A stretch of DNA of 36,746 bases from Nanobdellota archaeon (lineage in GTDB: Archaea > Nanobdellota > Nanobdellia > Pacearchaeales > GW2011-AR1). The number at the start of each line of letters is the position of its first letter. The stretch's first letter is position 1. A program made the position numbers and the translations under genes. The notes beneath the pieces are model-generated. The model made no database searches. It worked only from the letters and a program-made list of their open reading frames with translations, and was not told the origin of the DNA. Of this stretch, positions 1-36,746 are shown one piece after another. Where the stretch lies: NCBI GenBank assembly GCA_038045965.1, contig JBBSXD010000002.1, forward strand, positions 1 through 36,746, written 5' to 3'.

Positions 1-2
1 TA

Positions 3-113
3 TCTGGAAAATGGAGTTGTTGGCTAAGTTCAAATATAAGAATAATTTATAGTATAAAAGACATTGAGAAAACAATAATAATTGAAGCTATTGGAACTCA
101 TAAAATCTATTAA
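3..113 (+). CDS. RelE/YafQ-like toxin, C-terminal part (truncated by window edge)
   Basis: Hand translation SGKWSCWLSSNIRIIYSIKDIEKTIIIEAIGTHKIY*; RIIY...IGTH ending is typical of RelE/YafQ-fold mRNA interferases. Confidence 0.75.
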   Translation, partial: SGKWSCWLSSNIRIIYSIKDIEKTIIIEAIGTHKIY

Positions 114-115
114 CA

Positions 116-265
116 TTAATATTCAAAATCTTTAACTTTTCTTCTTTTAATATTATCCTCACTTTCTAAGATCTGAGATATCATATCAGAGTTCTGTAAT
201 ACTTCTATTGTTTCTTTCATTCCCTCATATTCTTTCAAGGATATTTTAATCATATTTTCTTCCAT
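116..265 (-). CDS. Putative 49-aa antitoxin (YefM/RelB C-terminal-like), convergent on the toxin
   Basis: MEENMIKISLKEYEGMKETIEVLQNSDMISQILESEDNIKRRKVKDFEY; EYE..KETIEVL resembles Phd/YefM toxin-binding helix; upstream GAAAGATTATAA BRE/TATA. Confidence 0.7.
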   Translation of the reverse strand: MEENMIKISLKEYEGMKETIEVLQNSDMISQILESEDNIKRRKVKDFEY

Positions 266-315
266 AATTAATACAATTATCTCAGACTTATAATCTTTCC
301 GGTTGTATTTCTTTT

Positions 316-480
316 TTAAAATTCTGCAAAGTCTTTAATTATAGAATTTCTTCTTGATACAATATCCAATTGTTCAGAAGTTAATTCATTAAAACTTAAT
401 CCTTGTACATAAATATTTCCAAATCTTATTTGTATATCATATAATTTAAGGTTGTGTAATTTTTCTATTTTTTTATCTAA
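316..480 (-). pseudogene. Start-less 54-codon frame, probable frameshifted continuation of 473..808
   Basis: LDKKIEKLHNLK...IIKDFAEF* open in the +1 frame, overlapping the end of the upstream ORF; no ATG. Confidence 0.45.
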
Positions 481-808
481 CTTTACTTACCCTACTAATT
501 ACTTCTTTATATTTATCTGATAATCTCTCTAAACTTTCTTTATGAAGTTTATCATTAAATTCTTCATTTTTGTAAAAGCTTTTTTCGTAATTCTCACGAT
601 CTTCATTTAGTCCTTTGTCATAAAGTTTTATAGCTATTGCGGTGTAAACTCCAAGCCCTAATCCCACATACCACACTAAGCTTAAATCTGATGAATTAAT
701 TTTTAATTGATGAATAAAATCTGAAATTAATAATCCGACTCCTGCACATGACGATCCAATCAAAAATTTCTCAATACCATTCATCTTAAATCTTGTATAT
801 ATCTTCAC
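473..808 (-). CDS. Hypothetical membrane protein (two hydrophobic segments)
   Basis: ORF track; Gly-rich hydrophobic stretches; ATGA overlap with upstream gene. Confidence 0.65.
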   Translation of the reverse strand: MKIYTRFKMNGIEKFLIGSSCAGVGLLISDFIHQLKINSSDLSLVWYVGLGLGVYTAIAIKLYDKGLNEDRENYEKSFYKNEEFNDKLHKESLERLSDKYKEVISRVSKVR

Positions 809-1536
809 TCTTCTTCCTTCTGTCCTAATGAAGTTAAAACATCATATAATTTAGGTTTATATTTATCCTCTGTAGTTTTAAGATAATCTCTAACTTTATT
901 ATCATTTTCATTTAAATATTCTTGTGATTCTTTAAGATATTTTTGGAATTTTCCTAGAGAAAATTCTGAAGAAATTTTGCTATTAGAATTAGCTATTGAA
1001 TCAGCAAAAAATTCAATAAAGGACTTTGTTGAATCCGGAGAATCTTTATATTCTTCTTTATATTTCCTTAAAGCTAATAATTTTATTTCTCTTTCTAATT
1101 CTTTTAATTCATTAGGATTTTTATTTCCTTTTTTAACTTCATCTTGAGTAACTGCCATTTGATAACCTAAATATAAAAATGAATGATAATCTGAAACTTC
1201 TCCTTTTGAACTTGGAGGAATATACTGTAAAGAACTTGCTAATACTTCTAAAGGTGCATCACTAATTATAGCTTCTAGATCTTTACCTTCTGAAGCTTCC
1301 TTATTCATTGCTTCAAGATTTCTTTTTAAAACAGGAATCCCAACCTTAGGATCTTGTGACATCACCGCAGCCATCTGTGATCTATCTTCCGGTTGAATAT
1401 TATTATACTCTCCACCAAAATAAGCTCTTTCTATTTGTTCTCTTTGTTTTCCCTCATCTGCATCTCTCTTTAAGAGACTTTCTATAACTGCTTTACTTTT
1501 TCTTCTTTCAACCGCTTCTTCATATTTATTTGCCAT
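805..1536 (-). CDS. Hypothetical helical protein
   Basis: 243-aa ORF, upstream GAAAAGTTTATAAA promoter; no recognised motif. Confidence 0.75.
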   Translation of the reverse strand: MANKYEEAVERRKSKAVIESLLKRDADEGKQREQIERAYFGGEYNNIQPEDRSQMAAVMSQDPKVGIPVLKRNLEAMNKEASEGKDLEAIISDAPLEVLASSLQYIPPSSKGEVSDYHSFLYLGYQMAVTQDEVKKGNKNPNELKELEREIKLLALRKYKEEYKDSPDSTKSFIEFFADSIANSNSKISSEFSLGKFQKYLKESQEYLNENDNKVRDYLKTTEDKYKPKLYDVLTSLGQKEEE

Positions 1537-1610
1537 TTTTCTTAATATTCATAAATATCACAGCTTTATAAACTTTTCTATTTGTTTCAATCTAATAGTA
1601 GTAACAATAA

Positions 1611-4571
1611 TTAACTAGAATTATTATCTTCATAAAAATCTATTTCTTTAATACTCTCACTATCATCTTCTACTTCTATATTATCTTCGATCTGATGTTT
1701 CTTTTCCAATTTCTCAATATTATTCTGGCTAACATCTTTTTCAATTTGATTAGAAACCTCTTGAATTGTAGAAATCTCATCTATATTCTCAACTGGCTGA
1801 TACAAAATATCTTTCTCAGCAATAATTTTTATATTATCTTCATTCAATAAATTATTTTTATCTGCATTATTACTTATCTTAACTTCCCCTTCCCCTATAT
1901 CTTCAGATAAAGCCGTTTGAGCTCTTTTATTCCAATTATGATACCTTCCTTTATTCTCCCAACTATTTTCATTATTATTAACCGCTTTATTTTTATCTCC
2001 ATATAATCTCTCAATTTTTTTTCTTTCTTTCCATTTTTTAAACTTTTCCCATTTCTTCATATTTTTTAACTTCCTTCTTTCATCACTATCTAAATCCTTA
2101 CTTATAAAATTTTTATTATCAAAATTATTTTCAACTAAATTACTATCCTTATTTTTATTAATTGAATTATTAATATTATTTTTAACAATAACATTTTCAT
2201 CTCTAATAAAATAATTTTCTTTCTCCAAATCACCAACGAGTTTAGAAACATCATAAGCAGCATCTGCATTAATACTTATACTTCTTATTCCTTTACTAAC
2301 TAAAAATTTTATCATTTCCTTTTTGCTTCCTGCCTGCCCGCATATACTTGTAACTACATTCCTTTTTTTACAAGCATCTATTACTTTACCAATTTGAGAA
2401 AAAATAGCAGGATGTAATTCATTATATAAAAACTGAACTCCTTCTTCTCCTCTATCAACAGCCAAAGTATATTGTGTTAAATCATTAGTACCAAAACTTA
2501 CAAAATCCACATAATTAATTATATCATCTATAATTTGAACAGCAGAAGGAGTTTCTATCATAACTCCAAATTCCATATTATCAGTTTTAAATTCTTCAAG
2601 ATATTTTCTAGCTTCTTTAACTTCTTCTATACTTATTATCTGAGGAAACATAACTCCTAACTTTTTTTGAGGATTAGCTTGAGCCACTTTTTTAACAGCT
2701 AATAATTCTGCCTTTAATATTCCAGGATGTTTTAAACTAAATCTTATACCATGAAAACCTAACATAGGATTAATTTCTTTTTGAGGAGCCCCTTCCAAAC
2801 TACTATATTCATCAGTTCTAATATCGCTAGATCTTATCCAAACATTATCAAAATGTTTTACAATTTTTATTATTCCTTCTTCTATTAACTTACTATAATC
2901 ATCTAACTTATTATTTTTCTCATACCATAAAGGATGTTTTCCTAAACTTGCAATTATGCCTTCTATTCTAGTTAACCCCACTTCTTTAATTCCAGATTGA
3001 GCTGCTCTCTCTGCATAATCAGGCAAATCCACAATCAATTTAATTTTTACTCTATTAGTTTCAAGAGATTTTTTTATTTCTACAAAACTATTTTGAGAAA
3101 CTTCTCCCTCATAAACTTTTCCGCTAAATCCATCTACACTAACTTTCATTCCATCTTTTAATTTAGAGCTTGCATTTCCTGTTCCAACAACTGCGGGAAT
3201 TCCCATTTCTCTGCTTACTATAGCTGCATGACTTGTTATACCCCCTTCATCAGTAATTATTGCGGTAGATTTCTGCATACTAACTACCATGTCAGGATTA
3301 GTCATTTTTGTCACCATCACTTCTCCTTTTTTTATATTAACCAAATCTTCCATACTATGAATAATTCTAACAACACCTACTCCAATCCCAGGACTAGCAG
3401 CTAACCCTTCAACAATAATATTTCCCTCTAAATTTTTCTTTTCTTTTTTATTTCCTAAAGTGGTAATAGGTCTAGACTGCACTATGTAAATATGTCCGCT
3501 CTCAACAGCAAATTCAATATCCTGCGGTTTCCCATAATGTTCTTCTAGTCTTATAGCAAAATCTGCTATTTCTTTAATTTCTCCCTTAGTTAAAACTTGA
3601 CTATTTCTTCTTGATTCACTTAATCTCACTATTTCATTACTCCCCCCAGAAGTTCTTACAATAGCAATTTTTTTATCTCTAATCTTAATATCTTTTATTT
3701 CTAAATTTCTATCTACAACATAACTATCAGGATTAATTTTTCCGCTGACTATTCCTTCCCCCAATCCATAAACAGCTTCTACAACAATATCTTCATTCTG
3801 ATTAATTGGGTCTCTTGAAAAAACCACTCCAGATTTTTCACTATCAATCATTTTTTGGACTACAACAGCTATTGAAGCTTTAGAAAAACCTTTTTTCTTT
3901 CTATAAAAAATAGCTCTAGGAGTATAAAGGGAAGAAAAACATTTTTTAATATATTCTATTAAATTATTTTCTCCTTTAACATTCAGAAAACTATCCTGCT
4001 GTCCAGCAAAACTAGCATCAGCTAAATCTTCAGTAGTAGCAGAACTTCTAACAGAAACAAAAATAGGTTCATGAGAATTTTTTAGAATGGATAAAGCACT
4101 GCCATTAATATTATAATTTACAGAACCAAAATTTTCATCACTTAAGATTTTATAGTTATCTAAAATTTCTTCTTTTAAATCAGAAGGAATCTTCCCATTT
4201 TCTATTAAACTTCTTATTTTTTTTGAGGCTTCATTTAAAACAGAAGTATCATCTACATTTAATTCAGAAATAGTTTTATTAATCTCATCATTCAAATCAG
4301 ATTTTTTCAAATAATATTCATATGCCTGAGCTGTTACAACATATCCTTGAGGAACTGGAAATTTACTTACAAACATTTCTCCCAGATTTGCTCCCTTTCC
4401 CCCTGCAACAGGAATATCTTTCTTATTTAATTCAGAAAACCATCTCACATAACTTTCACCATTTTTCATATCAGAAATTATATTATTATCTTTGGAAATA
4501 TCTTCTCGAGAATTACTTTTGTCATTAATATCTAAATTTTTAAGAGAATCTTTAACCAAAGAAATAGACAT
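1611..4571 (-). CDS. ppsA: Phosphoenolpyruvate synthase (pyruvate,water dikinase) with long low-complexity C-terminal tail
   Basis: GGKGANLGEM, VRSSATTEDLADASFAGQ, phospho-His motif GGITSHAAIVSRE, NPMLGFHGIR, SFGTNDLTQ, SICGQ. Confidence 0.95.
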   Translation of the reverse strand: MSISLVKDSLKNLDINDKSNSREDISKDNNIISDMKNGESYVRWFSELNKKDIPVAGGKGANLGEMFVSKFPVPQGYVVTAQAYEYYLKKSDLNDEINKTISELNVDDTSVLNEASKKIRSLIENGKIPSDLKEEILDNYKILSDENFGSVNYNINGSALSILKNSHEPIFVSVRSSATTEDLADASFAGQQDSFLNVKGENNLIEYIKKCFSSLYTPRAIFYRKKKGFSKASIAVVVQKMIDSEKSGVVFSRDPINQNEDIVVEAVYGLGEGIVSGKINPDSYVVDRNLEIKDIKIRDKKIAIVRTSGGSNEIVRLSESRRNSQVLTKGEIKEIADFAIRLEEHYGKPQDIEFAVESGHIYIVQSRPITTLGNKKEKKNLEGNIIVEGLAASPGIGVGVVRIIHSMEDLVNIKKGEVMVTKMTNPDMVVSMQKSTAIITDEGGITSHAAIVSREMGIPAVVGTGNASSKLKDGMKVSVDGFSGKVYEGEVSQNSFVEIKKSLETNRVKIKLIVDLPDYAERAAQSGIKEVGLTRIEGIIASLGKHPLWYEKNNKLDDYSKLIEEGIIKIVKHFDNVWIRSSDIRTDEYSSLEGAPQKEINPMLGFHGIRFSLKHPGILKAELLAVKKVAQANPQKKLGVMFPQIISIEEVKEARKYLEEFKTDNMEFGVMIETPSAVQIIDDIINYVDFVSFGTNDLTQYTLAVDRGEEGVQFLYNELHPAIFSQIGKVIDACKKRNVVTSICGQAGSKKEMIKFLVSKGIRSISINADAAYDVSKLVGDLEKENYFIRDENVIVKNNINNSINKNKDSNLVENNFDNKNFISKDLDSDERRKLKNMKKWEKFKKWKERKKIERLYGDKNKAVNNNENSWENKGRYHNWNKRAQTALSEDIGEGEVKISNNADKNNLLNEDNIKIIAEKDILYQPVENIDEISTIQEVSNQIEKDVSQNNIEKLEKKHQIEDNIEVEDDSESIKEIDFYEDNNSS

Positions 4572-4705
4572 TTTTATTACCTCTTTTATTATCCATATTA
4601 TAAAAGAATAAAAATAATATTTAAACTTTTGTATATATAATTTATAAAATATAATCTAAATTACAAATAAGAAATTTATATAAACTAAATATACTAAAAA
4701 TTATT

Positions 4706-5590
4706 ATGAATAAAAATCGATACTCAAAATTAAAAGATATAGAATACCCTCATCCATTCACAAGAAAATATCTTTCTCATATAATTATTCTAATAATTTT
4801 TTTATTGATATTACAAACTATTTTCCTAATAGTACTCTGGAATAAAATGATAAGCTCTCAAAAAGATTTAGAATTTTTTCAAGAGAAATTAAAAAAAGAT
4901 ATGGAAATAAACAATGCTGAGATAAGAAATAAGATCAATGAATTAACAGAGAATTTGTTTGGCATAGAAGATTCATTTAAATCAGAGATTAGTAATATAA
5001 AAGCCAAAACAAGCTCAGATTTCTCTGGTATAATAAAACAATCGATACCGTCAGTTGTAACGATAAAAACAAATATTGCACAAGGAACTGGATTTTTAAT
5101 TTCCAAAGAAGGATATGTTGTAACAAATGCTCATGTTTTGTCTGGATCAAATTTTGCAAATGCAATAACTTCGGAAAGAAAAGTTTTGTCGATGCAATTA
5201 ATTGGATATAACGAAGAACTAGATATTGCTTTATTAAAAATCTCTCCCCAAGATTTATTTTTAGAATTTGCTTCCTCTAATGAAATAGAAGTTGGAGAAA
5301 AAGTTATTGCAATAGGAAATCCTTTAGGACTTTCATTTTCAGTTTCTGAAGGAATAGTCTCTGCAAAAAATAGAGAAGGATTAAATAAAATTCCAGGTTA
5401 TATCCAAACAGACGCAGCATTAAATCCAGGAAATTCTGGAGGACCTTTAATAAATTCAGACGGAAAAGTTATAGGTATCAATAATTTCAAAGCCCAAGGA
5501 GATAACATAGGATTTGCTCTTCAAAGCGAATATATAATCGAAACTACGAATGAAATAGCTTTAAGAAGTTTAAATCAGACAGTAATATAG
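4706..5590 (+). CDS. Membrane-anchored HtrA/DegS-like trypsin serine protease, no PDZ domain
   Basis: N-terminal TM helix and coiled coil; TNAHV, DIAL, QTDAALNPGNSGGP catalytic motifs. Confidence 0.92.
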   Translation: MNKNRYSKLKDIEYPHPFTRKYLSHIIILIIFLLILQTIFLIVLWNKMISSQKDLEFFQEKLKKDMEINNAEIRNKINELTENLFGIEDSFKSEISNIKAKTSSDFSGIIKQSIPSVVTIKTNIAQGTGFLISKEGYVVTNAHVLSGSNFANAITSERKVLSMQLIGYNEELDIALLKISPQDLFLEFASSNEIEVGEKVIAIGNPLGLSFSVSEGIVSAKNREGLNKIPGYIQTDAALNPGNSGGPLINSDGKVIGINNFKAQGDNIGFALQSEYIIETTNEIALRSLNQTVI

Positions 5591-5601
5591 GAAAAATAAA
5601 A

Positions 5602-5677
5602 GTGACATCTTCCTCGCCATAAAGGGTTGCTCACTTCGTTCGCAACTTTTTGCCTTCGGCAAAAAACAAAGCATCCT
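5602..5677 (-). mobile_element. IS200/IS605-like right-end relic / MITE with internal hairpins
   Basis: GC-rich; minus strand ends CCCTTTATGGCGAGGAAGATGTCAC; internal hairpins TTGC...GCAA and TTTTTGCC-TTC-GGCAAAAA; lies between convergent genes. Confidence 0.5.
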
Positions 5678-5743
5678 AACTAAATATATCCCTATGCTTT
5701 TCTTGATTCTCTATTTAATATTATCCAAAGAAATCTCAACTAT

Positions 5744-7399
5744 TCACTTCCCTCTACTTTTAATAAACTCTCTTAATAAATTGATAATCTCTTCCTTTTT
5801 ATTGGGCAAAAAAGTTATTGAGCCAGCATTTTTATGCCCTCCACCTTCGCAAAATGAAGCTGGAGATTTTTTATTAATAAAAGTTATAAGTTCATGAACA
5901 GAAAAATTAGATTCGTCTGTAGCTCTTAAAGTTATAGCAGTAGCCATTATTCCAGCAGTCACTAAATTAGTTATCTTTTTAGTCTTTTGTAAATCATCAT
6001 GAGTCATTCCCACTGCCATTCCAGGCTTAGGATAAAAACCAAATCCTGGAAAAGTTTTCTCTATATCAATAATCTGTAAAGTAGTTTTTTCTATTAATTC
6101 AGTTTTTGCATTTGCTTTTGCAATTGCTAAACCTTTTTCTGATAATTTTCTTATATAAGGAGCCATTAATTTAACTAAAAGTTTTTGTTGAGATCTTGGT
6201 TCTCCAAATAAAACTTCTATATATTCTCTAACTTCCATAAATCTAATTTTAGAAGAAACAAAATCTATTACAGATGCAATTTCATATAACAATTCTTTGT
6301 TATAACCTTCTTTTTCAGCAATATCTAAATAATCATCAACAGCTTTTTTATTTCCTATATCTATTCTATCAGCAAGTCCTGCCATTCCAGCAATTTGACT
6401 TACATTTTTAACATCAGGATTAATAAATCTAGCAAATTCTGTGCATAACATTCCAGCAGAAAAATGAGCTCCATTTTCTCCAACTAAAAAAGGATTAATA
6501 TGAGTAAGTACTTCAGAACTAATTACATCCTCATCAAAAAAATGATGGTCAACAACAATAAAATTCATTCCATGAATTTTTCCATGTTTAATAGCCATTA
6601 GATCTTCAGGACTTGAACCGTTATCAGCTATTATAACTAAAGGCATTTTATTAGAAAATTTAGCATTATTCCTTAATGAATTTGCTGAATCTCTAATTGA
6701 ATCATCTATTTCATAAAAAGGTGCACCACATGGCGCTCTAAGAAAAAATTCCCACGCTGCTTTATCACTTTTTTGTTCTTTCTGAATTAAAGGTAGAATA
6801 GCTCTCTCAAGTGCATACCCAGAACTATAACCATCAGTATCATTATGATGTCTTACAATTATAGGTCTCTGCTGAATAATCGCCAATCTAATTTCAAAAG
6901 CGGCCTTCTCAAATGAATTTTTTAATTTATCTAAAATAACACTTTCAATCAAAAATTCGGGAGATTTAACTTTTGCTCTTTCCATCTGAACTTCTTCAAT
7001 TTTTTTAGCCAGATTTTTTTTCTCTTCTTCAGATAATTTAATTAAATTTTTTATTTCTCCTTCCAATTCTCCTTCATATTCACTTATTTCTATATTTGCT
7101 TTAACAAAATCTCCAACCTTTATCTGAGGATAAGCTCTTTCTCCAGGTTTATCAAAACCTTTTAAAGCTAAAACTCCAGTACCATCAGAAACAATAAAAA
7201 TAGTAGGTCCACCAGTTTGAACAATTCTCTCAACACTTCCACTCACAATTACTCTTTCTCTAATCATACTCAAATCAATATTTCCCATATTGAGTTTCTT
7301 CGCATTTTCAAAATTTTCAAAATTAGGATTTCTAAAACCAGCATTTCTTCCAAATTTCATTTTCTTATTTTTATTAAAATTAAAATTTTTCTTTTCCAT
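5744..7399 (-). CDS. RecJ-like (HAN-type) DHH phosphoesterase/exonuclease with N-terminal OB fold
   Basis: OB-like IVQTGGPTIFIVSDGTG; HHNDTDG, DNGS, VVDHH and DHHA1 GGGHKNAG motifs. Confidence 0.88.
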   Translation of the reverse strand: MEKKNFNFNKNKKMKFGRNAGFRNPNFENFENAKKLNMGNIDLSMIRERVIVSGSVERIVQTGGPTIFIVSDGTGVLALKGFDKPGERAYPQIKVGDFVKANIEISEYEGELEGEIKNLIKLSEEEKKNLAKKIEEVQMERAKVKSPEFLIESVILDKLKNSFEKAAFEIRLAIIQQRPIIVRHHNDTDGYSSGYALERAILPLIQKEQKSDKAAWEFFLRAPCGAPFYEIDDSIRDSANSLRNNAKFSNKMPLVIIADNGSSPEDLMAIKHGKIHGMNFIVVDHHFFDEDVISSEVLTHINPFLVGENGAHFSAGMLCTEFARFINPDVKNVSQIAGMAGLADRIDIGNKKAVDDYLDIAEKEGYNKELLYEIASVIDFVSSKIRFMEVREYIEVLFGEPRSQQKLLVKLMAPYIRKLSEKGLAIAKANAKTELIEKTTLQIIDIEKTFPGFGFYPKPGMAVGMTHDDLQKTKKITNLVTAGIMATAITLRATDESNFSVHELITFINKKSPASFCEGGGHKNAGSITFLPNKKEEIINLLREFIKSRGK

Positions 7400-7434
7400 T
7401 TCACATATTATATATCTTCCTTAATAAATCCATC

Positions 7435-8646
7435 TTAATATCTGCCTCTTCTTTCATTTCTCATACTTCCTCTTGTATATCTTCTCATTCTTTCTCCTTT
7501 CTTTTTTTCCATCCATCTAATTTTCACTCTCCTAATATATGGAATATCTTCAGATTGAATATTAAACTCCTTGCTTTCAGTAATATCTCTAAAATTATCA
7601 TAGTGTCTAGATGTTAAAATATTTATAATCTTCCCATCTTTTCCAGCTCTTGCTGTTCTCCCTATTCTATGTATATATTCATTTTTGCTCAAAGGAATAT
7701 CATAATTATAAATATGGGTTACATTCTTTATATCTAATCCTCTCGCAGCAACATCTGTAGCAACTAAAACATTAATTCCATTATTTTCTGAATTAAACAT
7801 TTTCAAAAATTTATTTCTTTTTTCTTGAGAAAAACCTCCATGAATTGGAACAACATTCATTCCCATAAAATTTAGATTTTTCGAGACAAAATCTACATTC
7901 TTTCTTGTATTGCAAAAAATCATAACTAAACCAGATTTCTCATTTTCAAGTAAATGTTTCAATAAAGAAAATTTCATATTATCTGGAACATCATAAAAAA
8001 TCTGACTAAGTTTCTTAGGATCCACATAAACTTCTGCAGATATCTCTACTGCTTCACGCATATATCTCTTAGACAATTTAACAACATCTTGATTAATTGT
8101 TGCTGAAAATAATAATGTCTGTCTTTTATTAGGACATTCTTCAATTATCTTTCTAACATCATCAATAAATCCCATCTCCAGCATTCTATCAGCTTCATCT
8201 AAAACTAAAGTATTAATTCTAGATAAATTTAAACTACCTTTATTTAAATGATCTAAAATTCTTCCTGGAGTACCAACAATAATTTCAGAACTAGGAATCA
8301 TTTTAACTTGATTATAAATAGAAACTCCTCCATAAACTGAGATAACTCTTAAATTTTTATATTTTGAAAAATCTAAAACTTGTTTTGTTACTTGTTCAGC
8401 TAATTCACGAGTAGGAGTTAATACTAATCCTTGAATTCCTTTATCTCTCTCAATATTTTTTACCAAAGCTGAGGAAAATGCTAATGTTTTTCCAGAACCT
8501 GTCGCAGCTCCAGCTATAACATCCTTACCAGAAATTATTACAGGAATAGATTTTTCCTGAATTTCCGAAGGTTCCTTAAACCCTCTATCCAAAATAGATT
8601 TCAATAGAGGATTATCTTTATCAAATAATCTTTCGAAATTTTTCAT
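7435..8646 (-). CDS. DEAD-box RNA helicase
   Basis: Q motif, ATGSGKT, PTRELA, TPGR, DEAD, SAT, ARGLD, HRIGRTAR. Confidence 0.97.
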   Translation of the reverse strand: MKNFERLFDKDNPLLKSILDRGFKEPSEIQEKSIPVIISGKDVIAGAATGSGKTLAFSSALVKNIERDKGIQGLVLTPTRELAEQVTKQVLDFSKYKNLRVISVYGGVSIYNQVKMIPSSEIIVGTPGRILDHLNKGSLNLSRINTLVLDEADRMLEMGFIDDVRKIIEECPNKRQTLLFSATINQDVVKLSKRYMREAVEISAEVYVDPKKLSQIFYDVPDNMKFSLLKHLLENEKSGLVMIFCNTRKNVDFVSKNLNFMGMNVVPIHGGFSQEKRNKFLKMFNSENNGINVLVATDVAARGLDIKNVTHIYNYDIPLSKNEYIHRIGRTARAGKDGKIINILTSRHYDNFRDITESKEFNIQSEDIPYIRRVKIRWMEKKKGERMRRYTRGSMRNERRGRY

Positions 8647-8674
8647 TTTAATTTATAACCAAAATACCTTATAG

Positions 8675-8728
8675 TCGACATTTTATTAAACATATAAATG
8701 TCGAGCGAGAAATAGCTTTGTATTTCTC
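8675..8728 (-). promoter_or_regulatory. Two tandem hairpins in probable 5' leader of the helicase
   Basis: TCGACATTT/AAATGTCGA (8675-8683/8696-8704) and GAGAAATA/TATTTCTC (8707-8714/8721-8728). Confidence 0.5.
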
Positions 8729-8813
8729 TAACAATATATAATATGTATCTTACTTATTTAATCTATACATTATCTAAATAGATAGTTTATAAAACTTTTG
8801 GAATGCCTAAAAT

Positions 8814-9170
8814 CTAATTTCCATACATCTTAACATGCTTATCAATCAAAGACCAAGCCCTAATACTTCCTTCATAATTTTTAACTTTGTATCCTTTCTT
8901 ATGCAAATATTCTGCAGCAATTCCACTTCTATTCCCAGTTCTGCAATAAACAATTACCAAATCTGATTTAGATGGTTTCTTAAATTTATATTTATCAAAG
9001 AAAATTCTCTCATCTAAATTAAAAGCTTCTTCAAAATCTTGCAAACATAAATGAACTGCACTTGGAATCATTCCATAATCTAATTCATGATTATTTCTTA
9101 CATCAATGAGAAAATAATCTTTCTTGCTATTTATAATTCTCTTAAGCTCTTTAGTTTCTATAACTTCCAT
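8814..9170 (-). CDS. Single-domain rhodanese (sulfurtransferase)
   Basis: LIDVR, IPSA, active-site YCRTGNRS, YEGSIRAW. Confidence 0.92.
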   Translation of the reverse strand: MEVIETKELKRIINSKKDYFLIDVRNNHELDYGMIPSAVHLCLQDFEEAFNLDERIFFDKYKFKKPSKSDLVIVYCRTGNRSGIAAEYLHKKGYKVKNYEGSIRAWSLIDKHVKMYGN

Positions 9171-9234
9171 ATAATAAAATAATAAAAGAACTTTAAAAAC
9201 TTAAGTTTTTATAGTTAGAAATTTTTATTTTATC

Positions 9235-10089
9235 ATGAAAAAATTGGTGATAGGTTATCTCTATAACGGAAGAGGGCTTGGAGAAGATGAGATACTTTTT
9301 AGAAAAATAGCTAAAAAAAAAGATATTGATACTGTACTAATAAATACTTCTTTGGGTTATACTGATGATGAACTTAAGGAAGAAATAAAAAAATGTAATA
9401 TTATTTACAATTCTAGCGGAGATGACTTCGTAATAGAAACTGAGAAAACTATAGAAGAATTAGGAAAGAAAATTATAGAAAGTTCTAAATCCTATTATTA
9501 CGTTGAAGACAAATGGATGTTTTATCTTAAATGTAAAGAACATAAAATCAAAACTCCAGATACTATACTTTTAGCACAGGATATTACATATACCAAAAAA
9601 GAACTAAGAAATTTTAATAAATGGCCAGTTATAATAAAAAAAGTGAATGGTTGTATGGGGGAATTTGTAGAAAAAGCAGACAACATTAATGAAGCAGAAA
9701 AAATAATTAAAAAATTATGGAAAAAAAGTAACGAGAAAGATCCTTTAATTGCTCAAGAATTCATAAGATCCCCCAGCTACAGAGTTACTTTAATCGGAGG
9801 GAAAATAGTCCAAACAGCCATAAAAGAAAATATTGGCTGGAAAGCAACAGGAGTTTATGCAAAAAAAATAAAGAAATTTAATATTGATAAAAAAATAAAA
9901 TTGATTATAGACAAATTAAATAAATTTACAGATATTCAGATATGTGGTATAGATTTCTTGAGAAAAGATGGAGAATGGATAGCTTTAGAAGTTAATTCAG
10001 CTCCAGGATTAGATTTTTTTGAATCTGAAAGAAAAGAAATGATTGAAAAAGTAATTGAATTATTAGTAAAATTGGCAAAAAAAGATTAA
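9235..10089 (+). CDS. RimK/LysX-family ATP-grasp ligase
   Basis: DKW..Y, PVIIK..G..G, IAQEFI, GIDFL, LEVNSAPG. Confidence 0.85.
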   Translation: MKKLVIGYLYNGRGLGEDEILFRKIAKKKDIDTVLINTSLGYTDDELKEEIKKCNIIYNSSGDDFVIETEKTIEELGKKIIESSKSYYYVEDKWMFYLKCKEHKIKTPDTILLAQDITYTKKELRNFNKWPVIIKKVNGCMGEFVEKADNINEAEKIIKKLWKKSNEKDPLIAQEFIRSPSYRVTLIGGKIVQTAIKENIGWKATGVYAKKIKKFNIDKKIKLIIDKLNKFTDIQICGIDFLRKDGEWIALEVNSAPGLDFFESERKEMIEKVIELLVKLAKKD

Positions 10090-10832
10090 GATTTATAATG
10101 ATCTTCTAATTTTTTTATTTCATTAAGATTTATTTTTGAGATTATAAGTCCTTCCTTTCTAACTATTTTAGACAATATCTTAGTCGGAGAAGCAATTGCA
10201 GAATAAGAAATTTGATACTTAGAATCCATAACTGGATTGCACAAAGCTACAAAACAAACATTTTCAAAAGCTCTTACTCTAACTAAAGATTCTAAAATCT
10301 CTAATTCTCTTATTTCATGCTTTTCTTTATGAGCTATAGAATCATACCACCATTGTGAAGGACAAAAAATAATCTGAGCTCCTGCTTTTTTCATTTTATT
10401 AAATAATTCTGGGAAAGCTAAATCCCAGCATATAACAATTCCTATTTTTCCAAAATCAGTATTAAAAACTCTTATTTTTTTTCCAGGATTAACTTTATCT
10501 CCATATAAATGTATTTTCTCATAATCTCCTACTATCTTACCTTTTCTATTTATTAAAAGAGAAGTATTATATAACTTATCTTTTATTTTAATATCTTCAT
10601 TTATAATCGCCCAAATTTTATTATTTTTACATTCTTCTCTAATTTCATTTATCAATTTATGATTTTTATGAAAGATATAATTTTTATGCAGGCACGACTC
10701 CGGAAAACAAACTATATCAGCTCCCCTCTCTTTAGCCAATATTATATATTTTTTTATTTTCTCTATATTATTAACTGAAGAAATATCAAAATATTTAATC
10801 TGCGCTAAAGCAATCTTAACAAATTTTTTCAT
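10086..10832 (-). CDS. Carbon-nitrogen hydrolase (nitrilase superfamily)
   Basis: Glu-Lys-Cys triad: FPE, YEKIHL, ICWDLAFPE. Confidence 0.92.
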   Translation of the reverse strand: MKKFVKIALAQIKYFDISSVNNIEKIKKYIILAKERGADIVCFPESCLHKNYIFHKNHKLINEIREECKNNKIWAIINEDIKIKDKLYNTSLLINRKGKIVGDYEKIHLYGDKVNPGKKIRVFNTDFGKIGIVICWDLAFPELFNKMKKAGAQIIFCPSQWWYDSIAHKEKHEIRELEILESLVRVRAFENVCFVALCNPVMDSKYQISYSAIASPTKILSKIVRKEGLIISKINLNEIKKLEDHYKS

Positions 10833-10892
10833 TCCAATAAAAAATAATCCTATTTTATATATCTTTATCTTTAAATAAAATCAAAAATAAAA

Positions 10893-10982
10893 CTAAGATT
10901 TCATTCTAGCCCTTCTTACCTTCCTTCTTTGCGCTCTTTTGCTTCTCGCTCTAACCCTTCTCGTTGGTCTACTTCTTGGCAT
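10893..10982 (-). CDS. 29-aa Arg-rich microprotein (eL41/eS32-like or protamine-like)
   Basis: MPRSRPTRRVRARSKRAQRRKVRRARMKS; own AAAAATATTTAAA box about 25 nt upstream; GC-richer than flanks. Confidence 0.7.
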   Translation of the reverse strand: MPRSRPTRRVRARSKRAQRRKVRRARMKS

Positions 10983-11021
10983 AATAAACTAAAAAGATTT
11001 AGCTTTAAATATTTTTGCTAT

Positions 11022-11059
11022 AGTCAACGACATTAATTTTTCCTACTTTGTCGTTGACT
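11022..11059. repeat. Perfect 11-bp inverted repeat with 16-nt spacer
   Basis: AGTCAACGACA (11022-11032) / TGTCGTTGACT (11049-11059). Confidence 0.75.
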
Positions 11060-11061
11060 TA

Positions 11062-11177
11062 TTAGTGAAAAACATAAGTCTTTCATTATAGATTCTTAAT
11101 TTCTTTGTTTAGTTTTATTTTTTTAAGAGATTTTATTCTCTTATTTTCATAAATAAACTTGGATATGTTTTCACTAA
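11062..11177. repeat. 14-15-bp imperfect inverted repeats around an AT-rich core (possible MITE)
   Basis: TTAGTGAAAAACATA (11062-11076) / TATGTTTTCACTAA (11164-11177), one indel. Confidence 0.4.
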
Positions 11178-11204
11178 CAAAAACCTTGACATTCAGAAAA
11201 CAAA

Positions 11205-11264
11205 TTAACTTTTTAGAGAATCAAAATATTTCTTATCTGTTCTCCTTCTTGTTATTACTCTCAT
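11205..11264 (-). pseudogene. Truncated gene start resembling the N-terminus of Fic/MNT-fused 'KKYY' domains
   Basis: MRVITRRRTDKKYFDSLKS*; resembles the start of the MNT at 29015; has its own TATA box. Confidence 0.35.
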
Positions 11265-11272
11265 ATATCTTA

Positions 11273-11317
11273 TACACTTACAAAGTATTTAAATATCGTC
11301 TTTGAATAATAAGTGTA
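11273..11317 (-). promoter_or_regulatory. TATA box flanked by inverted repeats (operator-like)
   Basis: TACACTTA/TAAGTGTA and inner CAAAG/CTTTG surrounding TATTTAAATA. Confidence 0.5.
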
Positions 11318-11323
11318 AGGGTA

Positions 11324-11346
11324 CGCCAGCACCTATTCGCAATCTC
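11324..11346 (-). repeat. Degenerate copy of tRNA-Asp 3' end (att-like relic)
   Basis: Minus strand GAGATTGCGAATAGGTGCTGGCG vs tRNA GAGTTCGAATCTCGGTGCGGGCG; last 10 nt match 9/10. Confidence 0.45.
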
Positions 11347-11447
11347 ATTTAGTTATTAAATAAATATTTGGCTAATGAAAATTATTCAATTCGAACTCTT
11401 TCCTAGTTTGCATCTCTAACATAAATCTTTATGAAATCAATAAAGAG

Positions 11448-11519
11448 CGCCCGCACCGAGATTCGAACTCGGGTCGCAACCGTGACAGGGTTGAATGCTG
11501 ACCACTACACTATACGGGC
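11448..11519 (-). tRNA. tRNA-Asp(GTC)
   Basis: GCCCGTA/TGCGGGC acceptor, CAACC-CTGTCAC-GGTTG anticodon arm, CCGAG-TTCGAAT-CTCGG T arm, G73. Confidence 0.97.
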
Positions 11520-11592
11520 ATAAACTTATCTAATTATCTTTGTTTTTAAATTTTACTAAATAAATTTATTAACATAAAAAATCTGTATTAAT

Positions 11593-12567
11593 ATGACAAA
11601 AGAGGAAAATTCATCAACCATATTAAAAATAATTAATATTCTAATAATAATCTTCCTTATATCTTTAATTTTAATTCTATCTTATTATATTTACATAAAT
11701 TTCCCAAGAGAGCCTGAATTATTAAAAATAATAAATAATCCTTCATTTGAACCAGTTATAAATTCTGAAGTAAAACAATTCTATCCAAATATGAAATTTA
11801 ATCATAATAAAATAAGCTATTTTATAGATATAAGTTGCGATGAAGAAAGAAAATCAAAAATGGGAAAAGCATTTGTAGAATTAAGTAAAAAAGTTTCCGA
11901 AATAACTTTCTATTCTAATGAGTTAAATCCAGATATAGAAATAACTTGTTCTAAAAATAATGAAGTTAATATAGACAAAAAGCATTTTGTAGCAGGAGAA
12001 GGTGGTGCAAAAGAAATAATTCAAACTGGAAATTATAATGTTATAACAAAAGGAATAATTTTATTATATGAAAATACAAAAATCAGATCAAAAAATTGTG
12101 ATTATCCAAATATAGAATTACATGAATTGCTTCATGTTTTAGGATTTGATCATTCTGAAAGCAAAAAAAGTATAATGTATACATACATAGAATCTTGTGA
12201 TCAAGTCTTAGATAATTCCATAATAAATCAATTAAAAGAATTATATTCAAAAGAAAATCTTCCAGATTTATACTTTGAAAATATAGAAGTTACAAAAAAA
12301 GGAATATACTTAGATTTTATTTTAACAACGAAAAATTCAGGTTCAATAAAAGCAGACAATATTATATTAACTATAATGGATGACGATATAATAATTCACG
12401 AAAAAAATTTAGGGGATTTTGATTTTGGAGCAGGAATAACTCTAAAAACAAAAGATTTAAAATTAGAAAGATTAAATCCAGATAAAATAAATTTTATCTT
12501 AGATAAAGAAAATAAAATAAATGAATTAAATGAAGAAAATAATATTATAGAAATAAAATTAGATTAA
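11593..12567 (+). CDS. Membrane-anchored matrixin (M10-like) metalloprotease with C-terminal CARDB/Ig-like domain
   Basis: HELLHVLGFDH, Met-turn SIMY, PDLY...N.G...D.ENKINELNEENN. Confidence 0.88.
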   Translation: MTKEENSSTILKIINILIIIFLISLILILSYYIYINFPREPELLKIINNPSFEPVINSEVKQFYPNMKFNHNKISYFIDISCDEERKSKMGKAFVELSKKVSEITFYSNELNPDIEITCSKNNEVNIDKKHFVAGEGGAKEIIQTGNYNVITKGIILLYENTKIRSKNCDYPNIELHELLHVLGFDHSESKKSIMYTYIESCDQVLDNSIINQLKELYSKENLPDLYFENIEVTKKGIYLDFILTTKNSGSIKADNIILTIMDDDIIIHEKNLGDFDFGAGITLKTKDLKLERLNPDKINFILDKENKINELNEENNIIEIKLD

Positions 12568-12644
12568 TCTTCTTCTCCATCTAAGTCAAACTCTTCTACA
12601 GTCTCTTCTAACTCATTATCTTCTTCAAGATCATCATTGTCCAT
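12564..12644 (-). CDS. 26-aa extremely acidic microprotein
   Basis: MDNDDLEEDNELEETVEEFDLDGEED; own AAAGTTTTTAAA BRE/TATA about 25 nt upstream; stop overlaps matrixin stop. Confidence 0.6.
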   Translation of the reverse strand: MDNDDLEEDNELEETVEEFDLDGEED

Positions 12645-12728
12645 TTTTGAGAATAATAAAAACCCTTTAAAAACTTTACTAAAATCTATTTTTACTCCAT
12701 GGTAAAAACATTTAGAAGAAATCTTACT

Positions 12729-13001
12729 CTAAACTTTTAATCTCTTAAAAGTATTTTCCAAAATATCTGTTCCAGCATAACCTGCTAATCCCGATACTTT
12801 ATAATCAGGACCAAAAATAATCCCCACAAAAATACCAATGATAATTGCAATAAAGATAGTAATTAAATAATAACCTAAAATAAATTTTTTATTTTTATTC
12901 CTGTTAAAAGATTTCCAAACTCCAAAAGTTCCTCTTATAAGCCCTCCAATACCTCCAATTAAACCAGGAAAAATAACTAAACTAAACAAATCAAAAACCA
13001 T
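12729..13001 (-). CDS. Small Gly-rich membrane protein
   Basis: Two to three hydrophobic segments, GLAGYAGTDILE. Confidence 0.75.
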   Translation of the reverse strand: MVFDLFSLVIFPGLIGGIGGLIRGTFGVWKSFNRNKNKKFILGYYLITIFIAIIIGIFVGIIFGPDYKVSGLAGYAGTDILENTFKRLKV

Positions 13002-13050
13002 CTTCTAAATAGATAATAATTTTCTCTATTTAAATATTCTCACAAAAATT

Positions 13051-14655
13051 TTACTCCATTCCGCCATAAGCCATAGGACCTTTGCCACCATGGCCATTTT
13101 TACTTTTACTCGCTAAAACATCATCTATTCTTAAAATCATCACAGCCACTTCAGTACTGCTACTAATAGCTTGAGTTTTAATTTTCAACGGTTCAATTAT
13201 TCCAGCTTTTAAAGCATCTTCAATTTTATTATTAAGAATATTAATCCCTGCATTAACTTCTCCACTATCATGTCTAGATTTTAATTCAGTTAAAATATCT
13301 ATAGGATCTAAACCTGCATTTTCAGCAAGAGTCAAAGGAATATATTCTAATGCTTCTGCAAATTCTTTAACAGCTAATTGTTCTCTTCCATTTAAACTAT
13401 CTGCAAATTGTTTCAATCTTTTACTTAATTCCATTTCAATAGCTCCTGCTCCAGCTACAATTTTCCCATCTCTAACAACACTAGCTACATCTCCTAATCC
13501 ATCTTTCAACGCTCTCTCCATTTCATCCATAACATGTTCACTTCCTCCATGAATAAGAATAGTCAAAGCTTTTGGATCAGAACATCCACTAACATAAGTC
13601 ATTTTATCATTTCCATGACTATATTCCTCAACAATTTCTGCACTTCCTAAATCATTTATGCTAAGTTCATTCAGATTACTAACTATCTTAGCCCCAGTTG
13701 CTCTAGCCAAATTTTCAATATCAGACCTTGCAACTCTTCTGCAAGCATAAATTCCTTCATTGGCTAAATAATATTGGATAATATCATCAATTCCTTTTTG
13801 ACAAAAAATAACATTTGCTCCACTAACTTTAATCATCTCAACCATTTCTTTTAAAATTCTTTCTTCTCTATCAACAAATTCCTGAAGTTGCAAAGAATTG
13901 CTAACAGAAATTTTAGTCTCATTTGGATTTTTAACTTCAAGAGCTTCAGAATAAATTAAAATTTTTGGATTCTTAACTTTACTAGGCATATCAATACTAA
14001 CCCTATCTTTATCAATAATAAGTCCTTTAATTAATTCTGTATCTTCAACTCCATTACTTTTATTTTTTATAATTTTGATATTATTCAAATCCACTTTTCC
14101 CTTTTCTTGAATCTGTTTTATAGAACTTACAATGATATCCGAAAAATTATCTCTAAAATTTTCAGCTCCTTTTCCAGTCATTGCAGTTTTAACTACACTT
14201 TTTAATATTTCTTCATTATCTTTAAAATCATAACATAATTCTTTCAAAAATTCTTTAGATTTTTCAGCAGCTATATTATATCCTTTTGCTATAACAGTTG
14301 GATGTATTTTCATATCTAATAATTTCTCAGAATTTTCCAATAATCTTCCAGCAAGCATAACCGCCGTTGTTGTTCCATCTCCAACTTCAGCTTCTTGAGT
14401 TTTAGAAATCTCCACCATCATTTTAGCAGCAGGATGTTCTATATCCATTTTATCCAAAATAGTAACTCCATCATTAGTAATAGTAACATCTCCAACTCCG
14501 TCAACTAACATTTTATCCATTCCCTTAGGGCCTAAGGTAGTCTTAATCGCATCACTAACTAATTTCGCAGCAAGAATATTATTCCTTTGAGCATCTTTTC
14601 CAATAATTCTTTCAGTACCTTCTGGTAAAATATATATTGGCTGTTTTTCTACCAT
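13051..14655 (-). CDS. thsA: Thermosome (group II chaperonin) subunit
   Basis: [35 protein letters not shown]. Confidence 0.96.
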
Positions 14656-14789
14656 ATTAAGAAAATATATCTCTATTTTTTAAAGATTTTCTATAAACAA
14701 TATATATACTGTAAGATATAGTTCATAAAAAGATACTATTTAGAAAAATAAATACTCTTTTAAACTTTCATTATTATATATAATAAAAG

Positions 14790-15290
14790 ATGGCAATTAA
14801 AGATAAAGTTTTCAAAGGTAAAATAAAACAAAATGCCAATTTTAATTTTAAAGGTATTTATGAATTTGTATATGATTACTTAAATGATGAAGGATGGGCT
14901 CTTCATGAGACTCTTTATAGAGAGAAATCTCAAGAAACTAAAGAATTAATTATAATCTGGAAAGGTACAAAAAATATTTCAGACTATTTTAAATTTGAGA
15001 TAGGACTAACTTTTCTCATAATCGGAATGAAAGATGTAAAAGTAACTATAGACGGAAACGAAGTTAAAATGCAAAATGGTTCTATAGAAATAGTTTTTGA
15101 TGCCGCTTTAGTAAAGGATTATAAAAATAAATGGGACAGCAGTTTCATGAAATTTTTCAGAGAAATATATGACAATTATATAATAAGAAATAGAATAGAA
15201 GATTACGAAGTAAAACTTTACGAAGAAATAAATGAGATAATAGCTACAATAAAATCTTATTTAGCAATAGAATCACAACACTCGTATTAA
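14790..15290 (+). CDS. Conserved-looking hypothetical protein, paralog 1
   Basis: Colinear similarity to the next ORF (FNFK..Y.F.YDYL.DE, SDYFKFEI, GSIEI.F.A.L.KDY, YD.YIIR.RI..YEVK). Confidence 0.85.
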   Translation: MAIKDKVFKGKIKQNANFNFKGIYEFVYDYLNDEGWALHETLYREKSQETKELIIIWKGTKNISDYFKFEIGLTFLIIGMKDVKVTIDGNEVKMQNGSIEIVFDAALVKDYKNKWDSSFMKFFREIYDNYIIRNRIEDYEVKLYEEINEIIATIKSYLAIESQHSY

Positions 15291-15326
15291 TGATAAATTT
15301 ATATATTATCCTAAATATATGATAGA

Positions 15327-15836
15327 ATGTCAGAAAAAGATTCCATATATAAGGGAAAGATAATCCAAAAAGGAATTTTTAACTTTAAAGATGTCTATGG
15401 ATTTTTATACGATTATTTAGTAGATGAAAATTACGATGTAACAGAAACTAAATATGTAGAAAAATTAGAAGGAAATACCAAAAATTTGGAAATTATATGG
15501 AATGCTACAAAAGAAGTCTCAGATTATTTCAAATTTGAGATAACAGCTACTTGGGCAGTTTTAGGTTTAAAAAAAGTAAAAGTAAAAAAAGACGATCAAG
15601 AAATAGTTATGGATTCTGGTTCTATAGAAATAAAATTTACTGCATCATTAATAAAAGATTATGAAAGTAGATGGGAAAATAATTCAGTGCTAAAATTTAT
15701 GAGAGGTATGTATGATAGATATATTATAAGATCAAGAATAGACTCTTATGAAGTGAAAATTTGGGGAGAAGTAAATGAAATAACAACTCAAACAAAATCA
15801 TTTTTAGCTATAGAAGGACAACACAAATCTAAATAA
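15327..15836 (+). CDS. Conserved-looking hypothetical protein, paralog 2
   Basis: Tandem paralog of 14790..15290 with its own TTTATATA box. Confidence 0.85.
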   Translation: MSEKDSIYKGKIIQKGIFNFKDVYGFLYDYLVDENYDVTETKYVEKLEGNTKNLEIIWNATKEVSDYFKFEITATWAVLGLKKVKVKKDDQEIVMDSGSIEIKFTASLIKDYESRWENNSVLKFMRGMYDRYIIRSRIDSYEVKIWGEVNEITTQTKSFLAIEGQHKSK

Positions 15837-16773
15837 TAGTTACAACATTAAAATTTAGATTATTAAAAATATTTTTTAAATAATTGATCCTATCTGGAAC
15901 AGTTATAGCCACTTTAGGATACAAAAATCTTGAATCTTCTTTATAAAATCTAGCGATTATATCATGTCTATATCTTACAGTTTCAAAATCAATCGCATTT
16001 GGGAAAACAGAAGAAAAATATTTATCGCTATGATTATAATAACCACAATCTTCAACAGGAAAATGTAAAAAATAATGTTCTAATGAATCACCTATTATTC
16101 CACATTTTTTCAAGAGTTCTATCATGCCTCCTGGAAAAGGAAACTTATAAGACAAACTATTCTCATTAACAAACAAATAAATATTAGTTCTCTCATCTAA
16201 ATTTTTTTTTACAAAATTTTGAATAAATTTTAAACTAAAATCAAGAATACTATCATAATCATTCTTATCAAGGAAAATATTATCATTCAAACAATCCTCT
16301 AAATTATATTTTATCAAAAAAGAATCTTTAATACCCTTACTTACAATCTCTCTATCTACCATTAGTTCTCTATATTCTTTTTCAAGTTTTTCATTTCTTT
16401 CAGACATTATTCTTTTAATACCTTTTTCCCAATTATCAATAAACTCATAACTACAACATAAGGCCTCATCCATAACTGTCCTAATAGCTCTCCGTCTTGA
16501 ATAATGTCCATTATAAGATTTTCCTTTAATCTTAGATAAATTCTCATTTAACTCTTTTAAAATAACTGATTTAAATCTTGATAACCCATAATTAAAAATC
16601 TTTCTTAAAATACTTAAATTAAAATAATTATGTTCAGAATTTTCCTCTAAATTAATAAAAGAGTCACAACGTAAATTTATTTCTTCAGATCTAGATCTTC
16701 TTATGCTTTCATTGATTATTTCATCTAATCTCAAACCATAACCTCTTCTTTGTCTATGAAATAAATTATCCAT
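15829..16773 (-). CDS. Hypothetical protein
   Basis: 314-aa ORF with upstream TATA; no recognised motif. Confidence 0.7.
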   Translation of the reverse strand: MDNLFHRQRRGYGLRLDEIINESIRRSRSEEINLRCDSFINLEENSEHNYFNLSILRKIFNYGLSRFKSVILKELNENLSKIKGKSYNGHYSRRRAIRTVMDEALCCSYEFIDNWEKGIKRIMSERNEKLEKEYRELMVDREIVSKGIKDSFLIKYNLEDCLNDNIFLDKNDYDSILDFSLKFIQNFVKKNLDERTNIYLFVNENSLSYKFPFPGGMIELLKKCGIIGDSLEHYFLHFPVEDCGYYNHSDKYFSSVFPNAIDFETVRYRHDIIARFYKEDSRFLYPKVAITVPDRINYLKNIFNNLNFNVVTII

Positions 16774-16885
16774 AGATAGAATAAAATAAAAATTAATTTA
16801 AATATATTTCTATAATTTTAAAATTTAAGAATAAATCTTATATTAATACACAAATATTTAAATACAATTTAATATAATATCCTTA

Positions 16886-18259
16886 ATGAAAAAAAGTGTA
16901 TTGCAATTTTTAGTAGCATTAATTTTTCTTAATATAACTCTTATCTCTGCAATAAATCTTGAAGTATCTTCAAAACCTATATCTAATAGTTTTGTTGTAG
17001 AGCTAAATGATCCAGTAATATTTGATTTGATAATAAAAAACCTCGGAGAAAAAGATAGTTTTGATATATATTCTCTAGTTGGGATTAATATAACTTATGA
17101 TCCTTTCACAATAGGTAAAGAAGAAACAGAAATAATTAGAATATATTTAACACCCCAAGATTTTTTAAAATCGAACCCTAAACCATATACTTTTGAGTAT
17201 AAAATAAAAAATTCTAAAAAAGAAATTCAATCGGATACTTTAACTATTAATATTTTAAAATTAGATTCAGTTTTTTCAGTTGATACAGAACCAATAAATC
17301 CTAAATCTGACAAAATAATAATAAACATAAGAAACAATATAATGAAAGAATTTAAAGATATAAATTTTAAGTTTAATTCAGAATTTTTTAAATATGAAGA
17401 AAAAATATCATTAAATCCAAACGAGAAAAAATATATAATAGTATCTATAGATAAAGAGAAATTAAAAACATACGCAGCTGGAGATTATTTAATGAATTCT
17501 CAAATTTCATTAGAGGGGCATGTTACAAATATAAAATCCAGAATAAGATTTTTAGAAACAGAAGAAATAGAAGTATCTGAAAATAAAGAAGGAATATTAA
17601 TTCAAAAAACTGAGATAATAAAAAAAAATACGGGTAACACAAAACAACTTGTTTCTATAAATAAAAAAAATAATTTTATTGCTTATCTTTTTACGATAAC
17701 TAATATACCTCCGACAAAAACAGAAAAAGAAGGATTCTATAATCAATATATATGGGAAAAAGTTTTAAATCCAGATGAAGAGTTAAAGGTAATTACAAGA
17801 ACAAACTGGCTATTTCCAATATTAATAATTATTATAATAATTATTGGTATTGTTATTATTAAAAAATATTTATATGATAATTTAGAGCTAACAAAAAAAG
17901 TTTCTTTTGTGAAAACAAAAGGTGGAGAATTTGCACTAAAAGTATCTATAAAAATAAAAGCAAAAAAAACACTGCAGAATATAAGAATAATTGATAGACT
18001 GCCTGCATTAGTTAAATTATATGATAAATTTGGAATAATAACTCCTGATAAAATTGACTTACAATCAAGAAAAATTTATTGGAATATAAATAGATTAAAT
18101 AAAAATGAGACTAGAATATTCACTTATATAATTTATAGTAAAGTTGGCTTATTCGGAAGATTAGAATTACCTGAAACAAAAGCAATTTATGAAGACGAAG
18201 GAGAAACTAAAGAAACATCTTCAAATAAAAGTTTTTATGTAAGAGATAATCAAGAATAA
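16886..18259 (+). CDS. Single-pass membrane protein with Ig-like beta domains on both sides of the TM helix
   Basis: Signal peptide, beta-rich ectodomain, WLFPILIIIIIIIGIVII TM, C-terminal IIDRLP..V / WNI..L...E.RIFTY pattern. Confidence 0.75.
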   Translation: MKKSVLQFLVALIFLNITLISAINLEVSSKPISNSFVVELNDPVIFDLIIKNLGEKDSFDIYSLVGINITYDPFTIGKEETEIIRIYLTPQDFLKSNPKPYTFEYKIKNSKKEIQSDTLTINILKLDSVFSVDTEPINPKSDKIIINIRNNIMKEFKDINFKFNSEFFKYEEKISLNPNEKKYIIVSIDKEKLKTYAAGDYLMNSQISLEGHVTNIKSRIRFLETEEIEVSENKEGILIQKTEIIKKNTGNTKQLVSINKKNNFIAYLFTITNIPPTKTEKEGFYNQYIWEKVLNPDEELKVITRTNWLFPILIIIIIIIGIVIIKKYLYDNLELTKKVSFVKTKGGEFALKVSIKIKAKKTLQNIRIIDRLPALVKLYDKFGIITPDKIDLQSRKIYWNINRLNKNETRIFTYIIYSKVGLFGRLELPETKAIYEDEGETKETSSNKSFYVRDNQE

Positions 18260-18266
18260 TAAAAAA

Positions 18267-18725
18267 CTATAAATCTCTAATGAATTTCAAAACTTCTTGA
18301 GCATGATCCTTTGCTTTAACATTTTCATAAATTTTTATTACATTTTTATTTTTATCTAAAACATATGTATTTCTAAAAATGCCATTAAACTTTCTTCCCA
18401 TAAAAATCTTCTCTCCATAAGAATTATATTTTTTACAAATACTAAAGTCTGGATCTGATAATAAAATAATTCTCAGATTATATTTCTCACAAAAATTTCT
18501 TTTACTCTTCTCATCTCCTCCAGAGATACCAATTATAACTGTATTTAATTCTCTAAATTTTTCAACAAAATTACTAAATTCATTTGCTTCTATGCTACAT
18601 CCTGGAGTATTATCTTTAGGATAAAAATAAATAATAGTATAATCACTTTTTATATTGATAAGTCTAATATTTTTTCCATCTTTATCTTTTAATTCAAAAT
18701 CTACAGCTTTCATTCCTTCTTTCAT
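18267..18725 (-). CDS. bcp: Peroxiredoxin, BCP/PrxQ family
   Basis: YFYPKDNTPGC, LLSDPD, RNTYVLD. Confidence 0.93.
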   Translation of the reverse strand: MKEGMKAVDFELKDKDGKNIRLINIKSDYTIIYFYPKDNTPGCSIEANEFSNFVEKFRELNTVIIGISGGDEKSKRNFCEKYNLRIILLSDPDFSICKKYNSYGEKIFMGRKFNGIFRNTYVLDKNKNVIKIYENVKAKDHAQEVLKFIRDL

Positions 18726-18777
18726 TTTAATCTACAAATACTTATTAAAATATAAACTATATTAATAAATTATTCTA

Positions 18778-19518
18778 CTAAAATTCAAAAATCTGTCCGG
18801 GCATTACAAATCCAGCAAACCCATCTTTTTTTACATCTTTTTTATCCCATCCATTACCAAGATGAACAAGATAAGTTTTTTCTTTAACTTCTTTAGGCAA
18901 TTCCCTTTTTAATTTATCATAAGGCATATGCACATCAGAATTAGTTTCAAAAAATTGGCAATCTTGAAATATTATTCTTGAATCATAAGAAGGCAATTCA
19001 ACACTATCTCCAGAATAAAATACTCCATTATCAAATCTTAATCCATAATTTTCCATACCCAAAACATGTAAAGTTGGAAATAAAAATAATTTAGGAATCC
19101 CAGGAATTTCTATCTCTTTTCCTATTTTAACTTCAAAATAATCGTCCAAAGTAGCATTAAATGGTTTATTATTTTCAGATTGCAACTTACCTAATCCTCC
19201 ACTTAAAGAATGTTCCCATAAATTATGAGCAAATTCATTGCTTGCTAAATATAAATTTATTCTATATTTTCCTCTTAGTTTATAACAAAAATAATTCATA
19301 AAAGCTACAGCTTCAATTCCTCCAATATGATCTGCATGAGTATGAGTTATCACAATATCACTAACATCTTTTAATCTATCTGACTCCATTAATTTAAAAG
19401 GAACTGTATATCCTACATCTACTAATAAATTTCTTTTTTCTGTTCCACTAACCATGAAACTTGTATTTCCTAATTTAGGATTTAATCCAGATCCTGTTCC
19501 AATCCATTCTATTTTCAT
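18778..19518 (-). CDS. MBL-fold metallo-hydrolase (RNase Z-like)
   Basis: GTGSG, LVDVG, THTHADHIGG, YSGD, VH, LVHL. Confidence 0.9.
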   Translation of the reverse strand: MKIEWIGTGSGLNPKLGNTSFMVSGTEKRNLLVDVGYTVPFKLMESDRLKDVSDIVITHTHADHIGGIEAVAFMNYFCYKLRGKYRINLYLASNEFAHNLWEHSLSGGLGKLQSENNKPFNATLDDYFEVKIGKEIEIPGIPKLFLFPTLHVLGMENYGLRFDNGVFYSGDSVELPSYDSRIIFQDCQFFETNSDVHMPYDKLKRELPKEVKEKTYLVHLGNGWDKKDVKKDGFAGFVMPGQIFEF

Positions 19519-19671
19519 ACTAATTTAAAAGAAAAGCCGTTTATAAATCTTTTCATATGTAATTACTATTAAGTTATGAAATTTATCTAATTAAATAAAT
19601 TTCTAAAAATAATCAAAAAATAAAAACCAAATACAAAAACTTAAATATACTCCAAAATAACTAGTATAATA

Positions 19672-19743
19672 CCCTCGGTAGTATAACGGTTATTACAGGT
19701 GGCTGTAGACCACTTGAAGCAAGTTCGACTCTTGCCCGAGGGA
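19672..19743 (+). tRNA. tRNA-Tyr(GTA), intronless
   Basis: CCCTCGG/CCGAGGG acceptor with archaeal C1-G72 and A73; GGTGG-CTGTAGA-CCACT; GCAAG-TTCGACT-CTTGC; short variable loop. Confidence 0.95.
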
Positions 19744-19756
19744 TGTATCAATATCG

Positions 19757-19791
19757 CACAACAATAATTAAATACTTGTTAAAATTAATAA
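19757..19791 (+). repeat. 35-bp direct repeat, copy 1 (contains TATA box)
   Basis: CACAACAATAATTAAATACTTGTTAAAATTAATAA, identical to 20344-20378. Confidence 0.93.
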
Positions 19792-19796
19792 ATCAA

Positions 19797-19955
19797 ATGG
19801 AAATAGTATCTATACCAAAAAAACAATACGAAGAAATGATAAGAGAATTAGAGAAACTAAGAAAAGAAAAACAAGAAATAGATTTTAATATAGAAAATCA
19901 GATTAAAGAAGGACTGGAAGATCTAAAAAAAGGAAGAATAATAAGACTAGCCTAA
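19797..19955 (+). CDS. Putative 52-aa antitoxin
   Basis: MEIVSIPKKQYEEM...IKEGLEDLKKGRIIRLA; start moved from 19743 (inside tRNA) to the ATG after the TATA box. Confidence 0.75.
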   Translation: MEIVSIPKKQYEEMIRELEKLRKEKQEIDFNIENQIKEGLEDLKKGRIIRLA

Positions 19956-20268
19956 TTATTCAATAAATTCTTTACATATTCTCTATAGAAATTTATTTCT
20001 GAGATTAATCTATCAATTGTCTCTTGTTGCGTTTTCTTATCACTTATTGCAACAACTAATACAACTTTCAAGTTTCAAATACAAAATAATATAATCTTTT
20101 TTCATCTATATGTTTCTCTCTTAATGATTTTATCTGCAATTGATCACCAGCATAAGGATTATTTTTCAACTGTTGAACTATATTCCTAATCCTTTCCTGT
20201 TGACTCAAAGATAATCTCAAAATAATTTTTTGATATAAAGATTGTAATGTAAAAACTAAATACGCCAT
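19952..20268 (-). pseudogene. RelE-like toxin with a single-base frameshift near 20070
   Basis: QLKNNPYAGDQL...LREK...KRLYYFVFE, then LKVVLVVAISDKKTQQETID...LLNN* in the -1 frame; one added base would give 105 aa. Confidence 0.75.
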
Positions 20269-20343
20269 AAATAGATATATGAATAAAGTTTAAAATATCT
20301 CCCATAAGATCATATTGACATATTTCTAGAATAATATTAAAAT

Positions 20344-20378
20344 CACAACAATAATTAAATACTTGTTAAAATTAATAA
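20344..20378 (+). repeat. 35-bp direct repeat, copy 2 (promoter of 20383..20751)
   Basis: Identical to 19757-19791. Confidence 0.93.
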
Positions 20379-20382
20379 GCTC

Positions 20383-20751
20383 ATGAAAAAGAGTGTATGT
20401 TTTTTAACATTTATAATATTACTAATTTCTACCATTTTAGTCTCTTCCATGAATTACTACAATGATGACTATTACAATAATTACAACTATTACAATTACA
20501 ATAAATATTTTATAGAAGAAGAAAACAAATTAACATCAAAAACTTTTTACATAGAAGACAGCAATGAAAATAACTATTACAGAACTTTCATTAATTATAA
20601 TCAACACCAAAGAGATTATTATATATACAAAACAGATTTTGAAAGGAAAGGAATATATTTAGATTTCTTTGATAGAGATTTGACATTACATACATATCTT
20701 AAAACAAAAAAAGAAGTTGTCTGTCCAGAAGGATGGATATGTAAAAAATAA
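20383..20751 (+). CDS. Secreted Tyr/Asn-rich hypothetical protein
   Basis: Signal peptide, NYY low-complexity run, C-terminal CPEGWIC. Confidence 0.7.
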   Translation: MKKSVCFLTFIILLISTILVSSMNYYNDDYYNNYNYYNYNKYFIEEENKLTSKTFYIEDSNENNYYRTFINYNQHQRDYYIYKTDFERKGIYLDFFDRDLTLHTYLKTKKEVVCPEGWICKK

Positions 20752-20829
20752 GAAAAATTTTAATCTATAAAAGAAATAAAAACTTTTAAAAACAATATAT
20801 TTCTTGAATTTTATCGATAATTAAGGAAA

Positions 20830-22011
20830 ATGTTATTATTAAGAAAATCAAGAAACAAAGATATATTATCAGAAATCTTTAGTCATGCAAGAATAAAGAT
20901 AAATGGAGATAATCCTTGGGATATTAATGTTCATAACCAAAGATTTTACGATAGAGTAATTTCAAATGGTTCTTTGGGATTAGGAGAATCTTATATGGAT
21001 GGAGACTGGGACTGTAACTCTCTAGATCAATTATTTGACAAAATAACTACTTATAATCTAAGAGCTCACGCAAAAGAAAACTATCCCCTATTAAATCTTT
21101 TAATTAGAAAAATTTTAAGCAATATAAACTCTGATAAATTAATGGATTTGCATTACGATCTTGGAAATGACTTATACATTGAAATGTTAGGGGGAAATCC
21201 AATGGAAACAGAAAATCATGCCTTCATGCAATATACTTGTTCATATAAAGGAAATGAAGAAAATAACAAGAAATTTAATCTAAGAAATTCTCAGATAAAT
21301 AAATTAGAATTAATTTGCAAAAAGGCAGATTTAAGAAGAGGAATGAAATTATTAGAATTGGGAAGCGGTTTTGGAGGATTTGCAAATTATGCTTCAAGAA
21401 ATTATGGAGTTGAAGTTACTTGTTATAATATTTCCAAACAGCAAATTGAATTCTCTAGAGAATGGAATAACAATCTACCTATAAAAATTATAAATAAAGA
21501 TTATAGATTAGCAGAAGGAAAATTTGATAGAATAATCTCTATTGGTTTAGCAGAGCATGTTAATTTAAAAGAATTAATGGAAATTGCACATTCATGTTTA
21601 TCTGAAAATGGATTATTTATTCTTCATAATATCGGGAAAATAAAATCAGAAAATTTTACGAATCCTTGGATAACCAAATACATTTTCCCAGGAGGAAATC
21701 TGCCCTCTATTTCTCAACTATCAAAAGCAACAGAAGGATTATTTACAATTTTAGATTTACATAATTTCGGACAAGATTATGATCCTACACTTATGGCTTG
21801 GAATGAAAATTTCCAATCTTCATGGCCAAGACTAGAAAAAAAGTATAATCAAAAAGTTAAAGGAAAATTTAAAAGAATGTGGGAATATTATTTATTATCA
21901 TGTGCAGGAGCATTCAGAGTTTCAGAAGAAAATCCAAAAGCGGTTAAGAATCAATTGTTCCAATTAGTTTTATCAAAAGCTCCATTAAAAAAATATATTT
22001 TTGTAAGATAA
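20830..22011 (+). CDS. cfa: Cyclopropane-fatty-acyl-phospholipid synthase
   Basis: NPWDINVHNQRFY, GSLGLGESYMDGDW, HYDLGNDLY, MQYTC, LELGSGFGG, WITKYIFPGG, FKRMWEYYLLSCAGAF. Confidence 0.92.
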   Translation: MLLLRKSRNKDILSEIFSHARIKINGDNPWDINVHNQRFYDRVISNGSLGLGESYMDGDWDCNSLDQLFDKITTYNLRAHAKENYPLLNLLIRKILSNINSDKLMDLHYDLGNDLYIEMLGGNPMETENHAFMQYTCSYKGNEENNKKFNLRNSQINKLELICKKADLRRGMKLLELGSGFGGFANYASRNYGVEVTCYNISKQQIEFSREWNNNLPIKIINKDYRLAEGKFDRIISIGLAEHVNLKELMEIAHSCLSENGLFILHNIGKIKSENFTNPWITKYIFPGGNLPSISQLSKATEGLFTILDLHNFGQDYDPTLMAWNENFQSSWPRLEKKYNQKVKGKFKRMWEYYLLSCAGAFRVSEENPKAVKNQLFQLVLSKAPLKKYIFVR

Positions 22012-22034
22012 AACTAATTTTATCATCAATAAAA

Positions 22035-22586
22035 TCACAAATTCGAACCCAATTTCTCAAACTTCACAATAGTTCTACAAGCTAATTTTGGGGTTACTTT
22101 TTTAATAAATCCTCTTACTTTATGAATATTATCTTCACTATTAAAATAAAGACTAAAAATTGACTGTCCATTTTTAACTACAGCAGCTCTCCCCTCTGAT
22201 GATCCAAAACCTTTGCTCATCCCAGTTTGCACTCTTTCTCCTTTTGAAGCTCCGCTAAAAACCCTATTATTTCTTAAGATATTATGAGGATAAACATTAA
22301 CTCTCATAAAAAAATCATTTTGAAATAGATTAGTCATATCTTTATTTAATCCTTGTCTTATAGCTTCTAAAGCCATATCTCTTATCTGAATGTTTTCTCC
22401 TGCAGAAATAGTTCCTTTTATTCTAAATTCTCCAGCCTCAAATTTCTTAATATTTCCAATGTTAAACTTTACAATTTTCTGAGGAGGAATTGTTTTAACA
22501 TAACTTTTCTGCAATTTTTTAGATTTTCTGGTATTAGAAACAGGTATTCTTTTAGAATATGCAGAAGCTTTTCTAGCATTTCCCAT
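22035..22586 (-). CDS. rpl10e: 50S ribosomal protein uL16 (L10e)
   Basis: QIRDMALEAIR, VYPHNILRNN, GERVQTGMSKGFG...GRAA. Confidence 0.93.
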   Translation of the reverse strand: MGNARKASAYSKRIPVSNTRKSKKLQKSYVKTIPPQKIVKFNIGNIKKFEAGEFRIKGTISAGENIQIRDMALEAIRQGLNKDMTNLFQNDFFMRVNVYPHNILRNNRVFSGASKGERVQTGMSKGFGSSEGRAAVVKNGQSIFSLYFNSEDNIHKVRGFIKKVTPKLACRTIVKFEKLGSNL

Positions 22587-22741
22587 TAATAATTCCTCCT
22601 TGAAGAATCATAATCGCCTAATTTTTCAACTAATCCAGAATATTTTTCTTCTTTAACATTATTTGGATCTCTATCACAACTACCAATCATTTCATGATAC
22701 CTTTTTATTTCTTCTGATTTTTCAGAACATCCACATCCCAT
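22586..22741 (-). CDS. 51-aa orphan protein coupled to L10e
   Basis: MGCGCSEKSEEIKRYHEMIGSCDRDPNN...DSSRRNY*; TAATG overlaps at both ends; contains AGGAGG upstream of rpl10e. Confidence 0.65.
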   Translation of the reverse strand: MGCGCSEKSEEIKRYHEMIGSCDRDPNNVKEEKYSGLVEKLGDYDSSRRNY

Positions 22742-23064
22742 TAATCAGCTCCTTGAAAACCAGAATCATCAGGAAAATCTATATCCATATCATCTTCAAT
22801 AAATTTATCTTTATCATAATTTTTAAAAGGAATCCATTCACAACTATCTCGATTAGAATCAGAAACACGAAAAAAATATAAATAACCTAAATTTTTTTCA
22901 TCAACTCCACTTGCATACAACTCCCCATTACGAGATTTATAAATTTTAGATAAGGGCATAGGGGGCATAGGAATATTTTCAGACAGCTCTCTAAGTTTAT
23001 ATTTATTAGTTCTATTATCAAAAAAAGGAATCAGCCTCAATCTATTTGTCCATCTATTTGTCAT
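22741..23064 (-). CDS. Hypothetical protein with acidic tail
   Basis: Starts 1 nt after the L35Ae stop; TAATG overlap downstream. Confidence 0.7.
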   Translation of the reverse strand: MTNRWTNRLRLIPFFDNRTNKYKLRELSENIPMPPMPLSKIYKSRNGELYASGVDEKNLGYLYFFRVSDSNRDSCEWIPFKNYDKDKFIEDDMDIDFPDDSGFQGAD

Positions 23065-23065
23065 T

Positions 23066-23323
23066 CTACGCTTTCACCTCTACATCCGTATTTCTTGATT
23101 GTCCAGGTAAACCTTTTTCAAAAATAGCTCTAACCAATCCTTTATTTCCATGAGGACTAGATATCTTTCCTTTTATAATTTTTCCAGCAGGTGAAGTCCA
23201 GACTACTTCTTTATCTAAAAATTTATTAGCTTCTTCGCGATTTTTAGTTCCAACATCTAACAAAAAATGTCTTTCATGGATTCTTCTTAATCCTCTCCTA
23301 AATTGTATAACTTTGCCTTTCAT
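23066..23323 (-). CDS. rpl35ae: 50S ribosomal protein eL33 (L35Ae)
   Basis: FRRG, GKISSPHGNKGLVRAIFEKGLPGQ. Confidence 0.95.
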   Translation of the reverse strand: MKGKVIQFRRGLRRIHERHFLLDVGTKNREEANKFLDKEVVWTSPAGKIIKGKISSPHGNKGLVRAIFEKGLPGQSRNTDVEVKA

Positions 23324-23352
23324 AGTAAACAGAAACCAAAGAAAAAATAGGT

Positions 23353-23685
23353 TTAAAAACTTATCTCCTTATTATCAGAAATAGAACTATTATCACTAAT
23401 TATTTTAGATTCACGGATAGTTGCACTACCTTCTAAACTATTATAAAATATTTCATAAGAAATTCCTCTTTCATCATAAGCATTCAAAGTTCCTACAGGA
23501 AGATAAGGAATTTCATCGATTCTTAATTTTAAAGTTCCTACTAATTTGCTATCTTCCATAACTTCCTCTTTAATATCTACATTATTATCTCTAACACTAT
23601 CTAAATAATTTCTAATAAAATAATCTCCAGCCCCCCCAAAAACTAATCCTACAATTAAAGACAATCCAGCCAATTTTTTATTCAT
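23353..23685 (-). CDS. Hypothetical membrane-anchored protein (110 aa)
   Basis: Start reassigned to MNKKLAGLSLIVGLV, downstream of AAAAGATTATAAA. Confidence 0.7.
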   Translation of the reverse strand: MNKKLAGLSLIVGLVFGGAGDYFIRNYLDSVRDNNVDIKEEVMEDSKLVGTLKLRIDEIPYLPVGTLNAYDERGISYEIFYNSLEGSATIRESKIISDNSSISDNKEISF

Positions 23686-23722
23686 GAATAAAATAATGAA
23701 AATAGATTTATAATCTTTTATG

Positions 23723-23831
23723 TCCGAAACGTTGAAAACCTCACCATTTATGGTGAGGTCGTTTCGGAGCATCCCAAAAAATTTCCATTTGAAAGAAAAA
23801 TCGCCAATCAGCGATTTTTCGGAAATTTTTT
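23723..23831. repeat. Double nested-hairpin element (IS200/IS605-end or REP-like)
   Basis: TCCGAAACG..ACCTCACCAT-TT-ATGGTGAGGT-CGTTTCGGA and AAAAAATTTCC..GAAAAATCGC-CAATCA-GCGATTTTTC-GGAAATTTTTT. Confidence 0.8.
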
Positions 23832-23837
23832 CTGATA

Positions 23838-25652
23838 CTATAAAGATATACTGAAATCTCCCAATTCTTTTCTTAAAATTTTAATAACTTCATCATCTAT
23901 AACTACCCTTCCTCCTCTATAATTAGAAAGAACTCCATTAAATTCGTTAACATCACTTTTTATAAATTTCCCATTTTCTATTTTACTAACATTCTGCTCT
24001 TCCACTAAAAAAGCAGGCTTAGTTAAAAATAATTCAGCATGTCTGTCTCCTTTATCATCTTTAAATGTTACAACAACTTTAGTTTTTTGCAATAATCCCA
24101 ATTCTTTTCTCTGAGCATATTCAGTAATATCTTGAATTAAATAAACACTTTCTTTTCTCAAACTTTCAAAATCATATTTACTAGGAACTTTCTTTCCTCC
24201 AAATTCTTTTTTCATAGATATAAGCTTGTTCAAAGTTTTGAGATATCTCGGATCTCCTTTCCCAGAATTAACTATTTCTTTCTCATAATTTTTAATTAAA
24301 ACCAACTCAGTATTTTTTCCAAACAAATTTTTCAATATATCAAAAACATTATCATAAATTTCCTTAAACAATTTCTCGGTCATTCTTTTTTCTAATTCTT
24401 CTCTTAACTGCTTAAGTCTGTCCAAATAATCTTGGTAATCTTTTAATAATTTATCTATTTCTTTTCCTGAAACCTCATTAACTTTCCCATGTTCAAATCC
24501 TTTATAATATTTAATTGCTATTTCATCTAATATATCCCAATATTTTTTCTCTAACAATTTTTCTTTATCCACAAAGATTCTTTTTACTTCAGCAACAGTT
24601 TCATAAACATTAGTTGGAGGAAGACCATAAAGCATTAATAAAGCTTGACTGGGAGTAATTATTCCCCAATAAATATCTCCAACAACAATATCTAACATCC
24701 TTCTTTTAACAATATCTTTAGTCTTATCTCCCATGCTCATAAACATATCTATAGATTCTGGACTAGGTCTTATCTTTCCCATTTTTAGCAATAATTTCCA
24801 AGGCAAAAATCCTCCTCTATCATAAATAGGAACTCCATCTCTCAAAAAAGTATAAAAAATAGGATTAGCATCTTTAACTCCTTCCCAAAATTCAGTAAGC
24901 AAATAGACTTGAGGAGATAATTTATTTTTAACTCCAGCTAACTCCCCAGCTTGCATAACATAACTATTTATTATATTTCTAAGTTTCTCTTTTAATTCAA
25001 GTCTAGGCATTCTTTTAACATCTGTATCATCAATTATAATATAAACATCCACATCGCTGGTTTGCAAAACTTCTCCTCTAACTAAACTTCCCCCAATAAC
25101 ATAACTATAAACATATTTCTCAAATTTTTTTAAAGCTAAACTTTTATGAATTTGTGCTACTCTCAAAGCTCCTAAAATACCTTTATCAAATAAAGGATAA
25201 GCCATTCCAATTGCTTCTATAATTTTATATTTGCTATCTAAACAGATATTCCACAAATCTATTTCTAAAAATATATTCAGCCATATCTTTAATTTATCCT
25301 CTTTAATTTTATTAAGAATATCAAGTTTAATTTCATTAAATTCTTTTTCCTTATCACTTGGTAAAATAACTACTAAGTGCATTAGTTTATCTTTTTTTTC
25401 TTCTTCTGTTAATTCATTTTCTTCATCAAACATATCTGCAGCTTGAGGAGGAATAATTCCTACAGCACTAACTTCTTTATGTTTTTTATTAATATATTTT
25501 TTTAAACTCTCAAGTTTTTCTCTAATCTTCTGCATTTCTTTGCTTTCAACAGAACCATTAACTTGAGGAATATCTGTTTTTTTCAACTCAGGATTTTGAT
25601 ATTTTTTATCTTCTAGCGAGCTTTCATCAGAATTATTTTGTCTTTCTTCCAT
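23838..25652 (-). CDS. Large pol-beta-type nucleotidyltransferase-domain protein with probable HEPN-like helical domain
   Basis: GGSLVRGEVLQTSDVDVYIIIDD; degenerate first NTase-like region; helical C-half with SQALLMLYG and YKGFEH. Confidence 0.8.
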   Translation of the reverse strand: MEERQNNSDESSLEDKKYQNPELKKTDIPQVNGSVESKEMQKIREKLESLKKYINKKHKEVSAVGIIPPQAADMFDEENELTEEEKKDKLMHLVVILPSDKEKEFNEIKLDILNKIKEDKLKIWLNIFLEIDLWNICLDSKYKIIEAIGMAYPLFDKGILGALRVAQIHKSLALKKFEKYVYSYVIGGSLVRGEVLQTSDVDVYIIIDDTDVKRMPRLELKEKLRNIINSYVMQAGELAGVKNKLSPQVYLLTEFWEGVKDANPIFYTFLRDGVPIYDRGGFLPWKLLLKMGKIRPSPESIDMFMSMGDKTKDIVKRRMLDIVVGDIYWGIITPSQALLMLYGLPPTNVYETVAEVKRIFVDKEKLLEKKYWDILDEIAIKYYKGFEHGKVNEVSGKEIDKLLKDYQDYLDRLKQLREELEKRMTEKLFKEIYDNVFDILKNLFGKNTELVLIKNYEKEIVNSGKGDPRYLKTLNKLISMKKEFGGKKVPSKYDFESLRKESVYLIQDITEYAQRKELGLLQKTKVVVTFKDDKGDRHAELFLTKPAFLVEEQNVSKIENGKFIKSDVNEFNGVLSNYRGGRVVIDDEVIKILRKELGDFSISL

Positions 25653-25694
25653 CCAATTATATAAAATCTTCGTTATATAAATCTTATTAATATT

Positions 25695-26804
25695 TCATTT
25701 AAAATTATTTGTAATATAATTGACTAACTTGCTTCCTATAACTTGAGTAGTTGCAGCTCCCACTCTAATATAAAACTCTTCATCTTTATAAAATCTTAGA
25801 AAAACGGGCTTTCTAGATTTCATACAATCTATTTTCATTATAGTTTTATCTTCTACTCTAATTAACTCAAAATGTAAATAAGGCAGATTTTCATTTCCTA
25901 TATATTCTTTAATTAAATTTGTAAAATGCAGATTAAATTTATCATTGCTCTGAAAATGATCTTTCTCGATTCCACATATAACTCCTTCATCCATAATTCC
26001 TATTAATAAAATTCCTCCCTCACTATTTAAAAAAGCAGCAATAGTTTTTAATACTGAATGTTCTATTTTTCTATCTTGCTCTCCAGTATGTAAATTAGTT
26101 CTAAGAGTTGATTTAAATTCCATTCTATCATTTTCTCCTTTTTTTATTAATTCTAGGACTTCTACAGGAGAATCAAATCTCTCAATAAATAAATTAGGAT
26201 TTTTAACTTTAAATCTTTTAATAAAATGTTTTAAAATTGGCAGATCATAATTTCTAAAATATCCTAAAGTTAAACTAGTAGCCAAAAAAGAACCTAAAAA
26301 AACAAATCCTAAACTTGCCATTGCATAATCATAATCTATTAATCTTATCTCGTAATCAAGATAAGTTTTAAGCAAAAATTTAACAAGTTCCGATAAAGCG
26401 CCAATACCCATTGAAGCACTTATTGCAATAATATAAATAAAAAAAGAATTAATTTTTATTCTGCTGTTTTTAGATATTATAAAAATAAATGCTAAACTAA
26501 AAAATCCTATAGCCAATCCAAAAAATAATTGGATTATAATTCCCTTTATATCTCCAAGAAAAAAAGATAATAACACAAAACCTAATAAAATAAATTCCAC
26601 CTCTCTCGGTAATTCTATATTATATTTAATTGCTATAGCCGGAACTAAAACAAGAACTAAAAGTAATAAATCTATAAACAAGACTCTCCACTGATGCGAA
26701 TAAATTGCATAAGCTATAGAAATCATCAAGATTATTCTTACTATATATGATAACGGCTTCTGAACTCTAGCAGCATTATTATAAATTATTTCTTCAAAGC
26801 TCAT
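25695..26804 (-). CDS. Multi-pass membrane protein fused to a C-terminal AlbA_2/Schlafen domain
   Basis: About six TM helices, then KGENDRMEFKS, IAAFLNSEGGILLIGIMD, FYIRVGAATT. Confidence 0.88.
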   Translation of the reverse strand: MSFEEIIYNNAARVQKPLSYIVRIILMISIAYAIYSHQWRVLFIDLLLLVLVLVPAIAIKYNIELPREVEFILLGFVLLSFFLGDIKGIIIQLFFGLAIGFFSLAFIFIISKNSRIKINSFFIYIIAISASMGIGALSELVKFLLKTYLDYEIRLIDYDYAMASLGFVFLGSFLATSLTLGYFRNYDLPILKHFIKRFKVKNPNLFIERFDSPVEVLELIKKGENDRMEFKSTLRTNLHTGEQDRKIEHSVLKTIAAFLNSEGGILLIGIMDEGVICGIEKDHFQSNDKFNLHFTNLIKEYIGNENLPYLHFELIRVEDKTIMKIDCMKSRKPVFLRFYKDEEFYIRVGAATTQVIGSKLVNYITNNFK

Positions 26805-26918
26805 AGGGACTCTTTTTTAACAAATTAACATATATTCAAAGCATTTAAGTTTTGTTGTAATCATTAGCATAAAAACAATTTCAGAAAGATTTAAAAAATC
26901 AAATTATCTTAAAAAAAA

Positions 26919-27074
26919 ATGAAGATAATAAAATGCGAAGAATGTGGTGAGAACTTTGAGACTATGCCTCATCCAAAATTTATCAGAAAATATTGTGATA
27001 AATGTAGTTTAGAAAGAAAAAAAGCTTATGAAGATATAGATAAAATCAAATTTGAAGATTGCGATGATGAATAA
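26919..27074 (+). CDS. 51-aa zinc-ribbon microprotein
   Basis: MKIIKCEECGENFETMPHPKFIRKYCDKC...KFEDCDDE; upstream GAAAGATTTAAA; stop abuts tRNA-Gly 3' end. Confidence 0.8.
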   Translation: MKIIKCEECGENFETMPHPKFIRKYCDKCSLERKKAYEDIDKIKFEDCDDE

Positions 27075-27145
27075 TGCGACATACGAGAATCGAACTCGTA
27101 TTCCATCGTTGGCAACGATGTGTTCTGCCACTAAACTAATGTCGC
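27075..27145 (-). tRNA. tRNA-Gly(GCC)
   Basis: GCGACAT/ATGTCGC, CATCG-TTGCCAA-CGATG, ACGAG-TTCGATT-CTCGT, A73. Confidence 0.97.
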
Positions 27146-27214
27146 TTGAATAACAATTTTAATAAACATCTCTTTATAAAATTAATTCCTTTTAATAAAT
27201 AATGAAACTCCCTA

Positions 27215-27535
27215 CTATCTTCTCTCTAATAATTTCTTAACTTTTTCTTGAGCAGAATCTGATAATTCACAGTAAACAATTCTTCCATCTTTTAACCTTC
27301 CAAACACTTGTCTATTAGGATTATAAGGCTCACCATATCCATCACCTAAAGATTCTTTAAAAGGACCATCGATAAAATCTTTATTTCTACAAAGAGAATT
27401 AAATTCTTCTTTCTCAAGAAGTTCAGCTTTTCCATCATTCTCTAGAACATATTGTCTACAATTCTTTCTAGGAGCCAACTCATCTTTTAATTTCTGAATT
27501 TCATTAATTTCAGATAAATTATATTCTAATCCCAT
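27215..27535 (-). CDS. Hypothetical protein
   Basis: 106-aa ORF with upstream TATTTAAA. Confidence 0.7.
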   Translation of the reverse strand: MGLEYNLSEINEIQKLKDELAPRKNCRQYVLENDGKAELLEKEEFNSLCRNKDFIDGPFKESLGDGYGEPYNPNRQVFGRLKDGRIVYCELSDSAQEKVKKLLERR

Positions 27536-27645
27536 AAGAAACTTTACTAAATTATATTTAAATACATTTATGTCACATAAAAACTACAATCAAATAATTC
27601 AATTTCATTCAAAAAAATAAATAAAAAAATAATTTATGTTAGAAA

Positions 27646-27849
27646 CTAGAATCTTGGATTAGGATTCTTTTTTCTGAAACAATCTCTACAGTAAACTGGT
27701 TTGCCTTCTGTAGGTTTAAAAGGAACTTCACATTCTTGCTTGCATTCATCGCAAACAGCTTTATGCATTTCTCTTGGACCAAAATTGCTTCTAAATCCAC
27801 GATTAAATCCGCCCGATCTATTACTTCTCTGGTTGTCAAATCTTCCCAT
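27646..27849 (-). CDS. CxxC-x17-CxxC zinc-finger protein with RG-rich N-terminus
   Basis: PREMHKAVCDECKQECEVPFKPTEGKPVYCRDCF; GGGAGG Shine-Dalgarno. Confidence 0.93.
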   Translation of the reverse strand: MGRFDNQRSNRSGGFNRGFRSNFGPREMHKAVCDECKQECEVPFKPTEGKPVYCRDCFRKKNPNPRF

Positions 27850-27857
27850 ATTATTTT

Positions 27858-27927
27858 CCTCCCGATATATTTAAATAACTACTTATTTCTCAGAGATAGA
27901 ATAAACTAGCTCTATCGATTTAAATAT
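27858..27927 (-). promoter_or_regulatory. Structured 5' leader with Shine-Dalgarno
   Basis: ATATTTAAAT/ATTTAAATAT outer stem, GATAGA/TCTATC inner stem; TATA-like box near 27950-27960. Confidence 0.45.
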
Positions 27928-28028
27928 TTATAAAAAGAGTTATACACTATTTTTAAACCTTTGTTTTTTCAAAAATTATGTTCTATGATTTTTTAATTAT
28001 TATAAACAAAATAAATAATATCAGATCA

Positions 28029-28074
28029 TAGTTCTAGGAAGTATCTAACTACAATCTACTTGGTGTAAACAAGT
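28029..28074 (-). pseudogene. tRNA-Val(TAC) relic A: intact anticodon arm, decayed T arm
   Basis: ACTTG-TTTACAC-CAAGT, AGAT, TGTAG-TTAGATA-CTTCC. Confidence 0.6.
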
Positions 28075-28145
28075 ATAAAATTATTGTTCTTTTTTTATTA
28101 AACACTTTTTATGACACCTTATTTGCTCTAAAATACCAGCAAAAA

Positions 28146-28186
28146 TCGACGATACCAGAATTGAACTGGTGAATACTCTGTGTAAA
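28146..28186 (-). pseudogene. tRNA-Val(TAC) relic B: 3' half starting at the anticodon loop
   Basis: TTTACAC-AGAGT-ATTC-ACCAG-TTCAATT-CTGGT-ATCGTCG-A; exact tRNA spacing and perfect T stem; no 5' half. Confidence 0.75.
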
Positions 28187-28209
28187 TAAGATTAATATTT
28201 TTGTTAATT

Positions 28210-28545
28210 CTAATCAATCTTTATTTTACTTATCTCTTCTTTAAGTTTTGATAAATCAATTTCAATTATGTTCCAAACTCTCTCCAAATTTAATCCAAAA
28301 TAAGCATGACTTAATATATCTCTAAATCCTGCTATGTCTTTCCAAACTATTCTCGGATATTTTTCCCTAAATGAGTCTGGTATATTTTTAACTGCTTCTC
28401 CAATTATCTCTAATTGTCTTATTATCGCGCTTTGTCTAAGATTATTTTTAAAAAACTTTTCCTTGTTTAGACCTCTCGAGAATTCTTCTATATTCCTTAT
28501 ACTTTTTGCTATATCCTCAATAAATAATCCAATGTCTCTCTTCAT
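28210..28545 (-). CDS. HepT-like (DUF86) HEPN ribonuclease toxin
   Basis: AIIRQLEIIGEA, WKDIAGFRDILSHAYF (RxxxxH). Confidence 0.93.
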   Translation of the reverse strand: MKRDIGLFIEDIAKSIRNIEEFSRGLNKEKFFKNNLRQSAIIRQLEIIGEAVKNIPDSFREKYPRIVWKDIAGFRDILSHAYFGLNLERVWNIIEIDLSKLKEEISKIKID

Positions 28546-29015
28546 ATTATTCTTACCTCTTCATTTAAGATTCTTTCCTTTATTCTGGGTTTTATAGCGT
28601 TATATTCAACTAAATCTACTTTTCTTTTTAATAATCCCTCTAATAATCTGATTAATCCTATAAAACCAAGCAAGCTCATAGTATTATCCTTAATTTCAAC
28701 AGCTATATCGATGTCGCTACTTTTATTTTGTTCACCTCTTGAATAGCTGCCAAATACCCCTGCTCTGACAACTTTGTTTTTCCTTAAGGTTCCTACTATC
28801 TTAGATTTAATCTTCTCTATTTCTTTATTTGTTTTTTTTATCTTTTTAGATAACAACTTTTCATCAGCCATTTTCTCTTTTTTTAATAGTTCCAAACTTA
28901 ATAAATTATATCCAAGATATACCCTTTTTTTTGAGATCTTATTGCCATTTCTTATAGAGATAACTCTATAATAATATTTTTTATCATTAATATTTCTAAC
29001 TTCAGTATATGTCAT
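28542..29015 (-). CDS. MNT (MntA-like) antitoxin with extra N-terminal basic beta domain
   Basis: FGSYSRGEQNKSSDIDI, RKVDLV; ATGA overlap with HepT; start reassigned to MTYTEVR downstream of TATA. Confidence 0.9.
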   Translation of the reverse strand: MTYTEVRNINDKKYYYRVISIRNGNKISKKRVYLGYNLLSLELLKKEKMADEKLLSKKIKKTNKEIEKIKSKIVGTLRKNKVVRAGVFGSYSRGEQNKSSDIDIAVEIKDNTMSLLGFIGLIRLLEGLLKRKVDLVEYNAIKPRIKERILNEEVRII

Positions 29016-29025
29016 AATAATATTA

Positions 29026-29060
29026 TGTCTACATTCTTTATAAATCTTCATATGTAGACA
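29026..29060 (-). promoter_or_regulatory. TATA box flanked by a 9-bp inverted repeat (operator)
   Basis: TGTCTACAT (29026-29034) / ATGTAGACA (29052-29060) around TTTATAAA. Confidence 0.7.
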
Positions 29061-29084
29061 CAACAAAAAAATTTAAAATAAACA

Positions 29085-29155
29085 TGGGCGCACGAGGAGT
29101 CGAACCTCGAAGAGTTCGGTGTAAACGAACCAGTTTACCGCTAGCTTATGCGCCC
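29085..29155 (-). tRNA. tRNA-Val(TAC)
   Basis: GGGCGCA/TGCGCCC, GTTCG-TTTACAC-CGAAC, CGAGG-TTCGACT-CCTCG, A73. Confidence 0.96.
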
Positions 29156-29261
29156 ATTCTTTTTTATTAATTTTAATAATAAACTTATTATCAAGTATCA
29201 ATAACCTAAATTATTAAAAATCAGGACTTTTAAAACTTACCTCTTCTTAAATTTTTAAATG

Positions 29262-30086
29262 TTATAAATTCAACCTTCCATTCTGCCAGTCTCTTACAAT
29301 GTCTAAACAAGTTCTATATTCATCAACTAATCCTCCCCTAACCAAATAACTTTTCATCATGCCAATTTTCTCAACAACATTTTCTACATCTTCACTAATT
29401 TGAACACCATAAAAATCTTCAAAATTTTTTGGATTATTTTTAAAAAATAATTTAATTATTATATGTGCTAATTCCTCAGGATTTCTAAGTTTATCAGTTC
29501 TAGCTCCAATAAGTCCATATTTTATTTCATCTTCCAATTTATTTTCTTTTAAAGGAATAACCCCTGGACTATCAATAATTTTAATTTCGTTGCTTATTTT
29601 AACCCAATGAATTCCATGAGTAGTTCCAGCTTTTTTAGTAACATTCACTTTTCTCTTATGAGCCAAAGCGTTTATTATACTTGATTTACCAACATTTGGA
29701 TAACCTAAAATACCTACAACAATATCCGCCTTAGCTTCTCTTATTTTAAATTTTTTATTTTCAAGATGAATCACCTTTTCTCTCTTCCCATATATTTTAA
29801 AAATTTTCTTAATTGCATATAAAATTACTTTAACATCTTTAGGTTTTTTAGCGCTCACAAAAACTACATCTCCTTCTTTTTTCAGATCTAAAATTTGTTT
29901 CTTTAAAATATTTCTGTTTACTAAATCGCTCTTATTTACAACAAATAATAATGGTCTCCCAATTTCTTTAACTAAATTTTCAATTTCTTCATTTCTAGAG
30001 ACTTCAATCAATCTTGCATCCAAAATTTCCAAAACTAAATCTGATTCTATAATTATTCTTTTAATTAAATCCCAGTAAGCTTCCAT
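29262..30086 (-). CDS. Circularly permuted ribosome-biogenesis GTPase (YlqF/RbgA family)
   Basis: DAR and NKSD precede GYPNVGKSS, GTT and DSPG. Confidence 0.93.
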   Translation of the reverse strand: MEAYWDLIKRIIIESDLVLEILDARLIEVSRNEEIENLVKEIGRPLLFVVNKSDLVNRNILKKQILDLKKEGDVVFVSAKKPKDVKVILYAIKKIFKIYGKREKVIHLENKKFKIREAKADIVVGILGYPNVGKSSIINALAHKRKVNVTKKAGTTHGIHWVKISNEIKIIDSPGVIPLKENKLEDEIKYGLIGARTDKLRNPEELAHIIIKLFFKNNPKNFEDFYGVQISEDVENVVEKIGMMKSYLVRGGLVDEYRTCLDIVRDWQNGRLNL

Positions 30087-30162
30087 ATCGATACTATTTT
30101 AACAACATTAATAAATCTTTCAAAACATAAATGCTTAAAAAATTAAAGATTTTAATATTTTT

Positions 30163-30615
30163 ATGAATATTCAAAGAGTAAAACAAGGTGGAAGAATAAC
30201 ATATGCTAATGGGATATATATGATTTTCTTAGGGCTCTTCATAATCTTTTTTGATAATATGAATATGAAATCAAATTTTAATGCTATAAATCAATTATGG
30301 GGATTTTTTTCAAAATTCAATCCTGAAATAGCCAATATTTTTATTTTATATCATATATTAATTGGAACATTAATTATACCTTCAGGAATAATTATAATTT
30401 ATTTATCAGATTATATAATAAAAAGAAAAGAAAAAACTACGTGGGTGATGTTATTTTTATTTGGTATAATAGAATGGGTATCTCTTTTGATAATTTCTTT
30501 TTTGTTAAAAAATACTATTTTTATAATAATAACTTTTATAGGCTGGAGTATGTTTTGTTTAGGAATGTTAATTCCTATAGAATATTATCTCCAAAAAAAT
30601 TACAGAGAGTACTAA
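30163..30615 (+). CDS. Four-TM membrane protein
   Basis: Four hydrophobic segments. Confidence 0.75.
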   Translation: MNIQRVKQGGRITYANGIYMIFLGLFIIFFDNMNMKSNFNAINQLWGFFSKFNPEIANIFILYHILIGTLIIPSGIIIIYLSDYIIKRKEKTTWVMLFLFGIIEWVSLLIISFLLKNTIFIIITFIGWSMFCLGMLIPIEYYLQKNYREY

Positions 30616-30674
30616 AAAACACGCAAAGTTTTTAAAGCCATTTTCTCACTTAATTACATTCGTATATACTAAAA

Positions 30675-30983
30675 ATGTCAAAAGTAAGAATAAAATTAAA
30701 AAGTATGAAAATAGAAGATCTTAATAATATTTGTAATCAGATATCTGAAATAGCCAGTAAATTGGGAGTTCCAATAAGTGGACCTATTCCTCTTCCAACA
30801 AAAAAACTAAAAATAACAACCAGAAAATCTCCATGCGGAAACGGAACAGCGACATTTGATAATTATGAGATGAGAATACACTCGAGGGTAATTGATCTGC
30901 CAGCAGACGATAGAGTACTTCATTCTGTTATGAGATTATATGTTCCAAGAAATATAAATATAAAAATTGAAATGAAAGATTAA
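30675..30983 (+). CDS. rps10: 30S ribosomal protein uS10
   Basis: SGPIPLPTK, RKSPCGNGTATFDNYEMRIH. Confidence 0.97.
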   Translation: MSKVRIKLKSMKIEDLNNICNQISEIASKLGVPISGPIPLPTKKLKITTRKSPCGNGTATFDNYEMRIHSRVIDLPADDRVLHSVMRLYVPRNINIKIEMKD

Positions 30984-31016
30984 ATTCTATAGCATTAATT
31001 TTTTTAACTAAAGAAA

Positions 31017-31205
31017 TGTGTTATTATTGGTAATTCTAATAAAAATAATTTTAAAGAATTTGAGAGAAAACATGATATTAAGTTTCATTTAATTAATATT
31101 AAAAAATTTGATGATATAACCCCAGTTTTAAAAGAAGAAATAAAAAATAAACATTTAATGATTCAAGATTCTGAAAAAATAGTAAAATGGATGTTAACAA
31201 ATTAA
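31017..31205 (+). pseudogene. Start-less C-terminal remnant of an MNT-type protein
   Basis: VIIG...FERKHDIKFHLINIKKF...LKEEIKNKHLMIQ...*; overlaps the start of the HEPN remnant. Confidence 0.55.
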
Positions 31206-31470
31206 AATGGTGCTGTAAACAGCGATCTGGATTAGAAATAAATAATCCAAATGATAATTTAGCTAGAGAATATATACAAGGTGCAGAAGAAACTCTTTTA
31301 GTATTACAAGATCTTAAAGGCAAATCAAATATGTGATTAGCAACAACAAAATATCACCTTGAATACTTTTCTATTTATGTTTTACTTCAAAAATAGGAAT
31401 AAAATGCAAAATTTATGAATGCACAATAGAAGTAGCTAAATTGTTAGAAGAAATAAAGATAAATTACTGA
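31187..31470 (+). pseudogene. HEPN-domain pseudogene
   Basis: MDVNKLKWC...PNDNLAREYI..AEE...SNM*(W)LATTKY...; in-frame TGA at 31334, frameshift near 31393 to IGIKC..ECTI, then truncation. Confidence 0.75.
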
Positions 31471-31541
31471 AGAATTATTTTATGCTCTTTATTATTGTGG
31501 TTTAATAATACTTTCTAAATCAATATTGAGAATAGAAACAT

Positions 31542-32783
31542 TTAACTTAACTTCTCATTTATTTTCTTGAGGTTCCATAGGATAATTTTTTGCAATGTCT
31601 GAAAAAGTTTCTCATCTTCTCTTTTCTTTGATCCTTTTGTATAATTAATATATTCATCTAACAATCCAAATGGGATATCAAATATTGGAATATCTTTTAT
31701 CTGTAATAAATAAAATGTAATTAATCTTGTTGTTCTACTGTTTCCATCAACAAAAGGATGTATATGCTGGAACTCATTATGAAAATAAACTGCAAAATTC
31801 AAAATTTTATTAAAAGATAATTTTCTCTTTTTAATAAATTTATTATACTCTTCAAATAAAAAATCTAATTCTTTTTGGACGTTTTTAGCCTTTTTTATTT
31901 TAAAATTAGGATTTCCTTTAATATAAACTTCTTCAGCTCTTATTTTGCCAGCAATGCTTGGAATATGATTCATTGCTATTTTGTGATAATTAAGAATTAA
32001 ATTTATATTTAAAACTTTTTTTTGTACGCTATCCTGCAACATCTGTAAAATAGCATTTTGATAGTTTTTTATTTCTTCAACATCTAAAGCTTTCAAATTA
32101 CCGGGAATAATTTTATCTTGCAATATTTTAAAAGTCTCTGATAAAGTTACAGGATTTCCTTCTATCGAAAGACTATGATAAGTAAATGATATCTCAAACT
32201 CTTTTACAATATTTCTGTATAGATTCTCGTCTTTCCTTTTTAATCTCTTAAAAATATTTAATTCTCTTTCTATTTCTTTATTATACAAGTAAGAACTTTC
32301 TTTAATAATCTGATTTTTGTAATTAAAATAAACAAGAATATTATTTAACAAAACATTATAAAATATTTTTACTCTTAATGGTTTTTTTGATATAATAAGG
32401 GCCAATCCAAATCTATTCAACATTTCTGTATATTTTTTAAAAGTTCTTGGATGTACACCTGCATCATCTGAAGTAATTTCTTCCTTTTGTAAAGTTTTAC
32501 TTAAGAATGCTGCGAAATTCTTATCAAGCAGATAATTATAACTAACATTATTCTTTAAACAATGTTGAATTATGCCGTATAAAATCTCTGTTTTTTTGTT
32601 TATATTCACTTCAAAACCATGTTTAGTTTTCCTTAAAAGATTTAAAGCAACAAGTTCTCTAAGCTGTTTGTGGATTGCATGATAATCTTCTTGAGATTTA
32701 TTAAATTCTCTTACAACATCTACAGGTCTCATGGAAAATCTATTCTTATACATTAATTCAAAAATATCATATTTAGTTACCAT
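31542..32783 (-). CDS. Fic-domain protein with N-terminal winged-helix-like region
   Basis: HPFVDGNSRTTR; autoinhibitory-type SLSIEGN. Confidence 0.92.
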   Translation of the reverse strand: MVTKYDIFELMYKNRFSMRPVDVVREFNKSQEDYHAIHKQLRELVALNLLRKTKHGFEVNINKKTEILYGIIQHCLKNNVSYNYLLDKNFAAFLSKTLQKEEITSDDAGVHPRTFKKYTEMLNRFGLALIISKKPLRVKIFYNVLLNNILVYFNYKNQIIKESSYLYNKEIERELNIFKRLKRKDENLYRNIVKEFEISFTYHSLSIEGNPVTLSETFKILQDKIIPGNLKALDVEEIKNYQNAILQMLQDSVQKKVLNINLILNYHKIAMNHIPSIAGKIRAEEVYIKGNPNFKIKKAKNVQKELDFLFEEYNKFIKKRKLSFNKILNFAVYFHNEFQHIHPFVDGNSRTTRLITFYLLQIKDIPIFDIPFGLLDEYINYTKGSKKREDEKLFQTLQKIILWNLKKINEKLS

Positions 32784-32944
32784 AATAATATATACTGCTT
32801 TTATATTTAAAAATCTTTCTATATAGCATAAAAAGTAACATATTATGTAATAAATAATGCCAAATATACCCTTATATTCATAGGAAAAGACTTATGTCTT
32901 TCACCATAGGATAATCCTATAAACTATAGAATCAATTAAAATAA

Positions 32945-35629
32945 TTAGAGATAAAATTCTAAATTCAATTCCTTAATCAAAACTCCGTCTTCAAATCTTT
33001 CTATAATATCTATCGTCCCAACAAATTTATTATTTATATCTGATAATTTTAATTCTTTATCAACTTTAGTTATTGATATCTCTTCTTTAGGTAAAGAGAT
33101 ATCACAATCTCTTCTTTGAACCACTTCTCCAACTTCTCCATTTTCATTTGTACAAATTCTACTCTGCTCTCCTCCTAAAATTAAAGAATTTTCATTTAAA
33201 TTATTTAATTCGTAATTAACATTACATTTACCCCATTCTCCGCATACAAAATCTTTAGGAACAATTATTTCTTTATTAATAACCTCCTTAAAAATAATTT
33301 CATTAATATTATTGTTATTTTCAGAAGGACTTTTTGAAGCTGACACACTTGCTCCTCCGCTTCCACTAGCGGCTCCGCCTCCAGAACTACCTCCAGAATC
33401 ACTACTAGTTATATTAAATGTTACAGATGTTCTGTTTTCATTTCCTGCAGTATCATTAACATATATTGTTGCATTATGAGGACCTACTACCCAAGTTATC
33501 GTCGTTAAATTACCACATGATGCAAGAGTTGTATTAACTGAATACGAATCATTTGAATACCAACATGATTCTAAATTAATATCTGACCTCGTATATAAAA
33601 TATCTAAACCAGTATCCGAACTTTCAGTTTTATTTATTGGTGAAGTTATATTCACATCTGGTTTTATACTATCTATCTTAAAACTTCTCGTACTTTTATT
33701 CTGTCTATCAGAAGTATCATTTGCCCATATTGTAACATTATGCAATCCATCTGACCATGTCAGCGTCGTTATATTTCCACATGATGCAAGAGTTATATTA
33801 ACTAAATAAGTATCATTAGAATACCAGCATGATTCTAAATTAGCATCTGATCTTGTATATAAAATATCTAATCCAGTGTCAGAACTATTTGAATTGTTTA
33901 TACTTGGAGTCGTTATAGAAATATCTGGGGGGAGACTATCGTTTAAATGAACAATTAAATTTTTTGTTACTGAACTTAAAATAGGACTATAAAAATTATG
34001 TCCTCCTAAAGAAGAAACGCTGGAATAATTTCCTGCATAAAAACTAAAATTCAAAGTTAAATTAGTGCTTGAACCGCTTATTGCAAAAGTATTATTCCCG
34101 CTAAAGACTTGTGCAGCGGTGCTTGTCCAGCCTCCATCATAATAAGCCACACTTAAATTAATACTGCTATTGGAATAATTAAAAACATCTCCAGTAACAA
34201 CTACTTCTGTATATCCTGAAGATATATTTAGTATGCTTTGATTTCCAAATTCCTGAATTCCAGATGAATTAAATCTAGGAGATTGATTATTATAAATGTC
34301 TAGAACCTGTGCAGCAGTTAAGCTTACGTTCTGGAAAAACATAAATTCATCTATGGATCCGTTGAAATATTCTCCGTAGGTGCTGTTGGTGCCGAGAGAT
34401 AATGTACCGCCAGTAGATATAGATCCAATAGCTCCACAATTTAAACCAGTTCTATTATCTATATATAGAGAAATATTTAAAGTAGATTTATTAACTATAG
34501 CAGATATAAAATGCCACTTACTTACTGTAATATTTTGACCTCCAAAAGGATCTCCACCACTACCACAAATTAATCCGTTAGAATCTGCATCAGTAGTAAT
34601 ATTATTATAAGTAGAAATATATATAATTTTGTTATTATCAAAACTAATTAAAGTTTGTGCTCTCTTTGTAGCATTACTTGACACTTCAGTTTTAAACCAC
34701 ATTGTAAAAGACCAAGGCAAATCTAAATTAGTTGGTAACAATAAGCTCTCGTTCGTCGTACTTTTTGTAACATTAATAAAATCTCCATCGCCATCAAATT
34801 GATAACATCCTCCATACATACCACAAGTTCTATTCCATTTTCCAGTTCCATTCAAGAAAACATCTCCATCATTATCCCATCTTGTAAAATCATATGTAAA
34901 ATTTCCTTTTCTATTCCCATAAATACCAGCTATATTTCTAGTTTCTTGAGTATGATTAACATCAAATGGGTAATATATTACCAACCCGTTAATAGGTAAC
35001 GGTCTTGCTCCACCACTATCATTATAATAAGGACTCTGATTACTAATAACTAAATGTGTAAAATTATTTTCTCTAGTTATGTTTATAGTATTCGTATCTG
35101 AAGAAACATCTGAGATGTTTATTTTTAAAGATAAAGGATCGTATATATAATCAAACTCTATAGAACCATTAACTTTTAAATAAAAGATACTAGTTGAGTT
35201 CTTTAATTTTTCTAGAGAATTCTTGTATAATTTATTTTCTTTAACATAGACATTAAAAAGTAGATTTTCATCATCAGAATAAGCATAAACATTCCCACCT
35301 TTCTCGCTTCTTGCATAAAAACTGATATCATTTAAATTTGAGGGGGACTTTTCAAATTCTAATTTAATAGATTCTCCATCTTTTATTATAACATACTTAT
35401 CATCTTTCTTAATAACTAAATTAAATATATTTTCCATAAAATTCATATCACCATCTAAATGTTCAGCATTAATAATAGATATTATTTTACCAGAATAATC
35501 ATCTTTAATTAATCCAGAATTTTCTTCAAAATTTACTAGATAATAAAAAATTATTAGAATAAAGAATAATATAAAGATAATTATTGCAACTCTATCGCTC
35601 TTTCTATTTATATCCCAAAATTTCACCAT
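32945..35629 (-). CDS. Large surface glycoprotein with LamG (ConA-like) domain and two Ig-like repeats
   Basis: N-terminal TM; FDGDGDFI, WHF, YFNGSIDE; many NxS/T sequons; Gly/Ser linker; Cys-rich C-terminal motif. Confidence 0.85.
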   Translation of the reverse strand: MVKFWDINRKSDRVAIIIFILFFILIIFYYLVNFEENSGLIKDDYSGKIISIINAEHLDGDMNFMENIFNLVIKKDDKYVIIKDGESIKLEFEKSPSNLNDISFYARSEKGGNVYAYSDDENLLFNVYVKENKLYKNSLEKLKNSTSIFYLKVNGSIEFDYIYDPLSLKINISDVSSDTNTINITRENNFTHLVISNQSPYYNDSGGARPLPINGLVIYYPFDVNHTQETRNIAGIYGNRKGNFTYDFTRWDNDGDVFLNGTGKWNRTCGMYGGCYQFDGDGDFINVTKSTTNESLLLPTNLDLPWSFTMWFKTEVSSNATKRAQTLISFDNNKIIYISTYNNITTDADSNGLICGSGGDPFGGQNITVSKWHFISAIVNKSTLNISLYIDNRTGLNCGAIGSISTGGTLSLGTNSTYGEYFNGSIDEFMFFQNVSLTAAQVLDIYNNQSPRFNSSGIQEFGNQSILNISSGYTEVVVTGDVFNYSNSSINLSVAYYDGGWTSTAAQVFSGNNTFAISGSSTNLTLNFSFYAGNYSSVSSLGGHNFYSPILSSVTKNLIVHLNDSLPPDISITTPSINNSNSSDTGLDILYTRSDANLESCWYSNDTYLVNITLASCGNITTLTWSDGLHNVTIWANDTSDRQNKSTRSFKIDSIKPDVNITSPINKTESSDTGLDILYTRSDINLESCWYSNDSYSVNTTLASCGNLTTITWVVGPHNATIYVNDTAGNENRTSVTFNITSSDSGGSSGGGAASGSGGASVSASKSPSENNNNINEIIFKEVINKEIIVPKDFVCGEWGKCNVNYELNNLNENSLILGGEQSRICTNENGEVGEVVQRRDCDISLPKEEISITKVDKELKLSDINNKFVGTIDIIERFEDGVLIKELNLEFYL
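33415..33930 (-). repeat. Intragenic tandem duplication, 264-nt (88-aa) period
   Basis: SSDTGLDILYTRSD.NLESCWYSND.Y.VN.TLASCGN twice; CCACATGATGCAAGAGTT at 33513 and 33777. Confidence 0.9.
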
Positions 35630-35686
35630 CTTTTAAAACAAAACTTATAAAAATATAGTAAAGTATATTTAATAATTTATCTAGAG

Positions 35687-36745
35687 TTATATTAATTTTC
35701 TTTCTAATAAATACTGGTTAATTCCATTAATTGGTAACAATATATCTCCATTATTCATTGAATCTATAAATATAATCAAAGACCTCTCAAATTCATTGAC
35801 AATTTCCTTAGGAGAAATATTCCTACTTAATCCAGTCAAACCATTTAGAGAATCTAGATAAGAATTAATACTTTTAAAATAAGAGTTTAAAGAACTAATA
35901 TAAGATCTTCTTGCATTCTCATAAAAATAATCTGAATTTGATATTATATTAAAATTATTTAATTTGCTACTAAACAAATCACCCCTAAAATTATTTACTC
36001 TAGAAGAAAAAATACTATTAGGATAATTTTCTAAGAAAGTTTCACTTTCATTTAAAAATCTCTGAAAATTATTAGTTTCTCCCCTAATATAAGAATTATA
36101 ACCATCTATAAGAAGAACAAATTCTCTAAAATATTTAGGTAATAATCCATAACTAATCCCAACTTCAATTTTTCCTTTCAAACTCCTATTATGCCCTTTA
36201 ATCAATGACAAAACAAATTCTTCCGTCCGATAAATAGATCTAAAAAAAGTTTCAGCAACATCTTCATCAAAATTCATTGTAGCTAAATTACTAACAAACC
36301 CTCTATTTTCAAAAGAATTAGAATTATAATCTTTATTATAAAGAGACAATCCATCTTTATCAATAGAAAATTTTCTCCATTCCTTTTCAAAATCAGGATC
36401 TTTTTCAAGAATTTGATTTCCTCTAAAATGACCATACTCATGATGAATATTGATAGTAGAATTTGATCTTAGATTATTCTGTAAAACAATATCTCCATTA
36501 CTCAAATGTCTTCCTTCCTCCATCCCCATAAAATCCAAAGAATGAATATATCTCCCCTGTCCCATTAAGTTTCTATTATAAAATTTATTATTATCTATAG
36601 TAATAGATCTCAATCCTTTAAATTCAGTCTCTTCGTTTAGAACTTGATGTAAACGCAAGGCTTCTGAAAGCATTACCAATCCATAAAGATTATTCTGAGC
36701 ATCTTCCTTAAAAATATGCAAATCAACATCATATAATTCTCTAAA
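35687..36745 (-). CDS. Putative zinc metallopeptidase-like protein (5' end beyond window)
   Basis: HHEYGH plus downstream EDVAE; frame stays open to the window edge. Confidence 0.65.
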   Translation of the reverse strand, partial: FRELYDVDLHIFKEDAQNNLYGLVMLSEALRLHQVLNEETEFKGLRSITIDNNKFYNRNLMGQGRYIHSLDFMGMEEGRHLSNGDIVLQNNLRSNSTINIHHEYGHFRGNQILEKDPDFEKEWRKFSIDKDGLSLYNKDYNSNSFENRGFVSNLATMNFDEDVAETFFRSIYRTEEFVLSLIKGHNRSLKGKIEVGISYGLLPKYFREFVLLIDGYNSYIRGETNNFQRFLNESETFLENYPNSIFSSRVNNFRGDLFSSKLNNFNIISNSDYFYENARRSYISSLNSYFKSINSYLDSLNGLTGLSRNISPKEIVNEFERSLIIFIDSMNNGDILLPINGINQYLLERKLI

Positions 36746-36746
36746 T

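Follow-up and report, generated by a model that had tools for sequence, protein, structure and literature searches.

How does the only tRNA-Val(UAC) gene of a small archaeal genome come to head a row of tRNA-Val fragments that have its anticodon loop and none of its stems, with a predicted toxin-antitoxin pair lodged between the gene and the first of these fragments? We addressed this question in a 36,746-nucleotide stretch of DNA, the whole of which is referred to here as the window, and in the genome that holds it, G000 (0.72 Mb, 717 kb; approximately 25% G+C; completeness rating 96%). The organism is probably a DPANN-type archaeon. Other genomes and contigs compared with it are designated by G-numbers and C-numbers.

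Anatomy of the tRNA-Val(UAC) locus

The features on which the analysis turns are as follows.

29084-29156, minus strand: intact tRNA-Val(UAC) gene that heads the array; called tRNA-Val(tac) by ARAGORN; Rfam tRNA, 53.6 bits
29119-29125, minus strand: anticodon loop of the head, TTTACAC; putative recombination core
29084-29118, minus strand: 3' half of the head, within the same homology block as MNT-HepT
29023-29063, minus strand: inverted repeat with 12-nt arms (29023-29034 and 29052-29063) that are 92% complementary
29037-29044: TTTATAAA box, between the arms of the inverted repeat and upstream of MNT
28542-29015, minus strand: MNT (MntA-type nucleotidyltransferase, predicted antitoxin), 157 aa; PF18765, 1.2e-15, and PF01909, 3.3e-15
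28210-28545, minus strand: HepT (HEPN RNase, predicted toxin), 111 aa; PF01934, 7.8e-29
28187-28209, minus strand: type B left arm, 23 nt, from the HepT stop codon to the loop of relic B
28146-28186, minus strand: relic B, an orphan tRNA-Val 3' half running from the loop to the discriminator A, with TTTTT at 28141-28145
28070-28145, minus strand: gene-less spacer, 76 nt, made up of a right arm and the type A left arm
28029-28069, minus strand: relic A, with the loop TTTACAC at 28063-28069 and then a decayed 3' half to 28029

The intact gene, relic B and relic A are co-oriented on the minus strand within a span of at most 1.1 kb. A preliminary description of this DNA had given the order of the locus as intact tRNA-Val, boxed inverted repeat, MNT, HepT, relic B and relic A, and this order was confirmed by ARAGORN, Rfam, Pfam and the sequence itself. 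The loop TTTACAC is, as that description had noted, common to all three tRNA-Val alleles, while the stems are different in all of them. Its further statement that the stems still pair wherever both strands survive held for the T arm of relic B and for ACTTG/CAAGT of relic A, but not for TGTAG/CTTCC of relic A, in which three of five positions pair.

From its loop onward, relic B consists of TTTACAC, AGAGT, ATTC, a perfect T arm (ACCAG/TTCAATT/CTGGT), ATCGTCG, A and a T run. It had been described as a 3' half with a perfect T arm, which it is, although its 5' anticodon strand is absent and its left flank pairs at three of five positions. TTTACAC occurs at 66 sites in G000 when both strands are counted, and a perfect T arm lies at tRNA distance from it only in the tRNA gene and in relic B. 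Likewise, this genome has 26 T arms that pair perfectly around a TTCRANY-type loop; 25 belong to tRNAs, and relic B is the sole orphan. Against the Rfam tRNA model in truncated mode, relic B aligned in register over positions 29-71, with a weak score (12.5 bits, E = 1.6). It is identical at 28 of 33 positions to orphan halves of G048:C3 and G050:C59 and at 27 of 33 to the intact tRNA-Val genes of G005 and G024, whose variable loop and T arm it shares. The orphan of G048:C3 also repeats the left flank, the odd AGAGT strand and the TTCAATT loop of relic B, and the type B arm clusters with two G048:C3 joints that have the same ending, ATTAATCTTA, before TTTACAC.

The loop of relic A sits inside a perfect ACTTG/CAAGT stem; among the 66 genomic sites, a perfect 5-bp stem flanks TTTACAC only in the tRNA gene, in relic A and at one all-A/T site. 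When the 34 nt past this loop were compared in register with real tRNA-Val 3' halves, the best match was 23/34 and the mean 18.0/34. Shuffles of relic A gave 11.7 and 8.05 for the same two measures, with none of 2000 reaching the observed values, and the other 63 genomic TTTACAC sites matched tRNA-Val halves at 14/34 at most. Relic A has no match in Rfam; it shows 13 differences from the consensus, nine of which replace a G or C with an A or T. Taken together, the T-arm, stem and shuffle comparisons rule out a chance origin of the relics and uphold the earlier view that both are true tRNA-Val remnants of different alleles.

The 76-nt spacer and relic B form a 117-bp unit without a gene. The type A arm of this spacer is found next to TTTACAC in G013:C225 (86%) and G002:C82 (82%) and, by eye, in G024:C55 and G013:C198 as well; the whole of the spacer with its arm appears by eye to be conserved in G108:C38, which belongs to a genome of another genus. 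In other genomes the type A arm is followed by different halves or by none. Given that G108 keeps the spacer and arm of the gene-less unit and that the half preceding them differs, units are not always inherited whole. As a separate observation, our own reading of the type A arm finds a TATA-like TTTAATAA box ending about 25 nt before the loop.

The HepT and MNT genes overlap by 4 nt. Their translations carry GSYSRGE...DIDI in MNT and R-D-I-L-S-H in HepT, the latter with a Tyr two residues on. Sequence comparison with the PDB matched MNT to 1wot and to MntA chains such as 5yep, and gave no match for HepT. An R-phi-xxx-H motif with a Tyr is described for HepT of type VII HepT/MntA pairs in the available text of PMC13000451. 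At the level of sequence, the window pair is like those pairs in both domains, in its overlapping genes, in the R-phi-xxx-H motif and Tyr of HepT and in the GS...D.D of MNT. It differs in the N-terminal extension of about 70 aa carried by its MNT, residues 1-70 of which had no match in Pfam and fall in no known family. Neutralisation of the toxin by oligoAMPylation, a feature of such pairs, would be a candidate activity of this MNT. The TTTATAAA motif is boxed alike before the MNT-HepT copies of G013:C88, G022:C56 and G000:C32, and the inverted repeat with TTTATAAA probably represents the promoter and putative operator of the toxin-antitoxin pair.

Recurrence and boundaries of the units

TTTACAC with a T loop at tRNA distance was found in 41 of the 49 genomes of the genus, and in 13 of the 49 (a count taken from the table) at least two such sites, and up to four, lie on one contig and strand. 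The same pattern was present in 8 of 146 genomes from other genera of the order; most of the genomes compared are incomplete bins. The loci that we fetched contained 95 well-formed halves, 37 of them intact and 58 orphan. The left flank is not tRNA in 54 of the 58 orphans, and the other four are whole genes with a small defect. These left flanks fall into families, one with 23 members in 13 genomes and another with nine members in seven genomes, in addition to types A and B; the clustering threshold was reached by none of 3000 random 34-mer pairs. Within G000, the same architecture also occurs at other tRNAs.

The commonest arm, together with the loop in its exact 27-nt form, was found in 92 public metagenome stretches. 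Among 82 matches to this arm that were examined, 25 continued into a well-formed half, and the rest had several recurrent non-tRNA right flanks. Such joints are flanked in metagenome contigs by the archaeal genes TFIIB, PolB and Rpb2. The joint patterns of the type A arm, the type B arm and the commonest arm had no match in a viral contig collection, and a viral origin was rejected on that basis. The earlier proposal that cassettes came repeatedly to the tRNA-Val gene is supported.

Besides NYN proteins, encoded at six loci, the cargo of 14 arrays includes toxin-antitoxin pairs, methyltransferases and glycosyltransferases, among others. Gene-less units measure 113-133 bp (114 in G023, 122 in G020, 133 in G047, 113 in G024:C55 and 117 in the window), and the gene-less spacings of G108 are 128 and 114. 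The preliminary description had tied HepT to the tRNA alleles; that idea is not supported, as the cargo is diverse across arrays and nothing links HepT with the alleles. The MNT-HepT pair is most likely a selfish cargo that would stabilise the array.

Homology blocks shared between genomes end 3-35 nt from loops. G059:C2 and G050:C59, for instance, share a 2.7-kb block of three genes at 86.7%, the ends of which lie 17 and 29 nt from loops and the neighbours of which differ. The MNT-HepT block that G000 shares with G013:C88 (74%) ends 12 nt from both loops; the BLAST homology starts 12 nt 5' of the loop and so leaves out most of the 5' half of the gene. Given that 54 of the 58 orphans start at the loop and that the blocks end at loops, the piece exchanged would be the loop with its 3' half, followed by cargo and a left arm.

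The stretch was found in eight public runs as short assembled contigs, with no run among them recorded as RNA; the pieces, from four runs, break near 28050-28110, and several of their joints have low support. Neither a circular unit, an empty-site allele nor an excision or integration joint was seen in these short contigs. We considered G006 as an empty site and rejected it, since an NYN gene is present there and, 12 nt past the tRNA, a stray TTTACAC. Between G000 and G006, the block from tRNA-Val to a Schlafen/AlbA gene is inverted relative to a 600-aa gene.

An integrase does stand beside such joints elsewhere. G005 encodes a tyrosine recombinase of 421 aa (PF00589, 28.3 bits, against a cut-off of 27.1), the start of which is 67 nt away from a left arm followed by TTTACAC and a 3' half, and G024 has a 90%-identical copy placed likewise beside a different half. 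Of 79 metagenome loci, three have homologues with 57-60% identity adjoining the commonest arm; at one of these, L161, the start codon was counted as 68 nt from the loop, and the other two are alike by eye. More distant homologues (44-46% identity) lie directly after tRNA-Glu genes. The family of about 420 aa was found in 8 of the 49 genus genomes and was seen adjoining only the commonest arm family and the arm of G005 and G024, with none seen beside types A or B. No integrase was found among the 130 ORFs of the 14 arrays or among the six window ORFs scanned, and no further one was found at the 79 metagenome loci (Pfam, 150 largest ORFs; BLAST, the full set of 192 ORFs with 150 aa or more). The integrases of about 440 aa in G020:C22, G055 and G047:C32, tried as further candidates, were rejected for having no adjoining tRNA-Val half. 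PF00589 matched a single ORF of G000, which is Xer-like and lies on a different contig, and most relatives likewise have a single Xer-like match. With no dedicated integrase in G000, its units would be stranded or moved in trans.

Origin of the array

The locus is likely to be an integrase-less cassette array at tRNA-Val(UAC) that was built by site-specific recombination, with MNT-HepT as the cargo of its first unit. The anatomy of the locus, the conservation of its arms, the block ends at loops and the integrase beside such joints in other genomes are observed; that units recombined, in what order they came and what the toxin-antitoxin pair does for them are inferred. According to this scheme, a site-specific recombinase would cut within the 7-nt anticodon loop or next to it; this loop and its stem together resemble the core of a tyrosine-recombinase site. 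Units would be stacked in the order 3' tRNA half, right arm, cargo and left arm, with the next TTTACAC as the end of each. Unit 1 would be MNT-HepT, the 3' half of which would complete the working tRNA; unit 2 would be the gene-less 117 bp, comprising relic B and conserved arms; and relic A would be the oldest displaced half, decaying towards A+T. Since the T arm lies wholly within the exchanged piece, units from other hosts could bring quite different stems.

Thirteen orphans have a head upstream, and eight of these, relic B included, fit that head poorly (7-10 pairs), while five fit perfectly. Relic B itself forms 8 of 12 pairs with the 5' half of the head, and 6 of 24 foreign heads do equally well or better. 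Poor fits of this kind are not predicted by a simple serial displacement of 3' halves and would call for the import of units or for landing on an orphan loop; a unit that landed on an orphan loop, and not at the head, would need no fit to the tRNA.

The tRNA-Val gene is itself variable in the genus. The preliminary description had named one invariant tRNA-Val in relatives as counter-evidence, and this was not what we found: at least nine different acceptor stems occur among the 25 intact tRNA-Val genes listed for the genus (counted by eye). The T arm of the G000 head (CGAGG, loop TTCRACT) is found elsewhere in the genus only on orphans, three of which are its best matches there (17/21); T arms of the head type in other genera are in intact genes. 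The 5' half of the head is identical at 28 of 30 positions to that of G137, from another genus, with the same D loop, and at 26 of 30 to that of G006, and the T loops of the head and G137 are of the same type. For the 3' half, hand counts gave 26/35 with G137 and 24/35 with G006. G006 and G000 share the downstream neighbours tRNA-Gly and the Schlafen/AlbA gene. We dropped the attempt to decide which half of the head is foreign, given that sequences of 30-35 nt do not discriminate. A 3'-half swap at the head would be the economical reading, for which such short sequences fall short of proof. Considering the poor fit of relic B and the fact that the closest 5' half lies in another genus, the whole head gene may be of foreign origin.

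The latter consideration bears on the explanation offered in the preliminary description, according to which each cassette brings a complete foreign tRNA-Val and the resident gene loses its 5' half and stays behind as a 3' relic. We consider this explanation unlikely. It would account for the difference of all stems among the three alleles, for the 8 of 12 pairs between relic B and the present 5' half and for the resemblance of the head to the tRNA-Val of another genus in 5' half, D loop and T-loop type. However, 54 of the 58 orphans start exactly at the loop behind conserved non-tRNA arms, the homology of G000 and G013:C88 starts 12 nt before the loop, well inside the gene, and the sequence contains no 5' tRNA relic near relic A or relic B; these results go against the claim that every cassette carries a whole tRNA. 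The 5' half of the head is, moreover, nearly as close to G006, with which downstream neighbours are shared, and comparisons over 30 nt are too short to settle ancestry.

Several loci nevertheless hint that whole genes move too. G005 and G024 share only 228 bp around a whole tRNA gene, including about 125 nt upstream, and their flanks are unlike; G013:C88 has a decayed whole tRNA with the homologous MNT and HepT between direct repeats of about 35-40 bp; and the match of the head's 5' half to G137 points the same way. Joints of a 5' half and loop with non-tRNA sequence also exist (G050:C202). Such joints indicate that some insertions destroy the gene, in which case a spare copy would be required.

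Tandem duplication of tRNA-Val in the distant past, with decay of the extra copies, no mobile element and an independent insertion of MNT-HepT, would explain why the copies are co-oriented on one strand and why relic A has decayed with an A+T bias, but it is highly improbable: local duplicates should resemble the head and the relics do not, each relic has a left arm that is also conserved next to other halves in further genomes and genera, and both relics are cut at the same nucleotide.

Equally improbable is the idea that the orphan halves serve as functional RNAs, either as one half of a split tRNA or as a decoy or substrate for HepT or viral anticodon nucleases, with the type A arm as a candidate promoter. 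In its favour, tRNA is cut by some HEPN toxins, the T arm of relic B is perfect, with a discriminator A and a T run still in place, and the TATA-like box TTTAATAA of the type A arm lies at a promoter-like distance. However, the half behind the type A arm in G000 is decayed. In split tRNAs of the Nanoarchaeum type, the 5' half is encoded by a gene of its own and pairs with the 3' half, and no such partner was found in G000: a search of the genome for a 5' partner of relic B gave 15 loose candidates, none with a D arm and one of them the complement of relic B itself. The left flank of relic B is also the arm shared with G048. We rejected relic B as a split-tRNA half; had it proved to be one, the preliminary description would have counted this as fatal to its own proposal.

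Relation to known elements and significance

The cassette array belongs with the known tRNA-targeting islands, tandem arrays and cis-mobilizable elements, as a variant of them. The anticodon loop is described as the 7-bp overlap of tyrosine recombinases, and tandem integration is known in archaea (PMC8371274, in the text available); this text of the review, which covers archaeal tyrosine recombinases, mentions neither 'DPANN' nor 'Nanoarchaeota'. Integration-derived tRNA fragments are reported to be common in archaea (PMC9897764, available part). In the accessible portion of PMC4383910, a displaced tRNA fragment marks the end of an island, and, for a tandem array to be accepted by Islander, every member must carry an integrase. 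The islands described in those parts of PMC4383910 and PMC8371274 resemble the present array in the regenerated tRNA that opens them and the 3' fragment, in the same orientation, at their opposite end, in tandem stacking, in a crossover at the 7-nt anticodon loop (putative in our case) and, for some copies, in a tyrosine integrase beside the joint. By contrast, the units described here measure 0.11-5 kb and nearly always lack an integrase, 8 of 13 fragments are not cognate to the head, and relic B is not near-identical to it. The locus contains an intact tRNA and co-oriented 3' fragments starting at TTTACAC, and neither a cognate fragment nor, among the ORFs scanned, an internal integrase. A literature search judged by titles and abstracts returned no description of such arrays in DPANN archaea.

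Cis-mobilizable elements (CIMEs), known from streptococcal tRNA-gene accretion, are integrase-less, att-bounded elements in tandem that are thought to become mobile once an integrase-bearing element joins them. The present units are like them in being integrase-less and stacked in tandem at a tRNA gene. Whereas CIMEs are bacterial, linked to conjugation, kilobases long and bounded by cognate repeats, the array described here has an archaeal host, gene-less units of about 115-130 bp and heterologous tRNA halves. Integrons have IntI with attI beside the array, attC hairpins and dense, promoter-poor cassettes of one or two genes, some of them toxin-antitoxin cassettes. They share with the tRNA-Val arrays a fixed platform, dense arrays of such cassettes, toxin-antitoxin cassettes and a recombinase outside the cassettes. 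The resemblance is in working only: the sites here are tRNA 3' halves with arms, no IntI-type integrase lies in or beside the 14 arrays, and an essential gene receives part of its sequence from the first unit.

A broader reading, which we put forward tentatively as a possibility, is that the tRNA-Val gene works as an integron-like platform, at which a rare integrase of about 420 aa, acting in trans, shuffles integrase-less units as small as about 115-130 bp across loops and species. With its 3' half coming from the first unit, the only tRNA-Val(UAC), an essential tRNA, would on this reading evolve by 3'-half swaps and subsequent compensating 5' changes. Such a platform, if real, would account for acceptor and T stems being unusually varied in a single genus and for the gathering of toxin-antitoxin and other conflict genes at this site.

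If the array is what we propose, one essential tRNA gene is a site of frequent gene exchange in archaea with very small genomes that depend on a host, and the units exchanged are much smaller than classical islands and for the most part not mobile by themselves. The array would provide a concrete route for rapid stem change in an essential tRNA. Finally, the left arm with TTTACAC, of which the exact matches in metagenomes are an example, would offer a sequence handle for accessory and defence genes of uncultured archaea.

Cargo genes of the tRNA-Val arrays

The genes that most often adjoin the 3′ halves of tRNA-Val as cargo encode NYN-domain proteins (PF01936), which are present in six of the 14 genome arrays (L020, L021, L025, L030, L032, and L035). 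Among the 150 metagenome ORFs, six more NYN genes were detected, including two identical ones from two overlapping loci.

In the window, the first cargo is the MNT-HepT toxin-antitoxin pair. The N-terminal extension of about 70 aa in its MNT has no Pfam match. Paralogous MNT-HepT pairs in two related genomes, G013 and G022, and on contig C32 of the window's own genome, G000, are likewise preceded by an inverted repeat around a TATA-like box, with its letters changed. The extension and the inverted repeat (together at window 28806-29063) may represent a repressor domain and its operator. In G013, the pair belongs to a set with tRNA-Val that is homologous to the window's and is flanked by two copies of a direct repeat of about 35-40 bp (TTTTGGAAAAAGAATAGC...).

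Disruption and rearrangement at tRNA-Val

Altered tRNA-Val genes in related genomes and metagenome loci
L016 (G013:C88), 1250-2608: decayed whole tRNA-Val with MNT and HepT
L033 (G050:C202), about 3190, minus strand: tRNA-Val 5′ half and loop joined to a hairpin
L015, 3454, and several metagenome loci: further joints of the same kind

At the hairpin joints, the 5′ half and the loop of tRNA-Val, both intact, are fused to a non-tRNA hairpin (AAAGTATATC..GATATACTTT), and therefore some insertions disrupt the tRNA-Val gene. The same right flank was also found behind left arms, the conserved non-tRNA flanks preceding TTTACAC, at other places.

Relative to a conserved gene of about 600 aa with a nucleotidyltransferase domain, which adjoins the tRNA-Val region in several other genomes, the block from tRNA-Val to Schlafen/AlbA_2 is flipped in orientation between G000 (window 23841-29156) and G006 (L035, G006:C45). 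The tRNA-Val genes of G024 (L011, G024:C32) and G005 (L012, G005:C3) do not differ in sequence, and the integrases of these two genomes are 90% identical. Around tRNA-Val, their common homology covers only 228 bp, with unrelated flanks on both sides.

Stacks at other tRNA genes of G000

Repeated 3′ ends of other tRNA genes in G000
C32:12300-14258 (L178), minus strand: tRNA-Glu(CTC), NYN gene, relic, and MNT-HepT pair, in this order
C16:27480-27900 (L179): tRNA-Lys(CTT) and two further exact copies of its own last 20 nt
C35:12200-12464, minus strand: tRNA-Ser(TGA), whose 3′-terminal 11 nt (GGGTGGCGGCG) occur again 86 nt downstream

The architecture at tRNA-Glu(CTC) is that of the window's tRNA-Val: a relic consisting of the last ~12 nt of the tRNA separates the NYN gene from the second MNT-HepT pair of G000, whose boxed promoter resembles the window's.

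A simple T-arm scan found eight tRNA-like genes missed by ARAGORN, on C16, C25, C26, C28, C32, and C36, including a tRNA-Val(GAC) near 4471 on C36. Because these add to the ARAGORN calls, 23 tRNAs is an underestimate for G000.

Behind tRNA-Lys(CTT), the units contain no genes but have conserved spacers; the first is broken by a run of N, and the last two copies are spaced 121 bp apart. The repeated 20 nt extend from the T loop to the 3′ end, and the crossover at this tRNA lies in the T loop, not in the anticodon loop.
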